Notes under the pieces: model-generated
The model's database searches: none
What the model was told of the DNA's origin: nothing
Seen by the model: only the letters and a program-made list of their open reading frames with translations
Part shown: positions 1 through 64,000 of the stretch, piece after piece
How positions within the stretch are numbered: the first letter of the stretch is position 1
Layout of the letters: each line of letters opens with the position of its first letter
Program-made: the position numbers and the translations under genes
Virus record (IMG/VR): IMGVR_UViG_3300025012_000085
Location: 924-64,923 of that record
Reading direction: 5' to 3' (one strand)
Source of the DNA: a virus
Taxonomy: Duplodnaviria; Caudoviricetes
DNA: 64,000 nucleotides

Positions 1-1
1 A

Positions 2-274
2 TCAGGGAATATAACTCCTGACCTTGAAGGAACTACTACCGGTAAGACGGGTACTGAGTGGAAGAACTATGCCATAGTAGGGCCGGGAACTAATGCTCCT
101 GCCACCAATGCTGGAGGGTATGCCCTGACTGGTTATAGATTGACGTACACCTCTCATGGCAAGAAATATTACGCTCCTATTTATGCCGACCAGTTGCCCG
201 CGGGTGTTGTTCCGGCCGGATCGACAAAAATTGGGACAAGGGATGATGGGATACCTCAGTACAAGAATGTTTAA
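2..274 (+). CDS. 5'-truncated ORF, probable virion/ejection protein
   Basis: Open frame from the window edge (SGNITPDLEGTTTGK...YKNV*) ending at TAA 272-274, directly before the RBS of the next gene; G/T/P-rich like its neighbours. Confidence 0.55.
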   Translation, partial: SGNITPDLEGTTTGKTGTEWKNYAIVGPGTNAPATNAGGYALTGYRLTYTSHGKKYYAPIYADQLPAGVVPAGSTKIGTRDDGIPQYKNV

Positions 275-280
275 GGAAGG

Positions 281-943
281 ATGATTAGTATGCCTACGAT
301 TGATCCAAATAGGCCAGGATACTACACGGACGGAACACCTATACCAGGGGCTCCCGGACAAGCTCCTCAAGCAGGGTATCCTATCGGAACGAATATAAGT
401 GGCTCTGCTCCTGCTCAAGATCCTGCTGTAGCTCAAAGGGCTGACGAGATAAGGAGTGTATCTGGAAATGTACAGCCTATTAGTAGGCCGGGAAATCCTT
501 ATAATACTCAGGGGTCTAAGGTGACTCATATAACTGCTGACAATAAGACGGTTGATAGCGGAAGAGGGGCTTACGATTATTACGGGGTTCCTACCTTAGC
601 GTCAAGGGCGCAAGGTAACGAGCAGTATGAGTTTCAAGAGAAGTTGAAGCAGTGGGAGAAGGAATTTGAGGAAATGAAGAGGCAGAACAAGTTCGGGAAT
701 GCGGTGTCTGCTGCAGAAATAACTAGGTGGGCACCGAGCGCCATAACTGATATGTATCCTGGGTGGTCAAATGGTGGTAGCCAATCCAGAAATACTAATA
801 CCGCTAATCAAGCTACTCTTCCTGCGACTATCGCAAATCTATACCCAGGAGCAACTAATGTTGTTCGGGATGCAAGTGGAGGATATACCTTCACTTCTGC
901 TTCAGGAGTAAGGCAGCGTTATTATGGTGGTATGATTTCGTGA
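281..943 (+). CDS. putative internal virion (ejection) protein
   Basis: 220 aa, G/P/A/Q-rich low complexity with a short coiled coil (EFQEKLKQWEKEFEEMKRQ); podovirus ejectosome position. Confidence 0.5.
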   Translation: MISMPTIDPNRPGYYTDGTPIPGAPGQAPQAGYPIGTNISGSAPAQDPAVAQRADEIRSVSGNVQPISRPGNPYNTQGSKVTHITADNKTVDSGRGAYDYYGVPTLASRAQGNEQYEFQEKLKQWEKEFEEMKRQNKFGNAVSAAEITRWAPSAITDMYPGWSNGGSQSRNTNTANQATLPATIANLYPGATNVVRDASGGYTFTSASGVRQRYYGGMIS

Positions 944-969
944 TTACTACCGGAAAGGGGCTGATATAA

Positions 970-1836
970 TTGGTGGTTTATGCGTTACAAACTGATATGG
1001 ACAGGAATCAAGGGAAAGGTGTCCAACTGTTTATACCCGGCCAGACAAAACTTAATGAAGATGATGTGTTTTTAGGAGGGCCGGGAACTGGAGTAACTGA
1101 CGATATGCTGGGCGGAGGCACCCGAATATTTGGTGATGATGCCAATGGCACAGTTAAGGCCTTTGACTCTTTTCAGAAAAGCAACCAATCGCCATTCGAG
1201 ACAAACGATATAGCAGCACAAATAAAGGCTGTAACAGCCGCCAATAGTGCTCCCCGTTCAGACTCATACATGGGGATGCCGACGGGTGCTAGGTTGGATA
1301 TGGAACAGAAGCAAATTCAGGATGCAGTAACAAATGCCTATAACCAGAACAAATTCACTTACGATAAAGGTCAAGATGCAATATCCAATAAGTACAAGCA
1401 GGACACTCTCGACCACACCGTTAGTCAAGATAATTTCTCCAACGAATACGACGTTGGTAGGATGATGGGAAATTACAAGGGGCAGGATACTTATGAGAAG
1501 ACTGCTGATGCGATTAAGAATGCTCAGTTTGATGCAGAGATGGGGTACAGGTATAATGCGCTGGCTGCTAGTCAGGCTAGGTCAAGTGGTGGGGGTAGTC
1601 CTAGTGTTAGCGAATTAAATTACCAAGACAAGCAAAATTCGCAACAGGTAACAGCGCAAGCCATGTCCAAGCTGCAAGAAAAAGCTAATCTTGGATGGAC
1701 GAGGGATCAGGTTCTTAATTGGATGTACTCCAATTCCAACGCGTTTATGAGTGCTGGCGTAGATATGGATAATCTAGCGAAGTTGGCAAGCTCGGCGTAC
1801 ACATGGAACGGCGATGACGAATCTCGGTATAAGTAA
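970..1836 (+). CDS. putative internal virion (ejection) protein
   Basis: 288 aa, Q/N/A-rich helical, directly upstream of the 1405-aa gene. Confidence 0.5.
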   Translation: MVVYALQTDMDRNQGKGVQLFIPGQTKLNEDDVFLGGPGTGVTDDMLGGGTRIFGDDANGTVKAFDSFQKSNQSPFETNDIAAQIKAVTAANSAPRSDSYMGMPTGARLDMEQKQIQDAVTNAYNQNKFTYDKGQDAISNKYKQDTLDHTVSQDNFSNEYDVGRMMGNYKGQDTYEKTADAIKNAQFDAEMGYRYNALAASQARSSGGGSPSVSELNYQDKQNSQQVTAQAMSKLQEKANLGWTRDQVLNWMYSNSNAFMSAGVDMDNLAKLASSAYTWNGDDESRYK

Positions 1837-1848
1837 GGCGGTGATAAT

Positions 1849-4800
1849 ATGGCGAATATATTCGATTACTTAGACGAGGAAGACGAAGGGAATAAATCAA
1901 TAAGCGTTATCACCCCTACTGCTGGAAATAGCTCGTCCGGTGGAAACATATTTGATTTCCTGGACGAGCTTCCGGATACCACAACGCCCACTACTCGACG
2001 TGAACCTCTAATCAGTATGGATAATTTGCGTTCGTCTCATGCGTCAACCGATGCACCAATTCAGCAAGACGAGCCAAACTACAAGGCAGCATGGATAAAG
2101 GGAACGCTCGGTTCGTTAGCTGGCCGGGCGTTAACCCCTTTGGCTGAAAAGATAACAGGGAAGGAGGTAGATTTATCGACCCTTCCTGAGCAGAAAACAC
2201 TGGGGGAGGAAGCAGTATCCTTTGCCGGGAACATGGGGTCAGACTTGCCCCTCTGGCTGTCCGGGGATGCTGTATTAGCTAAACCTTTGGCGGCATTGTC
2301 TAAAACTGCACCGATTGCAAAGGCTACCAGTTTTCTTCCTAAAGCGTTAACTCCTGCACTATCTACCGGAGTGAGGGCCGGAGCTACCTATGGAGGGGTT
2401 ATTGCTCCTGTTGAAACCGCAATGGAGGGCGATGGGTTACAGGGATTAATTGAGAGGGAAAAGAAAGTTCCTGTAATGGCGTTAGGCGGCTCGTTGCTTC
2501 ATGGCGGTGGTCAATTAGCTGGAAAGGGTATCGGTGAAGTGGGTAACATCCTTGCTGACCGTAGACTTGGACAAATAGCTCAACCATTAGATGAGGCTGT
2601 GCAAAATGCCTTTAAGAAACCTTCTCTTCGCGATGCGAAAACTCAGCAGTATGAGAATATCTTCGCTGATACGTCGAAGCCGATAACTACAGAACAACCC
2701 GTAAATATTAGACAACCTCTCTCAAGCCAAGGCTTAACCGATGCCGAATTAATTTCACAAAAGCAATCTGACTACCAAAGCGTTTTCGGAGATCCATTAA
2801 ACAACTACAAAATAAAACAAACCATAAAGCCTGGTCAACGAGCACATGAAGTTAGGCAAGCTGAGCTAGAAAGCACATTCAAGGATCTTCCTATAGGCTC
2901 CACGGAAACCCCTGCGACTCTCAATACCTTGCAGGGTAACATCGACAAGAGTTTAGGGATTAACAACCCTACCGGTTCATACGATGGGCTAGAAGCGTTT
3001 ATGAAGTCTGGAGAGTCTATGAAATTTAACCTGACCGCAAATGAGCAAAAGGCGTTTAATGAGCTAGAACAAGGGATTAAAGATGCTCAAGAATTCCTCG
3101 GAAGCGACAAGCTTATCAATGAATTCTCTGGCTCGAATTTTACTAAAGAAGCTCAGTTCGATAACATCAAACACTACACAGGCATTGACCTACCTAAACT
3201 TATTACCAATTGGGAGAAATCTCAGATTAAACCCAAATCCTCATTAACGCCTGAAACATTGAGAATGGGTAGGGCGGCAGGGGTAATACCGCCACTTAAG
3301 CCAAGGGAATACCTCCAATCAACCGTCGAGCAGCAACCACAAAGAATGGGGCTTTCTGGTAATCTTCCTGTTGATAATCCACCACCGATAAGGCCTAACA
3401 TCTCGCTTAAACCGAGAGAGCTAAAGGGGCCTCAAACAATGGAGTCGATTCCAACGGAGAGGATATTACCCGAGCGACCAGAACCGTTGACTTGGACTAA
3501 TAGAGAGGGGATACCTTCGGTTAGTAATGCCGATCCCATTCGCGCTCAGTTAAGGGATGCTCCTGCTAAAATCCCAACACTTGGGGATTCTGTTGCGCCG
3601 ATCGGGGAACCTATTAATTCTTTGGGCAATAGAAGTGCTGCGACTTCGATAGAGAGTCCTACGTCTACGATGAGGCTTAAAGGGCCGGATACCGTTAAGG
3701 ATTTCCCCCAAGGTGATATTCCTGCTGGCCTAAAGGAACGGGGGGTATCGGAAAATATCAGAACTGATGCTAACCGTCCTGATGCGTTGAGGGATAGTTA
3801 TTCCGTCGACCCTTTAGTTTATAAACAACTAGGAAACAAGGAAACCTTAGCCAAAGCGCAGAGCATCTTTGACAAAGGACTTGAACCTGCAATTTCTGAG
3901 CTAGATACCTTAATCAAAGATCTCAAGCCAGAAGCCGCGCCATTGGTTAAGATGTTGGCTGACAAATTGACGAACGAAGGAAATGTTGTAAGAGCGAGGG
4001 AATTAATGTCCAACGCTGCTAACCGGGCTACTGAATCCGGCCAATTCGGACAGGCATTTAGAATACTGAGGGATGCTGACCCTGAAACATTCCTGATGAG
4101 CTTTGACAAGATGTTAAAGAAGCTCAATAAGGAAGGGCTAGATACCTATGGTAAGAAGTGGAAAGAAGTTGACTTGACTCCTGATGAACTGACTATGGTT
4201 GGAAATATTGAGCGTGGAAATCAAGCATCTTATGATTCTGCTTTTGAGCAGATACAGGCAAGGATAGCTGACGAAATGCCAGCAACCTCAATGGAGAAGA
4301 TTAACGCTTGGCGTCATATATCGATGCTTTTAAATGTGAAATCAAATGTTCGTAACGTCGGCGGCAATGCGATTATGATGGCGATGAGAAAGGCGGCACA
4401 AAGAACATCCGGTGTAATTCAGAAGACATTCCTTAAGGAATCAGATAGGACTCAATCAGTTCTAGTCAATAAGGAATATAAGGATTTGGCAAAGGAGTAT
4501 TTTTCGTCCAATAGCAAGGAGTTACTAGGTGGAGAAAATAAATTCCAAGAGGGAATAAGCTTGAACATGCCCGACAAGAGGGTATTTAGAAAGAGCCGTA
4601 TTGGTGAAGTATTGGGCAAGGACGTTGATATTCTCGAAAAGACTCGTAAATTCAACTATGCCTTACTGCAAAAAGGTGATACTCCGTTCTTTCGTAAAGC
4701 ATACGAGGATCGCCTTGCTTCATATGCTCAGGCAAAAAAGATAAAGGACTTCTCCGAATTACCGCAAGAAGCCTTTGATATTGCGAAAAAAGAAGCCATG

Positions 4801-6066
4801 GAGGCCACGTATAAAGACAGTAGTATTATCGCTGATTTCCTCAACAAAGCAAAACGTCCTGATAAAGACGCAGGGATAGCAAGAAAGGCCGGGGCGGTAT
4901 TAACGGAGGCTGTTATTCCATTTGCAAAGACTCCCCTAAACGTGTTAAAGCGTGGCTTACAATTTTCGCCTATCGGGGTGGCTAACGGGCTAGGGAGTAT
5001 AAAATCTTCCAAGGGTGCCGCGGCCGCAATTGACGAACTTGCTAAGGGATTAACGGGAACGAGTGTATTGGGTCTAGGGTATTTACTGGCTAGTAAAGGC
5101 GTGTTAACTGGTAAGGTTTCCAAGGATGCCGACGTGAGGGCTTACGATAGCAGTACTGGGCATTCTCCATTTTCCGTGATGGGGAAATACAGCTTCGACT
5201 GGGGGGCTCCTTTGTCAATCCCACTGTCTGTAGGTGTTCAGATTTATAATGCGGTCAAGGATAATCCAGAAGATAAGGCCAAAATGGATAGCGTTGTGCA
5301 AGGTAATAACCTTGACAAGCTAGGTAAATTGGCGGCCAATGCATCTGAGGCTATACTGGATGGAATGAACGCATCTGGAGATACCGTCTTTAATATGTCT
5401 GTATTTAAGGGAGTTAAGTTATTACTTGGGAGTCAGCAAGGGGTAATGGAGGGACTTTCTCAACTTCCACAAAACTATGCTACCCAATTTATCCCTACGG
5501 CACTGAATCAGATAGCAGGTTCAGTTGATCCCCTTGTTAGGCAAGCATATGTTAAAGGTGATATACCTCAATCGTTTAAAAATGCATTGATATCCAGAGT
5601 TCCATTGGCAAGTAAAAAGCTACCAGCCAAGCAAACCCCATTCGGCGAAGATGTGAAGAAAATCGAGAATCCAATCGGCAGGGCATTCTCTCAATTTCTT
5701 AGCCCTGGTATTATTACTAAGGATCAAGGCATTGACCCAAAAATTGATGCTGAGTTAAGAAGATTGAACGATGTAGAGGGGCTTAAAACTCAATTTCCAA
5801 CGATGGTCCCTAATTATATTGAGAAAACGCAAACTCATCCAAGGATCACATTGACCCCCGAAGAAGCTATCCAGTATCAAAAACGTGTGGGAGAATTAAC
5901 TTTAAATTCTTTCAAGAAGATCATGAATAATAGCTCATACGTTGGTGCCAGAAAGACGAAGTTGCAATCACCGGATGAAGTGAAGGCAAAATTACTAGCA
6001 GATGCAATATCTGAATCGAAAGCATTAGCAAAGAAGGAAATATTAAAAGGCAAGGGACTAAAATAA
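1849..6066 (+). CDS. large internal virion / DNA-ejection protein
   Basis: 1405 aa; Gly/Ala hydrophobic helices near the N-terminus, Pro-rich linker, helical C-terminal half with a PFAKTPLN motif typical of large podovirus core proteins; last gene of the structural operon. Confidence 0.6.
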   Translation: MANIFDYLDEEDEGNKSISVITPTAGNSSSGGNIFDFLDELPDTTTPTTRREPLISMDNLRSSHASTDAPIQQDEPNYKAAWIKGTLGSLAGRALTPLAEKITGKEVDLSTLPEQKTLGEEAVSFAGNMGSDLPLWLSGDAVLAKPLAALSKTAPIAKATSFLPKALTPALSTGVRAGATYGGVIAPVETAMEGDGLQGLIEREKKVPVMALGGSLLHGGGQLAGKGIGEVGNILADRRLGQIAQPLDEAVQNAFKKPSLRDAKTQQYENIFADTSKPITTEQPVNIRQPLSSQGLTDAELISQKQSDYQSVFGDPLNNYKIKQTIKPGQRAHEVRQAELESTFKDLPIGSTETPATLNTLQGNIDKSLGINNPTGSYDGLEAFMKSGESMKFNLTANEQKAFNELEQGIKDAQEFLGSDKLINEFSGSNFTKEAQFDNIKHYTGIDLPKLITNWEKSQIKPKSSLTPETLRMGRAAGVIPPLKPREYLQSTVEQQPQRMGLSGNLPVDNPPPIRPNISLKPRELKGPQTMESIPTERILPERPEPLTWTNREGIPSVSNADPIRAQLRDAPAKIPTLGDSVAPIGEPINSLGNRSAATSIESPTSTMRLKGPDTVKDFPQGDIPAGLKERGVSENIRTDANRPDALRDSYSVDPLVYKQLGNKETLAKAQSIFDKGLEPAISELDTLIKDLKPEAAPLVKMLADKLTNEGNVVRARELMSNAANRATESGQFGQAFRILRDADPETFLMSFDKMLKKLNKEGLDTYGKKWKEVDLTPDELTMVGNIERGNQASYDSAFEQIQARIADEMPATSMEKINAWRHISMLLNVKSNVRNVGGNAIMMAMRKAAQRTSGVIQKTFLKESDRTQSVLVNKEYKDLAKEYFSSNSKELLGGENKFQEGISLNMPDKRVFRKSRIGEVLGKDVDILEKTRKFNYALLQKGDTPFFRKAYEDRLASYAQAKKIKDFSELPQEAFDIAKKEAMEATYKDSSIIADFLNKAKRPDKDAGIARKAGAVLTEAVIPFAKTPLNVLKRGLQFSPIGVANGLGSIKSSKGAAAAIDELAKGLTGTSVLGLGYLLASKGVLTGKVSKDADVRAYDSSTGHSPFSVMGKYSFDWGAPLSIPLSVGVQIYNAVKDNPEDKAKMDSVVQGNNLDKLGKLAANASEAILDGMNASGDTVFNMSVFKGVKLLLGSQQGVMEGLSQLPQNYATQFIPTALNQIAGSVDPLVRQAYVKGDIPQSFKNALISRVPLASKKLPAKQTPFGEDVKKIENPIGRAFSQFLSPGIITKDQGIDPKIDAELRRLNDVEGLKTQFPTMVPNYIEKTQTHPRITLTPEEAIQYQKRVGELTLNSFKKIMNNSSYVGARKTKLQSPDEVKAKLLADAISESKALAKKEILKGKGLK

Positions 6067-6090
6067 ATAGCCCTTGCCTAATTTTCCTTT
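6048..6090. terminator. intrinsic terminator between convergent genes
   Basis: aggcaaggg(6048-6056)/cccttgcct(6071-6079) with flanking A/T runs. Confidence 0.6.
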
Positions 6091-6094
6091 ATTA

Positions 6095-6337
6095 TCATTT
6101 TGGTATACGGCTTTTCTTGGAGTAGTGATCTCTAATAAAATCACCCATATTCGCTAATATCCCGGTAGTCGCAAGCGTTCCGAATACAATTATGGGTATA
6201 ATGGCTAACAAACTCGACCCACCATCCGCGATATAACTTACGGAGAAAAGAAATATTACAAAAAATATAAATATTCCTATTTCCTCAACGTCTTGTCGAA
6301 AAATCTTCATTTCATTTTCCGTCTCCTTTCTTGACAA
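6095..6337 (-). CDS. small two-TM membrane protein (moron, possible superinfection exclusion)
   Basis: Two hydrophobic segments, AT-rich, opposite strand; true start may be a downstream ATG. Confidence 0.45.
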   Translation of the reverse strand: MSRKETENEMKIFRQDVEEIGIFIFFVIFLFSVSYIADGGSSLLAIIPIIVFGTLATTGILANMGDFIRDHYSKKSRIPK

Positions 6338-6359
6338 ATGTCTAGCGTAGGCTTACAAT
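6331..6359 (+). promoter_or_regulatory. sigmaA-type promoter
   Basis: TTGACA(6331-6336)-17 bp-TACAAT(6354-6359). Confidence 0.7.
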
Positions 6360-6400
6360 GACATCGTAAGGTTATTACAGACTATGTTAGGAGATGGGAA

Positions 6401-6577
6401 ATGGACGAGGATGAGATTTTGACAAAAGAGGAACTTTCTAAACTATTGAAGGTTGGTATTCGAACTATCGATAGGATGCGCGACGAGGGTATGCCATATT
6501 TCAAAATTGGCACCGCGGTCCGTTTCCGCAAGGAGAAAGTCTTGCAATGGATTGAGGGGAATCAGTCTAAGAATTAA
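6401..6577 (+). CDS. excisionase-like HTH_17 DNA-binding protein (58 aa, not in ORF track)
   Basis: MDEDEILTKEELSKLLKVGIRTIDRMRDEGMPYFKIGTAVRFRKEKVLQWI; RBS aggag. Confidence 0.8.
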   Translation: MDEDEILTKEELSKLLKVGIRTIDRMRDEGMPYFKIGTAVRFRKEKVLQWIEGNQSKN

Positions 6578-6580
6578 ATC

Positions 6581-6690
6581 AGGAAGTCTGCTCCACGACT
6601 AAGAGTTACAGACTTCCTCACGAAAACAGCCCTCCGAAAAGGAACGTCTCACTCATCATATTAACAGGGATTCTTCTTTCGGGCAAGGGC
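6581..6690 (+). promoter_or_regulatory. structured leader / antisense-RNA attenuator
   Basis: Hairpin aggaagtctg/cagacttcct, second pairing gccct-ccgaaaaggaa/ttctttcgg-agggc, antisense -10 (tatgat) inside; same layout as 19965-20087. Confidence 0.5.
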
Positions 6691-6711
6691 AAAATAAAGG
6701 AGGATTTTGCC

Positions 6712-6882
6712 ATGGATTTTCCAGAAACAATCACAATGGATGGAGAAGTAAAGTTAGTTTCGCCGTATGACATGAAAGGCCATTTTAAGTGGGTGGTTAC
6801 TCAAGATGTTGTCTTAGTGGATCAAAGCTATTTAAGTGAACTTTTCTCCTACATACCGCCGGGGGTGGTTGCTTGTGTGTGA
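6712..6882 (+). CDS. 56-aa small protein, paralog of 20138-20251
   Basis: Strong RBS aaggagg; MDFPETITMDGEVKLVSPYDMKGHFKWVVTQDVVLVDQSYLSELFSY; stop overlaps the HNH start. Confidence 0.6.
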   Translation: MDFPETITMDGEVKLVSPYDMKGHFKWVVTQDVVLVDQSYLSELFSYIPPGVVACV

Positions 6883-7792
6883 AATTAAGACGTGCAGTCG
6901 GTGTGGGAGAAATTTGCCAGCAGACAGGCTTCATTTTTATGTATCAAAAGGAACCAGGGGTGGGTTATATTCTTCTTGTCGAGAGTGTGGAGGGCGTGAG
7001 TTCCTAAAGCCTGAACCATTTATAAAAGATGGTCATAAGATATGCACCAAGTGCAAGCGAGAGCTTCCGGCCACCACATATTACTTTAGCAAGGATAAGG
7101 AATGCAGATTTGGCGTTTGCTCTATATGCAAGGAGTGTCGAGGGTATAAATTCATGGAGGTTATGAAGGTGGTTGATGGATACAAAGAGTGTATCGTATG
7201 CCACAAGAAACTACCCTTCACTAGAGAGTATTTTTATAGCACCGGCTATACTTTAAGGGCAGATTGCAAGGAATGCGCTAGCAAGCAATCAAAAACGAAA
7301 TATGATGAAAATAATCAACATAAGAGGCAATACGCAAGGGATTGGTATCAAAAGCATTGTTCCAACAATAAGGAATATTTAGCAAAAGCAGTTATTAGGA
7401 GTACGCAGTATTCCATTGCTAATCGCCATCGTCAAAGTTATAAGACATCGTTAGCACTAAGGTCCCAAAGAAGAAGGGCGCTGGCGCATGACTTGCCAAG
7501 CACATTAACGGTTGAACAATGGAACTCCATCAAGGAACACTTTGCCCACAAATGTGCTTATTGTGGCAAGGATAAAAACCTTACTTACGACCACTTTATT
7601 CCCTTAAAGAAAGGGGGTGGATTCACATATAATAATGTGATACCTGCTTGTAGGAATTGCAATAGTCAAAAGAGTGCGAAAGATTTTACTTCGTGGTTCA
7701 GGGGATTCAAGCACTACTCCCCCGAACGAGAAGCAAAAATCCTTTCCTACCTCGGTTATGTCAACGGCATCCAACAGCTCTCCCTAGTGTAA
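6875..7792 (+). CDS. HNH endonuclease with tandem CxxC zinc-finger repeats and C-terminal clamp-binding-like motif
   Basis: Three KxCxxC...F...CxxC repeats; CAYCG...DHFIPL...N...CRNCN; ends QQLSLV; GTG start at 6875 chosen for translational coupling. Confidence 0.85.
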   Translation: MCEIKTCSRCGRNLPADRLHFYVSKGTRGGLYSSCRECGGREFLKPEPFIKDGHKICTKCKRELPATTYYFSKDKECRFGVCSICKECRGYKFMEVMKVVDGYKECIVCHKKLPFTREYFYSTGYTLRADCKECASKQSKTKYDENNQHKRQYARDWYQKHCSNNKEYLAKAVIRSTQYSIANRHRQSYKTSLALRSQRRRALAHDLPSTLTVEQWNSIKEHFAHKCAYCGKDKNLTYDHFIPLKKGGGFTYNNVIPACRNCNSQKSAKDFTSWFRGFKHYSPEREAKILSYLGYVNGIQQLSLV

Positions 7793-7826
7793 ACAAAAGA
7801 GCAGGGTTTATTACCTGCTCTTTTGT
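7793..7826. terminator. bidirectional intrinsic terminator
   Basis: acaaaagagcagg/cctgctcttttgt perfect inverted repeat. Confidence 0.75.
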
Positions 7827-7904
7827 CCCACTTCTAAGTATTTATAGTTTTTTAACTCCCCTTGATGGCAAACAAAAACCCGGCATTACACCGGGCTAAA
7901 TGTC

Positions 7905-8282
7905 TTACCTGCCATTATAATAGTAAGTATTCCCGATCCAGTAGCCTGTTCCGGTACTACCGTTGCTGTCGCGGTAATAATCATAGCTGCCCACTCTGGT
8001 TCTTGTACTATAATCTCCGTTACTGTAGTTAGTGTAATAGCTGTTGCCTATATTGCTGCTAGTAGAGTTTAGTCCGTTGTTCCAGTTTGTGTAGTTGTAG
8101 TTGCCTACTCTGGAACTGGTAGACGATAGGCCATTATCCCAATTGGTGTAGTAACTGTTGCCGACGCTATAGCCGGTTCCGGTATTGCCGCCGTAATCAT
8201 AGTAGGTGTAGGCACAAGCTGGCGCGGCGAAAGCCATAAGCATTAAACCTGCAAGTAGCAACGCTAAAAATCTTTTCTTCAT
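7905..8282 (-). CDS. secreted Tyr/Asn/Gly/Ser-rich repeat protein (moron)
   Basis: Signal peptide MKKRFLALLLAGLMLMAFAAPACA, then about five 19-aa repeats; RBS aaggagg; upstream TGgTATGAT. Confidence 0.75.
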   Translation of the reverse strand: MKKRFLALLLAGLMLMAFAAPACAYTYYDYGGNTGTGYSVGNSYYTNWDNGLSSTSSRVGNYNYTNWNNGLNSTSSNIGNSYYTNYSNGDYSTRTRVGSYDYYRDSNGSTGTGYWIGNTYYYNGR

Positions 8283-8452
8283 TTTTCCTTCCTCCTTTCG
8301 TGAAAAATTATTCATTTATTCACCTCCTCTAAATTTTCTCATAATCATACCATTTGTCTCTTGCAAAATTTACTGTAATTTGTTGCAAAATAATAAAATC
8401 ACTTTACAGTAATTGTCTTTGCGTAAATCGACATCCGTGGTACACTATTAAA

Positions 8453-8542
8453 ACTAAGGCTTGGCTAAACTGATCATTTAGCGACGCACGCTCCTTGTCC
8501 GAGCAGCCTTAGTATTACTGGACAAATCCCAATGACAAGGGG
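8453..8542 (+). ncRNA. structured leader RNA, copy C
   Basis: After TGgTACACT; P1 actaaggct/agccttagt, P2 with palindromic loop tgatca, P3 loop cttgtcc complementary to downstream ggacaa and gacaagg. Confidence 0.55.
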
Positions 8543-8620
8543 TGCTGATATATCGCACCTAAAAAGACAGGTATCGAATTGATGCCTGTCTTTTCCTATT
8601 CCCAAAAGGAGGGTGCAACT

Positions 8621-9025
8621 ATGTGGGTTAAGCTATGCAACTGGCTCAAAGAAAAAGAACGACTTCCACCGGACAACCACAACGAAAGCACTAAACTATG
8701 GAGCAAGGGCTACAGAAAAGCATTTCAAGAGACAAGCGAGTATGTAGCAGACATTAAACCAAATAAACCGCTAATCATCGGCGTATTAACCGTAGTCCTT
8801 TTGTCTATGTCCTTCCTCGCCCTTTACATCGAATACTCCAAAATAAATATAAATTCTGCAAGCATTGAGTCTTTAGAATCTCTTCCTGACATCGGCCCAG
8901 TATTAGCAAGGAGAATCGTTGAAGGTAGGCCTTATGAAGACGTTTGGGCACTGGATCGGGTTAGCGGGATAGGCCCAGAAACCATAAAGGCAATCGAGGA
9001 TAAAGTTAAAACGAGGGGGTTGTAA
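8621..9025 (+). CDS. membrane-anchored ComEA-like helix-hairpin-helix DNA-binding protein
   Basis: One TM helix followed by INSASIESLESLPDIGPVLARRIV...RPY...LDRVSGIGPETI (HhH_3 pattern). Confidence 0.8.
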   Translation: MWVKLCNWLKEKERLPPDNHNESTKLWSKGYRKAFQETSEYVADIKPNKPLIIGVLTVVLLSMSFLALYIEYSKININSASIESLESLPDIGPVLARRIVEGRPYEDVWALDRVSGIGPETIKAIEDKVKTRGL

Positions 9026-9026
9026 T

Positions 9027-9254
9027 TTGGAAAGTTTGATAAAGTACGGAATTGATAACAATATTATCTTCCTATCCCTGTTTGTATTGTCAATAGGTGG
9101 ATTATCATGGCTTATTAAATGGATACTCCAGACCAATGATGAGAGGGAAGGACGATATATTACGACAATCGAAAAACTATCCGACAACCTAGAGGTTATC
9201 AAGGATGTCCAAACGTCTGTTGAGAGAATCGAGAGAAAGTTAGAGGCTAGATAG
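9027..9254 (+). CDS. BhlA/UviB-family holin-like protein
   Basis: One TM, then W.L.TNDEREGRY..TIEKLSD.L coiled coil; precedes the endolysin. Confidence 0.75.
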   Translation: MESLIKYGIDNNIIFLSLFVLSIGGLSWLIKWILQTNDEREGRYITTIEKLSDNLEVIKDVQTSVERIERKLEAR

Positions 9255-9264
9255 GAGGGCAATT

Positions 9265-9966
9265 ATGCCAATATGCTGTGTGGATGCAGGTCATAATTCA
9301 AATTCAGTAGACTCCGGTGCACAGGGCAACGGACTATTCGAGCAAGACATAACCCTTGATATCGCGCTCCGGCTTAAACCACTCCTGGAGGAAAACGGCA
9401 TCCAAGTCGTTATGACTCGCACATCCGGTAGAGTTCAGGGAGGGTATACGACGGTCAACGGCTCACTTCAAACTCGTTGCGATATTTCAGATAGTGCCAA
9501 GGCGGATCTATTTGTTTCTATCCATTGTAACGCTGGTAGAGGGACAGGCTCAGAGGTTTGGGTAGTGTCGGTAGGGGGAAGGGCCGAGAAGGCTGCAAAG
9601 GCTGTTCTGGTTCGCCTGATAGAGTCTTGCGGTTGGGCTAATCGTGGGGTTAAAACTGCAAACGATTATGTGCTGGTTAATACTGATGCCCCGGCAATCC
9701 TAACCGAAAATGGATTCATCGACACAATTGAGGATGCGGTTAAGTTGAGTAGCCCGAGTTTTAGACAGGAAATAGCGGCGGCTCATGCTAAGGGGATTTG
9801 TGATTACTTTGGCATTCGGTATAAGGGCGGAGTGAGTAAGGTGGCAGAAGTTAAGCCGGACAAGGACGGATACTTACTGGTGAGAGTTTTAGATTCAAAG
9901 TCGTCTGAAGTACAAGCGCAGATTATCAAGATGGGCTATGCCTGTAAGCCTATGATATTGCCATAA
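9265..9966 (+). CDS. endolysin, N-acetylmuramoyl-L-alanine amidase (Amidase_3)
   Basis: DAGH, E, SIHCNA and ILTENGF zinc/catalytic motifs. Confidence 0.92.
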   Translation: MPICCVDAGHNSNSVDSGAQGNGLFEQDITLDIALRLKPLLEENGIQVVMTRTSGRVQGGYTTVNGSLQTRCDISDSAKADLFVSIHCNAGRGTGSEVWVVSVGGRAEKAAKAVLVRLIESCGWANRGVKTANDYVLVNTDAPAILTENGFIDTIEDAVKLSSPSFRQEIAAAHAKGICDYFGIRYKGGVSKVAEVKPDKDGYLLVRVLDSKSSEVQAQIIKMGYACKPMILP

Positions 9967-9973
9967 GAAAGGA

Positions 9974-10162
9974 TTGATTCGCATGTTGGAGAAATTTCGC
10001 AAGCCAACGCTCGTTGTAGCTATTTTAGGAGCCATTAAATTAGTTTTAGACGTGTCAGGTGTTCCGGTTCTCACGGACGATAATATCAATGCTATTGCCA
10101 ATGGTATTGCTGCGATCGCTACTATCGTCGGGATTTTGATTAATAGGGATGCAGTTCAGTAG
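9974..10162 (+). CDS. small two-TM holin
   Basis: Two TMs ending in GILIN; follows the endolysin. Confidence 0.7.
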   Translation: MIRMLEKFRKPTLVVAILGAIKLVLDVSGVPVLTDDNINAIANGIAAIATIVGILINRDAVQ

Positions 10163-10183
10163 AAAGCGTGATATAATGTAAAC

Positions 10184-10335
10184 AATAGATGATCGTCGGT
10201 TCGAATCCGACCTGCTCACAATGCTATTTAGTTGGTCATAGTCTTGACTGTGAGACTAAATAAACAGGCTAGTGTTACTATCTAGTTGGCGTGAGTGGTA
10301 GCCAAGTGGTAAGGCGGTCTAATTATTAATACAAA
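10184..10335 (+). ncRNA. circularly permuted tRNA-like RNA (YrlA-like topology)
   Basis: T-arm gtcggTTCGAATccgac and 3' acceptor strand come before the 5' acceptor strand and D-arm TAGCCAAGTGGTAAGGC; all stems pair; TGaTATAAT upstream, terminator downstream. Confidence 0.75.
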
Positions 10336-10336
10336 T

Positions 10337-10370
10337 CCCCTGCCTTTTATTAGGTGGGGGCTTATTTTTA
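10337..10370 (+). terminator. intrinsic terminator
   Basis: cccctgcct/aggtgggg followed by cttattttt. Confidence 0.7.
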
Positions 10371-10480
10371 TGCCCTGATTTTGTATATGTGTCTTTTATT
10401 TTGCGTCTGTGTCGGAATAAATGGTTTGTACTTGTGCGTAAAATATCGTATAATTAACGTATAGAAAAGGAGGTTGCTTG

Positions 10481-10609
10481 GTGAAAAGAATAGACTTAAC
10501 AATTACAGATTCGCAGCGGGAATGGTTGGAAAAGATGGCTGAGAAATTAGGAATAAGTAAGTCTGAGATTGTGAGAAGAGTTTTAGACAAGGAGATGAAG
10601 AAGAAGTGA
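10481..10609 (+). CDS. CopG-like ribbon-helix-helix protein (42 aa)
   Basis: MKRIDLTITDSQREWLEKMAEKLGISKSEIVRRVLD; RBS aaggagg; promoter TTGTAC-17-TATAAT at 10426-10454. Confidence 0.8.
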   Translation: MKRIDLTITDSQREWLEKMAEKLGISKSEIVRRVLDKEMKKK

Positions 10610-11076
10610 TCAAGCTGTGCGAACTATTTAATTCGGATGATAACATTATTGTAGACAGGGAAATGATAAGGAAAATTGGAATGAGGGAAGCCGTAACGCT
10701 ACAGACCATCAAGGATATGATGAATGATGATAAATTTATAACCTATGAAGCATTGAGAAATGAACTAACATTCTTTGGCGAAAAAGCTTTAAGGACATTA
10801 CTAAACCACCTAGTTAATTCTTCGTATATAACAATGAGCAAGTTGGGGCCATCGGAGAAGTTGGAAATGCTAAAACTAAAGGATTTAAAAGGGAAGGGGA
10901 TAGGAAACTCTGTTTGCCCATGCTGTAATTGCAGGACATTAACACTGCATAACCACCACTATCCTATACCTAGACATCTCAATGGCACTGAAACAATTCC
11001 GCTATGTCCGAGCTGTCACTATGAATACCACTACTTAGGTGCGGTGGATATTATAAAACTAAGGCAGGAAATATGA
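10606..11076 (+). CDS. winged-helix plus HNH-like zinc domain protein
   Basis: C-terminal CPCC...HNHHYP...LCPSCH. Confidence 0.55.
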   Translation: MIKLCELFNSDDNIIVDREMIRKIGMREAVTLQTIKDMMNDDKFITYEALRNELTFFGEKALRTLLNHLVNSSYITMSKLGPSEKLEMLKLKDLKGKGIGNSVCPCCNCRTLTLHNHHYPIPRHLNGTETIPLCPSCHYEYHYLGAVDIIKLRQEI

Positions 11077-11871
11077 ATGGAGCAAAGTATTTTCAGGATA
11101 CAGAAGGACAGGGATAATCCCTATGTCATGGTAAATAAGCAATTATTGAATAATGCGGAGCTGAGTTGGAAGGCGAAAGGCTTGCTTACGTATTTACTTA
11201 GCCTACCTGACAACTGGCAAATTTACGAAGATGAAATAGTCAAACATGCTAAAGATGGCAAGGATAGCCTAAGGAGCGCCATTAAAGAATTAATAGCGAA
11301 CGGCTACATAGAAAGGGAGAGAATAAGAAATTCATCCGGACAATTAAAGGGCTACGGTTATTGTGTTTACGAGATTCATAACCAGAGCGGAAAATCCAAT
11401 GATGGTAAAACCATTAAGGGTAAATCCGCTACTAATAATACTAACTCCACAAATAATAACGTAAGTAATAATAAGATTAACATGGGAATCACATCTAACG
11501 ATGTAAATTCGTGTGTAAAAGAAAAGGCTATATCTTTTTCTGAATACAAACTTAGATATGTTGTTGGTGATTTTGAGGAAGAAAGTATTGATTATTACTT
11601 AAAATCATTTAAGCGATATAGGAAAAAGGAACATTCAAAGCTAACGAGCAAGAAGTGGGCTTATGTTGTGGATACATGGTTCCATCTTTGGGATAGCCAA
11701 AGGAATACATCGGTTGATAATGATATCTACACAATGGAGAATATAATCGATGCTCATTTTAAAACTAAGTACACATCAGGAGACCACAGCATCATTCATT
11801 TTTTATCAGGAGAGATAAGGATTAACCGTTATTATGAAACTAAGTATGACGAGAGACGAGAGATTAATTAA
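11077..11871 (+). CDS. replication initiator-like wHTH protein
   Basis: NPYVMVNK...LSWKAKGLLTYLLSLPDNW...IKELIANGYI; internal repeats ggwaaawcc at 15-bp spacing and an Asn-rich linker. Confidence 0.75.
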   Translation: MEQSIFRIQKDRDNPYVMVNKQLLNNAELSWKAKGLLTYLLSLPDNWQIYEDEIVKHAKDGKDSLRSAIKELIANGYIERERIRNSSGQLKGYGYCVYEIHNQSGKSNDGKTIKGKSATNNTNSTNNNVSNNKINMGITSNDVNSCVKEKAISFSEYKLRYVVGDFEEESIDYYLKSFKRYRKKEHSKLTSKKWAYVVDTWFHLWDSQRNTSVDNDIYTMENIIDAHFKTKYTSGDHSIIHFLSGEIRINRYYETKYDERREIN

Positions 11872-11948
11872 TAATACTTATCAGCTAGTGCTTGGTTTAG
11901 GATTTGGGCTATTCGGGAGATTAGGAAGAAGAAGGGTGGTAAATAAGG

Positions 11949-12368
11949 GTGGGAATAACAATAAGTTCAAAAAGGCATAGTTGTGACATGGGGTATGGCG
12001 GTTTTGGTAGATTCAGAAATATGGTATCCGAAAAAGTTGGCGTTAAATTTCATGAGCATTACACGAGTATGGATGTTCCAGAAGTTATATTTTCAAGTGG
12101 AGATAAAAGAACAGAGTTTTTTGAAAAGTACAACGCTGCTACCGAGGAACTTAATGAACAAGGGGAAGTAACTATAGAAGTTGCTAATTTTCTATATCAA
12201 AGCGATTGCAATGGAAAGGTAGATAGAAAACAGGCAAAGCAGATATACGAATTAATTAAAGGGTGTGACGATAACATTAGTTTTGGTTATTCTGGTAGAA
12301 AAGATTGTGCCAAAATGTCAGATTTGAAGAGTATATTTTCGGATAAAACAGGGGTTGAATGGAGTTAA
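11949..12368 (+). CDS. hypothetical phage protein
   Basis: 139-aa ORF in a co-oriented cluster. Confidence 0.6.
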   Translation: MGITISSKRHSCDMGYGGFGRFRNMVSEKVGVKFHEHYTSMDVPEVIFSSGDKRTEFFEKYNAATEELNEQGEVTIEVANFLYQSDCNGKVDRKQAKQIYELIKGCDDNISFGYSGRKDCAKMSDLKSIFSDKTGVEWS

Positions 12369-12405
12369 TTGAAACCGATGGATTAGCGAGGGAGGAAGAA
12401 ATAGG

Positions 12406-12696
12406 ATGAGAGTCTATAGAATGTGCCACACCGACCACGACTACGGGCCAATAACAACCAATTCAGGTGATGTGATTATAGAGCTAAAAACCGAACTAGA
12501 TGAATCGGGAGAAGATCAAGAGTGCGGATTCACTAGGGATAATTTACCTAAGCTGAAGAAATCACTAGAATCATTGCCAATAACGGGAGATATTAACGAC
12601 GCAACCGCAATCGCTGTATTTGGCCCATATATGATACAGGCTGAAGAAATGACTCAAGAGGAATATGATAGCTTGCCTGAATTTGATGGGTATTAA
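12406..12696 (+). CDS. hypothetical phage protein
   Basis: RBS ggagg; C-terminal EMTQEEYDSLPEFDG common in phage small proteins. Confidence 0.6.
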   Translation: MRVYRMCHTDHDYGPITTNSGDVIIELKTELDESGEDQECGFTRDNLPKLKKSLESLPITGDINDATAIAVFGPYMIQAEEMTQEEYDSLPEFDGY

Positions 12697-13119
12697 TTAT
12701 TAAGGAGGAATAAGTAAGTAGGATGAAAACAGATTGGTTTGCAATATTTATAATTGTTAGCGGTGTTTTGTATTATGGAACTTTTTGTTTCTATCGTCAG
12801 TGGATGATAAGAAAGGAAGAGATTGAGAAGGAAGGTAAAGATGAATAAGCAATCAGCTAAAGACTTAATTGAAGAAAAATTTATCGACATTATGGCTGCC
12901 CAATTTGGCGTATCTGATGATGACGAAGCGAGGGGGATACTTAGGGATATTATTTTTAAGGGCGGAGGAGAGATTGGGGAGGAGAAATAACTATGAATAA
13001 GTATGAAAAATGCAAAGAATGTACATGGGGAACAAAGTCCGGGAACTGCGTACTAGTGGGAGATGTTAGGATAACATGCAGGGCGAATGAATTTGGTGAG
13101 TTTTCTCAGGTGGTAGAGA

Positions 13120-13329
13120 TTGGGGAGGAGGGGGAATAAGCGAATGGGTATCGGTTACATTTCTAAGGAATATACATTCTGGTGCGGAAATGAAGAATGT
13201 GGAGAATGGGAGCAATTTAGTGGAAATAATAAAAAGGACACAATCGAATTCGCAAGGAAACATGGTTGGAGAAACACTACGCTATATGGCTGGATATGCC
13301 CCAAATGTTCTAAGGTTAGTAGGGGTTGA
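13120..13329 (+). CDS. small zinc-ribbon protein
   Basis: C-x4-C ... CPKC. Confidence 0.5.
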   Translation: MGRRGNKRMGIGYISKEYTFWCGNEECGEWEQFSGNNKKDTIEFARKHGWRNTTLYGWICPKCSKVSRG

Positions 13330-13467
13330 GAAGGAGGTGAAACAAGATGATTAACTGCGAAGGTTGCTCAATGCCTATACATGAAGGTGATGAAGTCCTA
13401 ATTATTCAATGGCATGATGATTTGCCGGAAATGATTATTCATAAGAGTTTCTATTGTCTACTAAAGC

Positions 13468-13752
13468 TTGAGGAGATCAATGAGGGTATTGGGAGTTTTG
13501 AGGAGGGGAAGTAAGTTGAGTGATAATCCATATGTAAAGCAGCAAATGCAATCAATCCGGAACTTAATGGAGGTTCCCATAACTAACGGATGTAACTACT
13601 GCATGAAGGGTAAACAATTAATTAGTCATACCGTGCATAATAGATGGTATGTGGATGACGTAAAGTGTGAGTTACGAGCTAACAATGATTTGGTTTCCTC
13701 GGAACGCATCTATATAAATTTTTGTCCTATGTGTGGTAGGAGGTTAAAGTAA
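13468..13752 (+). CDS. small zinc-finger protein
   Basis: CNYC ... INFCPMCGRRL. Confidence 0.6.
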   Translation: MRRSMRVLGVLRRGSKLSDNPYVKQQMQSIRNLMEVPITNGCNYCMKGKQLISHTVHNRWYVDDVKCELRANNDLVSSERIYINFCPMCGRRLK

Positions 13753-13754
13753 TT

Positions 13755-14216
13755 ATGACTAAATACCAGCACTACAAAGGTGGCATCTATACTCTTATAT
13801 CGGCATCGGCATACCACACAGAGACGGATGAGCGACTTGCGATATATCAGAACAAAGGTGGAGAAGTATTCGCAAGACCTCACGCCATGTTCTTTGAGTA
13901 TATTTTAGTCGATGGGGAGACGGTTCAGAGGTTTAAGGAGATAGATTCAGCTCCAAGGGAATATCCAATAATCAAAGGCAAGGATGCAGAAAAATTCGTG
14001 AAAAGACAAGAAAACTACATGAACAATCTATTGAAAAAGTATGGGAGGGTGAACAGGAATGAAGCAACACATAACTCCATCCCAAGCAAAAGAGATAACC
14101 GAAGAACAATTCTACTCTCTATTCAAAAATCAACATTGGGGAAGTGTAAGGCGCAAAGATTACGCCAATTATCATCACAAAAAGGTTACTATCGGGAAGT
14201 GTATCGAGGTACTTGA
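13755..14216 (+). CDS. DUF1653-domain protein
   Basis: YQHYKGGIY...HTET.E.L.IYQ...FARP..MF. Confidence 0.7.
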   Translation: MTKYQHYKGGIYTLISASAYHTETDERLAIYQNKGGEVFARPHAMFFEYILVDGETVQRFKEIDSAPREYPIIKGKDAEKFVKRQENYMNNLLKKYGRVNRNEATHNSIPSKRDNRRTILLSIQKSTLGKCKAQRLRQLSSQKGYYREVYRGT

Positions 14217-14373
14217 AGAACACGACAGATGCATTAATATAACAAATGCTGTATTCGGAGTAGAATACGATAATAAATTTACTTGGGAAGTGAGACTTCG
14301 CCATCTTGATAAATTAAATTATGAGGCTGAGCTTATAGATGCACTATGGCAAGCAGTTAAATCAATATTGTAG
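14059..14373 (+). CDS. hypothetical phage protein
   Basis: RBS ggagg; ELIDALWQAVK C-terminus. Confidence 0.55.
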   Translation: MKQHITPSQAKEITEEQFYSLFKNQHWGSVRRKDYANYHHKKVTIGKCIEVLEEHDRCINITNAVFGVEYDNKFTWEVRLRHLDKLNYEAELIDALWQAVKSIL

Positions 14374-14541
14374 GGAGTGAAGAGGGATGGGAGAAAAGGA
14401 AATTCTCTTAAAAATAAACGAACTTATCAGAAAGGCTGAAGATGGAGACATAACGATAAAGGACGTTTATTATGCCATAAAAGTTATAATGCCTAGTGAC
14501 CAATAGATTAAGGAATATTTCACATACTAATAGCACAAACA

Positions 14542-14566
14542 AATGCCATCCAGCTCGGATGGCATT
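14542..14566. terminator. bidirectional terminator between convergent modules
   Basis: aatgccatcc/ggatggcatt. Confidence 0.6.
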
Positions 14567-14568
14567 AT

Positions 14569-14844
14569 CTATTTCAAGGGAATGAACCGATTAAACATTC
14601 CTAAAGTAGTTACCTTCCTCTCGCCATAGTACGTAGTGTAAATAGTTCCAAAGTAAATATCCTTAGATGTCGTGGCTGAACTTATTAATGGCCCGCCAAA
14701 GAAAGAGACTAATCCACTCTCTAAGCCAGGTGCGCTGCGCTCTATCACCTTATCCTTTGCCCATGCTACATAATCGCTTCTAGGTGGGTTTGTGGCCGCC
14801 ATCGCAACTAACACCACAGCTAATATAGCTAATCTTTTCATCAT
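14569..14844 (-). CDS. DUF4359-like exported/membrane protein
   Basis: N-terminal TM then TNP...Y..WA and C-terminal LG.F..F pattern. Confidence 0.6.
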   Translation of the reverse strand: MMKRLAILAVVLVAMAATNPPRSDYVAWAKDKVIERSAPGLESGLVSFFGGPLISSATTSKDIYFGTIYTTYYGERKVTTLGMFNRFIPLK

Positions 14845-14866
14845 CCATCTCTCCTTTGCTCAAAAT

Positions 14867-14896
14867 TATTATTACCTGAAAAACGAACAATTATGC
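14867..14896 (-). promoter_or_regulatory. sigmaF-type (forespore) promoter candidate
   Basis: Minus strand GCATA-N15-GGTAATAATA matches the B. subtilis sigmaF consensus GYWTA-N15-GGnnAnAnTR. Confidence 0.55.
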
Positions 14897-14947
14897 AAAA
14901 CAAATCCCTCTAATCATTGCGAATAGAGGGATTTGTTATCATGTCTA

Positions 14948-15010
14948 ATCGGTCACTATATCGGTCGTTCTTTATATCAGTCACTGCATCGGTCGCCATA
15001 AACGACTGAT
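14948..15010. repeat. five ATCRGTCR repeats (4 direct, 1 inverted)
   Basis: atcggtcact 14948, atcggtcgtt 14960, atcagtcact 14976, atcggtcgcc 14988, inverted copy 15001-15010. Confidence 0.65.
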
Positions 15011-15106
15011 GTACAAGCCAAAATACGCTAAATACCTATGATTTTTCTAGGAAAAAGAGGGTTAAGGGGGAATGATTAAGGATTCCAAAGGACAAGCAAG
15101 GGGGAT

Positions 15107-15691
15107 TTACTTTAAGTACCTCACAGGGTCAACAGCAACCCCCTCCTTCCTGACCTCAAAGTGTAGGTGTGGGCCTGTTGATCTACCCGTACTTCCACAA
15201 TTACCAATCCTAGAACCTGCGATTACAGGATAGCCAACTTTCACAGATAACCCACTTAAGTGACCATATAAAGTTTCGACTCCATTTCCATGATTCACGA
15301 TAATCATATTTCCATAAATATCATCCCAACATACCTTGGTTACATCTCCCTCCCAATACGAAGTTACGGGAGTTCCTTCGTTGGCAGCTATATCAATTCC
15401 GTGATGGTCCACGCCGTTGAAGTATTTCGTTATCTTACCTTTCATTGGCAACTCATTACTACCTTGACCAATATTTGAAACTCTTTCTACTGTACCTTGG
15501 ATAGAGTCTATCCTTGCGTTCAACCTTTTCAGGGTCGGAGCAAGATCCTGTATAGTAGTTAGTAGGCCCAACATGATAGCCACCATCGCAACCAAGTTAG
15601 CGAGTTGTTTTCTCTCTACAGCGATAAGAATTACATAGGCTATAAATGATGCTACCGCAATAAATACTATGTGGAAAATCCATAAAGCCAC
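15107..15691 (-). CDS. membrane-anchored M23 peptidase with SpoIIIAC/AD-like N-terminal hairpin
   Basis: HHGIDI (HxxxD) and STGPHLHFEVR (HxH) motifs; two N-terminal TMs and a coiled coil. Confidence 0.85.
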   Translation of the reverse strand: MALWIFHIVFIAVASFIAYVILIAVERKQLANLVAMVAIMLGLLTTIQDLAPTLKRLNARIDSIQGTVERVSNIGQGSNELPMKGKITKYFNGVDHHGIDIAANEGTPVTSYWEGDVTKVCWDDIYGNMIIVNHGNGVETLYGHLSGLSVKVGYPVIAGSRIGNCGSTGRSTGPHLHFEVRKEGVAVDPVRYLK

Positions 15692-15692
15692 A

Positions 15693-15929
15693 TTACATCA
15701 CGCCTGTCGTAAAGTCGAAGAACTTCTTGAGCAACTGCCACGCTACGGCTACTACCGAAAGGATAGCAACAATTGTAGTTGCCGTTCTTAGCATTCCTGC
15801 GACCTGACCCTTATTCAATGCTCCTAAAATTAATTCCCCTAACCAAGATCCCACACCAAGCATAACTAAGATGATAATTACGAATCCAGGCTTACCTGGT
15901 CCGAATACCTCCCTTGCTGCTTCTGCCAT
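15693..15929 (-). CDS. small two-TM protein, SpoIIIAC/SpoIIIAD-like
   Basis: TM - IL..LNKGQVA.M - TM - LLKKFF layout resembling SpoIIIAC. Confidence 0.5.
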   Translation of the reverse strand: MAEAAREVFGPGKPGFVIIILVMLGVGSWLGELILGALNKGQVAGMLRTATTIVAILSVVAVAWQLLKKFFDFTTGVM

Positions 15930-16578
15930 TTAAGCATTCCTCCTTTATTTGATCTAATGAATAAACACGAAATTCAAGATTATGGGCATTCTCTTTATCA
16001 ATTTTCTCCTTGATAGGTTTAACTCTTCCAGTAGTCACAACGATAATAGCAGGGAATCGCTTGGACAAGGGAACCCACCATTGATCCATATAGGTTCCTG
16101 AATTAAAAAGCTCGTTGTATTTTTTAACTTTCTTTGCAAAGTCGTTACCACTTCTATTAATATCCATTTCGACGAAATAGAAATACATAGCATCTTGCCA
16201 TAGATTTTTTATCCCCACAAAAGCATCCGGCCGAATAGTCTTGTAGTCCTTAATCTCCCGGTCGAAGCAATGAAGTTTTTCCATATTGGAGAGAGTTGCG
16301 GTTATCCAAGTGAAGACCCACGACACGCCTAGAACATGCTCTAGCTGCCCCGGCCTACGATCTAGGTAGTAATGATATGGTTCACCTAGCCTTAGTCTAT
16401 AACGATTGACTTTAGCGTGTGGTGGAGATGAAAGGATGGCAAGGCGGCGTTGAACTATGCGGAGACAATTACCTTTGAATAAGAGTAGGTGAATCATATC
16501 CGTAGTTAGTGCTGTTTGAGATTCTAGGAGGTCAACTATTGCCCTATCGCGGCGATAACATTTTTGGTGATTGCTCAA
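15892..16578 (-). CDS. replication-relaxation (Replic_Relax) family protein
   Basis: RD..I..L...ALTT..I..L.F wHTH; QLEH.L; IRPDAF; FVEMD; K.KKY. Confidence 0.8.
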   Translation of the reverse strand: MSNHQKCYRRDRAIVDLLESQTALTTDMIHLLLFKGNCLRIVQRRLAILSSPPHAKVNRYRLRLGEPYHYYLDRRPGQLEHVLGVSWVFTWITATLSNMEKLHCFDREIKDYKTIRPDAFVGIKNLWQDAMYFYFVEMDINRSGNDFAKKVKKYNELFNSGTYMDQWWVPLSKRFPAIIVVTTGRVKPIKEKIDKENAHNLEFRVYSLDQIKEECLNGRSSKGGIRTR

Positions 16579-17677
16579 TCTTTATCAACTCGCTTCGTAC
16601 AATCATTGGCCTATTGTTATAGAGTTTTATCGCTTCGTCGGGTTCTAATAACAATGTTTGAACCTCTAATTTCTCAAGACCACATTTATAGATAGCTCTG
16701 CCTTTTATTGCTGGAAGGTGTGCCGCCTCATCACTGTCCAAGATCATCCTGGAGTTAATTATATCGGCCACAACAAAACATATCCTTCCGAGAAACATTG
16801 CTTTTAGATCACCAAACTTTTCAAACACTTTGGAGGATGGCCTCTGTGTGGCTGCAATCACATGTACTCCAACAAATCTCCCCATCCTCAGAAGCCTCCA
16901 TAAGCTGTCTTGTGCATCTTCTGGCAAGTCTGCCCACTCGTCTATAATTAGGACTATATAGGGCATCTGGTGGCCTTTCTTGTGGTATTTCTTGATCTTA
17001 GCGCATGATGCTGACTTTAGAATCTTCTTTCGCTTATCCATCTCTTTATTCAGTGACTCGAACAAACCCTTAACTTGACTCATTTCGTCTACTACCAAAG
17101 CCATTTCATTAAGATAATCAAACTCAGTCGATTTAGGGTCGATGATAATCAAGTTGGTGTCCGGCCTGTAAAGGAGGATTGAGTTCGCGATAACATGGAG
17201 TTGATTCGATTTTCCATAGTTCGTTTCCCCGGCTGTTAGTAGGTGCGGATAATCCACAAGGTCCCTAACTATTAATCCTTTAGCGGATACACCTAATGGT
17301 AGTGGTAATTCCATCTTGGAATATTTAGTGTGGTCATAGAGAGAGTATGGGTACTTCTTTTTAAGTTCCTCGGTCATAACCTCCATGGTGACTAATTTTC
17401 CGTGCTTTTCGATATGGACTGAACCACCTGTTGCATCTGCAAATAGTTGAGTCTTTTTCTGAAAATCAGAGAATCCAGTTCCAGGAGGAAGGAAGATTCT
17501 AAACGTCCATACTTCACCATCTTTTGATTTATGGATAATTAAAGGTTTTAGTTCACCCTTGGAGTACAGGGCATCTACGCAATCCTGAACTGCTGCATGG
17601 GCATCATTGCCCTTACGATGGAGCCAAAGCGATTTAAGCTGGTCCCTGACTTCTTCTATTACGTTTTGCTGCTTCAT
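16544..17677 (-). CDS. FtsK/SpoIIIE-family ATPase
   Basis: PHLLTAGETNYGKS (Walker A), IIDPK, LIIDEWADL (Walker B), ATQRPS, KGRAI. Confidence 0.92.
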   Translation of the reverse strand: MKQQNVIEEVRDQLKSLWLHRKGNDAHAAVQDCVDALYSKGELKPLIIHKSKDGEVWTFRIFLPPGTGFSDFQKKTQLFADATGGSVHIEKHGKLVTMEVMTEELKKKYPYSLYDHTKYSKMELPLPLGVSAKGLIVRDLVDYPHLLTAGETNYGKSNQLHVIANSILLYRPDTNLIIIDPKSTEFDYLNEMALVVDEMSQVKGLFESLNKEMDKRKKILKSASCAKIKKYHKKGHQMPYIVLIIDEWADLPEDAQDSLWRLLRMGRFVGVHVIAATQRPSSKVFEKFGDLKAMFLGRICFVVADIINSRMILDSDEAAHLPAIKGRAIYKCGLEKLEVQTLLLEPDEAIKLYNNRPMIVRSELIKIEQSPKMLSPR

Positions 17678-17828
17678 CCATCAATCCCCTTTCAATCAAT
17701 ACTTTCCTCAGTCCGTCCCTAATCATGTCGGCTAGTTCTCCTTCTTCAAGGCTGAGACACATAATAGCTTGCCGAATATCCTTATCCCTTTTCCTTAACC
17801 TAGCCCTAAGAATTGATATATCGTCCAT
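17634..17828 (-). CDS. ribbon-helix-helix-like regulator
   Basis: ILRARL...DKDI...LADMIRDGLRKVL; first gene of the operon. Confidence 0.55.
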   Translation of the reverse strand: MDDISILRARLRKRDKDIRQAIMCLSLEEGELADMIRDGLRKVLIERGLMDEAAKRNRRSQGPA

Positions 17829-17862
17829 TTGTGTACCTCCTGGGTAATCGTTGTGTTACATG

Positions 17863-17892
17863 AAGGTATGGGATACTGTTTGTACTATATTC
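17863..17892 (-). promoter_or_regulatory. sporulation sigma (sigmaE/G-like) promoter candidate
   Basis: Minus strand GAATA-N17-CATACCTT upstream of the FtsK operon RBS. Confidence 0.45.
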
Positions 17893-17926
17893 CTGTTAAA
17901 TTTAGGCAAAAGAAAAACCAGACATA

Positions 17927-18463
17927 TCATGTCCGGCTAAATAGCTTTCTCCACCAAGGATTATTGCGTTGTTGTGCTTCTTTTATTTCCGTCAGGCGTT
18001 GTAATACCTCATTATCTCTCTCCTCTACGCTCCTAGACCTATCCTCTGCTCTCTTATTGTGATCTGTTAGGGTTTGCCTTATACCCTCTATTTCCTCTTG
18101 TAATTCAAGGATTAGCTCGTCCCTCCTGCTTAACTCCTGCTGAAGCATAACTCTTAAACTATGCACTAAATCTTCTTGTTGCGTTGCCTCGGTGTTGTTG
18201 TCCGGTTCTTGCGTAACAATATCGGTTGTTATATTAACTCCATACCTTTTATCTAGCACCTCTACTATTTGATCATGGTCTAATTTCTTGACATATGATG
18301 CCTTGATAACATTCAATATCTCCACAGTGGAGGACTTTTCGAACTTAGTAGTTTTTCCTTCTCCTTGAGTGCGAAAATATTGGAGGTAAGTATCCTTGTA
18401 ATAACGACAGGTGCTTATGTTTATGTCCGTAAGTTCGGAGCATTGTTTAAGGGTTAAGTACAT
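17927..18463 (-). CDS. MerR-HTH coiled-coil protein (RacA / pSK1 Par-like partition factor)
   Basis: N-terminal MerR-type HTH, long coiled coil, amphipathic C-terminus PWWRKLF. Confidence 0.7.
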   Translation of the reverse strand: MYLTLKQCSELTDINISTCRYYKDTYLQYFRTQGEGKTTKFEKSSTVEILNVIKASYVKKLDHDQIVEVLDKRYGVNITTDIVTQEPDNNTEATQQEDLVHSLRVMLQQELSRRDELILELQEEIEGIRQTLTDHNKRAEDRSRSVEERDNEVLQRLTEIKEAQQRNNPWWRKLFSRT

Positions 18464-18519
18464 GATTTATTCCTCCTTCGATAGTATAAATATGGTCCAA
18501 TTTATGGTATAATGTAAGT

Positions 18520-18610
18520 GTGGGATAGTGAATGCATCACGACAAGCGAGTTTCCTAGCTCGTTTCCCACTCTAAACAAAACTAGGAAAAAGAAAAACCT
18601 TTAGGAGGGT
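18520..18610 (+). ncRNA. structured leader RNA, copy A
   Basis: After TGgTATAAT 18505-18513; P1 gtggga/tcccac, palindrome atgcat, P3 loop tttcctag complementary to ctaggaaa 18582-18589. Confidence 0.6.
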
Positions 18611-18618
18611 TAATTTTT

Positions 18619-19434
18619 ATGCCCGAAACCAAGGTATGTAGTAGGTGTAAGCGTAGTCTTCCGGCTGATAAACTTCATTTTTATCCCGCAAGCAATACCA
18701 AGGACAAGTTTCATTCTGCGTGCAAAGAGTGTGAAGGTCACAGATTTACGCAACCAAGGGTTATGAAGAATGGCTATATGATATGTTGTAAATGTGGGAA
18801 AGGGTTTCCATCGACAAGTGAATATTTTTCTAAGAAGAAAACTGCGAAAAGTGGTCTTAATGGCCGGTGCAAAAGCTGCGAGTCCAGCGCGCATAAAGCA
18901 TACTACGAGAATAATAAGTCGTATATCTTAGCATCTGTCAAGAGGTATCGGGAGATAAATAAAGAAGAGAGAAGGGAATACTATAGGGCTAATAAGCAGA
19001 GAAAATTAATAATGGTCAAGCAATGGCAAAGGAAAAATAAGGTACGCAGGGCAACTAATAATAGATTGTGGAAAGCGGCCAATATGGAGAAGATGCGCGT
19101 ATACAGACAAACTAGGAGGGCAAGGAAAGAAAATTTACCATCTTCCTTAACGGTCGAGGAATGGATAAATATAAAAGCGGAATTTGAAAACAGATGTGCT
19201 TATTGCGGAAAAGACACACCACTAACCCAGGATCACTTTATCCCCTTATCTAAGCACGGGGAGTACACTCGTGATAATATAATTCCGGCTTGCCCAAGTT
19301 GTAATAATGGCAAAAATGCAAGTAATCCATTCGAGTGGTATCCGATGCAATCGTTCTATAGCAAAGGTAGGGAATCTAAAATATTAAAGCATCTAGGATA
19401 TAAGAATAACAAGCAACAACTGAGCTTGTTTTAG
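18619..19434 (+). CDS. HNH endonuclease with CxxC repeats and QLSLF tail
   Basis: Two Zn-finger repeats; CAYCG...DHFIPL...CPSCN; ends QQLSLF. Confidence 0.88.
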   Translation: MPETKVCSRCKRSLPADKLHFYPASNTKDKFHSACKECEGHRFTQPRVMKNGYMICCKCGKGFPSTSEYFSKKKTAKSGLNGRCKSCESSAHKAYYENNKSYILASVKRYREINKEERREYYRANKQRKLIMVKQWQRKNKVRRATNNRLWKAANMEKMRVYRQTRRARKENLPSSLTVEEWINIKAEFENRCAYCGKDTPLTQDHFIPLSKHGEYTRDNIIPACPSCNNGKNASNPFEWYPMQSFYSKGRESKILKHLGYKNNKQQLSLF

Positions 19435-19445
19435 CGCGACTCGCT

Positions 19446-19955
19446 TCATAGATAGAATTTCTCATACTTATCTTTCTTAGCTGTTTTTCCAGTTTCCTTT
19501 TCTTTCTTTTTATATTTTCTTTTATTAATACTGTTAGTATTGGAATTGTTAGTATTAGTGTCCTCATTTACCGTATCCCCATTTACTGTATCCCCAAATT
19601 TAGGACATGGTTCCGTGTCCTCATTTCTAGGACGCGGTTCTATTTTAGTGTTCAGAATGTAGATATTGTGGCTGAATTTACCAGACTCCTTAACGCGCTC
19701 AACCGTTATGTATCCATGCTCATCTAATAACTTAAAGTGTTTGTAATAGCGAGTTTTACACATGCAAAGATCGTAGATGATCTTGGATACGCTTGGAAAA
19801 GCACTGCTCCCTGCCCCGGCATAGCTTGCGAAATAAGCATAGATGCACTTTGCCTCCGGTGTTATCCTACGATCCTGCATGAGTAACTTAGGGATATTTC
19901 CAAATCCTTTAGAGTTGATACCTACTACTTTTAGTATGTCCTTATCTTTTTGCAC
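19446..19955 (-). CDS. replication initiator (HTH_36-type), putative plasmid-state Rep
   Basis: IPKLLMQDRRITPEAKCIY.Y..SYAG....AFPS...I..DL...L...GYI. Confidence 0.75.
   Translation of the reverse strand: MQKDKDILKVVGINSKGFGNIPKLLMQDRRITPEAKCIYAYFASYAGAGSSAFPSVSKIIYDLCMCKTRYYKHFKLLDEHGYITVERVKESGKFSHNIYILNTKIEPRPRNEDTEPCPKFGDTVNGDTVNEDTNTNNSNTNSINKRKYKKKEKETGKTAKKDKYEKFYL
19558..19627. repeat. iteron-like repeats (putative origin) inside rep
   Basis: gtgtcctcattta 19558, gtatccccattta 19573, gtatccccaaatt 19588, gtgtcctcatttc 19615, next to an AT-rich tract. Confidence 0.6.
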
Positions 19956-19964
19956 GACAAAACC

Positions 19965-20087
19965 CCCCGTCTAATCAAAATCATACTAGACGGGGTTCCT
20001 ATCTTGTGTTAGATTATTACTAACAGCATAGAGAACCCCTTGTGGCCCCCTGAACGAAATCTTTGGTCGGATGCGTTCAGGGGGTTC
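19965..20087 (-). promoter_or_regulatory. rep leader attenuator with antisense RNA (copy-number control)
   Basis: RBS-sequestering hairpin 19965-19995; alternative pairing via gaacccc 20033-20039; hairpin 20046-20084 with ttgg U-turn loop; plus-strand TGtTAGATT promoter. Confidence 0.6.
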
Positions 20088-20137
20088 TAGTATTTCTCCC
20101 TAATTCGACAGGTTCAACAAATTATCCTTCAAAATAA

Positions 20138-20251
20138 TCACCCGAAAAAATAAGTAACAAACTCATAGAGGTAAAGCGGGTCGAGTATAGTTAGTTCGTC
20201 ATCCACTACTATCCACTTAAAGAATCCTGCTAAATCGCGTTCAACAATCAT
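20138..20251 (-). CDS. 37-aa small protein, paralog of 6712-6882
   Basis: MIVERDLAGFFKWIVVDDELTILDPLYLYEFVTYFFG; RBS aaagga. Confidence 0.5.
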   Translation of the reverse strand: MIVERDLAGFFKWIVVDDELTILDPLYLYEFVTYFFG

Positions 20252-20409
20252 TTGCAAAACTTCCTTTCTTACCCTATAATACAATACATTTCCCCTGCCT
20301 TCAGGGGGTCTTTATGACCATAATTACGACTAGATATCCTCCTATATCTAAAAATGCGCAAAAAAAAGTGAGCATCCGATGTATTGCGATTGGATGCTCA
20401 CAAAAATAT

Positions 20410-20796
20410 TCACTTAGACTTCATTTTTTTGATCGACTCCAGAAGATCACGAAGAAATTCGGGGTCTATTTTTTCGTTGTAAAGCTGTCTGGCTAACATA
20501 GCGTAAGGTAGACTCTCTTGTTTAGCAAAAAACTCAACCAGATCCTCCGGAAGGTCAACATTGTTAAGCTCAACCAACTTACGAAGAGACATAATATTAT
20601 TGTCTAACAGATATGCCGAGTCAACACCCAATGCCTTGGCTACCTTCTCTAAGGCTCTGATTGACATGTTGCATTTACCGTTTTCCGTGTCTGATAGATA
20701 AGACAAGGAAAGACCTGTTCTTTTGTGCAGCTCAGTCAAGGATATATCCCTTATCTTTTCTCTAACATACTTTATCTTGTGGCCGTAGTCCATCAA
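20410..20796 (-). CDS. CI-like XRE repressor
   Basis: HTH_3 (ISLTELHKRTGLSLSYLSDTENGK); divergent from the cro-like gene. Confidence 0.85.
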   Translation of the reverse strand: MMDYGHKIKYVREKIRDISLTELHKRTGLSLSYLSDTENGKCNMSIRALEKVAKALGVDSAYLLDNNIMSLRKLVELNNVDLPEDLVEFFAKQESLPYAMLARQLYNEKIDPEFLRDLLESIKKMKSK

Positions 20797-20848
20797 TCAT
20801 CATCCTATCTAAAATAAGTTGTAAGATTGTAGTTTCTCCTTTTATACA

Positions 20849-20932
20849 TTCGTTATTCTCGAATAAACATATTACATAATAACTAATATTTATGAAACAA
20901 AGCTTGATTATTCGAGATATTCGAAGTATACT
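20849..20932. promoter_or_regulatory. genetic switch: two TTCG-N7-CGAA operators and the rightward promoter
   Basis: ttcgttattctcgaa 20849-20863; ttcgagatattcgaa 20911-20925 between TTGATT(20904) and TATACT(20927). Confidence 0.7.
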
Positions 20933-21002
20933 ATATATATGTTATGGAATAGCTTACCAGAACTACTCCATAACAATTATTTCGTATAAGGAGGTGAAGA
21001 CG

Positions 21003-21200
21003 TTGACAATCGGCAGCCAAATTCGAAAATGTAGAAATATGAAAAAATGGACACTAAGTCAGCTTGGAGAACGCGCAAAGCTGAGAGAAAGCACTCTGAG
21101 TGAAATAGAGAACGGAAAGCACGGCCCGAGCGTGAAGTCGCTCAAACGGGTTGCCGAAGCTCTTGAGGTCGAAGTTGGGTATCTATTTCAGGCAGAGTAA
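21003..21200 (+). CDS. Cro-like XRE protein
   Basis: TTG start after aaggaggtg; WTLSQLGERAKLRESTLSEIENGK. Confidence 0.85.
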   Translation: MTIGSQIRKCRNMKKWTLSQLGERAKLRESTLSEIENGKHGPSVKSLKRVAEALEVEVGYLFQAE

Positions 21201-21563
21201 TATTTTTTATTTCTTTCAAAAAGTTCTTTAACCTTAAACAAGCCTTCCAATTGCACTTACCACGCAAGCAGAAGGTAAACATTATTGAGGTTATAGCGTT
21301 TTGACGCACTTCCAGTCCATCAATATTACCAGTATTGATAAGCCGAAAGTACGTCGATTGAGCAACCACGCTCTAATTAATTTCTCGTCCCACCACAGAA
21401 CGATTAGCCATTTCCAGTGGCTAGATCAAACACTACCGTAGTCCAAAGGGCTTGTTTGCTACGCTCTTGTTTAACTGTGTTTAATATACATCATTCGGAC
21501 TAGCTTTACAAGAGGTTTTTCAATTAATTTATGACATTTTTGCAAAAAAGTATTAGAAAATGA

Positions 21564-21869
21564 ATGTTTTGGAATCGTTTCGTCAAGGAGGTGAAGACAA
21601 CGGAGAGGGAATTAGTAAGCGAATTCAAACGACTGACGGGTTTCAATGGAGGAAGTATTGCCGAAAGGTACGGAGTTAGTAGGCAGTTCGTTCATCAAGT
21701 GCTCAATAATCACTCGTTGACGCATAAGGCGAGTTCAGCTTTCTTCTTAAATGCGATGATCGGAGAAAAAATTTCAACGCTGAAAAAGCAGGTGCAGGAC
21801 TTAGAGTTTTTGCAAATCAGTATCGAGGGCAGCGTAAATAACGTAATGGCTAAGGAGGATTTAGATTGA
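21564..21869 (+). CDS. HTH DNA-binding protein
   Basis: SIAERYGVSRQFVHQVL. Confidence 0.65.
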   Translation: MFWNRFVKEVKTTERELVSEFKRLTGFNGGSIAERYGVSRQFVHQVLNNHSLTHKASSAFFLNAMIGEKISTLKKQVQDLEFLQISIEGSVNNVMAKEDLD

Positions 21870-22483
21870 GCATTCGTACTGAAAATTGGCTAGGCCATGA
21901 AATTAGATTCGTAGAAAAGAACCCTAGTGATTGGTGGGCGGTACTAGCCGACGTAACGACAGCTGTGGAATTATCAGCCAAGGGAGTTAAACAGAGATTA
22001 CCAAAGGAGGTAATTTCAAATTACCCCATCCTCGATACCCTCGGAAGAATTCAAGACATGATCATCGTCAACGAATACGGAATTTACGAGACAGTATTTG
22101 AAAGCCGCAAAAAGGAAGCCAAGGAATTCAAGCGATGGGTTTTTGAAATGCTCAAGCAGCTTCGTCAAGCTACCAATCTAGAAGGCTTCCAAATCTTCCG
22201 TATGCTCGACAAGGAACACCAACGCGAAGCCATGACTCAACTTAAGGTTAATTTATCTCAACCTATCAAAGTTGACTACATCAAAGCCAACACCGTTGCC
22301 AATAAAACGGTATCAACAATGTTTGGTTATCCAAAGATGATCAAGAAGGATGAAATGACTCCTGAAATGTTAGTACAACGTCAAGAAGTCCTTGGCGAAA
22401 CCGTAAACCTTATGGGAGTTAACGAAAAGTTTAATTTGGATCTTTCAATTAGCAAGACGGTTCAGGGAAAGTATTTGAATTAG
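21866..22483 (+). CDS. BRO-N domain antirepressor-like protein
   Basis: W.GHEIRFV...WWAVLADV...NEYGIYE.VF.SRK.EAKEFK.WV. Confidence 0.85.
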   Translation: MSIRTENWLGHEIRFVEKNPSDWWAVLADVTTAVELSAKGVKQRLPKEVISNYPILDTLGRIQDMIIVNEYGIYETVFESRKKEAKEFKRWVFEMLKQLRQATNLEGFQIFRMLDKEHQREAMTQLKVNLSQPIKVDYIKANTVANKTVSTMFGYPKMIKKDEMTPEMLVQRQEVLGETVNLMGVNEKFNLDLSISKTVQGKYLN

Positions 22484-22771
22484 GTGGACAAGCCTAAACA
22501 GGAAGTGATTAGAATCGAAATTAACCTTGACGACGAAAAACCCTTATCCGAAGAAAGCAGAATCAATCTAATAGATGGCGCAGTAAAACACAGGACGGAA
22601 ACCGAAAACATACCAAACCTAAAGGGATTCACGGATTATTTACTTAGGACAGTCATGAATGACGAATGCCTAAAGTGCATACGAAGTAAACCAAACTTTG
22701 GAAAGTGTTATGGGAAAGTAGGCGGTAATCCCTGCTTGGTATTCAAAGAAACAAAGGTAGTTCATTTTTAA
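22484..22771 (+). CDS. hypothetical early protein
   Basis: Coupled ORF with Cys cluster. Confidence 0.5.
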   Translation: MDKPKQEVIRIEINLDDEKPLSEESRINLIDGAVKHRTETENIPNLKGFTDYLLRTVMNDECLKCIRSKPNFGKCYGKVGGNPCLVFKETKVVHF

Positions 22772-22790
22772 GAGAAAGAAGGTAATCAAA

Positions 22791-23042
22791 TTGAAATCTA
22801 ATAATCCAGCAAACCAAATCAGTCAATCCGCTAAAGCTTGGGGACAATCTTATTGGGAGTACATGGAGATCAAGTTCCCTGGTTGCGTTCGTACCTATGT
22901 TTGGGGTGGCAAGAAGGAAACGCGCAAGGAGAAGCGCGAGACTGAGAACAAGATCATTTCATTTCTCGGTAGCTCGGGTAACCCCATGGCGAGGTTGTTC
23001 TCTCAAATGCGGAACTTGATTGGGAAGAGGAGTGCTTATTGA
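22791..23042 (+). CDS. hypothetical early protein
   Basis: Co-oriented ORF. Confidence 0.45.
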   Translation: MKSNNPANQISQSAKAWGQSYWEYMEIKFPGCVRTYVWGGKKETRKEKRETENKIISFLGSSGNPMARLFSQMRNLIGKRSAY

Positions 23043-23374
23043 TGATGTTTCCGTCCGACTCATGGGGTAAGCTCGGTGCTACATGGACATCTAGTAGGCC
23101 AGTTATGGTTCCAGTAAAGCCAAACCGCAAGAAGAACCGCAAGTTGGCTAGGCAAATGCGAAGAATAAAGGGAGGCACGAAGCAAGCAGAGCAAGTAAAA
23201 TCTTCCAAACTAACATTGTGCATCCCTAGATTTAATTTAGTTATCGGAAATGGCGACGTTAGGTTTTGTTGTAATTGCGCCAATACCTGGAACCCGAATG
23301 AATTTCCTTGCAAAAAGTGCTTTGAACTAAGACCTTTCGACACCGGAACGAGCTATTTCTTGCCAAAGGAGTGA
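23039..23374 (+). CDS. hypothetical basic Cys-rich protein
   Basis: Overlap-coupled ORF with CxxC pairs. Confidence 0.45.
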   Translation: MMMFPSDSWGKLGATWTSSRPVMVPVKPNRKKNRKLARQMRRIKGGTKQAEQVKSSKLTLCIPRFNLVIGNGDVRFCCNCANTWNPNEFPCKKCFELRPFDTGTSYFLPKE

Positions 23375-23566
23375 TAGCCATTCACCACCAGAAAGGGGCA
23401 AGTCTATTGCGTAAAGATCAAGCCAGAAGGCTAAGGTATCAGGAAGCTCAGCGCATCAACTCGAAGTCCATTCCAAATTTTAAGGATGTTCTGAAGTCGG
23501 TGCAGTTAACCGAGGGCCAGTTGAAGATTTTTACTAGTAAGTTGATTAAGTAGGAGGGACAAGCTA

Positions 23567-23926
23567 ATGAAAAAATATGATTTTCAAAAAGCAAAGGCGA
23601 TAATAGCTAAACTTGGTGGCGATATTGTAACTGCTAGTTTAGGCATGAATGAGGATGCGTTCTGGACCATGGAGACTGTTTACGAAAACGGAAAATATAC
23701 GCGCGAGTTAAACGAAGGCGACGAAATAGCTGGAATATCCGGTTCATCTTGGGCAACTCCGGTGTTAGAGGTTGAGCTTAAAGATGGGAGAACAGAAGTA
23801 TACGCATGTTTCAGTGGGGAGAGTTTAGGTTCAATAAGAAAAGATTTCTCGTCAAGCTTAGGTTGCCTGTCTGGTCCATGTCAGGTGGAGAGAGAAGGAG
23901 TCGAGATAAAGGAGTTCGCTCTTTAA
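23567..23926 (+). CDS. hypothetical phage protein
   Basis: RBS aggagg; ASLGMNED.FWT...GS.WATP motif. Confidence 0.65.
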   Translation: MKKYDFQKAKAIIAKLGGDIVTASLGMNEDAFWTMETVYENGKYTRELNEGDEIAGISGSSWATPVLEVELKDGRTEVYACFSGESLGSIRKDFSSSLGCLSGPCQVEREGVEIKEFAL

Positions 23927-23945
23927 AACTAAGGAGGGATGCCAA

Positions 23946-24185
23946 ATGACTAGACAGAAAGCCCAAACTTGTCTTTGCGGAAAAGAAGTCAACCTACCCG
24001 ATGGTGAGGTAAAAACAACCTGCTCATGCGGTCGTTCATGGGAAATTAGCACAGGAGGAGTTTTGTTCACAAATCTGATGTTCCCATTTTGCCAGGGAGA
24101 ATGTTCCAGGCAGACGAATGTGCCTATTGTGGCAAAGGCTGAGCGAGTTAGAAATAAGCGGAAGAGGAAGGCGATGAGAGGGTGA
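23946..24185 (+). CDS. small zinc-ribbon protein
   Basis: CLCG...CSCG; RBS aaggagg. Confidence 0.55.
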   Translation: MTRQKAQTCLCGKEVNLPDGEVKTTCSCGRSWEISTGGVLFTNLMFPFCQGECSRQTNVPIVAKAERVRNKRKRKAMRG

Positions 24186-24191
24186 TTTAAC

Positions 24192-24644
24192 TTGAAACGC
24201 ATATTAGATGCGTGCTGTGGGAGCAGAATGTTTTGGTTCAATAAATCCAACGACGATGTGGTTTATATGGATAATCGCCAAGTAAGCGACACGTTATGCG
24301 ATGGAAGAAAGTTGGAAGTTAATCCTGATATAGTAGCTGATTTCAGAAATATGCCATTTGACGATAACTCGTTTTACTTAGTTGTTTTTGATCCGCCACA
24401 TTTGCTAAAGGCTGGGGAAAATTCATGGCTTGGTAAAAAATATGGAATACTTGGCCAAGATTGGAGAAGTGATATAGCACAAGGTTTTAGAGAGTGTATG
24501 CGAGTGTTAAAACCAAATGGGACACTTATATTCAAGTGGAATGAAGACCAAATTCCATTGAAAGACGTAATGAAGTGCTTAAACGAAAAGCCTCTTTTTG
24601 GAAATAGGAGAAGCAAGACCCATTGGTTAGTTTTTATGAAGTAA
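24192..24644 (+). CDS. SAM-dependent DNA amino-methyltransferase (m6A/m4C type)
   Basis: ILDACCGSRMFWF motif I and VVFDPPH motif IV. Confidence 0.8.
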   Translation: MKRILDACCGSRMFWFNKSNDDVVYMDNRQVSDTLCDGRKLEVNPDIVADFRNMPFDDNSFYLVVFDPPHLLKAGENSWLGKKYGILGQDWRSDIAQGFRECMRVLKPNGTLIFKWNEDQIPLKDVMKCLNEKPLFGNRRSKTHWLVFMK

Positions 24645-24657
24645 GGAAGGCGATGAA

Positions 24658-24963
24658 ATGCTAAAAAGAATCTGGAACCAACTCCTTAAATTCAAGTGGT
24701 TCAATCGCGAAGTCCAAGCCTATAAAATCGAGCAAGAAAAGAAGCTCATCAAGGAGCGTATCGAACGCAACAAGGCTGATTTTACCGAGCTGATGCGGTG
24801 TGGAAATACGGTTCGGAGCGAGGATAAGGACGATGAGAGAATGTCTGCTGTCGTGGTTGATTACGTTGGCCGGGGGAGAGTTGGGGAGCCGTTTAATCCG
24901 GTGTTCTCCAGGATGGACTGTGTAAATTGGGCAGAAAGGAGCAATCACCATGACAACATTTGA
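24658..24963 (+). CDS. hypothetical protein
   Basis: Co-oriented ORF with RBS. Confidence 0.5.
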   Translation: MLKRIWNQLLKFKWFNREVQAYKIEQEKKLIKERIERNKADFTELMRCGNTVRSEDKDDERMSAVVVDYVGRGRVGEPFNPVFSRMDCVNWAERSNHHDNI

Positions 24964-25300
24964 CCAAGAACTATCCTCATCCCTCCAAACTCTCCAAATC
25001 CCTACTCACATGAAGGGTTACGCCATGATCACGACCGCGATGAATCTCATCAACTCCAAGCCATCCTATATTCAAAGCATAGTCAAGCTGTACACCAAAA
25101 CTGGCGAACTTCACAAAGCTTCTCCGCGCTGTGTAGAGGGAAATATCCGTAACGCTCTGCAATGTGCCAAGTCTGATTTTCATGTACAGTTCGATGTTTT
25201 AGGCACGAATAGGGAGCTTTGCACGATTGAGTTTCTGGCGACATTGTATCGGGCGGTAACGATTAAGGCGGCAGATAGGGAGGAATTATGTCCAAGATAA
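24950..25300 (+). CDS. Spo0A C-terminal (effector-only) homologue
   Basis: IPTHMKGY...SIVK-LY......SPRCVEGNIRNAL aligns with Spo0A VPAHIKGY...SITKVLY...TASRVERAIRHAI; no receiver domain. Confidence 0.8.
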   Translation: MTTFDQELSSSLQTLQIPTHMKGYAMITTAMNLINSKPSYIQSIVKLYTKTGELHKASPRCVEGNIRNALQCAKSDFHVQFDVLGTNRELCTIEFLATLYRAVTIKAADREELCPR

Positions 25301-25857
25301 TTCTGGATTTATGTGGGGGAACCGGTAGCTGGTCTAAGCCGTACAGAGACGCAGGGTATGACGTGCGAATAATTACTTTCCCGGAACACGATGTGAGGGA
25401 TTACGCGCCTCCTGAAAATGTATACGGGATATTAGCTGCTCCACCATGCGATCATTTTAGCGTTATGAGGTGCAATACAGCCAAGATTCCAAGGGACATA
25501 GACGGAGCATTATCAGTTGTAAAAGGATGCCTAGATATCATATTTCAGTGCAAACCGGTCTTTTGGGCATTAGAAAACCCACAAGGAATGCTAAGAAGAT
25601 TCTTAGGCAGACCACCTTGGCAGTTTCAACCCTTTGAATTCGGGGATCAGGCAAGTAAAAAGACCGATATTTGGGGTTACTATAATATTCCTAAAAAGAA
25701 CCCTGTGGAACTAACTAGCAAAACGATTGAGCATCAGAAAAAGCACCATATTCATATTTTCCCTACCGCAAAGGAATATCCAGGTGTTAGTCGCGCTGGT
25801 AGGAGAGCAATCACGCCACCCGGTTTCGCTCAAGCATTTTTCAAGGCTAATCAATAA
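25288..25857 (+). CDS. compact C5-cytosine DNA methyltransferase-like protein
   Basis: LDLCGGTG (I), APPCDHFS (IV), LENP (VI), K.T (VIII). Confidence 0.75.
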   Translation: MSKIILDLCGGTGSWSKPYRDAGYDVRIITFPEHDVRDYAPPENVYGILAAPPCDHFSVMRCNTAKIPRDIDGALSVVKGCLDIIFQCKPVFWALENPQGMLRRFLGRPPWQFQPFEFGDQASKKTDIWGYYNIPKKNPVELTSKTIEHQKKHHIHIFPTAKEYPGVSRAGRRAITPPGFAQAFFKANQ

Positions 25858-25871
25858 AAAGGAGGAAGCAA

Positions 25872-26258
25872 ATGGAAAAGCTGACAAAAGATCAACTCTC
25901 TGCAATTCAAAACTTAACCGACAGCCCATTAATCTCTCAGGCGAGCTACGACCGTCATTCTAACACTCTAATGCGCGTCACGGTCATATCATCCATAGAT
26001 GCCGATTGGAATGGCGTAGATGCCCTGCTGAATGCGATATTTCCCGACTTAGAATATCGCGGAAAGGCTGGGGTTGAGGTTAAGGATGGAATTATGTCGG
26101 AGTATTATTCCATTGATGTTGATGGGGAAACCCTCATAAATCTGTGCATGAAAAAGACTCTCGTTGGCGCGAGAGCCGAAAAGGAAACTACTCAAGGCTA
26201 TATTACTATAAAAATTGATGAATTGGAACTGACTGGGCCGTGTGAATCTTTTGTTTAA
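25872..26258 (+). CDS. hypothetical protein
   Basis: RBS aaggagg. Confidence 0.55.
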   Translation: MEKLTKDQLSAIQNLTDSPLISQASYDRHSNTLMRVTVISSIDADWNGVDALLNAIFPDLEYRGKAGVEVKDGIMSEYYSIDVDGETLINLCMKKTLVGARAEKETTQGYITIKIDELELTGPCESFV

Positions 26259-26356
26259 AGGGAGAGAGTGGTTTAGGGAGTTCAAAGAACAAGATCATGA
26301 GCATGGTGAAATATTAGAAGAGTTCGAGGACGAAGAGGAACCAGAGGAGGAAAGCA

Positions 26357-28351
26357 ATGAAAATTATTACACTCCAATCACTATCCCTTAAAAACTTCAA
26401 AGGCGTAGAGGATTTTACTCTTGAGTTGAACAGTAAAAACGCTGACATTTTCGGCAAGAACGCAACAGGTAAAAGTACGCTTTTTGACTCTAGCCAGTGG
26501 TTACTTTTTGGGAAAGATTCATCAGGTCGCACAGATTATCAGATTAAGCCGCAGGATGAAGATGGGAACGAACTACATCACCTGGATTGCATTGTCGAGG
26601 GAATTTTCCTTGTCGATGGCAACAAGCTCAAACTCAAGCGTCAACTCTCTGAAAAATGGGTGAAGAAACAGGGAACCCAAGTAAAAGAGTTTACTGGCAA
26701 TGAAACAAAGTATTGGGTCAACGATGTCCCGGTAAAAGCCAAGGACTACGTTCTAGAAATCAACCTTCTCGTAAAGGAAAACATCTTCAAACTCCTAACG
26801 AACCCCCTCTATTTCAACACGAATGAGAAGGGTTTTGGATGGCAAGAACGGCGCAAAATCCTATTTGAGATATGCGGAAATATATCCGATTCGGATGTTA
26901 TTGACTCGTTAGTTACTATTGGCGATAAAAGTATGCTAGACCTGCAAATGGTCATCAACTCCGGCAGAACAATTGAGCAACACAAGTTGGTCGTTGCCGA
27001 GAAGATTAAAAGCACTAAATCCCAAACGGATGGGATACCAAGTCGGATCAACGAACAACAACGCAATATCACGGAAGATGTCACTGATTATGTGGCTATA
27101 GAAACCTCACTACAGGAGCGGAAAGCCGCCTTACAGGCTATTGAACTAGAACTAGCTACGAACTTACAGGGAGCTAGTTTATACCGCCAGAAACAGCAAC
27201 AGGCGTATAAGCTGCAAGGCGAGTTGGATGCTCGAAAGAAGGAATTAGATACCGATACAGGGGCTGGGCTAAAGAAGTTGGTTGATGAAAAATCTAGCCT
27301 CGTTAATGAAAAATATTCCATTTCCAATGAGGTTGCGCACCTTGGTTCTCGATCACTTCTGAGAATTTCGGAGTTAGATACGCTTGAGGGTAAAATCATT
27401 AAACTTCGCAATAAATGGAAAGAGGAAAGTAAAAAACAATTTGTTCTCCCTGATGGATTCTTTTGCTCAATTTGCGAACAACCTTTACCGGAAGATCAAG
27501 CCCAGGAAAAAACCAGCAAGATGAAAGATAACTTCAATAAGAGTAAGGAACAAATATTATCCTCTATTAGTGGGGAGGGAAAAAGCTATGCAGATAGGGT
27601 AGAAGTTCTTAATAAAGAAAAGGAATCGGATGCCGCAAGCCTTACCGCGCTAGAAGAATCACTAAAACGAATCAATGACCGCCTTGCCGGACTTGAAACC
27701 CTAATTGAAACTGAACAAAGGCCCTGCGAGGAACCTAATTACTATCTTGATGAACAATACAGAGTCCTCTTTGACCGACTTAATGAGCTTAGAACCGAAC
27801 TGGACAAGCCCATCGAGGACACAACTACCGAACTTCTAGCTAAAAAACAAGAAGCAACTTCCTTGACCGAGTCCCTGAACAAAACTCTCAATCAGAAGGA
27901 AGTAGCCGAGAAATCCAAGATTCGTATTAATGAACTCAAGGCCGAAGAAAGCAAATTGGCTGGGGAACTAAACAGCTACGAGCGTCAAGACTATCTAATT
28001 AAACAGTTCACAACTGCCAAGGTGGAGATGCTTGAGGATAGCATAAACAACCGATTCAAGACGGTTAAATTCAAACTGTTCGACACACTGAATGATGGAA
28101 CTGAAAAAGAAGTTTGCCGGACGTTGGTTAATACGAACGGGGTTTTGGTTGAGTTTGATGGGGCTAATAATGGTGGCAAGATTAATGCCGGGATCGATAT
28201 TATCAATCTTCTGTCAGAGTTTTACGAAGTATCATTGCCGTTATTTATTGACAATGCGGAGTCGTTGACAAGCTTTGTTGGTACAAATTCACAGGTTATC
28301 AAGTTAATTGTGAGTGAATCTGATCCTATTTTGAGAGTGGAGGTTGCTTGA
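26357..28351 (+). CDS. Rad50/SbcC-like AAA ATPase
   Basis: LKNFKG, GKNATGKST, coiled coil with CSICEQ hook, PLFIDNAES. Confidence 0.9.
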   Translation: MKIITLQSLSLKNFKGVEDFTLELNSKNADIFGKNATGKSTLFDSSQWLLFGKDSSGRTDYQIKPQDEDGNELHHLDCIVEGIFLVDGNKLKLKRQLSEKWVKKQGTQVKEFTGNETKYWVNDVPVKAKDYVLEINLLVKENIFKLLTNPLYFNTNEKGFGWQERRKILFEICGNISDSDVIDSLVTIGDKSMLDLQMVINSGRTIEQHKLVVAEKIKSTKSQTDGIPSRINEQQRNITEDVTDYVAIETSLQERKAALQAIELELATNLQGASLYRQKQQQAYKLQGELDARKKELDTDTGAGLKKLVDEKSSLVNEKYSISNEVAHLGSRSLLRISELDTLEGKIIKLRNKWKEESKKQFVLPDGFFCSICEQPLPEDQAQEKTSKMKDNFNKSKEQILSSISGEGKSYADRVEVLNKEKESDAASLTALEESLKRINDRLAGLETLIETEQRPCEEPNYYLDEQYRVLFDRLNELRTELDKPIEDTTTELLAKKQEATSLTESLNKTLNQKEVAEKSKIRINELKAEESKLAGELNSYERQDYLIKQFTTAKVEMLEDSINNRFKTVKFKLFDTLNDGTEKEVCRTLVNTNGVLVEFDGANNGGKINAGIDIINLLSEFYEVSLPLFIDNAESLTSFVGTNSQVIKLIVSESDPILRVEVA

Positions 28352-28639
28352 ATGAAAAAGTTTTTAACAGTTGTAACACAACGGAATGATTACAGAACCA
28401 AGCAGGTTCTTTATATTGACACCGATGAACAGCTAGGGGTTTATGACTTATCTGAATGCCCCGAGGACGCAATTATTGGACGCGACCTAGTGGACTGTGA
28501 CGATATTGCTAAGTATATCAAGATGGGCGCAATGTTTGCGAGAGAAGGATTCAGGTTAGTAATTAATTCGGAAAAAGTAGATGACTTAGAAGAATTCGAC
28601 ATTGAAGAGTATTTAAAGAAAGTGGAGGCACAACAATAA
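28352..28639 (+). CDS. hypothetical phage protein
   Basis: ECPEDAIIGRDL motif. Confidence 0.6.
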   Translation: MKKFLTVVTQRNDYRTKQVLYIDTDEQLGVYDLSECPEDAIIGRDLVDCDDIAKYIKMGAMFAREGFRLVINSEKVDDLEEFDIEEYLKKVEAQQ

Positions 28640-29697
28640 TGACAACAGATATAGCGGTAAAAGAACAACCCATGTCAGAGCGGTTCATGCTTAAGGTAAC
28701 GGCATTATTTAACACAAATGTTGGTGATATAGCCTTGACTAATTTCCAGAAACGCTTAGCTCAAAACTATTTCATCGTTGCGGATAACGTCCTGAAAAAA
28801 GCAGAAGAAAAGCGGATGAAGAAGTCGGAGGATTACAGAGATCCACTTCCTTATACATGGGCGAATGTCAATATGGAGGAACTTGCCGAGAGTGTTGTGG
28901 CGGCAGCTAGGGTTGGATGGGACCCCACGCAAGACAATCACGTTAGCCTTATTCCATTTAAACAAAACGGGGTCAACAAGTACGGAATAACCTTCATGCC
29001 TGGATATAAAGGTCGTCAACTAAAAGCCGTAAAATATGGTCTAGATGTACCGGATAGCGTCATTGTTGAGCTTGTTTATTCCACCGACAAGTTCAAGTCC
29101 CATAAAAAGGACCACAAAAACACGATAGAACATTATGAATTTGATATCCTAAATGACTTTGAGCGCGGTGAGATTGTCGGCGGATTCTACTATCATATTT
29201 TCTTTGATCATCCTGAGAAAAACAAACTCGTTGTTTTCTCACTGAAAGACATCCTGAAAAGAAAGCCGGACAAGGCATCGGCAGAGTTTTGGGGTGGAGA
29301 AAAAACGGTTTATGAAGATGTTTTAAAGGATGGGAAAGTGGTATGGAAGGATGGAAAAAAAGTTCAAAAGAGGGTACAGATACAATCTGAGGGCTGGTAT
29401 GAAAAAATGTGCTACAAGACGGTGTTTATTGCCGCCTACAAAGATATTACCATCGATAGCCAGAAGATTGACGACGATTTCCTCAGACTTAATCAACTTG
29501 AAAACGACTTTAAAGAAGTTGAGGTTGAGCGCGAGATCGCCGAAAACGCTAACGGTAATGTAATCGACATCGTATCCGAGGATGTTCCAAATGACCACGA
29601 ATCAAGGGAAGGTATTACCGATGCCGAGATAGTTGAGATGGATAAGAAGGCCGAGGAAGAACGAGCTGGAAAACCATCCGATGGCCCGGGGTTTTAG
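28639..29697 (+). CDS. recT: RecT-family single-strand annealing protein
   Basis: G.DP.....LIPF...GY.G...AVKYG...VY..D.F...WYEKM..KT; lies between the ATPase and the MBL gene. Confidence 0.8.
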   Translation: MTTDIAVKEQPMSERFMLKVTALFNTNVGDIALTNFQKRLAQNYFIVADNVLKKAEEKRMKKSEDYRDPLPYTWANVNMEELAESVVAAARVGWDPTQDNHVSLIPFKQNGVNKYGITFMPGYKGRQLKAVKYGLDVPDSVIVELVYSTDKFKSHKKDHKNTIEHYEFDILNDFERGEIVGGFYYHIFFDHPEKNKLVVFSLKDILKRKPDKASAEFWGGEKTVYEDVLKDGKVVWKDGKKVQKRVQIQSEGWYEKMCYKTVFIAAYKDITIDSQKIDDDFLRLNQLENDFKEVEVEREIAENANGNVIDIVSEDVPNDHESREGITDAEIVEMDKKAEEERAGKPSDGPGF

Positions 29698-29700
29698 GGT

Positions 29701-30444
29701 ATGAATCTGAAGGTTATCGGAAGTTCTAGTAAGGGAAATGCCTATATTCTGGAAACACCAACCGGAAAACTTCTCCTAGAGTGTGGATTTTCAAACTTTA
29801 GAATCATCAAAGAGGCATTGAATTACGACTTAAAAAGTGTACAAGCATGTCTACTCACACACTCTCATTCCGACCATTCCGCATCTATATACTATGTCTG
29901 CAGAAATGGTATTGATATCTATATGACACAAGAAACGGCAGATACAACCGGTTCGAAAGGTCATCGTGTAAATATTATCGAGGTAGGTAAGCAGTTTGAG
30001 GTGGGGGACTTCATCGTCCTCCCCTTCCCCACCGAGCATGACTGCCCAGGCGCGGTAGGTTATCTAATCCAGTACAAGCCAACTGGCGAGAAAATGCTCT
30101 TCGCAACTGACACGTACTTTATAAGAAATCGTTTCAATGGATTAAATTATGTCTTAATAGAATGTAACTACTGTAAAGACACGCTAGATGCAAATATTGA
30201 AGCAGGATACATTCAATCTAGTATGAAAAACAGATTATTAGAGAGTCATTTTTCACTGGAACATGTCAAAGAATTCTTATCTGCTAACGATTTGTCGCAA
30301 GTTAGGAAGATTGTCTTATTACATTTGTCCTACAACAACTCGGATGCAGAAAGAATGGTCAAGGAAATAACAGAGTTGACTGGTAAGGATACAGAGATTG
30401 CGGAGGCCGGTAAAAATATACCATTGGAACTTTATCCATTTTAA
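29701..30444 (+). CDS. metallo-beta-lactamase-fold nuclease
   Basis: GSSSKGN, THSHSDH, HD, ATDT, IECNY, LLHLS. Confidence 0.9.
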   Translation: MNLKVIGSSSKGNAYILETPTGKLLLECGFSNFRIIKEALNYDLKSVQACLLTHSHSDHSASIYYVCRNGIDIYMTQETADTTGSKGHRVNIIEVGKQFEVGDFIVLPFPTEHDCPGAVGYLIQYKPTGEKMLFATDTYFIRNRFNGLNYVLIECNYCKDTLDANIEAGYIQSSMKNRLLESHFSLEHVKEFLSANDLSQVRKIVLLHLSYNNSDAERMVKEITELTGKDTEIAEAGKNIPLELYPF

Positions 30445-30488
30445 AAATAAAGGGCAACTAACCCCCGCCAACCAAAGGAGGAAGGAAA

Positions 30489-30719
30489 ATGCAAAGTACA
30501 GTAAAACTCATAATTGATCCAGCTATTTTCGAAAAACTCTACATGTCCGGAAAGACTGATGACGCAATAGCAAGAGTTATCAACTGCAGTAACGTCAGGA
30601 TACACAAAGAGCGAATTAATTTGAAGTGGCCTAGCAATCAGGGGTTATTCAGTTGGCAGAGGAAGCTAAGAAGAAGCGAGTTCGAGCGAATCCCGGCGAA
30701 GTATCGGTATGAGAATTAA
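30489..30719 (+). CDS. small HTH protein (paralog family, copy 1)
   Basis: LY.SGKTD..IA..INCS...PSNQGLFSW. Confidence 0.65.
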   Translation: MQSTVKLIIDPAIFEKLYMSGKTDDAIARVINCSNVRIHKERINLKWPSNQGLFSWQRKLRRSEFERIPAKYRYEN

Positions 30720-30731
30720 GGAGGTAAATGC

Positions 30732-31292
30732 ATGAAAATAAACTTTCTCAAAATTAAAGGATCATGGCAAGAGGTTAAAGATGCTGCGATGACCACTATC
30801 GACAAGGATGCAGGAGCAAACCCTACAAGCGAATGGAAAAGGAGAATGTTGCTTTGCGAACACTCTCCGATAAGAAAAATACTTATCAAGTGGAAATGGG
30901 ATAATCTCCTGTGGTGGGTTCAGACGCATTTTACTAGGCATCATGTCGGAATAGAATGGCACGTAAGCACCAGCAGGACGGATAGGACAGGCATAAGCAG
31001 GGATGAGGTAGGTTCGCAAGCTAATCTTATTTCTGTCGAAGGAGAGGCTAACGCACAGGCTATTATTAATATATCAAGAAAACGTCTATGTAATTTGGCA
31101 AGTTCGGAAACAAGAGTCGCATGGAGAACATTTTTATGGGAACTGGCAAGAGATGAACCGGAGCTAGAAATGGTAAGCGTTCCCGATTGCGTTTACCGAG
31201 GTTATTGCTACGAATACAAGAGTTGTGGATACCACAAGACTCCTGATTATCAAGTTGAGTTAGCGAGATATAGAAAGGGGATAAATCAATGA
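30732..31292 (+). CDS. thyX: FAD-dependent thymidylate synthase ThyX
   Basis: EHSPIR, HFTRHH...STSRTDR, SRKRLC..AS.ETR, VPDCVYRG.C.E. Confidence 0.8.
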   Translation: MKINFLKIKGSWQEVKDAAMTTIDKDAGANPTSEWKRRMLLCEHSPIRKILIKWKWDNLLWWVQTHFTRHHVGIEWHVSTSRTDRTGISRDEVGSQANLISVEGEANAQAIINISRKRLCNLASSETRVAWRTFLWELARDEPELEMVSVPDCVYRGYCYEYKSCGYHKTPDYQVELARYRKGINQ

Positions 31293-31555
31293 AACAACTA
31301 GGGATTTCAGTAACAATGGACAGTTTCGGAAGAATCACAATACCAAAATCACTAAGGATTTCAATGGGATACGAGCCGACCACACCCTTAGAAATGTTAT
31401 CGGATGGAAAAGAATTGCGTATTCGCAAGCATTTTACCGGCTGCATGTTTTGCGGATCTGACGATAAGGTTGTGGCATGGCATGGGGATAAGGTTTGCAG
31501 GGCATGCGCGAGTGATATTTTAGCGAAGAGTGTGAAGGAGAGTGTTGAGGGATGA
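31289..31555 (+). CDS. abrB: AbrB-family regulator with clostridial-type Zn finger
   Basis: GI...MDSFGRITIPKSLR...RK...CMFCG...VCRAC. Confidence 0.8.
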   Translation: MKQLGISVTMDSFGRITIPKSLRISMGYEPTTPLEMLSDGKELRIRKHFTGCMFCGSDDKVVAWHGDKVCRACASDILAKSVKESVEG

Positions 31556-31910
31556 AGACTTGGAAAATGATCAAGGAGTTAACTGAAAATCCAAAACTTA
31601 AATTTCATTGCATAAATAAAAATGGCGTTGGTGGGTATGACGTTTAGTTGGACGAACGTGGGAAATTATCAATAGAGAGTGGTGCTTATACTGTCTATGT
31701 ATTTGACAGGAACGGCGAGGATGTTGAATGGGAGATAGTCAGAAAATCTGTCGATTTCATGACCGCTGCAAATAGCGGGAAGAGAATACGTCCAGATGAT
31801 GAGCCGGCAAAAATTCACGGCTTTAATGAACTAGGTTACTGGTCGTTAAACATTGATAGGATCAATGGTAAATGGCTAGTCGAGTAGTAAAAAAATAAGC
31901 CAGACGATGA

Positions 31911-32081
31911 TTATCTCTGGCTTTCCTTCTCCTTATTATATTTCCTTAAAAAATCCTTCAAAATATTGTTTAACTGCTGACTAAATGAACGGTCCTGCTC
32001 CTCCGCAATCTGTGCAATCTTATCGTTTATATCCTTGTCGATGGAAATAGAAGTCTTAACCTTTTCTGATTTATCAGACAT
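31911..32081 (-). CDS. Arc/Mnt-like RHH protein (56 aa)
   Basis: MSDKSEKVKTSISIDKDINDKIAQIAEEQDRSFSQQLNNILK; RBS aaggag. Confidence 0.75.
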   Translation of the reverse strand: MSDKSEKVKTSISIDKDINDKIAQIAEEQDRSFSQQLNNILKDFLRKYNKEKESQR

Positions 32082-32208
32082 AAAACCACTCCTTTTATAT
32101 TTAATTGTAACATAGTATGTCCATTGCGACCATTAATATATTCAGGAGTAGCTAAAAGTATTCATATGTGGTATAATTATAAGGTAGTAAATAGGGAGGT
32201 GACAAGAA

Positions 32209-32376
32209 ATGGCTAAGGTAAAAACATCAATATCGTTAGAGGAAGAGGTCTTCAGAAAGCTGTCCGACATGTCCACGAGGGGAGATAGGTCAATATCCGG
32301 TCAAGTTTCGCATTTAATAAAGAATAGCGAAGAAGAACAAGATTACAAAAAGGAAGAGGTTCAAATTGGCGATTGA
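32209..32376 (+). CDS. Arc/Mnt-like RHH protein (55 aa)
   Basis: MAKVKTSISLEEEVFRKLSDMSTRGDRSISGQVSHLIK; TGgTATAAT promoter and ggaggt RBS. Confidence 0.75.
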   Translation: MAKVKTSISLEEEVFRKLSDMSTRGDRSISGQVSHLIKNSEEEQDYKKEEVQIGD

Positions 32377-33142
32377 TGCGTACTACTTCTCTCATGATTC
32401 AAATGCTAAGGATGATCCTAAATGCGTCCTCTTGATAGAGCAGTTGGGACTCGAGGGATACGGAATTTATTGGGTATTAATCGAAATGTTAAGGGACCAG
32501 CCGGGGTACAAATATCCGTTAGCCCTAATTCCCGCAATATCAAGAAGATATAACACAACAAGCGAAAAGATGAAGACTGTCATTAGTAATTATGGGTTAT
32601 TTGAAATTGACGAGAATGACTTCTTTAGTATTTCGCTCCTTAAAAGAATGGAACATTTAGATAACAAAAGGATTCAAGCGTCTATAGCTGGTAAGGCATC
32701 TGCTCAAGCTTGGAGAAGGGCCAACGGACGCTCAACGGACGTTCAACAGGAGTCGGACGATGGTTCAACTATTAAACCTAACGTAACTACACCAAATGAA
32801 ATTAATACTTCTTGTCCGACAAACAAGTTTGCAGACGAGTCGATTGAATTTATCTTAGCCTGTGAGCTTTATAATTTAATGTTATCCAATAACCCTAAAC
32901 TCAAAGAACCAAACTTTCAGGCATGGGCAAAAACATTTGACTTAATAATCAGGAGAGACAAAAAAAGCGTTGAGGATATTAGGTTAATTATGAATTGGAG
33001 CCAGAAGGATGCCTTTTGGTGTACCAATATACTTTCTCCAGACAAATTAAGGAAACAGTTTGAGCAACTAACACTAAAGAGAAAAGCGGAAAGCAAAAAA
33101 CAAATAGTAACAGACAGGGATTATAGCAAGGTTAAATTATAA
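32366..33142 (+). CDS. phage replication initiator (DUF4373/Lin1244 N-terminus)
   Basis: YFSHDSNA..DPK...GLEGYGIYW.LIE.L; C-terminal FW..NILSPDKLRKQF; internal caacggacg repeats. Confidence 0.85.
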   Translation: MAIDAYYFSHDSNAKDDPKCVLLIEQLGLEGYGIYWVLIEMLRDQPGYKYPLALIPAISRRYNTTSEKMKTVISNYGLFEIDENDFFSISLLKRMEHLDNKRIQASIAGKASAQAWRRANGRSTDVQQESDDGSTIKPNVTTPNEINTSCPTNKFADESIEFILACELYNLMLSNNPKLKEPNFQAWAKTFDLIIRRDKKSVEDIRLIMNWSQKDAFWCTNILSPDKLRKQFEQLTLKRKAESKKQIVTDRDYSKVKL

Positions 33143-33157
33143 GGATGTGGTGAAAAG

Positions 33158-34924
33158 TTGGAGCCTTTAGAGTTTGCCAGAAGATACTTAGGTGAATTTA
33201 AGCAACACGGAAACGAGATTATTCCAACTTACTGTCCCCATTGTCACGGCGGGGTGCACAAGGATAAGTTTTCATGGGCCTTAAACGTGGACAAGCTCAC
33301 ATATAACTGCAAAAGGGGAAGTTGCGGAAAGCAAGGTCACTTCTCCCAATTGTGCAAGGAGTTTGGGGAATCTTACACAAATACGAATTACGAAATGAGA
33401 AAGCCACTAAAAAAGTCATTCAAGAAGCCCATAACCATCGTAGATCCTGCAAAGAAGAAGATTGAGGACTATTTATCACTCAGAGGGTTTACGAAGCCTA
33501 CATGGGAACGTAGGGGATTAGGCGAAGTAAATGGGGCTATAGCATTTCCGTACTACGTCGATGGCGAATTGGTCCTGATGAAATTCCGCAAGCCAGAGAA
33601 GTACGATGGCAATGGTCAAAAGGCATGGAGGGAAGAAGGTGGTCAATCAGTACTATGGGGAATGGACTTATGTGCCTTTGATAAACCATTGGTCATTGTA
33701 GAAGGGGAAATGGATGCGCTCGCACTCGATGAAGCAGGGGTGCAAAATGTGGTCAGTGTGCCGAGTGGGGCCAATGATTTAAGTTGGGTTGAGAATTGCT
33801 GGGATTGGCTGGATAAGTTCGGCAAGGTAATCATTTGGGGAGATAACGACGATCCCGGGCGCAAGATGGTCAGGGATATAATACCTAAAATTGGAGCATG
33901 GAAATGTTTTGTGGTCGATACTACGCACCAGGACGCAAATGTCAGTTTAGCTAAGGATGGAAAAGATAAAACGGCTGAATGCGTGAGGAACGCAAGAGGG
34001 ATACCCATAAACGGATTAATAGATATGGCTGACATAGTTCCAATTGATCTTACTAATTTAGAACGGGCTAGCTCCGGGATACCTGCAATAGCTCATGCCA
34101 TAGGTGATTTCCTGATGGGTGAAGTTTCGGTATGGACAGGAAGAAGCGGTCAGGGCAAGTCAACATTTTTGGGTCAAGTGATGATTGAGGCAATTAACGA
34201 AGGAAGGTCAGTATGCGCCTACAGTGGGGAACTTAGGGCGGATCGCTTTCAGTATTGGATTAATCTTCAGGCAGCAGGGCGAAAGAATATTGAATACTTC
34301 TTTGACAGAGTGAAGGATAAAAAGGTCGGGTTTCTTACATCGGAAGTAAATAACAGGATTAAGGAATGGTATCGAGGTAAGTTTTGGCTTTATGACAATA
34401 ATGTGAATGCTGAGAATAGCGAAGAGGCAGGAATAATTAAACTCTTCACGTATGCAGCCCGAAAGTATGATTGCAAAGTTTTCTTAGTTGATAATCTCAT
34501 GACCTCTAAATTTGACACCGGAAAGTCGGAAAATGACTATTACCGGGCGCAATCTAACTTCGTTGGAGAACTGCTTCATTTTGCCAAAACATATAACGTG
34601 CATGTTCACTTGGTAGCGCACCCTAATAAGGGTAAGGGAAAGCTAGAAAAAGAATCGGTATCAGGGACAGGGGATATTACAAACCGAGCCGATAATGCTT
34701 TTTCTGTAGAGAGGGTAACTGATCCAACGTTGGGGTGTGATGCAATTATAAACATAATGAAAAACCGTTCAGACGGGGTGCAAGACTTGGAAATAGGATT
34801 AAGCTTTGATCCTGACAGTAAAAGGTTTTGGCAACCATCAGACCCGATTGGATTTATGAAAAAGTATGGATGGGAAAATAATCATGTACTCGGAACAATT
34901 GTAGAAGAAAATGCAACCTGGTAA
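33158..34924 (+). CDS. T7 gp4/Twinkle-like primase-helicase
   Basis: Zn finger CPHC...CKRGSC, TOPRIM VEGEMD/SVPSGA/DNDDPG, Walker A GRSGQGKST, VDNL, VAHP. Confidence 0.92.
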   Translation: MEPLEFARRYLGEFKQHGNEIIPTYCPHCHGGVHKDKFSWALNVDKLTYNCKRGSCGKQGHFSQLCKEFGESYTNTNYEMRKPLKKSFKKPITIVDPAKKKIEDYLSLRGFTKPTWERRGLGEVNGAIAFPYYVDGELVLMKFRKPEKYDGNGQKAWREEGGQSVLWGMDLCAFDKPLVIVEGEMDALALDEAGVQNVVSVPSGANDLSWVENCWDWLDKFGKVIIWGDNDDPGRKMVRDIIPKIGAWKCFVVDTTHQDANVSLAKDGKDKTAECVRNARGIPINGLIDMADIVPIDLTNLERASSGIPAIAHAIGDFLMGEVSVWTGRSGQGKSTFLGQVMIEAINEGRSVCAYSGELRADRFQYWINLQAAGRKNIEYFFDRVKDKKVGFLTSEVNNRIKEWYRGKFWLYDNNVNAENSEEAGIIKLFTYAARKYDCKVFLVDNLMTSKFDTGKSENDYYRAQSNFVGELLHFAKTYNVHVHLVAHPNKGKGKLEKESVSGTGDITNRADNAFSVERVTDPTLGCDAIINIMKNRSDGVQDLEIGLSFDPDSKRFWQPSDPIGFMKKYGWENNHVLGTIVEENATW

Positions 34925-35199
34925 TAAAGGGGTAATCGAAATGACAGAACCGGAAAACTTATGGTCAACCCTGGATAATGACAGAGATAAAGAACTTTAC
35001 ATGACAGCGTTTTGGTTTGGCGTTAATGCTGGCAAGGACTTGGAAAACAGAATAAGGGAGATGGAAACCGGATGGATAAAAGAAAGGCTTGAAGGAGTGG
35101 TAAATCGTGAAGGATGAGGAATTCGAGGAGATCATGAAGGATATAGCGAGATTGGTCGGCGTGCTGAAGAAAGCTGAGAAGAAATAAGGAGGAACCCAA

Positions 35200-35574
35200 A
35201 TGCGAACAACCTTCAACGAAAAAATAGCCTTACAACTCTACAACTCTGGCAAAAACGATACCCAAATAGGTGAAGTTGTAGGAAAAGCCTCTAACACTAT
35301 TGCACAGTGGAGGCATAGGAAGAAGCTTCCTGTCAACATTGGTAACTTGGCTGACGGGACATACCAAACCGGGGTGAATTATCGCGATGTACTGGAACCG
35401 GGACAGGTGGATGATATGAGCACGTTTCTTATTCACTTGCTCAGGGCCGGAAAACAAGCTGTGAGGGCAGGGGTTAAACCGGATGTCATGGGATTTATGG
35501 AGGTTTATGCTGGCAGAACTAAGATGTGGTCAGAGGAAAGACGGAGCGAGAAGAGGGGGATGGTGGCGAGATGA
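35200..35574 (+). CDS. small HTH protein (paralog family, copy 2)
   Basis: ALQLYNSGKNDTQIGEVVG...TIAQWR...LPVNIG. Confidence 0.65.
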   Translation: MRTTFNEKIALQLYNSGKNDTQIGEVVGKASNTIAQWRHRKKLPVNIGNLADGTYQTGVNYRDVLEPGQVDDMSTFLIHLLRAGKQAVRAGVKPDVMGFMEVYAGRTKMWSEERRSEKRGMVAR

Positions 35575-35957
35575 GTAAATTAACTAGGGATGAGATTATG
35601 GCTAGATGGGATGCGTCCACATCGAGGGAACGCGATGCTTGGGTGGCTAAAAAGGTAATGGGATTAACGATGTCCGAACTGTCCATGAATTCGTATCCCA
35701 AGGTGGTTAACCCGAACAATGAGGCATATATAATGGCGGTTGATTATTACTCAACCGAGATATCCGCAGCCATGGAAATAGTTGAAAAGCTAAAACATAC
35801 TGAAGGGTTTAAATACTTCTGCGTTTCCATGATGGAAGGTGGAAAATTAACCGTTGGATTTATTTTAGGAGAAAAAACAAGCGGAACGGAACCGATGTTG
35901 TCTTTATCTGAGGGAATATGTAAGGCTGCGCTATTGGTTATGGAGGGTAAGGGATGA
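35526..35957 (+). CDS. phage ABA-sandwich-domain protein
   Basis: RE.DA.VA.KVMG...YST.I.AA.EIVEKL...ICKAAL. Confidence 0.7.
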   Translation: MVRGKTEREEGDGGEMSKLTRDEIMARWDASTSRERDAWVAKKVMGLTMSELSMNSYPKVVNPNNEAYIMAVDYYSTEISAAMEIVEKLKHTEGFKYFCVSMMEGGKLTVGFILGEKTSGTEPMLSLSEGICKAALLVMEGKG

Positions 35958-36571
35958 AAATAGAGTGCATCAAGGATGTAATTATGAATATTACTTCGGA
36001 CAAGGCATTTACCGCTGGTTTAACGTACGAAGGATACCGCCACACAAACCCTGATTCTTTCGACGAAACTCTTTGTGCTAAGAATAATTTCGGAATGGGG
36101 CATCATATCAAGGATTATCCAGACTTAGGGGATAACGAATTTTTTGATAAACATTTTAAGATAGTCAGTGAACCAAACTACTTCGACGAAGCCCGAAAAC
36201 TCCTCCCCCTCTCAAACTGCCTAAAACGTCACTACGCCTGTGTAATTGTTAGGGGTGGCCACATTATAGCCAAGGGGTACAATAAGTCGCTTACAGGCTG
36301 TACTACGTGCGCTAGGGAAGATATTGAGCATAATGTTGGAGACTATGCGGAGTGCAAATCAATCCACGCAGAGCAAATGGCCATGATTGGGACGGAAGAG
36401 AGCCTTTATGGTGCTGAGTTATACCTAGTATGCTCGGATGAGGTTGATCCTATACCATGTCCGACTTGCCGGAAGATGATGGATTTCGCGGTGGTAATAC
36501 AGATCAAAGAGGTGAAATGGTGTGGCAAGAAGTCATTTGGACAAAGAAAAGGCACTACAACTTTGGCTTAA
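35954..36571 (+). CDS. dCMP deaminase-like protein with extra N-terminal domain
   Basis: S.C.KR..ACVIV...GYN, IHAEQ.A, PCPTC. Confidence 0.85.
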   Translation: MKIECIKDVIMNITSDKAFTAGLTYEGYRHTNPDSFDETLCAKNNFGMGHHIKDYPDLGDNEFFDKHFKIVSEPNYFDEARKLLPLSNCLKRHYACVIVRGGHIIAKGYNKSLTGCTTCAREDIEHNVGDYAECKSIHAEQMAMIGTEESLYGAELYLVCSDEVDPIPCPTCRKMMDFAVVIQIKEVKWCGKKSFGQRKGTTTLA

Positions 36572-36725
36572 CGGATTGCTCGACAAAGAAATTGGCAAAG
36601 AGTTAGGATGCAGCGCAAACACTATATGGGCATGGCGAGATAAAAACGATTTGCCGAGTAATGTAGGTATTTTTAGCTGGGATAAAGGCTATCGTGAGGG
36701 GGTTGAGAGGGTATGTAATGGATAG
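36522..36725 (+). CDS. small HTH protein (paralog family, copy 3)
   Basis: ALQLWLNG..DKEIGKELGCS.NTI..WR...LPSNVGIFSW. Confidence 0.65.
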   Translation: MARSHLDKEKALQLWLNGLLDKEIGKELGCSANTIWAWRDKNDLPSNVGIFSWDKGYREGVERVCNG

Positions 36726-38154
36726 GAATCCATACTTGGACGGAACACCGGATGAATTTATCGAAAAGAATCTTGGATTAGCTCGACATATTGCTTGGAA
36801 ATACGTTAAATCTCGTAAAGATCGTGACCCTGATGATATCCTGAGTGTCGCCAATCTTGGGCTAGTTAAGGCATATCAAGGATTTAATCCAGAGGGAAGA
36901 ACTGGTCAAGATGGCAAAGAGATTACATTTGCGGCATACGCAGGGAGTACAATTCACGGATTCATCATGACATTCCTTCGCGTTGACCGTCCTATCCACC
37001 TCGGGAGAAGAGCTATTGACCTAATCGCTAAGCTAAATTCCGCAGGATTAATCGGGAATGAAACCATTGAGGAAATTGCAATAAAAGCAGGGATTAGCAC
37101 CAAAGAAGCCACTGAGGCGGTTATGGCAAGTGTTGCGGTTAACACCGATAGCATGGATCGTGAAATAGTCACAGAGGATGGAAATATTACCCTTGGGGAT
37201 ATGTTTGGAAAATGTGACGAGATAAACGAAAGTCAGGAAATAGTTGATGATTTTGTTACACAATTACCACCTAAACTTAAAGAAATATACAGACTACGCA
37301 TAGTTGGAGAAAAAACGCAAAGAGAAATAGCGGATATCATGGGACTTAGTCAATCGTATATCACTAGGCTTGAAGAAAAACTAATGAAAACAGCGCGTCA
37401 ATATGGAGATGTGCAAAAAAGATTGGAGGATGAAGCTATGGGAAGAGAAATATCACCTGAGACAAAACTAATGCGCGAGGAAATTGATACCTTCGCTAAA
37501 TTTGGCGTAATCGGAACTTATGAGGATGTCGCGAATAAGTATGGAGTCGGAAAAAGCACGGCCTATGCTTGGATGAAAAAACTTATGAGTGAAGGGGAGG
37601 TGAAGAGGGTGGAGGCAGTTACTGAGGTAAAAGAAATGAAGATGGAAGAGACGACTTTTTTCGAAATACCCAATACACCGGAGAGCTATCAAGCGATAAA
37701 TGAGGCCGTAGGGGTCACAGAAGGGGTTGTCTTGCCGTTGAAGGTTGAGGGGGTGGAGGAATGTATTGAGGAGGTGAAAGTCGAGCCGGAAAGGGGATAT
37801 ACAGATTGCTTTGGACAATACGATGCTTCCTGCGAATTAACTCCTTGCGGAAGAATTAGTGAATGTAGTTTTGTTAAGGAAAATCCTATTAAGGAAACCA
37901 AGGATGATCTCGAAGGATTGGCGGAACCGGAACCGAAGTGGACTCCTGGGTATGCAGGACGTATACCGAGAAGGATGAGCGACGAAGAAGAGAGAAAATT
38001 ATTAGATGCAATTACAGGTTTAGATACCGAAGAATTGGATGAAGAATTATGGATAACGGTTACTGATGACCTCAAGGGGTTACGCGAACGAATGATTAGG
38101 CGAGCTGAAATTAAGTTTAATGAGAGAATTAATCAAATTTTGGGAGGAAAATAA
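36694..38154 (+). CDS. SigF/SigG/SigB-like sigma factor with long C-terminal extension
   Basis: NLGLARHIA...DDILSVANLGLVKA...F..YA...I.G.I...LR; region 4 KTQREIADIMGLSQSYITRLE. Confidence 0.85.
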   Translation: MRGLRGYVMDRNPYLDGTPDEFIEKNLGLARHIAWKYVKSRKDRDPDDILSVANLGLVKAYQGFNPEGRTGQDGKEITFAAYAGSTIHGFIMTFLRVDRPIHLGRRAIDLIAKLNSAGLIGNETIEEIAIKAGISTKEATEAVMASVAVNTDSMDREIVTEDGNITLGDMFGKCDEINESQEIVDDFVTQLPPKLKEIYRLRIVGEKTQREIADIMGLSQSYITRLEEKLMKTARQYGDVQKRLEDEAMGREISPETKLMREEIDTFAKFGVIGTYEDVANKYGVGKSTAYAWMKKLMSEGEVKRVEAVTEVKEMKMEETTFFEIPNTPESYQAINEAVGVTEGVVLPLKVEGVEECIEEVKVEPERGYTDCFGQYDASCELTPCGRISECSFVKENPIKETKDDLEGLAEPEPKWTPGYAGRIPRRMSDEEERKLLDAITGLDTEELDEELWITVTDDLKGLRERMIRRAEIKFNERINQILGGK

Positions 38155-38312
38155 GATGTTGAATGAGTGCGGAACCTGCTGCCATTGGATGATAAAAAGA
38201 GTTTGTCCGAGAGAAGCCAAAGGAATTATGGTACATGCAGGTATGCCAGCTTGCGATAAATATTCTGAGCAAGCTTGGTTTACGAAATTAAAACTAGAAA
38301 GAGGAATGAAAA

Positions 38313-38732
38313 ATGTATAACAAGGTAGTAGTTGTGGGCCGGCTGACTAAATCGCCTGAGTTAAGGTATACGACAAATGGAAATGCGACATGCAATTTTA
38401 CTTTAGCGTGCGACCGACAAATGAAGGGTGCAGATGGAAATAAGGAGGTTGACTTCCTGAATGTCTCAGTCCCTCCATTCCGAGGTAAGCTGGCTGAGTT
38501 GTGCGCGGAATACCTAGATAAGGGAAAATTGGCATTAGTGGACGGTGCTATGCAGGTTAGAAATTATACCGACAACGATGGTAAAAAACACTACATTACC
38601 GAGATTTGCGCGGAAAGCGTGAGGTTCTTGAGTCCCAAGGGTGAGCAATCAAACAATAACAACGCAACAAGTGGAAATCCTTCATACGGCACAGAGGTTA
38701 GTATGGACGATGGGGATTCTATCCCGTTCTGA
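38313..38732 (+). CDS. ssb: single-stranded DNA-binding protein
   Basis: NKVVVVGRLTKSPELRYT...; acidic tail ending IPF. Confidence 0.95.
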   Translation: MYNKVVVVGRLTKSPELRYTTNGNATCNFTLACDRQMKGADGNKEVDFLNVSVPPFRGKLAELCAEYLDKGKLALVDGAMQVRNYTDNDGKKHYITEICAESVRFLSPKGEQSNNNNATSGNPSYGTEVSMDDGDSIPF

Positions 38733-38789
38733 TCTAACGAAATAGGGGTGCGCGAAATGTCCACCCCTTAAAAAGAGGAGGAAGCTGGA

Positions 38790-39254
38790 ATGAGTGGAAG
38801 AGAGATTAAGTTCCGTGGTAAGCGAATTGATAACGGCGAGTGGATTTATGGGAGCTACCTACATCAGTATTATTCGATTAAAAATCAAGGACTTATTGAC
38901 GCGATTGCCTACACGGATAGAAATCAGACGTTTCGACCTCAAATAGACCCTAGGGCAGTCAGTCAATTCATTGGCCTACGCGACAACAAGCGAACCGAGG
39001 AATATCCAGAGGGACAGGAAGTATACGAGGGAGATATTTTCCGGCATCAGTTCAGCGACAAGATTCGTGGCATCGTAAAGTTTGGCGAATACCAGAACCC
39101 CAACGACGATGGGCATGGCGGCCATGTTGGTTTTTATGTTGACTGGAAAGGGGATAACGGATTGTACCGGAAGGATTTAGCTTATTGGGTGAAAGTGTCG
39201 CGTGTGATCGGTAATATTTATGAGAATCATGAGCTTATGGGTGGTAAGGGATGA
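38790..39254 (+). CDS. YopX-family protein
   Basis: REIKFRG...QFIGLRD...YEGDI...VIGNIYEN. Confidence 0.9.
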   Translation: MSGREIKFRGKRIDNGEWIYGSYLHQYYSIKNQGLIDAIAYTDRNQTFRPQIDPRAVSQFIGLRDNKRTEEYPEGQEVYEGDIFRHQFSDKIRGIVKFGEYQNPNDDGHGGHVGFYVDWKGDNGLYRKDLAYWVKVSRVIGNIYENHELMGGKG

Positions 39255-39628
39255 TATTAACTATCCCCGGTCGCCCAATACCTGCTGTTCGCATGACTCA
39301 GAAAACCAAGTGGAATAAAGCGTCCAAGAGGTATCTTTCTTACAAGGATGCAATCGGTGATATCGCAAGGTTACATTGCAGGGAACCGACGGACAAGCAG
39401 GTTAGCGTAAGGGTGATAGTATATTTGTCGGGCAAGAAAACACCAATGGGGATACAGGGCGATTCGGATAACTACGCTAAGTCTGCACTTGATGGTTGTA
39501 ATAAAATTGCGTATATAGATGACCGTCAGGTTTTTGAGTTATATGTGCGTAAAATACCATGCCAAAGCGATGAAGAAAGAATGGAAATCGAAATAAACGA
39601 AGTGGAAAACTGGACATTAATATTGTAA
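39251..39628 (+). CDS. rusA: RusA Holliday junction resolvase
   Basis: GDSDNYAKSALDG...Y.DDRQV. Confidence 0.9.
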   Translation: MILTIPGRPIPAVRMTQKTKWNKASKRYLSYKDAIGDIARLHCREPTDKQVSVRVIVYLSGKKTPMGIQGDSDNYAKSALDGCNKIAYIDDRQVFELYVRKIPCQSDEERMEIEINEVENWTLIL

Positions 39629-39676
39629 TTTGAAGTTTAACCATAACTACAAGCGTTTTAATTTAAAGTTAAAAAG

Positions 39677-40330
39677 GTGGTAAATGAAATGAAAATTAAG
39701 TGCATCAAAGATGTTGTGATGAGTAGTGGCGATATCGTATTTACGAAAGGTAACGTATATGCTACTTACTATAATATATATGGATTGTGTGCAACAAATG
39801 ACCTAGGGATCAGGGATCATGCTATCAAAAACGATAATCTAGAATCATTTTACGTAGAACATTTTAGCGGGGATTTAGGTAAAATCGTATCTAGCACAAT
39901 CCCAACAAAACTAATGCACACCAATGACCCCATATTCCTACCGTACCGCAAACACGTTAATGATGCAGGGGCAGACCTGCGAGCGCGGATAGACTCTTCA
40001 ATACGGTTACATTCGGGGCAGATCACGAAGATACCAACGGGCATTGCAATCTCCATACCCGAAGGCTATGTTGGGATAATACAGCCAAGAAGTGGAGCAT
40101 CATCGGAGGGTAAGCTTGTTATTACTGGAACCATAGATTCGGGGTATGTCGGTGAAATGTCGATGAGCGTGTTTAACCCGGTGGATAGTAATTATGTGGT
40201 GATCCAAGCAAAAGAGAGAATTGCTCAACTGGTAGTAGTGCCATATTTGCAGGCTGAGTTTGTGCAGGTGGATGAGTTGGGAAAGGGCGACCGGGGAACC
40301 GAGGGGTTTGGAAGTACGGGGAGGGAATGA
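39677..40330 (+). CDS. dut: trimeric dUTPase with extra N-terminal domain
   Basis: DAGADL, PRSG, GTIDSGYVGE, RIAQLV, RGTEGFGSTG. Confidence 0.92.
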   Translation: MVNEMKIKCIKDVVMSSGDIVFTKGNVYATYYNIYGLCATNDLGIRDHAIKNDNLESFYVEHFSGDLGKIVSSTIPTKLMHTNDPIFLPYRKHVNDAGADLRARIDSSIRLHSGQITKIPTGIAISIPEGYVGIIQPRSGASSEGKLVITGTIDSGYVGEMSMSVFNPVDSNYVVIQAKERIAQLVVVPYLQAEFVQVDELGKGDRGTEGFGSTGRE

Positions 40331-40574
40331 GTCTAAGCATTGAAACTATCCGAACCTGGCTGAAGATCCTAAATGAAAAGTATCTAGCACTTGCTAATGT
40401 GAATGATCAAAAGAAGAACGAGGAAAAGATTAAATGATAAGAGAAATGCGAAACAACTTAAGTATTATCCTAATCGTACTAAGTGTTGGACTGTGGGCTA
40501 CTAATAATTTTACTGATGCCATATTCGCCGGGGTAATGGCGTTGTGCGTTAGAGAAGAGAGAGGGGAATAAGAA

Positions 40575-40997
40575 GTGAATATCTACGAAATACGAAAAGC
40601 AGGACGCGAATACTGCCAAACCGAGGGTTCTGAACATTACAAAGCGGTGGACAAGCTGGAGCCTATTGACCTTATTATCGCCAAAGGGCTTGCAGAGGAT
40701 TTTTGCCTTGCGAATATCATCAAGTATGCGAGCAGGTTTAAGCAGACACAGAACTTAGAGGACTTGAAAAAGGTTAGCGATTACAGCCATATTTTGTGCG
40801 GGGTTAAGTTGGATGAATCGCACGGAATAGAGGCCCCCGATCCGCAGAGGGTAAAATGCAATGGAGGATATTGCTCCAGCTCATCGGTAATAACTGTTCA
40901 GGATGTTATTGATTGCCAGAGAGAATCAACAATGAGGGGTATTGAGTGGGCTTCGTTTTGCCCGAACAGAACAGTGAATCAGAGGAGGTTATGTTAA
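40575..40997 (+). CDS. DUF3310-like protein
   Basis: HY....EPID.I......FCLANIIKY.SR......EDLKK. Confidence 0.7.
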   Translation: MNIYEIRKAGREYCQTEGSEHYKAVDKLEPIDLIIAKGLAEDFCLANIIKYASRFKQTQNLEDLKKVSDYSHILCGVKLDESHGIEAPDPQRVKCNGGYCSSSSVITVQDVIDCQRESTMRGIEWASFCPNRTVNQRRLC

Positions 40998-41255
40998 ATG
41001 CAAATAACTAAAATTCGCGCCAAACTGGACAAGCGATATAACACGGATTTAACGGTAAAGCTGGTTGATATGGGGTTTACTCCTACGACTTATCATAGGC
41101 TGAGACGCGCAGGAATAGGGGTTGTGGGGGATTTAGTTAGTATGTCGTGGAGGGAACTTTCTGGGCGCAGGAATGTAACGAGGGCCACCTGTCAAGAGGT
41201 CAGCGATAAGTTGGATGATATGGGGTTGGGGTTGAGGAAGGAAGGGGTTAAATGA
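40998..41255 (+). CDS. RNA polymerase alpha-CTD-like protein
   Basis: TYHRLRRAGI..V.DL.......L...RN......EV..KL..MGLGLRKE matches the RpoA CTD. Confidence 0.8.
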   Translation: MQITKIRAKLDKRYNTDLTVKLVDMGFTPTTYHRLRRAGIGVVGDLVSMSWRELSGRRNVTRATCQEVSDKLDDMGLGLRKEGVK

Positions 41256-41554
41256 TTTACGAAAACGATAAGCAGATAACCGCTGTGTTAGGAGAAGGGG
41301 ACATCGCATTAGGAGTTTCCATGGGTGATGGGAATCCGTACGGAATATCTATTCAACAGTTAAATGAAAAACATGAAATTAACTCTGACTTAGGAACAGA
41401 CGACATAAAGGAGGGCGTTAAGTGGATAAATATCCTGTTTGCGAATAAGGGAGGAATTGAATCATTGGTCAGGGCACTAGAAAGATTTGCGAAGGCTGTT
41501 TCCGATAAACGACAGGAGGAAAACTATGAACCTAAAACTACGCCTAAAGTTTAG
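41252..41554 (+). CDS. hypothetical protein
   Basis: Coupled ORF. Confidence 0.5.
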   Translation: MIYENDKQITAVLGEGDIALGVSMGDGNPYGISIQQLNEKHEINSDLGTDDIKEGVKWINILFANKGGIESLVRALERFAKAVSDKRQEENYEPKTTPKV

Positions 41555-41666
41555 CGACATTCTGAAGCTGATATTCGGTGCCGATGTGATGGTATTGGAC
41601 CCGTACTCAGGCAGTATCTACAGGGTGCAAAAGGGTGAGGATACTTATATTTGTAAGGGGTGAAAA

Positions 41667-42137
41667 ATGATAAAAGGATTTATCCTTTACAGGATATTTT
41701 ACGAATCTCAGATGGTATATCTCGGAAGAACAAAACAATCGTTACAGGATCGCATTCGTGGGCATATCTTTAAGCGTCCCATGCACAGAGACATTGACAT
41801 AAATTTTGTGACCAAAATTGAGTATGCCGAATTCAAAACGGAAGCCGATATGGATGTTTATGAAATTTACTTTATAAACGAATTTAAGCCAACCTTAAAC
41901 CGAGATGATAAGGCACAAGATAAATTAAGCTTTTCATTACCGTGCGTAGAGTGGAGGCCATTTGATACTCATCTATGGGGCAAGTGGAAAGAAAAGATTA
42001 ACGCTGATATTGCCAAAGAAGAAATGAAGCATAAGGCGAAAATTGAGAATAGCAATCAACGTCGAATTATGCGCGGTAAATGGCATAGTGGGGAAATTAG
42101 CGAGAAGGAATACTATGAGTTTTTAGAGAGGGGATAA
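41667..42137 (+). CDS. GIY-YIG nuclease-domain protein
   Basis: LYRIFY....VYLGRT...L..R...H...YEIYFIN.FKP.LN. Confidence 0.75.
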   Translation: MIKGFILYRIFYESQMVYLGRTKQSLQDRIRGHIFKRPMHRDIDINFVTKIEYAEFKTEADMDVYEIYFINEFKPTLNRDDKAQDKLSFSLPCVEWRPFDTHLWGKWKEKINADIAKEEMKHKAKIENSNQRRIMRGKWHSGEISEKEYYEFLERG

Positions 42138-42141
42138 AATA

Positions 42142-42546
42142 ATGACAATACAGGAATTTGCGAAGATGCTGGATGGTCGGGAAATGGGCAATGAAACAAC
42201 AGGAGAAGAAAGAAAACAAGCTAGGGAGCTAGGATTCGTCATAGTATTTGGGTATTCGGACGACAACGCAATGTTTCAGGGGGCCATAAGTGATACTGTA
42301 GGTTGCCCCGATGGAGACGTAATCTATGTCAACGAAGAAGGGGTATTCCGCGAGTGTGATTGTGGATGCAAGTATTCCGGCAAGGAAAAGGATAAGTGCA
42401 AAACGATTGAAGCAGTTTGGCATAACGAAGGTGAATATTGCTGGAGTTATGAAGCAGATATTCCATACGCCGTATTCAATATCATGGAAGATGGAACGGG
42501 TTACTGTAAGGGAATTGTGTTCGATATTAAGAGTTTGGGGGAATGA
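42142..42546 (+). CDS. conserved phage protein
   Basis: VIVFGYSDD...F.GAI...W.YE.DIP...F.I.EDG..YC.GIVF. Confidence 0.65.
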   Translation: MTIQEFAKMLDGREMGNETTGEERKQARELGFVIVFGYSDDNAMFQGAISDTVGCPDGDVIYVNEEGVFRECDCGCKYSGKEKDKCKTIEAVWHNEGEYCWSYEADIPYAVFNIMEDGTGYCKGIVFDIKSLGE

Positions 42547-42944
42547 GTATGAATTATCCTACAAGTCCAGAGTTGCTTGAGGAAGTTAATTTTAAGGGCT
42601 ATGAGAATGCAGGTTTATATTTAACGAGGTTCGTTGAAAAAGATTTACCCGTGTTATTTATCGGAAATGCTAACGAAGAAGCGATTTATGTTATCTGTAA
42701 TATTAACCCTGATGATAGTTACAACTTGTGTGAATTTGAATTTGCCATTAAAAATTACAGCGAAAATGAAGGTATGGTAGATTGGTTAGTTGAAAATGGA
42801 TTTGTTAAAATTCCTTATTCCGGATATACAAGTGGATGGGTGAATATCCCGGTGTGCAAGGCAACGGATAAACTAAAGAATCTTATTATTGGAAAGTGTC
42901 ACCAAGGAGGTTTGAACCTTGCAACAAACAGAAAAAAAGCTTAG
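42543..42944 (+). CDS. hypothetical phage protein
   Basis: IKNYSENEGM..WL..NG...SGWV..PV motif. Confidence 0.6.
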   Translation: MSMNYPTSPELLEEVNFKGYENAGLYLTRFVEKDLPVLFIGNANEEAIYVICNINPDDSYNLCEFEFAIKNYSENEGMVDWLVENGFVKIPYSGYTSGWVNIPVCKATDKLKNLIIGKCHQGGLNLATNRKKA

Positions 42945-43368
42945 ACATCCTCTGTATTATTACGCTGTGATAGCTCGCCTAACGCGCTACAAGCCCAATC
43001 AGGACAGGATAGCGTACTTGCTTAGGGAACTATCCATGATGGGAGTTAAGACAACGCAGGTGTGTAGTGACATGCCGCATGGGAGTGGTACGTCGGATAG
43101 TACAGGGGATTTAGCATCTAGGATATCTGACCGCAAAAGGGAGCTTGTGCAGTTACAAAATGAGGTTGAGTTGATTGATTTAGCGGTTGGATTATTAGGA
43201 GAAGCAAAGAAGCTCATAATAGACGTAAAGTATTTGCAGGAAAACAAGGATGATTATACCCAAAGGGTGCTACAAAAGAACCATGGGTTAAGGAGTAGGG
43301 ACAGTTATTATCGCCTGAAGGATGAGGCTGTAGGGGAATTAGCCAAGACGATGGGAGAGAAGTGTTAA
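42919..43368 (+). CDS. RinA/ArpU-family late transcription activator
   Basis: SDMPHGSG..D...coiled coil...II..KY...YYRLK.EA; last early gene before packaging. Confidence 0.75.
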   Translation: MQQTEKKLRHPLYYYAVIARLTRYKPNQDRIAYLLRELSMMGVKTTQVCSDMPHGSGTSDSTGDLASRISDRKRELVQLQNEVELIDLAVGLLGEAKKLIIDVKYLQENKDDYTQRVLQKNHGLRSRDSYYRLKDEAVGELAKTMGEKC

Positions 43369-43881
43369 AATGGATAGCGGATGGATTATAAATTTTAAAA
43401 ATGGGACAAGGATTATCCTTACTGAAAATAGTTACAAGAGATACGAAAATGAAACGCCTAAGGAAGATGTAGTAAGTGAGGAACACTGGTTTAGTTTAGA
43501 CGGGGCAATAAGTAAAAATCCAGAACTAGACCTTATCGAATAACTAATAGTACAAATATCAAACAATATTCATAACTAAAACCATTGGAATAGTACGGAT
43601 TAAGATGTTACACTCTAAGGGACAAAATAACTACAATCATAAATAAAGACGCGCATGGCTTAATTATAGCCTTGACGCGTCTTTTCTAATTTTTAGGGGG
43701 TGTAATATGGGATGCAAATATTGCGCTCGCCAAAAGACTTGTTGGCAGAGGGATAAGCCACCGAAGGATTGTGCAAGGTTTGAGAGATTCGAGGATTCGA
43801 AAAGGTTTGATGTGCTTGATAAGGCGATGAGGCACAACAAAGGGGTTTGGATTGCGCCGGGGTAAAAAGGGGGCCCTATTG

Positions 43882-44166
43882 CTAGGACTCCACGATATTA
43901 AACAGATAACCGGATAAAACTTCTTTTATTTCTTGCAGCTTGGATAATACCTTATCCCCATCCATCCAAGAATCATCACTGTAGTAGGAATTGACAGAGT
44001 AAATCTTGTGTACGTTTTGGGTATGCTCCTCTGATTTTGATGGGAATACTCTGACGTCTATCGACTTGACATGGCCGGAGAAGTCAACGAACGTACATAG
44101 TTCGGTGTTTTCGTTGACCAGGATAGCTAGAGACATGATCTCCATTACGAGTTTGTAGTTTTTCAT
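43882..44166 (-). CDS. hypothetical protein
   Basis: RBS ggag; FVDFSGHV motif; opposite strand. Confidence 0.6.
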   Translation of the reverse strand: MKNYKLVMEIMSLAILVNENTELCTFVDFSGHVKSIDVRVFPSKSEEHTQNVHKIYSVNSYYSDDSWMDGDKVLSKLQEIKEVLSGYLFNIVES

Positions 44167-44249
44167 TCTCCAAGCACATCCTCCGGATCAACTACACTGT
44201 ACAGTGTATCGTATGGCTTAAATGGATTGGATATTAAGGAGGTGTACTG

Positions 44250-44792
44250 ATGGTGGCAGAAGTAGTGGAGAAGAAGAATGTTGGAGGTAGACCTCTGAAG
44301 TATACTCCTGATGATTTTAGCAAGAGGATAAATAGATACTTTAATTCTATTAGCTACTATGAGGATGTACTGAATGATGCTGGGGAACCTGCAATAGATA
44401 TAGATGGAGAAAAGATAATTAAGGTTGTCTACGCTGCTCCTCCTAGTATCCTGGGAATGTGTTTGTTTATTGGGATAAGCAGAGAAACATTGTTGGAATA
44501 TAGTAATAGAGAGCAGTTCGCGGACACCATAAAAGAGGCCAAGGCAAAAGTGGAGCAATATCTCGCCGATCAACTCAATAGGACAACGCAGGTTGCTGGC
44601 ATTATCTTTAACCTAAAAAACAACTTTGGCTGGAAAGATGTCCAAACAGTCGAAAACACTGGCCCAAATGGCGGCCCTCTACTCATCCAGGCTGTCTCTG
44701 CCTACTCTGACGAGGATTTACGACTTATGGCAGAGATTATGGAGAGGGCACAGATCCAGGGTGAGGTAGTCGATATTGAGGCTGAGGATTAA
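44250..44792 (+). CDS. terS: terminase small subunit
   Basis: GRPLKYTP...P.I.G.C..IGISRETL..Y...IFNLKNNFGWKD...GPNGGPL. Confidence 0.85.
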   Translation: MVAEVVEKKNVGGRPLKYTPDDFSKRINRYFNSISYYEDVLNDAGEPAIDIDGEKIIKVVYAAPPSILGMCLFIGISRETLLEYSNREQFADTIKEAKAKVEQYLADQLNRTTQVAGIIFNLKNNFGWKDVQTVENTGPNGGPLLIQAVSAYSDEDLRLMAEIMERAQIQGEVVDIEAED

Positions 44793-45823
44793 CATATTAT
44801 GTATGCTATTCTCAATTAGAGTGGCATCCTAAATGATAATGAAATCACTGATAATGAGTAAATCGCTGAAACCATTGGGAGAGTAGGGATGTAGGGTTTT
44901 GGCGAATGTGTCACAAAGTGAATGAGTATCATTATAATGTGCTAATATGGTTTGTGGCGTAGTGCTGATAGCTTGCCGGGTGATGGCTGTTGTCTTGGCT
45001 GGCTGGCATCGGCTGTGCTGTGCTACTTTGGCTTATGCTCTTTCTCTGCTGTCTGGCTCTGATGTGACATGGTTGCTGTGCTGATCCGGGTAGTGATGGG
45101 GATGCTGAATATTGAGATTTCGACCCTCCCCCTGGGCACGAGCTGTGAGCCGGGTAAAGGGGTGATCTGTGTATATATCTCTATAGCTAACTAAACATGA
45201 TTTACATGCGATTTACTTACAGTCTGTCGCCTACAAAGGTTTCGACTACTGTACCCGTAAGCAGTGGCTATCTTCATGATGTGCGATGTCCGAGAATACC
45301 TCCACCCCCTCGTCAGAGGTGGCACGAGATAGGGCTTGGTGGAAGTACCGGGGTATATACTACATATCCTCAATAGACAGCTAAGTATTCTACAAAAAAA
45401 ATAAAAATAAAAAATTACAAAAAATAAAAAACTTTCCGCGAAAGGAGTCTTGATGATGGATGAAGACATTAGGGAATTCATAACCTCATTATCCTCAGCA
45501 TTTGAAAGAGCTACTACAACATATCAAGTTGGAATTGGAGAATGTTATGTTATGACAAAAGAATTCAGAGATAAGTTAATAGCAGATACAGAAGAGCTTC
45601 TAACTCGTTCATAGCCCCCTGTACCCCAAATAACTCACTAGGTACTTAAATAAAACTACCCACCCCTTATATATGTTATGAGGGGTTTTTGGCGTTGCGT
45701 TAATGTAGAACGAAACAAAGCTAGAACGTATATATAAACGAATTACATGCAAAAAACCCTACACGCTTAGGGAGAGTAAGGCTGAGTGCCATTTTTACAA
45801 CGTGTCGTTTCGACACCTAAGTA

Positions 45824-46396
45824 ATGCCCATTGAAAGGGCTTTTGAGGTGGTTAATATGGATAAAAAGATAGTTGATTTTTACAATGAAACGTCTGATAT
45901 TTTACCCCTTCCTCCCGGTTCGTATCTTATTCGTGAGAAGTCGCCAAATGGAACAAACTTTATGACATTGAAGATGCCTAATGGTGAAGAAGAACTTGTG
46001 GTTGATAGTTGGTGGAGTAAACTCAATAAACCTGCCAAAAAAGATAAAGACCCTCCGAAGCACACCGGAGGGAAGAAACCTTATATCATGCTCATGGTTG
46101 AAGAGATTGAGAAGCTGAAGAAGGGTGGAGTTAAGAATGTCGAGGAATTGGCAGGGTACTTAGTTTCTTTGGGTAAATACGTTGAGTGGAACACAGGGAG
46201 ATTAATTCAGACGCGAAATAAGAATCCCCTGAATTATAAAGAGCTTCAAGCAATATTTGGATGTGGCAATAAGAAATTAAACCGCCTATTGGGTGACATG
46301 AAGGAACACGAACTCCTTTATTCAACTGATGGCGGTTATGTTATTTCATCGCGTTTAATTAAAAAAGGAAAAATGAATGAAGTGGGGGACAATTGA
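45824..46396 (+). CDS. RepL-like winged-helix protein
   Basis: YVEWNTG.L......PL..KEL..I.G.....L.R.L..M......YVIS..L.KKG. Confidence 0.5.
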   Translation: MPIERAFEVVNMDKKIVDFYNETSDILPLPPGSYLIREKSPNGTNFMTLKMPNGEEELVVDSWWSKLNKPAKKDKDPPKHTGGKKPYIMLMVEEIEKLKKGGVKNVEELAGYLVSLGKYVEWNTGRLIQTRNKNPLNYKELQAIFGCGNKKLNRLLGDMKEHELLYSTDGGYVISSRLIKKGKMNEVGDN

Positions 46397-47069
46397 TATG
46401 TCTAATAGAGTCACAACCTATGCCCAAGCATTCCTTGGTGTATTAGGTATTCCAATGGATGCTAAGATTAAGGATTTTCTGAAAAAGCTAGAGAATGATG
46501 GTCATGCGGAAAAGGGAATTAGTTTTAGTATTTGGAGAAGCCAAGATAAGTTAAACGCCTTTAAGTATGACCGAAGATTCATGAGCATCTTGGAAAACGA
46601 AATCAATAAATGGTCGTGGAGAAAAGACGACCCAAGATGGACTGAATACTGGAACAAGAAGAATGAAGCAATAAAGGCTTTGCGAATTAGAAAAGAAATA
46701 GACATGATGTCGGTAGCGAAACCGGATGCAGTAATTGAAAATGACGTACTAACTATTCTCCCTGTTGACCCGAAGGGCTATGTTTACTTTATTCAGGGCC
46801 TGTGCGGAGGAGCTATTAAGATAGGATTTTCAGTAGACCCGGTGAAGAGATTGAGAGCATTGCAAACTGGATACCCCGACACTCTCACAATTCTTTTTAT
46901 GGTTCCTGGAAACGAGTCCACAGAGAGACAGGTGCATAAGGAATTTGAAGCATCGAGATTAAAGGGAGAATGGTTTAGGCCGGACGAGCATGTTATTCAG
47001 AAAATAAAAGAGTGGAAGCACGGGCTTAGTAGAATTGACGAAGCTATGCAGAAAATAGGGTTGAGGTAA
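46377..47069 (+). CDS. T5orf172/MUG113 (GIY-YIG-like) domain protein
   Basis: GYVYFIQ....IKIGFS.DP.KRL..LQTG.P...E..VH..F...R..GEWF. Confidence 0.85.
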   Translation: MKWGTIDMSNRVTTYAQAFLGVLGIPMDAKIKDFLKKLENDGHAEKGISFSIWRSQDKLNAFKYDRRFMSILENEINKWSWRKDDPRWTEYWNKKNEAIKALRIRKEIDMMSVAKPDAVIENDVLTILPVDPKGYVYFIQGLCGGAIKIGFSVDPVKRLRALQTGYPDTLTILFMVPGNESTERQVHKEFEASRLKGEWFRPDEHVIQKIKEWKHGLSRIDEAMQKIGLR

Positions 47070-47085
47070 ATTTACCTCATTTTTA

Positions 47086-47436
47086 ATGTTAATAATTAAA
47101 GGAGATGTAAAACCAATGGATTCAAATACAAACAATCTTATCGATCAGTTAAGCGAGAAAGTGCATGATGCATGGTGGAGAGAAAAGAAAAACCAAGGAT
47201 TTCATTCTCCGAGTGAATGTGTCAGCGAGGAACATGTTGGATACTTACAATCGCATAGAGAAGCCAAGGATAGGTTTGAAGATAACCACAACCCTAAGCT
47301 TTATAAATGGTGTGCTAAGTGCCATGCTGATATGTACCCGTATGGAGAGTTATCTGAGAACATAAAGGATTACGACAGGGTTACGGTTAGAACTGTTTTG
47401 CAAGCGTTGGATTTACTTGGTAGGAAAGTAATTTAA
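47086..47436 (+). CDS. RyR-domain protein
   Basis: LSEKVHDAW...K..QG...H.DM.PY.EL.E..KDYDR. Confidence 0.7.
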   Translation: MLIIKGDVKPMDSNTNNLIDQLSEKVHDAWWREKKNQGFHSPSECVSEEHVGYLQSHREAKDRFEDNHNPKLYKWCAKCHADMYPYGELSENIKDYDRVTVRTVLQALDLLGRKVI

Positions 47437-47587
47437 TTATTTTTTCCCATTAACCCCTTCTTTTTAAATAAAAACCTTGATTTCATCACGTTTTAACCTT
47501 GTCCATCGTTAAGGACAGGCAATGAGTTAGCGGGCGTATTACTAAACGTATTATTAATGGTTTAATGACTAGTTTAAGACAAGGGAT

Positions 47588-48211
47588 GTGGACACTATCT
47601 TACTTCTGGTAAGTGGGGCAACAAAAACAATTAAAAAATACAAAGACAATCCTAATCTTGGATTTCTATTAACTCCCCGTGGTGGACACGACATAAATAT
47701 AATCATCGACTACGGACTAAAATGGGCGATGGACAATGATTGCTTTACAGGTTTTAACGAGCAAGCTTTTATAAATACCTTGAAAAGGATACAAGGAAAA
47801 CAAGGTTGTCTATTCGTAAATGCACCTGACGTAGTTGGTAACGCTGAGCTAACCCTAAAGCAGTTTGAATATTGGCAGCCTATTATCAAGTCGTATGACC
47901 TTCCGGTATCCCTTGTGGCTCAAGATGGATTAGATAAATGCGATGTGCATTGGACTAAGTTTGGGGCACTTTTTATTGGGGGTACAACAGAATTCAAACT
48001 TGGTGCTTATGTTAGGGAACTTGTCAAGGAAGCGCGGTTGAGAGGTAAGTTCGTGCATATGGGTAGGGTGAACAGCAAAAAGAGGATTAATTATGCCAGA
48101 CTTATTGGATGTAATTCTGTGGATGGTTCTGGATTTAGCATGTTTCCGGATACGCTAATTCCAAGGGGATTAGCAACTCTTAATCAACAATATTGGGAGG
48201 AGTTTGCTTGA
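47588..48211 (+). CDS. TGT/DpdA-like transglycosylase (putative 7-deazaguanine insertion)
   Basis: MDNDCF, PDVVG, VAQDG, FIGG, VHMGRVN, SVDGS: TGT-barrel motif order; adjacent VUT transporter. Confidence 0.65.
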   Translation: MDTILLLVSGATKTIKKYKDNPNLGFLLTPRGGHDINIIIDYGLKWAMDNDCFTGFNEQAFINTLKRIQGKQGCLFVNAPDVVGNAELTLKQFEYWQPIIKSYDLPVSLVAQDGLDKCDVHWTKFGALFIGGTTEFKLGAYVRELVKEARLRGKFVHMGRVNSKKRINYARLIGCNSVDGSGFSMFPDTLIPRGLATLNQQYWEEFA

Positions 48212-48870
48212 TTGTATTTCTTTATCTAATGGCAATTATAATCGCTAATGTTTTAACTGCATCATTCGCACCATTAATTATAGGGCCTTTTGTTATAACC
48301 TTAGGGACATTTCTAATCGGTGCTACTTTTGTCCTAAGGGATTTGGTTCAGGAAAAACACGGCAGAAGAAACACGTATTTAATTATTATTTTGGCATTAA
48401 TTTTATCCACAATATCATCCCGATTATTGGGCGACACGCTTTGGATTGTGCTTGCTAGTGCAGTTAGTTTTTTATTGAGCGAAACCACAGATACAGAAAT
48501 TTATACTAGATTAAGATTACCGATGCATCTTAGAGTTATCTATAGCGGGATGGTTTCAGGTGTTTTAGATTCTTCTGTATTTGTGATGGTTGGGTTGTCT
48601 CCATTGGGAGCAGGGTTTATACCTTGGGGAGCAGTTCCGATGGCTATAATTGGTCAAATAATCGTTAAAACGGTAATGCAGCTTATCGGAGTTGGTGACT
48701 TGGAACGATTCGGAGGAAAAACAAATAGGAACTGCGAGACATGCGGAAAAAGGATGCCGTTATCCGTAATGTCAATCTATAATCCTTCGACTAGGTGTAA
48801 TAGGGCTGGGTGCAACAGTGAAAACAAATTCCCTTTGTGGGAGCCATCTTGCGGAACGCAATCTAAATAG
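48193..48870 (+). CDS. VUT-family (YhhQ/QPTR) queuosine-precursor transporter
   Basis: IIANV...G.F.LRDLVQE..G...AS..SFL.SE..D..IY...S..V...LDS.VF...GQ..VK; about 6 TMs. Confidence 0.85.
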   Translation: MGGVCLIVFLYLMAIIIANVLTASFAPLIIGPFVITLGTFLIGATFVLRDLVQEKHGRRNTYLIIILALILSTISSRLLGDTLWIVLASAVSFLLSETTDTEIYTRLRLPMHLRVIYSGMVSGVLDSSVFVMVGLSPLGAGFIPWGAVPMAIIGQIIVKTVMQLIGVGDLERFGGKTNRNCETCGKRMPLSVMSIYNPSTRCNRAGCNSENKFPLWEPSCGTQSK

Positions 48871-49084
48871 TTCAGATCGGCGTTGCCCTTGCTGATTATT
48901 TTTATATCTCTAGGAGTGAAAACCATGTCCGAAAATAGATCATGCTCCGAATTTAAAAGTAATGAACCTGGTATCCTAGTTAATTGCGCAAACTGCAAAC
49001 GATGGAATTACAGCAAGCACAAATGCCGGGAAGAAATATGGGTTCGGCACTGGTTAACGTATCAAGTATCTTTGGGGTGATAGC

Positions 49085-50701
49085 ATGGTAGTTAAGAAGG
49101 AGAAGGCGAGTAAGGAAATTGTGGATGTTCCTGTTAAAGTTGATAGGCCTAAGATAAAGCAGAGTGACTTGCCATCGTTGGTGGCGATACAGGCTGAGTT
49201 AGGAAGGAGGAGTTGCCAATATTTCATAGAAAAATTCGTTAAGATAGAAGACAGGGACGCTGCTGAATTGGCAGTTCCTTTTACTTTATGGCCCGGTCAA
49301 GTTGTGGCATTAGATAGCTTCTCGAATAATAAGCTAAACATCGTATTAAAGGCTCGTCAGATGGGCCTGAGTTGGTTGGCGTTAGCTTACTCCACGTGGA
49401 GAGTAGTGCATCAAACGGGTTATTCCGTAGTCGCTATGTCAAAGCGTGAGGAAGACGCAAAGGAATTAACAAGGCGTATCGTGTTCATTTTGAAATATCT
49501 TCCCCTAACCATGATTAGAGAGAAGAAAACAGCGGGTAAATGGGTTGGCCCAGTATGGGAAGCAACTACATTGAGTGTCACTATCTATCATCCAACTGGC
49601 GAACCAAGTATATTTAGCTCATTAACTTCTGCACAAGATTCAGGGCGTTCTCTTACGGCGAATCTAGTTGTTCTTGATGAGTGGGCATTCCAGCAATGGG
49701 CTGATTCTATATGGCAATCTATATATCCTACTATTAACCGTCCAACCGGGGGGCAAGTAATAGGTATTTCCACAGCAAAGCGTATGACGTTATTCGAGGA
49801 TTTGTGGAGAAAAGCAACACAGGGCGTAAACACATTTTCCCGCGTGTTCTTGCCATGGAATACTGACCCACGAAGAACTCAAGAATGGTATGAACAAACT
49901 AAGAAGGATTTAGGAGAACAGAAGACAAAGGAAGAATATCCAAATACTCCTGAGGAAGCCTTCTCTGCCGCCGAGGGTGTGGCTTTCCCTGAGTTCAGCT
50001 ATGATCTCCATGTGGTTACACCATTTAAGATACCTGACCACTGGCGGCGTTGGCGTTCTGCTGATAATGGTTACACAGATCCGTTCGCTTGGTATTGGGC
50101 AGCGGTTGATGAGTTCGGAACCGTATATATTTATAGAGAGTATACAAGGGATACGAGGGACCCGAAGGTTAGTTACTCGGACCAAGCTAAACAGGTTGTA
50201 TTAAAGACGGGATCGGAGCGCATTGGCTTTACTGTAGTTGGTCATGATGCGTGGGCTGTACACCCTCTGACTAAAAGCACCAGTACACCACAGGGGAAGT
50301 CCATTATAGACTTCTATATTGAGGGTGGGGTTACCGATTGCATCAGAGCGGTTACCGACCGAATATTTAGAGCTGCAACATTCCATGAATACCTTAAACC
50401 ATATTGGGATGAGAATGCCGAGAAGATGACTAGTAAGGTTAAGATATTTAGTACATGCGAAAAGATTATCGAGACATTGCCACAACTGCTTATTGATGAG
50501 CGTGACCCCGAAAAGTACATGGAATGCACATATGATCACTGGGCAGATTCCGTAGGCTATCTCTTAATTTCACATCACAGCAACAAAACTGAGTTAGAAG
50601 TAACGCGTAACTATAAGGATTTACCAGACGACATACTAGAAGACATTGAAAGGGCTGACCCTAAAATGAGAGAGTATATTCTTTCCAAGATTGGCAGGTG
50701 A
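49085..50701 (+). CDS. terL: terminase large subunit
   Basis: LKARQMGLS, VVLDEWAF, IST, RSADNG...DP, DHWADS. Confidence 0.92.
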   Translation: MVVKKEKASKEIVDVPVKVDRPKIKQSDLPSLVAIQAELGRRSCQYFIEKFVKIEDRDAAELAVPFTLWPGQVVALDSFSNNKLNIVLKARQMGLSWLALAYSTWRVVHQTGYSVVAMSKREEDAKELTRRIVFILKYLPLTMIREKKTAGKWVGPVWEATTLSVTIYHPTGEPSIFSSLTSAQDSGRSLTANLVVLDEWAFQQWADSIWQSIYPTINRPTGGQVIGISTAKRMTLFEDLWRKATQGVNTFSRVFLPWNTDPRRTQEWYEQTKKDLGEQKTKEEYPNTPEEAFSAAEGVAFPEFSYDLHVVTPFKIPDHWRRWRSADNGYTDPFAWYWAAVDEFGTVYIYREYTRDTRDPKVSYSDQAKQVVLKTGSERIGFTVVGHDAWAVHPLTKSTSTPQGKSIIDFYIEGGVTDCIRAVTDRIFRAATFHEYLKPYWDENAEKMTSKVKIFSTCEKIIETLPQLLIDERDPEKYMECTYDHWADSVGYLLISHHSNKTELEVTRNYKDLPDDILEDIERADPKMREYILSKIGR

Positions 50702-50705
50702 TTAA

Positions 50706-52835
50706 ATGTTAAGTGGAATAAAAGACTTCGGCAAAAAGGTGGTGAAAAAGCTGAAAGATAAAAAACTCTCCATGAAAGAAGAGTCCGAACAGCAAGCTAA
50801 GTTAAAAAAGTGGCAGGATAAATTCAATGAAGCACGTACTGGCATTGATGAAGCAATCAGAGACGAGCGAGAAGCCATCTATCTTGGCACAAAACTAGTT
50901 GATGGTAATATCAACTCTCGAAACACGGGAGGTAAGCGCAAGCAGGCCAACAACGTAGTCAACCTTGTCCTTGAGTTCATCGAAACGGGCGTTGACTCAA
51001 CAATCCCACAACCCTCCGTCCGAACCAAGCTCCCTGGCTATGAAGTACAAGCCACAATGATCGAGGATTCCCTAACCTCAGACATAACAGAACTAGGCAT
51101 GACAGCCATTAATGATGTTAACGAGCGCATAACCCCGGTGCAAGGCTACTCTGCTATGTTGGTGGGTTGGAATCCAGACTTTAAGCATCACCTATACCGT
51201 GGCGAGTTGGAAATAGAGTCAGTCCATCCCAAAAGGATTATTCCGCAACCCGGCGTATTTGACCTTCAAAAAATGGACTACTTCTTTATTTTGAGTTCAG
51301 TCACAAAGAACTACATCAAAAAACGGTATGATGTGGATCTCGAGAATGTAGGAGAACAATTTCCCAACATTAGCCTTGTCAGTAACACCACTCAGCCCAA
51401 CAACCCCGACATGGTAACAGAGATCGTGTGCTGGTACAAGAATGATGATGGAGAAGTGTCAAAGCTTGTTTGGTGCGAGGATGAAATCCTTGAAGATATG
51501 GAAAACTTTTATGCAAGGCGCATCAACGGCAAGATTCAAGAGTTTGAAGAGCTAGGTACAGAAGTAACATTATCCTCGGTTAATGGGCAACCCGGCGAAG
51601 TCCTCCCTGTAGGAACAAAAGTTCCCTACTTCACTCCAACACGCTACCCTCTAATCATTCGCGAGAACATTCCCCTCAACTTCGCATTTGGTGGACAATC
51701 TGACGTAGATGTTATCCGCGACCAACAAGACGCTTATAAAAAAGTAGTCTCCACTATTGAGGAAAAGATTTTACGTGGGTCTGTTGTGGTTACAGCTTTA
51801 GACGGTCATAGGTTCAACCTATCTAATGAGTTATACGGAATTATTAGGGGCACTCAGTCCGAGTTGAACGCGCTCAATGTAAAGAATTTGTCTGCAAATA
51901 TTTCCAACGACCTTGCCTTTGCTCAACAACAATACAAGGCAGCACAGTCAACCCTCGGTATAACAAACTCATATCAAGGTAAATCAGACTCGACCGCAGT
52001 ATCCGGTCTAGCAAAGCAAATCCAAGTACAGCAAGCGTCCGGTCGCCTACGCTCAAAAGAATCAAACAAATACGCCGCATTTAAGCAACTCTACGAAATC
52101 ATGTTCGAGTTCAAATTAGCATTCTATGATGAACTTCGACCATTCGTAACAAAAGACGCTAATGGACAAGATTCATTCGGCGATTTCAATAAGTATGCCT
52201 TTCTTGTTCGCGATAAAGCAGGAGAACTCTACTACAACACAGACTTCATCTTTCAAGCAGACGCAGGGGCAGGGCTACCGCGAGACAAGATGTGGCTATT
52301 TAACCAAGCGACAGAAATGCTGAAGTATGGGGCGTATAACCCGGGCCCAGCTTCTGTTGTTCTGTGGACTCAATTAGTGGCTCAGAAATTCCCTAATGCC
52401 AAAGCAATTCTCGACAGCATCAATAAGCAACTTGAAGCACAGGCAAAAGCACCACCCGCACAACCTGAATCGAAAGTATCCATCAACTACGAGGACTTAA
52501 TGCCTGATGCTCAATCTCAAATGTTAGGCAAGATGGGGATTAAGTCACAAGGAGGACAACCTGAACAGATGGGTCAATTATTACAAATGCCACAACCCAA
52601 CGCAACACCGCAACAACCTGCACAACCTCAAGAGATGTCACCACGGGCTACAGAACAGCCTATGGAACCACAACAACCTCAACCTCAAGTAAACCCACAG
52701 GGTCAAGTTCAACAAGTTTTAGAGCAAGCCATGCAACATATGAGTGAAGAGGAGAGACAAGCGTTTGCTCAACTTCCGGATGAGAAGAAGATTGAAATCG
52801 TTCAGCAGTTAATGATGCAGGGAGGGCAACAATAA
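50706..52835 (+). CDS. portal protein (P22-like) with Q/P-rich tail
   Basis: 709 aa directly after terL; SG.A...Q..QA; long Gln/Pro C-terminus. Confidence 0.85.
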   Translation: MLSGIKDFGKKVVKKLKDKKLSMKEESEQQAKLKKWQDKFNEARTGIDEAIRDEREAIYLGTKLVDGNINSRNTGGKRKQANNVVNLVLEFIETGVDSTIPQPSVRTKLPGYEVQATMIEDSLTSDITELGMTAINDVNERITPVQGYSAMLVGWNPDFKHHLYRGELEIESVHPKRIIPQPGVFDLQKMDYFFILSSVTKNYIKKRYDVDLENVGEQFPNISLVSNTTQPNNPDMVTEIVCWYKNDDGEVSKLVWCEDEILEDMENFYARRINGKIQEFEELGTEVTLSSVNGQPGEVLPVGTKVPYFTPTRYPLIIRENIPLNFAFGGQSDVDVIRDQQDAYKKVVSTIEEKILRGSVVVTALDGHRFNLSNELYGIIRGTQSELNALNVKNLSANISNDLAFAQQQYKAAQSTLGITNSYQGKSDSTAVSGLAKQIQVQQASGRLRSKESNKYAAFKQLYEIMFEFKLAFYDELRPFVTKDANGQDSFGDFNKYAFLVRDKAGELYYNTDFIFQADAGAGLPRDKMWLFNQATEMLKYGAYNPGPASVVLWTQLVAQKFPNAKAILDSINKQLEAQAKAPPAQPESKVSINYEDLMPDAQSQMLGKMGIKSQGGQPEQMGQLLQMPQPNATPQQPAQPQEMSPRATEQPMEPQQPQPQVNPQGQVQQVLEQAMQHMSEEERQAFAQLPDEKKIEIVQQLMMQGGQQ

Positions 52836-53005
52836 TGGCTAAATGTAAGAAAAATCGCGAAGAAATGGAAGAAATGATGAAGGGGAAGTCTGGTGGAAAA
52901 AAGCCCTCTGTCAAGATCGACATTATGCTAGCGAAGGCAATGCCCGGTGTGTCTATACCGAAGAAAGGTGCCAAGAAGGTAGATAAGGGTAAGAAAAAAT
53001 ACTAA
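52835..53005 (+). CDS. small Lys-rich protein (56 aa)
   Basis: MAKCKKNREE...KKGAKKVDKGKKKY; start overlaps the portal stop. Confidence 0.6.
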   Translation: MAKCKKNREEMEEMMKGKSGGKKPSVKIDIMLAKAMPGVSIPKKGAKKVDKGKKKY

Positions 53006-53074
53006 TAAACGCCAACCGACGAGCTGAAAATGCTCTTATTTTTTACCAATTTTTATTCAAGGAGGTGAAGCACA

Positions 53075-53197
53075 ATGGCAGAGAAACAAATGAAAATCCC
53101 TCAAAACAGCGCAGGGTACATCAAAGCAACGAACATAGACAAAAAGAATGCTGCGCCTAAGAAGTCAACAGGCAAAGACCTTCGTTCAGGGAAATAA
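53075..53197 (+). CDS. small basic protein (40 aa)
   Basis: RBS aaggaggtg; MAEKQMKIPQNSAGYIKA...TGKDLRSGK. Confidence 0.6.
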   Translation: MAEKQMKIPQNSAGYIKATNIDKKNAAPKKSTGKDLRSGK

Positions 53198-53339
53198 GGT
53201 ATTCCATTAGTAAATGGTTTACCAAGGTATACCTAATTACCATGGGTATACCTTTTTCTTATGCCTAATTTGGGGCAGGGGTTCGCTCTCCATATGAGCG
53301 CAATACGTAGGCATACGGATATGCAAAAGGAGATTTACA

Positions 53340-54242
53340 ATGTCCAAGCTTTTCAATTTGAATTTACGTCCATTTATGGATGAGGTAGATAGCGGAAGTG
53401 GGGCAGTCGCTTCCTCACAAGATACAACTTCAACCGAATCAACCGCAGATACCTCGACCGAGACATTGACAGATTCCACAGAGTCCACCACAGACCAAAG
53501 TGAAGGAACGACCGATAAGTCAGACGTTGAGGTAGACACCAAGCCCAAGCAAACTCCTGAGCAAGATAGGGCTTACGCAGACCTTAGACGTAAGGCTGAA
53601 GCAGCAGAACGTCGAGCGTTGGAAGCTGAGGCACAACATCAGAGGGATATCCAGATTGCCAAGAAGTTCGGTCAATACGGTGTATATTCCGATGCTGATG
53701 TAGCAGGGAAGTACGGCAAGTCCCATGGCATCCATAACGTACAGCAGCTTGAAGAGGCTCTAAGGAGAGAGGAATACCAAGCTAAGGGCATTGACCCGGA
53801 CATGGTTAAGAAGCTCGTGGATGAGCATCCAGACCTTCAGGCAGCAAGGGAATTTAAACAAGCTGCTATCAGAGCGCAGGAGGATAACTTTCTCGTTAGC
53901 TCATTTGACGAGTTGACGAAGGAGTACCCAGAGATCAAAGGTGTTGCCGATGTTCCACCGGACGTTTGGAGGAAGTGGAAGAATGGTAGTACAGGGTTAA
54001 CTCTTCCAGAGGCTTATCTTGTTGTTGAGAGAAAGAACATCGAGGCAAGGAAGGTTGAAGCGGCTAAACAGGCCACCCTCAACAACATTCAGTCGAAGGA
54101 CCATGTTCGAGGGAACGGCAAGGGGTCCGAAGGGGAAACGGTGAGGATACCGGATGATGTGTTAGCGCAATACAAAGCTCTTAATCCAGGTAAGAGCATG
54201 GATGACTACAAGAAGCACTGGAAAAAGAGTCAAAACAAATAA
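53340..54242 (+). CDS. capsid scaffolding protein
   Basis: LNL..F N-terminus, acidic S/T-rich region, coiled coils; upstream of the capsid gene. Confidence 0.8.
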   Translation: MSKLFNLNLRPFMDEVDSGSGAVASSQDTTSTESTADTSTETLTDSTESTTDQSEGTTDKSDVEVDTKPKQTPEQDRAYADLRRKAEAAERRALEAEAQHQRDIQIAKKFGQYGVYSDADVAGKYGKSHGIHNVQQLEEALRREEYQAKGIDPDMVKKLVDEHPDLQAAREFKQAAIRAQEDNFLVSSFDELTKEYPEIKGVADVPPDVWRKWKNGSTGLTLPEAYLVVERKNIEARKVEAAKQATLNNIQSKDHVRGNGKGSEGETVRIPDDVLAQYKALNPGKSMDDYKKHWKKSQNK

Positions 54243-54255
54243 GGAGTGATTTTTA

Positions 54256-54660
54256 ATGTGTGCATTTAAGCGAGTTGGAAGCATTAGCGGGGATCAAGAC
54301 CCGTTCGAGTATTATCTCTTAACCGACAATGAGGGGGCAACCTTAGGAGAGGCATTATCACAAACATCCGGCAGATTGACAAAGTGTGCCGCAACTGGGG
54401 TTCCGGAATTTATCGCGGTATGTGACCGAACTGCTGAAGCCACTTCAGTTACACCATTGGCCGTTGTGAGGGTTAAGGAAACGACTGAGTTTTCCACACA
54501 AAGCATGGCGACAGTGGCTGATACAGTGATTGGTACGAAAGTCACGTTGCATACTGACGGATTACTGGTAACTGCAACAAGTTCCAGTGGAGTGTTCGAG
54601 ATTAGCGCAACGGACGGGGCAACGACTACCTCTAATGTGAAAGGTTATTTCCGCAGGTAA
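54256..54660 (+). CDS. head decoration/cement protein
   Basis: 134 aa beta-rich, between scaffold and capsid. Confidence 0.6.
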   Translation: MCAFKRVGSISGDQDPFEYYLLTDNEGATLGEALSQTSGRLTKCAATGVPEFIAVCDRTAEATSVTPLAVVRVKETTEFSTQSMATVADTVIGTKVTLHTDGLLVTATSSSGVFEISATDGATTTSNVKGYFRR

Positions 54661-54726
54661 GTTGAGTTGAATTAACGATGGGCTTCTCGGGATGAGGGGT
54701 CCTATTTTTGTGAGCAAATTTAAGGA

Positions 54727-55731
54727 GTGAAAGCAATGATTATTAGCAAAACAAGTGGAGTAATGGACAGCGCGTTTGGAAAGTCTCAGGAGCCAATCAG
54801 AATGATCCTAGAGGAACAGGAAGAAGCTTGGCAGAAGATGTCTATTATCGACCACATCTTCTTTAAGGATGAAACTAAGGACTTCGCCAATAAGTACACC
54901 ACAGAAACATCAATGGGAGATTTCAAACCCGTCGGTGAGGCTGGTAAGTACCCTGAAACCGACTTCCAGGAAGGATATTCCAAGGTAATTGAGCCGGAAA
55001 CTTGGAAAAACTCATTTGCCATTACCCAGGAAATGATCGAGGATTCCAAGATGGGAAAGGTTCGGTCTAAAACAAACCAATTCATGATGACCTACAACCG
55101 TACCCGTGAGCTTTTTGCTGCAAAACTCTTGAGCGTAGGTAATGCCACCACTATGAATTTTGGCGGGAAGAACTTCGATATTAGTTGCGCTGACGGAAAG
55201 GCTATGTTCGCAACCGATCATCCGTCCATTACGGGAGGAACCGCCGCACAATCCAATCTTTATGGCGGTGCCTTTTCTTACGACAACCTCTCTTATGCAG
55301 AAGAAAAGATGCACTATTTCAAGGATGACAATGGCCAAATTCTCACGGTAACTCCCGATACGATAATTATCCCGGACAAGGCTGCTATTAAAAAGTTAGT
55401 CTTTGAGGCAATCGGATCTGAAAATAATCCAACAACTGCAAACAATGCCACTAATTTCCATTTCGGAAGATGGAACATTGTGTTTTCGCCATACCTTGAA
55501 GCTATTAGCGGAACGAGTGGAGATTGTTGGATGCTCATGGATAGCACGTTTAACGATGCCTATCAAGCGCTGATTTGGCTTGACCGTATTCCATTAACGC
55601 TAAGAAGCACGTTTGATGAAAATACTGACAATAACGTGTGGCGCGCCAGAGCTAGGCATGGTGCAGCTCCTAACAATTGGAGAACAATTCTCTGCTCTGC
55701 ACCTGGCTTATCCGGCGCAACAGCATTCTAA
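54727..55731 (+). CDS. major capsid protein (HK97 fold)
   Basis: 334 aa; F.ITQEMIED, DG...F..DH, PD.IIIP, W...R.R.G....NWR. Confidence 0.88.
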   Translation: MKAMIISKTSGVMDSAFGKSQEPIRMILEEQEEAWQKMSIIDHIFFKDETKDFANKYTTETSMGDFKPVGEAGKYPETDFQEGYSKVIEPETWKNSFAITQEMIEDSKMGKVRSKTNQFMMTYNRTRELFAAKLLSVGNATTMNFGGKNFDISCADGKAMFATDHPSITGGTAAQSNLYGGAFSYDNLSYAEEKMHYFKDDNGQILTVTPDTIIIPDKAAIKKLVFEAIGSENNPTTANNATNFHFGRWNIVFSPYLEAISGTSGDCWMLMDSTFNDAYQALIWLDRIPLTLRSTFDENTDNNVWRARARHGAAPNNWRTILCSAPGLSGATAF

Positions 55732-55776
55732 TTAACAGGCGGGTAGAAATACTCGCCTTACTTTATTTTTTAAGGA

Positions 55777-56253
55777 GTGAATCACATGACCGAAGGAATC
55801 AGTAATTTTACCATCGTAGATGCAGATTCTTTTTCTATGGGAGGCGTAGCAATAACGGCAACCGCAACGGAACTCAATCGTTCCATGAAGAAGGTTACCG
55901 GAGCGTTGGCGGCTGTCGATACAGGTGGCGGAATATTCGCATGGGCGAATCCAGAGGCAGGAGCGATATTAGTCCATCATGTAGTCCTAAATGTGACTAC
56001 AAAAACTACCGGAGCATGTTCAATAGACGTTGGAACTACTGCCACCAGTGCAACAACCTCCAGTGATACCTTAATCGACGGAAAAGACATCGCTGCCGCA
56101 ACAGGTATCTTCACCAATGATGAAAGCGCAGGAACAAATGGAAAACCATTCAAGCGACTGGCATCCGGTAAATGGGTAACAGGTTCGATGGTAGCGGGTG
56201 GAGCAACTGCGGGACTTGTAGGAACCTACGAAATATATTACACAGCACTATAG
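55777..56253 (+). CDS. structural protein
   Basis: A/G/T-rich beta protein after the capsid gene. Confidence 0.55.
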   Translation: MNHMTEGISNFTIVDADSFSMGGVAITATATELNRSMKKVTGALAAVDTGGGIFAWANPEAGAILVHHVVLNVTTKTTGACSIDVGTTATSATTSSDTLIDGKDIAAATGIFTNDESAGTNGKPFKRLASGKWVTGSMVAGGATAGLVGTYEIYYTAL

Positions 56254-56454
56254 AGGGCTTAATGCCCTCTTCTTTTTAGGAGGAAATAATGCTAGAATCT
56301 CAAATTGACACATCGACAACCGAACGTCAACTACTCTACGATATTCGCACTGAATCACGCAAAACAAACGAACTACTCGCACAACTTATCGAAGTTCTAA
56401 ACCCAATCGCGAAGGGCTTAGGGCTAGGAGAAGAATTGAAGGGGGATAGCACGA

Positions 56455-56727
56455 ATGGCACATTGCCCATTAGCAAAAGAAGTCCTGGTTGTAACGACAC
56501 TCGTTGCGACAGCCCAAAACATAGCGGTAAACGGAAGACCGTGCATGATAAGCAACACAGGAGCACAACCCCTGTACTTTCACCCAACGGAGACGGCAAC
56601 AGCGGCAAACGGGTTTCTCGTTCCAGCCGGGACTCTGCTACAAGTAAAGTTCTCGGTGAAAAACAATTTGTCAGTGATCTCTAATGCGACTGGGACAAGT
56701 TGTGCTGTATTGATTTTGGATATTTAG
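56455..56727 (+). CDS. small structural protein
   Basis: ISNTG...LY......A..NGF.V.AG beta-sandwich-like; RBS ggggg. Confidence 0.5.
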   Translation: MAHCPLAKEVLVVTTLVATAQNIAVNGRPCMISNTGAQPLYFHPTETATAANGFLVPAGTLLQVKFSVKNNLSVISNATGTSCAVLILDI

Positions 56728-57647
56728 GGGGGATTGATTTGAACCTCTCTGAGATAAGGGATTTAGCGTACAAGCTTGCTAATACCTATAGTGCAGATGG
56801 GCAACTTATTCCGTTATCGGATAACGCAGATGCCCGTCTAGCCATGACTGATTTTATCAATACTGGCTATTACAAAAGCCTACAATTTACGCCTGTCGAG
56901 GCTGTCTATAGTATCACTCAAAAAAGCATACCAAACCTACTTAATATGTATTCTTCTTTTAATCTCGTTCAGCACTTGGATACGGATTACACAGTTACCG
57001 CGACAAGTGCAAAAAGTTATTATTTTGAAGTTGATAAAGATTGCGTAGTTTATATCGAGGAAATCATTTCCGGGGTATGGACAACACTGTCTACCATTAC
57101 AGTTACCGGAATAACATCCTTTACCGAATACAAGGGACTCATTACTGCATCGAATGTAGCCAATGATATCCGCATACGCTTTTCAGGAAATTATCCCTAC
57201 AATATTCGTCGAACTGCTTTGTATTATTACTCCTTTGCAAGTGCCAATGACGTGCCTAAATTCAAGCCGTATGTAAACTACCCTTTGCCGGGAGATTATA
57301 TTTCGCTTAATAAGATTGTGGTTAACGGAGATGACAGAGAACACAGTACGCTCATCGACTACGGTATTGAAAAAAAGAATTTAGTCTTGAACTACTTTTA
57401 TAGCGGGTCATTTGACGTGCATTATTTTAAGAGGCCAGACCCATTGGTATTAGATACGGATATTCCCGAAACACCCATAGAGGGTCATTCTTACTTGGCA
57501 TATTTTTCAAGTGGAAGTTGGTTATTCAGTACAGGGCAACAAGCCCAAGGATTGACGCTTATTAATCAATACGACTCGTTTATGACCGAATCAACTCCGA
57601 CAATAGATGAGCAGAACGGGACGATTGAAAACTTTAATAATTGGTAA
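56700..57647 (+). CDS. head-tail adaptor-like protein
   Basis: LSEIRD N-terminus; Y.LP.D; Y...P..L..DTD.PE.P...H..L.Y. Confidence 0.65.
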   Translation: MCCIDFGYLGGIDLNLSEIRDLAYKLANTYSADGQLIPLSDNADARLAMTDFINTGYYKSLQFTPVEAVYSITQKSIPNLLNMYSSFNLVQHLDTDYTVTATSAKSYYFEVDKDCVVYIEEIISGVWTTLSTITVTGITSFTEYKGLITASNVANDIRIRFSGNYPYNIRRTALYYYSFASANDVPKFKPYVNYPLPGDYISLNKIVVNGDDREHSTLIDYGIEKKNLVLNYFYSGSFDVHYFKRPDPLVLDTDIPETPIEGHSYLAYFSSGSWLFSTGQQAQGLTLINQYDSFMTESTPTIDEQNGTIENFNNW

Positions 57648-57674
57648 TTAGGCATGAAAAGTGGTATAATATAA

Positions 57675-57770
57675 GTAGCGAATAGTAGGGAGTAGCTACC
57701 TTGCTATGGGGGATTTCCTAGTCCCCCGCGCTACGGAAATAGCTAGGAAAATAAGAAGCCTGTAGGAGGG
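57675..57770 (+). ncRNA. structured leader RNA, copy B
   Basis: After TGgTATAAT 57662-57670; P1 gtagcg/cgctac, palindrome gtagctac, P3 loop tttcctag complementary to ctaggaaa 57743-57750. Confidence 0.6.
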
Positions 57771-57779
57771 TGTTTTGTT

Positions 57780-58853
57780 TTGTCCGAAATGAAGATTTGT
57801 AGTAAGTGTGGGGAAGAGTTTCTGTTAACTATTGAATATTTTTACCGCAAAAAGACTTCTAAAGATGGCTATGAGGGACAGTGTAAAAAGTGTATAGCAA
57901 AGCGTAATGCAAGTTACGTCAAGAAGCCCAAGAGGGTATTTATTAATGATACTAAGGAAAATTATCCTTCTGGTACAAAGGAATGTTCTATATGCAAACG
58001 TGAATTACCTGCTGATGAAAATCATTTCTACCTAGATAGTAATTATCCTGGGAAATTCGTTTCGGCATGCAAGGAATGTCGAGGATATAATTTTAATAAA
58101 CCGAAAGCAATCACAAGAGAAGGTCATAAGATTTGCTCAAAGTGCGAGATTGAAAAACCACTAACTAGTGATTATTTTAGCGAAAGACCCAAGGGTTCAA
58201 TTGATGGATTTAGGGGAGAATGTAGAACGTGTGAGACGTCACGCATTCGGGAATGGACAAGCAGAAACAGAGTTGTGCGTAGGGAAAAACAAAGGGAGTG
58301 GAAATATTCAGACCCAAAAAGAAAAGAAAAATGGGATTCATATTACAGCAAGAATAGGGATGCAATAATAGCTAGGGCTAAGAAATGGGATACGGAACAC
58401 AAGGAAAGGTCTTTACTTAGGTCTCATGAATGGTATGAAAATAACAAAGAAAGGTCAAAGGCTAATACGGTGGCTTGGCGCAAGGCTAATCCTGAGAAAA
58501 AGGCGTTGTCGCATCAAAAACGTAGATCGTTAAAAAAGAAACTTAAATCCACGCTGACCATTGAACAGTGGGAAATAACCCTAAATCATTTTAATGGAAA
58601 ATGTGCCTACTGTGGGGAAGGCCCGAAAGACGGAGATGTTCTTCAGAGGGATCATTTTCAGCCATTGGCAAAACATGGTGAATATTCTGCTATTAATGTA
58701 TTGCCAGCCTGTAAGTTCTGTAATAGCAGTAAGGGGAAGAAAATATTCTCTATGTGGTATCCGCTTTTTAAGCACTACTCACCAAAGCGTGAAAGAGATA
58801 TTCTTAAATATCTAAATTACCGCAATGGGGTACAACAACTAGCACTCATATAG
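57780..58853 (+). CDS. HNH endonuclease with CxxC repeats and QLALI tail
   Basis: Three Zn-finger repeats; CAYCG...DHFQPL...CKFCN. Confidence 0.88.
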   Translation: MSEMKICSKCGEEFLLTIEYFYRKKTSKDGYEGQCKKCIAKRNASYVKKPKRVFINDTKENYPSGTKECSICKRELPADENHFYLDSNYPGKFVSACKECRGYNFNKPKAITREGHKICSKCEIEKPLTSDYFSERPKGSIDGFRGECRTCETSRIREWTSRNRVVRREKQREWKYSDPKRKEKWDSYYSKNRDAIIARAKKWDTEHKERSLLRSHEWYENNKERSKANTVAWRKANPEKKALSHQKRRSLKKKLKSTLTIEQWEITLNHFNGKCAYCGEGPKDGDVLQRDHFQPLAKHGEYSAINVLPACKFCNSSKGKKIFSMWYPLFKHYSPKRERDILKYLNYRNGVQQLALI

Positions 58854-58854
58854 A

Positions 58855-60702
58855 GTGCTTTTCTTATGCCGAATTGGAGGTGACGAATTGCAGATAAAAA
58901 TTCCCAAGTTCGCAAGCACTCAGAGAGAGTTAACTTATAATGACTTCTCGTCTGGATTGAACTACATGTTGAATCCTAGCATGATATCTTCATCGCAAAC
59001 GCCTGAGTGTCAAAATGTTCGCGTCCGTGATAAATCGATTGGAAAAAGACCGGGGTTTAAACGTCTGTATCCAACAAGTTTGGGCGAAGGTGCAACCAAC
59101 GGCATATCCCCCTACATCAAAGCATCAGGTACAAAATTTCGCCTAATCGCATGGAGTACAAAGCTATTCACCCAAGAAGACAATGATCAACCCGTCGAAA
59201 TAAAGTCAGGCCTAGCAAACGCTAAGGCTTATTTTTTTGTCCTCTCCGACACCCTGTATATACACAACGGAACCAACTACCTGTCTTTTAACGGTACTAC
59301 CTGCGCTGATGTCGCCGGTTACGTCCCCCTAGTCCTCATTGGTCGTTCACCAACCGGTTCCCCTAACTATGGAACCTCCCGGGAAGCTTTTAACATCATC
59401 TCCCCTGGCTTCCGTACCTCATTCACCGCAACAGGCACAGCAACGGCCTACACCCTCCCATACACATCCCTCGACGCAACAGCCATAACAGCCATAGTCA
59501 ACGGCGTATCCATGGTCGAAACAACCAACTTCACAGTCAACCGCACAACAGGCGTAGTCACCTTTAATATCGCTCCTGCCATCGGAACAGACAACGTCAT
59601 AATCACAGCGTTCAAGGCATCGCTCACCACCCCTGCGCTGATTCTTAACTGTAAATACGCCGAGGTCTACGGTGGCAAATCAGAAGCGACAGTCTTCTTC
59701 TCCGGAAACCCCAACTACCCAGACTTAATCTGGCACTCTCGCCTCTACGGAGAAAACTACAACGCCGACTATTTCCCTGATGATGCAGTACAAAAAGTAC
59801 CGGGCAATGTCGCAGGACTAGCACATATCTTCGACCTTCTCTATGTCTCGCACAGCAAAGGTCACGGATATCTCTCCTACGCAGATGGAACGTCCTACCC
59901 CATATTCCCCTATGCTGACATCAATCTCGAAAAGGGTAGCGACATACCTGGCTCTATTCAAGAAGTCGATAACACAGTCATATGCGCTTCTACGAGCAAC
60001 GGAGTAATGCAAGTCCTGTCCAACACCACTGTCAATAATCGCTTATCTATAAACGACATTAGCGACCTGGTAAATAAGTCTGGTTCGGGCAGAACAGACT
60101 TAGGCATCCTCCAAGAAGGTAATTTAACGAATGCAGTATCCTATAATCATGATGGATACTACGGACTTTGCATTAACGACGTCTGCTACGTTTGGGATTA
60201 CAAGCTCAACGCATGGCTATTCGACACAAACATTCCTGCATCATGCTTTGCTGTAATCGACAACACACTCTGCTTCGGTAGCAACACAGATGGCATCGTT
60301 TATCAATTCGACCCATTAATTGCGAACGATGATGGTGTGGCTATCGATTCATGGTATGACTTGCGCGAGGAATCCGCAGGAACGCCGAACATGGTCAAGG
60401 TGATTAGTAAGATAGGCTTACTCGCTAAGCCAATGAGTAGGGGTTCAACGCTCGTCTCATTCCGTTCCCGCAAAAGCAATAGCGATGTCGTATTATCCAT
60501 GCAAACGAGCGCATTTAGCTTTGTTGGATTCTGCTTTGTCAATTTCACATTCAATACATCATTTTTCCCTGTGCTAAAGAGAAAAAGGATGTCCAAGCGA
60601 GCGAACTATTTTCAGTTTAGATTTTCCAATAACGTACTAGATGAGGGGATGAGCGTTATCTCTCTCAACGTGGAATACGACAAGGGATCGGAGGTAAGAT
60701 AA
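58855..60702 (+). CDS. tail nozzle / tubular protein B (P22 gp10-like)
   Basis: DFS.GLN...N......I.KRPG, beta-propeller-like; true start probably TTG near 58888. Confidence 0.75.
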   Translation: MLFLCRIGGDELQIKIPKFASTQRELTYNDFSSGLNYMLNPSMISSSQTPECQNVRVRDKSIGKRPGFKRLYPTSLGEGATNGISPYIKASGTKFRLIAWSTKLFTQEDNDQPVEIKSGLANAKAYFFVLSDTLYIHNGTNYLSFNGTTCADVAGYVPLVLIGRSPTGSPNYGTSREAFNIISPGFRTSFTATGTATAYTLPYTSLDATAITAIVNGVSMVETTNFTVNRTTGVVTFNIAPAIGTDNVIITAFKASLTTPALILNCKYAEVYGGKSEATVFFSGNPNYPDLIWHSRLYGENYNADYFPDDAVQKVPGNVAGLAHIFDLLYVSHSKGHGYLSYADGTSYPIFPYADINLEKGSDIPGSIQEVDNTVICASTSNGVMQVLSNTTVNNRLSINDISDLVNKSGSGRTDLGILQEGNLTNAVSYNHDGYYGLCINDVCYVWDYKLNAWLFDTNIPASCFAVIDNTLCFGSNTDGIVYQFDPLIANDDGVAIDSWYDLREESAGTPNMVKVISKIGLLAKPMSRGSTLVSFRSRKSNSDVVLSMQTSAFSFVGFCFVNFTFNTSFFPVLKRKRMSKRANYFQFRFSNNVLDEGMSVISLNVEYDKGSEVR

Positions 60703-63057
60703 ATGGCATTCCCAACAAAAGATACTTTTACATTTGATTTTGAAGCGCAGACTGATTATCCGAACTGGACTCCTGCGCAGACGAAGGAGTACATGAATGC
60801 TAGGGGAGAAGAGTTAAGGGCAGCACTAAATGCGGTTGTTGATCTTCTCAATGCCACAACGAGCGATGCTAGTGGTGCTGACAATACCGGCATACCTGAA
60901 ATTATAGCAGGTAGCGGAACAAACATAAGAGATAGGGCAGACTGGCTGTATGCTCAAATTGTTGCCGCAGTATTAGGGGCGATACCGGATGGTTCGCTAG
61001 CCACGATTAAGTATGCCGATGGGTCAGTAACGGCGGCTAAGGTTGCGGCAGATGTTGCGACTCAGGCTGAGTTGGATGATTTGGCAGGGGTAGGGAGAAC
61101 GACTGAAACAGTCAAGGGAAATGCTGATTCCCTTGCTATACATCAGGCAGAAGATGCGACACAAGCACATTTAGCAAAAAACATTGGACTAGAGGATACC
61201 GCAGGAAATTTTGAATCAGAACAAGTCGAAGGTGCATTGGCTGAACTCGCGGCAAGACCACAGAAAGACGTAGATAATGGAAGGTATCAAGCGGAGTTTG
61301 GCTGGGGTGGGGCTGTTTATAGCGATACTTTACTAAGTGGTGGAGTTGTTAGTATATCAGATAGTATCGCTAGTAATGTAGTTGTAGATAATCAGTATTT
61401 AGGGGTTTACAGCAGCTTAAATAAAGCGGCCAAAATTACAGCAATAAAAACTAGTTCAACTTCTGTGAAAGTTAGAGTTAAGATTAGTAGAGAAGGTACG
61501 TTAGCAACTAATCTTACTTTAAATGTTTATGCTTCATCTGGGGGCTTACCAGGGACAATATTGGGAACTGCCTCTATAGCCTATGCGACCGTTTCAACGC
61601 CAGCAGCAGTAAAGGAAGTAGCTGTAACATTAAGTCAACCATTATTGGCTGGCACAAGTTATTTTGTCGGATTATTATGTTCTGGTGGTGATGGGGGGCC
61701 TGACCTCTATACTTGGAGAGCTTTGTCACCTGCTACACCAAATGCTTATCAGTACAGCGGGGGTACTTGGACTGCAAATACAACGATGAGTCTATATTGC
61801 GAGGTAGTTGACGCAATAGCACCACTTACTGGCACAGTTACCAAAACCACAACCCCAGCAGACCTAAAGAAGTACGGTAATAGCAAGTGGACGCAGACCA
61901 CGCCAGCAGCAGGGTCTAGTGTAGTGTGTGACATTTTAGATGGTGCATATAGTAGCACGCCCGCCATGACAAGCAATACACTTCCAAGCGGAGTAGTGTC
62001 ATCAAGTAGCGATTACAGTGGGAGCTATTTACCATATTTAGCAGTTAACCGTGTACTTTCGGATTATTGGCGTTCTAACGCAAAAGTATGTTGGTGGAAA
62101 TATCAACCTGCAACGGCAAAGGTTTACGATTACTGCGCCATTGTCGCAAATACAGGAGCAAACAATGCTCCAAAAGCATTTACAATTGATGGTTCAAATG
62201 ATAATTCTAATTGGACCACACTTCGCACGGTTTCAGATGCCGCTGCTACGCTTACTACAGGCACAAGAGCATATAACTTAAACAATAATACGGCGTATGC
62301 TTATTATCGCGTTAATGTAACGGATAATTATAGCGGCAATGCTTATACGGAAATTATCGAAATAATACTTCTGGAAAAAATTAAGCCAGCCGTAACCTCC
62401 ATCGCTGACCTATCTGACATTGACCCAATAGTATATCCAAGTATCCAACAACGTTGGACACTAATCAGACTAGCTGTAAGCGATGCAAGCCCAACGGTGA
62501 GTAATCCAAGTATTACGTGGGAAGGACAAAATTCACAAGCAGGAACATGGGTTAATATTCTGAAGGAAAATGGTTTAGGTAATAGCTTAACTCTAACTAG
62601 TGCTGTAACTAGAATTGACTTTGCCGACCTAGATTTAGACGATTATAAATACTTAAAGATAATTGGCTCAGCAGGATGTTCCACGGCAAATAACATATTC
62701 TTACACTTAGTATTCAATGACGACGTTGCTAATAGTTACGAATGGCAACAAATAAGAGCAGATGCCACAACGGTTTCGTCACAAAGAAATTCAAATATTG
62801 ACTATATACAATTAATGCAAGCACCGGAAAGCTCGAACGCTTTTTTTGGGACATGTGAGGCGATTATTGCTAATATAGCTACGAAGTATAAAGATGTTAG
62901 TATTACGGAAAATGGTTTCGGTAGTTCTCTACCGATTACGCTCTCGGTTCATGGTTGGTGGAAAAATAGTACAGCCCTGGTTACTAAAATATCGGTTATT
63001 GCTGCCACGCAAGGTATAGCAATTGGTTCAACATTTATACTTTTGGGGGTGAAATAG
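60703..63057 (+). CDS. tail fibre / receptor-binding protein with discoidin (F5/8 type C)-like module
   Basis: VEGALAELA fibre motif; P.MTSNT.PSG..S.SS...W...PK.FTIDGSND..NWT...YYR. Confidence 0.75.
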   Translation: MAFPTKDTFTFDFEAQTDYPNWTPAQTKEYMNARGEELRAALNAVVDLLNATTSDASGADNTGIPEIIAGSGTNIRDRADWLYAQIVAAVLGAIPDGSLATIKYADGSVTAAKVAADVATQAELDDLAGVGRTTETVKGNADSLAIHQAEDATQAHLAKNIGLEDTAGNFESEQVEGALAELAARPQKDVDNGRYQAEFGWGGAVYSDTLLSGGVVSISDSIASNVVVDNQYLGVYSSLNKAAKITAIKTSSTSVKVRVKISREGTLATNLTLNVYASSGGLPGTILGTASIAYATVSTPAAVKEVAVTLSQPLLAGTSYFVGLLCSGGDGGPDLYTWRALSPATPNAYQYSGGTWTANTTMSLYCEVVDAIAPLTGTVTKTTTPADLKKYGNSKWTQTTPAAGSSVVCDILDGAYSSTPAMTSNTLPSGVVSSSSDYSGSYLPYLAVNRVLSDYWRSNAKVCWWKYQPATAKVYDYCAIVANTGANNAPKAFTIDGSNDNSNWTTLRTVSDAAATLTTGTRAYNLNNNTAYAYYRVNVTDNYSGNAYTEIIEIILLEKIKPAVTSIADLSDIDPIVYPSIQQRWTLIRLAVSDASPTVSNPSITWEGQNSQAGTWVNILKENGLGNSLTLTSAVTRIDFADLDLDDYKYLKIIGSAGCSTANNIFLHLVFNDDVANSYEWQQIRADATTVSSQRNSNIDYIQLMQAPESSNAFFGTCEAIIANIATKYKDVSITENGFGSSLPITLSVHGWWKNSTALVTKISVIAATQGIAIGSTFILLGVK

Positions 63058-63261
63058 TTGCCTGATAAACTAGTCATTACTAAAGGCGGGGTTACGGAAG
63101 TTGATTTTACTCCTGGAGAATTAGCCAAGCGTGAATCAGATCTATTAGCAAATGAAGAACAAGCACAATTAGACTTACTACTCCCTTCTCAGGAGGAAAT
63201 TGACCAAGCAGAGTTTGAGCTTAAAGCACTAAATTTATTGATGGAGGTAGGTTTAATATGA
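63058..63261 (+). CDS. fibre-associated small protein
   Basis: Coupled to the fibre gene. Confidence 0.55.
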   Translation: MPDKLVITKGGVTEVDFTPGELAKRESDLLANEEQAQLDLLLPSQEEIDQAEFELKALNLLMEVGLI

Positions 63262-63440
63262 CAATTGTACAAGAGAAATTAATTAACGCTTATACCGTTT
63301 TGGTTTTAGCAGGGAGGAAACAAATTACTGATGTTCCAGAAACAGTTGTACTACTTGATGATGGAGTTACTGAAAGTACCATGAGGGCAGAGGTTGAAAT
63401 TAAGGTTGCAGAAAGAACTATCGAAGTGCTTACTGCATAG
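63258..63440 (+). CDS. CD1375/XkdX-like small protein
   Basis: AY..LV.AGRK.I.DVP....R.EV. Confidence 0.6.
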   Translation: MTIVQEKLINAYTVLVLAGRKQITDVPETVVLLDDGVTESTMRAEVEIKVAERTIEVLTA

Positions 63441-63541
63441 TAGACTATTTATGCGACGCACTAATCAAAATAATAACAGGCAAAAGTAAGGGCTGAAAAG
63501 CTCTATTATTTTTGCCTGTTTCCCCATAAAGGAGGTTAAAT

Positions 63542-64000
63542 ATGGCTACTACCGCATCTCAAACGGCAGATGAAATAAGGAAAGCTAGTATTGCGGCTGC
63601 TCAGGCAAGTGGCACAAAGAATCTCTACGACACGCCAACGACTACCACCGACAGATTAGCAGGAAGTGGATTGGCTGAAAGCGGGCCACCTGCCAGAATA
63701 CCTGGTGTTCCTAATCCGAACAGCACCCCGACAACAACTCCTCCAGCTACCACGCCTGAGACTACTACTCCAACCACCGCCCCCACGACTACTACTCCGC
63801 CTGCAACAACTCCTGCCACAACAACTCCTGAGGTTATCACTCCGCCACCTGTTGACTATGCAGCTCAAATACAAGCAGCTATAGCAGCAATGCAAGCGAC
63901 ATCCAATCAACAGGCAGAGGCAACGGCAGCGAGAGAGGCGGCATCAGAAGCAGCGAGACAGGCAGAAGCAGAGGCAATAAGAATACGCCAAGCTCAGGCG
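63542..64000 (+). CDS. 3'-truncated Thr/Pro/Ala-rich virion protein
   Basis: RBS aaggaggt; MATTASQTADEIRK...TPTTTPPATTP... open to the window end. Confidence 0.65.
   Translation, partial: MATTASQTADEIRKASIAAAQASGTKNLYDTPTTTTDRLAGSGLAESGPPARIPGVPNPNSTPTTTPPATTPETTTPTTAPTTTTPPATTPATTTPEVITPPPVDYAAQIQAAIAAMQATSNQQAEATAAREAASEAARQAEAEAIRIRQAQA

Follow-up and report, generated by a model that had tools for sequence, protein, structure and literature searches.

What would a phage of spore-forming anaerobes do with a compact set of genes whose products recall the nicking and pumping of DNA, and to what destination would that DNA be moved? Such a set lies on the minus strand at 15107-17828 of a 64-kb window, the window being the whole stretch of viral DNA analysed, and encodes a 64-amino-acid (aa) basic protein, an FtsK-type ATPase, a Replic_Relax protein, a small two-transmembrane (2-TM) protein and a 2-TM-M23 peptidase. 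The FtsK-Replic_Relax pair has already been noted in Bacillus phages, without an assigned function. An initial annotation proposed that this locus nicks and pumps an extrachromosomal prophage across the sporulation septum, or between cells. The ORF call returned its open reading frames where it had placed them, all on the minus strand, and Pfam confirmed its FtsK/SpoIIIE, Replic_Relax, M23 and DUF4359 labels. The features are as follows.

17927-18463, minus strand: gene for a 178-aa protein (ORF)
17916-17938, minus strand: terminator-like hairpin where the 178-aa gene ends (10-pair stem, then a T-run)
17634-17828, minus strand: gene for the 64-aa protein (ORF)
16544-17677, minus strand: gene for the FtsK/TcpA-like ATPase, 377 aa (ORF, PF01580)
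15892-16578, minus strand: Replic_Relax gene, 228 aa (ORF, PF13814)
15693-15929, minus strand: gene for the 78-aa 2-TM protein (ORF, hydropathy)
15107-15691, minus strand: 2-TM-M23 gene, 194 aa (ORF, PF01551)
15010-15106, minus strand: conserved non-coding block (alignment A4)
14948-15009, minus strand: repeat array (GACYGAT copies)
14899-14937, minus strand: terminator-like operon end (hairpin with 17-nt arms, 94% complementary, then a T-run)
14569-14844, minus strand: DUF4359 gene, 91 aa (ORF, PF14271)
14542-14566: bidirectional terminator-like hairpin near the DUF4359 gene (hairpin search)

Overlaps of 44, 35, 38 and 3 nt were reported across the first five module genes, most of which overlap by their ORF coordinates, and the translational coupling of the proposed operon therefore holds. 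The module is syntenic in 7/7 IMG/VR loci and in 16/16 fetched stretches of Desulfitobacteriales genomes, so its arrangement is not due to chance; in these same loci and stretches the membrane hairpins and the M23 gene are co-inherited with the ATPase-relaxase core. Each of the two flanking genes seems to be transcribed separately, because the hairpin at 17916-17938 ends the 178-aa gene and a 262-nt spacer, holding a hairpin with T-run and a promoter-like site, parts the DUF4359 gene from the module. The 178-aa gene is peripheral to the module, being kept in 5/7 IMG/VR loci and in 0/16 genomic stretches. Its product has a putative N-terminal helix-turn-helix, a coiled coil and a C-terminal WWRKLF tail, and matches phrog_3470 (1.7e-4), to which PHROGs assigns no function. 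Its description as a MerR coiled-coil protein found no Pfam MerR match at E<=0.1, but a language-model Atlas feature search placed it with MerR_1+DUF3967 clusters (score 0.94, a lead only). The DUF4359 protein (PF14271, 8.2e-7) is small with an N-terminal hydrophobic segment, and its gene adjoins the module in 5/7 IMG/VR loci and, weakly, in lineage L120.

The ATPase matches FtsK_SpoIIIE (PF01580, 8.3e-23) in Pfam and phrog_1358 (1.2e-62) in PHROGs. Its best sequence match in the PDB is 6o1z, a conjugative 'DNA translocase coupling protein' (E 5.6e-21), which we take to be TcpA of pCW3; FtsK (2ius, 2.5e-19) is second. The Walker A residues G150, G155 and K156, the Walker B residues D246 and E247 and a TQR motif at 277-279 are invariant in 30 sequences. 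FtsK, SpoIIIE and TcpA possess an N-terminal TM domain, whereas the phage ATPase has neither a TM nor a gamma domain: no hydrophobic segment in the window protein reached threshold, none occurred within the first 60 residues of 120 homologues scanned, and just one occurred in the first 100 residues, at residue 62 of a 273-aa fragment. Because it has no membrane domain, the phage ATPase cannot alone form a SpoIIIE-like septal channel. The ATPase gene immediately precedes the relaxase gene and overlaps it, in the order of T4CP-relaxase pairs as given in passages of two reviews (PMC5357655, PMC12857230), and a passage of the latter states that TcpA resembles FtsK and may move double-stranded DNA.

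The partner of this motor matches Replic_Relax (PF13814) at 6.2e-9, with 36.6 bits against a cut-off of 25.3. This is the family that CONJscan treats as MOBC relaxases (PMC5357655), and its fold is PD-(D/E)XK (PMC3424549). In the AF2 model (pLDDT 92.1), VIA-align identified residues 5-73 as a winged helix (Z 9.4, rmsd 1.5, 62 aligned) and matched residues 77-228 to the nickase N.BspD6I (Z 8.6, rmsd 3.6, 129 aligned). The matches of the nuclease fold are middling (best Foldseek E 5e-3, Z ~8.6), a point that weighs against the nick-and-pump reading given below. Residues H81, E108, D118, E137, K150 and Y154 are invariant in 31 sequences. By its predicted structure, then, this is a MOBC-type protein with an N-terminal winged helix and a C-terminal PD-(D/E)XK nuclease-like domain, and the core, as first proposed, sets a DNA-processing enzyme of the relaxase family beside an FtsK-type motor.

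Directly 3' of the M23 gene we found a new feature, a conserved non-coding block with a repeat array. The block consists of a C/T-rich tract followed by TTTTAGC.TGTACAT in an alignment of 12 lineages, with no Rfam family and no consensus RNA fold (-0.59 kcal/mol). The array comprises one inverted GACYGAT copy (15003-15009) and four direct copies starting at 14988, 14976, 14960 and 14948 (spacing 12/16/12 nt), and holds 5/12 of the GACYGAT copies of the window. This 4+1 array occurs 3' of the operon in the window and in 12 other lineages, with position and architecture constant while the core motifs differ, and the inverted copy changes together with the last direct one. The motif groups track the N-terminal 80 residues of the relaxase better than they track FtsK, the 78-aa protein or the relaxase C-terminus; in L116, for example, the relaxase N-terminus is 75% identical to that of L112 and 45% to that of the window, and the C-terminus is 68% identical to that of the window. 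Such a lineage-specific site fits, by analogy, a loading or oriT-like site, and the array is a candidate binding site of an oriT-, clt- or iteron-like locus. The same layout, four direct repeats with a conserved flank, is seen in iteron origins and in rolling-circle double-strand origins, and the repeats would suit iterons or a centromere equally. The array resembles the binding site of MOBC oriTs: the prototype TraX, which also has an N-terminal winged helix, is described in a review as binding five direct repeats at a distance of 70-120 bp from nic (PMC12857230), compared with the 4+1 copies here.

The membrane proteins bear on the sporulation part of the original proposal. A hydropathy scan confirmed a hairpin of two hydrophobic helices in the 78-aa protein; in the M23 protein it placed TM segments at residues 1 and 29. 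The 78-aa protein belongs to no known family in Pfam or PHROGs, and its 22 homologues, all within one clade, likewise have no Pfam family. The comparison with SpoIIIAC/AD that had been suggested, run as profiles with hhalign, gave probabilities of 1.9% and 0.1% against 70.7% for an AC-AD control, and the Pfam SpoIIIAC model matched other loci and never the module; this identity is therefore not supported. Nor is a SpoIIQ-like role of the M23 protein: its 71.9 bits fall far below the cut-off of 250, as in a generic match, and the H/D/H residues of catalysis do not vary. The M23 domain (PF01551, 1.8e-33) retains H96, D100, H144, H175 and H177 in 9 sequences, and its catalytic residues are thus, judging from the alignment, intact. 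Some relatives keep only the TM hairpin and ~40 aa, with the M23 domain missing. Small 2-TM ORFs lie directly 3' of the relaxase gene in further Bacillota_B loci, phage Riggi has a weak T4SS_pilin match (E 0.019) at that position, and in related phages TrbC/VirB2 has been listed alongside these genes (PMC9658697).

The 64-aa protein had been labelled a ribbon-helix-helix protein, a label that was not confirmed: Pfam, PHROG and further profile searches yielded no family, the AF2 monomer (pLDDT 80) consists of two long helices and no strand, and Foldseek found no match to it. An alignment of 10 sequences (A3) shows a conserved LRARLRKRDKDI...GE.AD..RDG.RK, and other lineages have unrelated small proteins at this position. 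It is a candidate DNA-binding accessory or regulator.

This gene set resembles the part of plasmid transfer systems that nicks and pumps DNA, and it comes with its own matching repeat site. Our tentative reading, to which we give somewhat less than an even chance, is that it constitutes a self-contained, conjugation-type, site-specific nick-and-pump DNA-translocation cassette carried by the phage. We infer a sequence of binding, nicking, pumping and membrane docking in which the winged helix of Replic_Relax would bind the four direct and one inverted repeats just 3' of the operon, and its PD-(D/E)XK domain would nick or cut the adjacent conserved sequence. The TM-less, FtsK/TcpA-like hexameric ATPase, loaded at the repeat site, would then translocate phage DNA. 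The motor may be docked at the membrane by the 2-TM protein together with the M23 hairpin, the extracytoplasmic peptidase may open peptidoglycan locally, and the 64-aa protein may act as an accessory or regulator. The missing TM domain of the ATPase counts against this reading, as do the CM3-type Bacillus cassettes, which have no membrane gene downstream, and the FtsK gene of phage Fah, a delayed-class gene of lytic infection according to a review (PMC4113786). That the destination is a neighbouring cell, reached without a VirB4-type T4SS, is rather doubtful. VirB4-like AAA_10 was not found in the phage genome, as the initial annotation had said, and among 103 host-order genomes ~7 long VirB4-like matches fell in 5 genomes, none module-bearing, so that a helper T4SS is mostly missing. 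The pair also occurs in the phi29-like phage DLc1 and, reportedly, in podophage Pony (PMC3853050), where transfer makes little sense.

The same genes could instead maintain a plasmid-like prophage inside one cell: Replic_Relax would initiate replication by binding the repeats as iterons and nicking beside them, and the ATPase and the small basic protein would segregate or resolve copies. We consider this unlikely. The genome of the window is complete, with ends that overlap, since its last 126 nt recur at positions 10-135. It carries a cI/cro-like switch and, in our searches, no integrase, resolvase, ParA, ParB or tubulin (the control of the StbA search was silent). The module lies on the repressor strand adjoining an HTH_36 DnaD-like gene, the repeat architecture is suitable, PHROGs labels the family 'replication initiation (by nicking)' and Pfam 'replication-relaxation', and FtsK, Replic_Relax and RHH genes have been annotated as plasmid-prophage replication or segregation genes (PMC9658697, PMC11526630, PMC7685451). 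However, tyrosine integrases lie beside the module in L120, phiCM3 and 268TH007, and neither integrated prophages such as L120 and 268TH007 nor the protein-primed DLc1 would need such a replicon; the integrases, together with the pair in DLc1, also leave the tie to integrase-less extrachromosomal prophages first suggested without support. Moreover, neither replication nor segregation in the cytoplasm has a use for 2-TM proteins and an active, membrane-anchored peptidoglycan hydrolase, the best relatives of the ATPase are membrane or septum DNA pumps, and a primase-helicase and two HTH_36 initiator-like genes are already encoded by the phage. A defence or exclusion role is a long shot; in it the ATPase and the nuclease would sense or attack DNA entering the cell, with the membrane and peptidase proteins as variable effectors. 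It would suit the moron-like region between lysis genes and repressor in which the module sits, the variation 3' of the constant core (78-aa and TM-M23 genes, TM hairpins only, none, or a caspase-like gene in RBClin15), the weak resemblance of the nuclease model to the Shedu, HamA, LmuA and Cdn1 nuclease domains, and PADLOC FtsK-domain matches to SspH and mad8 with a faint '4TM effector' match (E 0.003). Yet PADLOC returned no system model for the nuclease, the 78-aa protein or the whole set, a dedicated co-varying cis-site beside the genes is not a known feature of defence systems, and the core occurs in lytic phages (DLc1, Pony).

Within the nick-and-pump reading, the destination could be, in a host that sporulates, the forespore or the sister compartment, the genome being pumped through the asymmetric septum and the phage carried in the spore; we regard this as improbable. 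Besides the missing channel domain and the failed SpoIIIAC/AD and SpoIIQ comparisons, many relatives are integrated prophages that reach the spore with the chromosome anyway. A sigmaE/K-like -10 (CATACCTT), judged by what we take to be the consensus, precedes the 64-aa gene in the window and its closest relatives, L003 and L009, and is absent from the other 8 of 11 aligned lineages. In its favour, the phage encodes a SigB/F/G-like sigma factor, its genome has none of the partition or integration genes sought, and virus entrapment in spores is, from part of a preprint, an established phenomenon (bioRxiv 10.1101/2021.11.12.468384). Service of phage FtsK/SpoIIIE homologues in sporulation or DNA translocation has also appeared as speculation in passages of two papers (PMC4113786, PMC3853050). 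Named homologues occur in Desulfitobacterium, Desulfosporosinus, Desulfitibacter and Sporomusa, and SpoIIIAC is present in 38/41 host-order genomes. The proposed link to spore-forming hosts survived a test in Bacilli: the pair was found in 15/401 sampled genomes, all 15 SpoIVA-positive (271/401 overall), and in 0/130 SpoIVA-negative genomes (Fisher p=0.0025, uncorrected for phylogeny and ignoring shared ancestry). Within the samples searched, the pair is restricted to genomes of spore formers; another class, sampled with 260 genomes, yielded a single weak match. Isolated phages with the pair (26 records) are of Bacillus, Geobacillus and Cytobacillus type, apart from three with odd labels, two Staphylococcus SpaA1 and one Stenotrophomonas.

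The window covers nearly the whole of a 64,923-bp IMG/VR record that is 98% complete (CheckV) and is a tailed phage, with genes for the large terminase, portal, major head protein, a primase-helicase, an SbcC-like protein and a sigma factor, as well as an Amidase_3 endolysin gene and a divergent HTH pair (cI-like/cro-like; 20410-20796, minus strand, and 20892-21200, plus strand). The final 126 nt of the record (window 63875-64000) recur at record positions 10-135, near its start and inside the 923 bases that precede the window. Since the record ends overlap, the assembly is circular or terminally redundant despite its IMG/VR listing as linear; the ORF open at the 3' end of the record also runs on into the first ORF. 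No tyrosine integrase, serine recombinase, ParA, ParB or tubulin-like gene was found in the phage genome (PF13614, PF02195 and PF00091 among the models searched). Isolated phages and plasmids include no close relative of the genome, and megablast of the module against phage and plasmid collections gave no match. Named protein relatives suggest Desulfitobacterium, Desulfosporosinus, Desulfitibacter and Sporomusa as hosts of the clade. The stretch occurs in four groundwater-metagenome DNA sequencing runs and, as a small share, in one sediment run; no RNA run is listed.

All seven ORFs described in the initial annotation are present, and Pfam and PHROGs bear out its FtsK/SpoIIIE, Replic_Relax, M23 and DUF4359 assignments. 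The first five minus-strand genes, encoding a 64-aa protein, an FtsK/TcpA-like ATPase, a Replic_Relax protein, a 78-aa protein and an M23 peptidase, overlap by 44, 35, 38 and 3 nt. A terminator-like hairpin closes the flanking 178-aa gene, and the DUF4359 gene is set off by a 262-nt spacer holding its own hairpin and a promoter-like site; the operon proper therefore extends from 17828 to about 14899. The 178-aa protein had been called MerR- and RacA-like, a label that could not be confirmed: the Pfam MerR family was absent at E<=0.1, RacA and MerR chains were absent from 22 PDB sequence matches at E<=10, and the sole lead was a language-model assignment by Atlas to MerR_1+DUF3967 clusters (score 0.94). 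Nor was support obtained for the RHH label of the 64-aa protein, which had no match in Pfam, PHROG or NCBIfam and whose AF2 monomer model comprises two helices and no strand and had no Foldseek match. Its pattern G-E-x-A-D-x-I-R resembles RHH helix B. A candidate sigmaE/K-like promoter upstream of the 64-aa gene was rejected as confined to the closest relatives of the window. Six related loci (L111, L112, L114, L122, L007 and L119) carry the near-palindrome ACA(A/G)GTAA(A/T)TTGT, followed by CACA, between a promoter-like ATATTAT and the operon start; this element looks like an operator and is absent upstream of the window's own operon.

The ATPase matches the RecA-like motor domain PF01580 at 8.3e-23, and its Walker A, Walker B and TQR motifs are invariant in 30 sequences. 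A hydropathy scan detected no hydrophobic segment at or above threshold, and hence no N-terminal multi-pass membrane domain. Among 120 homologues none has such a segment within its first 60 residues, and one, a 273-aa fragment, has one at residue 62. The C-terminal gamma domain, the winged helix that reads KOPS/SRS, is also lacking, as the chain stops ~40 residues past the motor, and Pfam reports only FtsK_SpoIIIE, DUF87 and AAA_19. The top solved sequence relative is the 'DNA translocase coupling protein' 6o1z/6o1x/6o1w (E 5.6e-21, query residues 94-348), with FtsK next; 6o1z is presumably TcpA of pCW3. The NCBIfam plasmid_TraB model matches weakly, at 48 bits against a cut-off of 800. A profile scan of genome contigs with an FtsK alignment was discarded because it was swamped by chromosomal FtsK (80 loci, 28-39% identity). 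One homologue (P0019, 68% identity) bears the label Candidatus Moranbacteria, which looks doubtful.

The product of the overlapping downstream gene matches PF13814 at 36.6 bits (gathering score 25.3, E 6e-9), and the same family is annotated on most of its homologues. PF13814 is the MOBC relaxase family of CONJscan (PMC5357655) and has been placed in the PD-(D/E)XK fold (PMC3424549). In the AF2 model (pLDDT 92.1), a winged helix spans residues 5-73 (Z 9.4), and the best alignment of residues 77-228 is to the catalytic domain of N.BspD6I, a site-specific nickase (Z 8.6, rmsd 3.6 over 129 residues). Both Z values count as middling by the standard of the tool, and Foldseek on its own returned nothing at E<=0.001. 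All 31 sequences compared share H81, E108, D118, E137, K150 and Y154. The protein has the features that define the MOBC fold, namely an N-terminal winged helix and a PD-(D/E)XK core with conserved acidic and lysine residues. Its gene is accompanied by a candidate oriT-like site of 4+1 repeats, the motif of which co-varies with the N-terminal domain.

The hydropathy scan placed two hydrophobic segments in the 78-aa protein and two at the N-terminus of the M23 protein. The M23 domain (PF01551, 1.8e-33) keeps all zinc and catalytic residues, with H96, D100, H144, H175 and H177 invariant in nine sequences. Analogies with the sporulation channel were not sustained. The peptidase, proposed to be SpoIIQ-like, scored 71.9 bits with the NCBIfam SpoIIQ equivalog, whose cut-off is 250, and this model ranked under generic M23 models. 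The 78-aa protein, proposed to be SpoIIIAC-like, gave hhalign probabilities of 1.9% (AC) and 0.1% (AD) against 70.7% for an AC-AD control, with profiles built from 19 SpoIIIAC and 26 SpoIIIAD ORFs of the host order, Desulfitobacteriales. It has no Pfam match at E<=0.1, and PF06686 matches in module-carrying genomes sit at other loci. An Atlas hint of SpoIIIAC (0.85, from 14% of cluster members and under the tool's own trust level) was rejected after hhalign. In four related loci (L112, L115, L116 and L007) the M23 domain is gone and the N-terminal two-TM hairpin with ~40 residues is kept as an ORF of 62-100 aa; it is therefore the hairpin, and not the peptidase, that is conserved.

A conserved non-coding block lies directly past the M23 stop codon:

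14899-15106, in order: C/T-rich tract; TTTTAGC.TGTACAT; GACYGAT repeats, one inverted and four direct, spaced 12/16/12 nt; terminator-like hairpin

Of 12 GACYGAT occurrences across the whole 64 kb, five fall within the 62 nt of the array. The window holds 12 clusters of three or more copies of a 6-mer in 60 nt; a cluster alone is therefore unremarkable. Twelve other lineages have a block of this architecture after their last membrane gene, but the core motifs differ; most of these arrays were picked out visually or with a regular expression, and an exact-6-mer scan recovered only that of L112 and an unrelated-looking array in L117.

Repeat cores by lineage (L-numbers denote related loci that carry the module)
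GACCGAT: L003, L009
CGACCnnG or GGACCA: L111, L112, L114, L115, L116
TTAGTCG: L005
CGAAC or TAACGAA types: L007, L113, L126
Weaker array: L008

L118 and L122, in which ORFs come immediately afterwards, yielded no array, and an exact-6-mer scan of four Bacillus phage loci gave none either. L117 carries five to six tandem 15-nt repeats (L117:5662-5727, core GGTGCCAACCTG) ~800 nt past the end of a relaxase gene with no membrane genes after it; these may be the equivalent cis-site of that lineage. The window, the block included, matches no Rfam family. A consensus RNA fold was rejected, as its energy was -0.59 kcal/mol and its only 'pairs' joined the inverted copy to the last direct copy.

The inverted copy co-varies with the direct copies across lineages, and the conservation of position and architecture while the motif changes argues, at the sequence level, for a function of the block. 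Motif groups match the N-terminal 80 residues of the relaxase best. They are discordant with the ATPase: L111 and L112 have the ATPase type of the window, L114-L116 a 45%-identical type, and all five share one motif type. In L116 the N-terminus of the relaxase is B-type and the C-terminus window-like. This small sample points to the winged helix of the relaxase as the putative reader of the repeats. TraX, the MOBC prototype, is likewise described with a winged helix at its N-terminus and as a binder of five direct repeats that lie 70-120 bp from nic (PMC12857230). The repeat block as a candidate cis-site of the cassette is new here.

The ATPase, relaxase and two-TM genes are kept in this order in all seven IMG/VR loci found with the ATPase, and the full TM-M23 gene in six of them. 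A close ATPase homologue occurs in 14/103 host-order genomes. A relaxase gene follows the ATPase gene in 16/16 genomic stretches (in L124, only the first 74 relaxase residues matched); eight of these stretches carry the 78-aa protein, six the full TM-M23 protein and three the TM hairpin alone. The triad of small ORF, FtsK and overlapping Replic_Relax recurs in Bacillus phages phiCM3, DLc1, Riggi and 268TH007. A tblastn search with the window's relaxase matched DLc1 alone, and the phiCM3 protein, used as query instead, retrieved 26 phage records with the relaxase. Since the cassette recurs in annotated Bacillus phages, its core is already known as annotation. The open-access literature searched assigns the FtsK-Replic_Relax cassette no function, and two papers on phage sporulation genes do not mention FtsK or SpoIIIE in their main text. 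The guesses in print are DNA translocation or sporulation (PMC4113786), DNA injection (PMC3853050) and plasmid replication or segregation (PMC9658697, PMC11526630, PMC7685451). Two records have relaxases close to that of phiCM3, HE614281/NC_018277 (Staphylococcus phage SpaA1, 97.5% identical) and MW302330 (Stenotrophomonas phage TS-12, 68.7%), and their host labels look doubtful.

The genomes sampled show a link of the gene pair with spore formers. In a Bacilli-type sample of 401 genomes, of the class around a Lacticaseibacillus genome, the relaxase profile matched 18 genomes, with an FtsK-like gene directly upstream in 15; SpoIVA was present in 271/401. With relaxase and SpoIVA counts assumed to come from one sample (the ranges of genomes agree), every one of the 15 genomes with the pair has SpoIVA, and the pair is absent from all 130 genomes that lack SpoIVA (Fisher p=0.0025, uncorrected for relatedness). 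In G553, the sole SpoIVA-negative genome with a relaxase-profile match, no FtsK-like gene adjoins the relaxase gene. A phylum-level sample centred on the host order gave matches in 8/401 genomes, with the ATPase adjacent in seven of the eight, and SpoIIIAC is present in 38/41 host-order genomes. A class sample around genome G882 gave one weak, winged-helix-only match in 260 genomes (one unscored) and was set aside from the spore-former link. The proposed tie to integrase-less phages fails, as L120, phiCM3 and 268TH007 carry integrases nearby. In L120, a 67.7-kb contig related to the window, a tyrosine integrase separates a repressor-like gene from the module. Three genomes have integrases 38-65 kb away, a distance consistent with the far end of a prophage. 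The reported absence of VirB4 holds: PF12846 is absent from the phage and, at 1e-10, from 5/5 module-bearing genomes. About seven long VirB4-like matches occur in 5/103 host-order genomes, none of them module-bearing, and a helper T4SS is thus mostly missing.

The cassette shares parts with several known systems. MOBC systems (CloDF13 MobB-MobC; pAD1 TraX and oriT) likewise have a small Replic_Relax/PD-(D/E)XK enzyme with an N-terminal winged helix, and an ATPase gene directly upstream of the processing-enzyme gene, as in the CloDF13 gene order. They differ from the window in that its ATPase is FtsK/TcpA-like rather than VirD4-like, its cassette is phage-borne and without a T4SS, and its relaxase is a distant family member (E 6e-9). 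Short direct repeats as the candidate binding site would be a further likeness, TraX being described as binding five (PMC12857230). In streptococcal IMEs, MOBC relaxases are found only with VirD4 and never with TcpA (PMC5357655). TcpA types (pCW3, the Tn916/ICEBs1 family and streptococcal IMEs) resemble the window in that the best solved relative of the ATPase is presumably TcpA and the module is compact; a tcpA-like gene immediately upstream of the relaxase gene is described for them as well (PMC5357655). Unlike them, the window has an ATPase without N-terminal TM helices, a PD-(D/E)XK relaxase rather than a Rep_trans or tyrosine-recombinase partner, and no VirB4/TcpF-like ATPase found in the phage or most host genomes. 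Cassettes of Bacillus phages (phiCM3, BtCS33, DLc1, Riggi, 268TH007, GBSV1, RBClin15 and Novomoskovsk) have the same small ORF, FtsK-like gene and overlapping Replic_Relax gene, often after the lysis genes as in the window; however, protein identity is only about 28-30%, and the window clade adds the two-TM protein, TM-M23 and a clear repeat block.

In the double-strand DNA conjugation of Streptomyces, TraB reads clt through its own C-terminal HTH, and TraB systems are not known to have a relaxase; the window ATPase, in contrast, has no C-terminal HTH and is accompanied by a relaxase. The likeness, outlined in PMC5365140, lies in a lone FtsK-like motor that works without a T4SS, in short cis repeats close to the motor gene and in small Spd proteins of the membrane. 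The Thermus thermophilus TdtA 'transjugation' element, in the outline given there, pairs an FtsK/HerA-type ATPase without a DNA-binding domain with restriction-endonuclease-like nucleases and pushes DNA from the donor without a T4SS (PMC5365140); its ATPase and nuclease families are other ones, it is an ICE and not a phage, and the likeness is one of description. SpoIIIE with SpoIIIA-SpoIIQ shares with the window an FtsK-family motor, a membrane-anchored M23-fold protein and spore-forming hosts, whereas the window has no TM channel domain, its M23 domain is catalytically intact and of generic similarity, and its two-TM proteins are not SpoIIIAC/AD.

Together, the homologies, the gene order and the cis-site suggest that the cassette is a relaxosome plus motor of conjugative type, a reading we hold tentatively and with slightly less than even confidence. 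A MOBC-like loader would act with a TM-less FtsK/TcpA-like motor on a co-evolving cis-site, joined in some clades by a membrane dock and a PG hydrolase. The membrane hairpins and the predicted active wall hydrolase suggest that DNA crosses the envelope or septum. A sporulation-linked destination, that is, the idea of the initial annotation stripped of its SpoIIIA, SpoIIQ and RacA analogies, is favoured by the restriction to spore formers, and we consider it unlikely overall; the T4SS-independent nick-and-pump machine would then move the phage genome through the sporulation septum or from one sister cell to the other. It is equally improbable, in our judgement, that phages of endospore-forming Bacillota at large carry such a machine for septum or sister-cell passage, so that spore carriage would be active and phage-encoded. 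The other option would be transfer from cell to cell that needs no T4SS, as with TraB of Streptomyces or TdtA of Thermus.

A cytoplasmic role in replication or segregation would suit a complete genome that lacks integrase, ParA and ParB genes and the iteron-like form of the repeats, yet the wall hydrolase does not fit it and the cassette also occurs in integrated and lytic phages; we rate it as rather unlikely. A defence role is suggested by the moron position and the variable downstream genes, but the cis-site does not fit, PADLOC matched no defence system to the module, and we regard this role as very improbable. FtsK/SpoIIIE-Replic_Relax cassettes are common in Bacillus phages and, as found here, in phages of Desulfitobacteriia. 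At the present locus, membrane hairpins and a predicted active M23 hydrolase fill out the anatomy of the cassette, and above all a defined candidate cis-site, whose motif co-varies with the DNA-binding domain of the relaxase, makes a testable system of what was an annotation curiosity. Were the cassette to move phage DNA between compartments or cells without a T4SS, phages of spore formers would have a new way to persist or to spread horizontally; were it to serve replication or segregation, it would represent a new type of plasmid-prophage maintenance based on an FtsK motor.

Several further genes of the window are recorded here:

36694-38154, plus strand: sigma factor of 486 aa, nearest subfamily SigB/SigF/SigG (TIGR02980 5.8e-30, below cut-off)
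6836-7792, 18619-19434 and 57780-58853, all plus strand: three paralogous HNH/endonuclease VII-like genes
19446-19955, minus strand, and 11077-11871, plus strand: two HTH_36/DnaD-like, replication-initiator-like genes
8579-9025, plus strand, just upstream of the endolysin gene: 148-aa protein with a helix-hairpin-helix domain (HHH_3, 6.8e-13) of the ComEA-like DNA-binding type

The sigma factor is of the sporulation-like type reported from FtsK-carrying Bacillus phages. The HNH gene at 18619-19434, which looks like an inserted homing endonuclease, is the sole plus-strand gene of the minus-strand lysogeny-side block and lies between the 178-aa and HTH_36 genes; the HTH_36 gene beside the module, on the repressor strand, is a candidate for replication in the plasmid state. 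In the complete chromosome that carries L113 (G006:C1, about 3137000-3140200), the five-gene module and repeat array stand alone, with GNAT and Big_2 genes on either side, no phage gene within 10 kb and the nearest integrases 22-24 kb off; this module is either a remnant or a free-standing islet.
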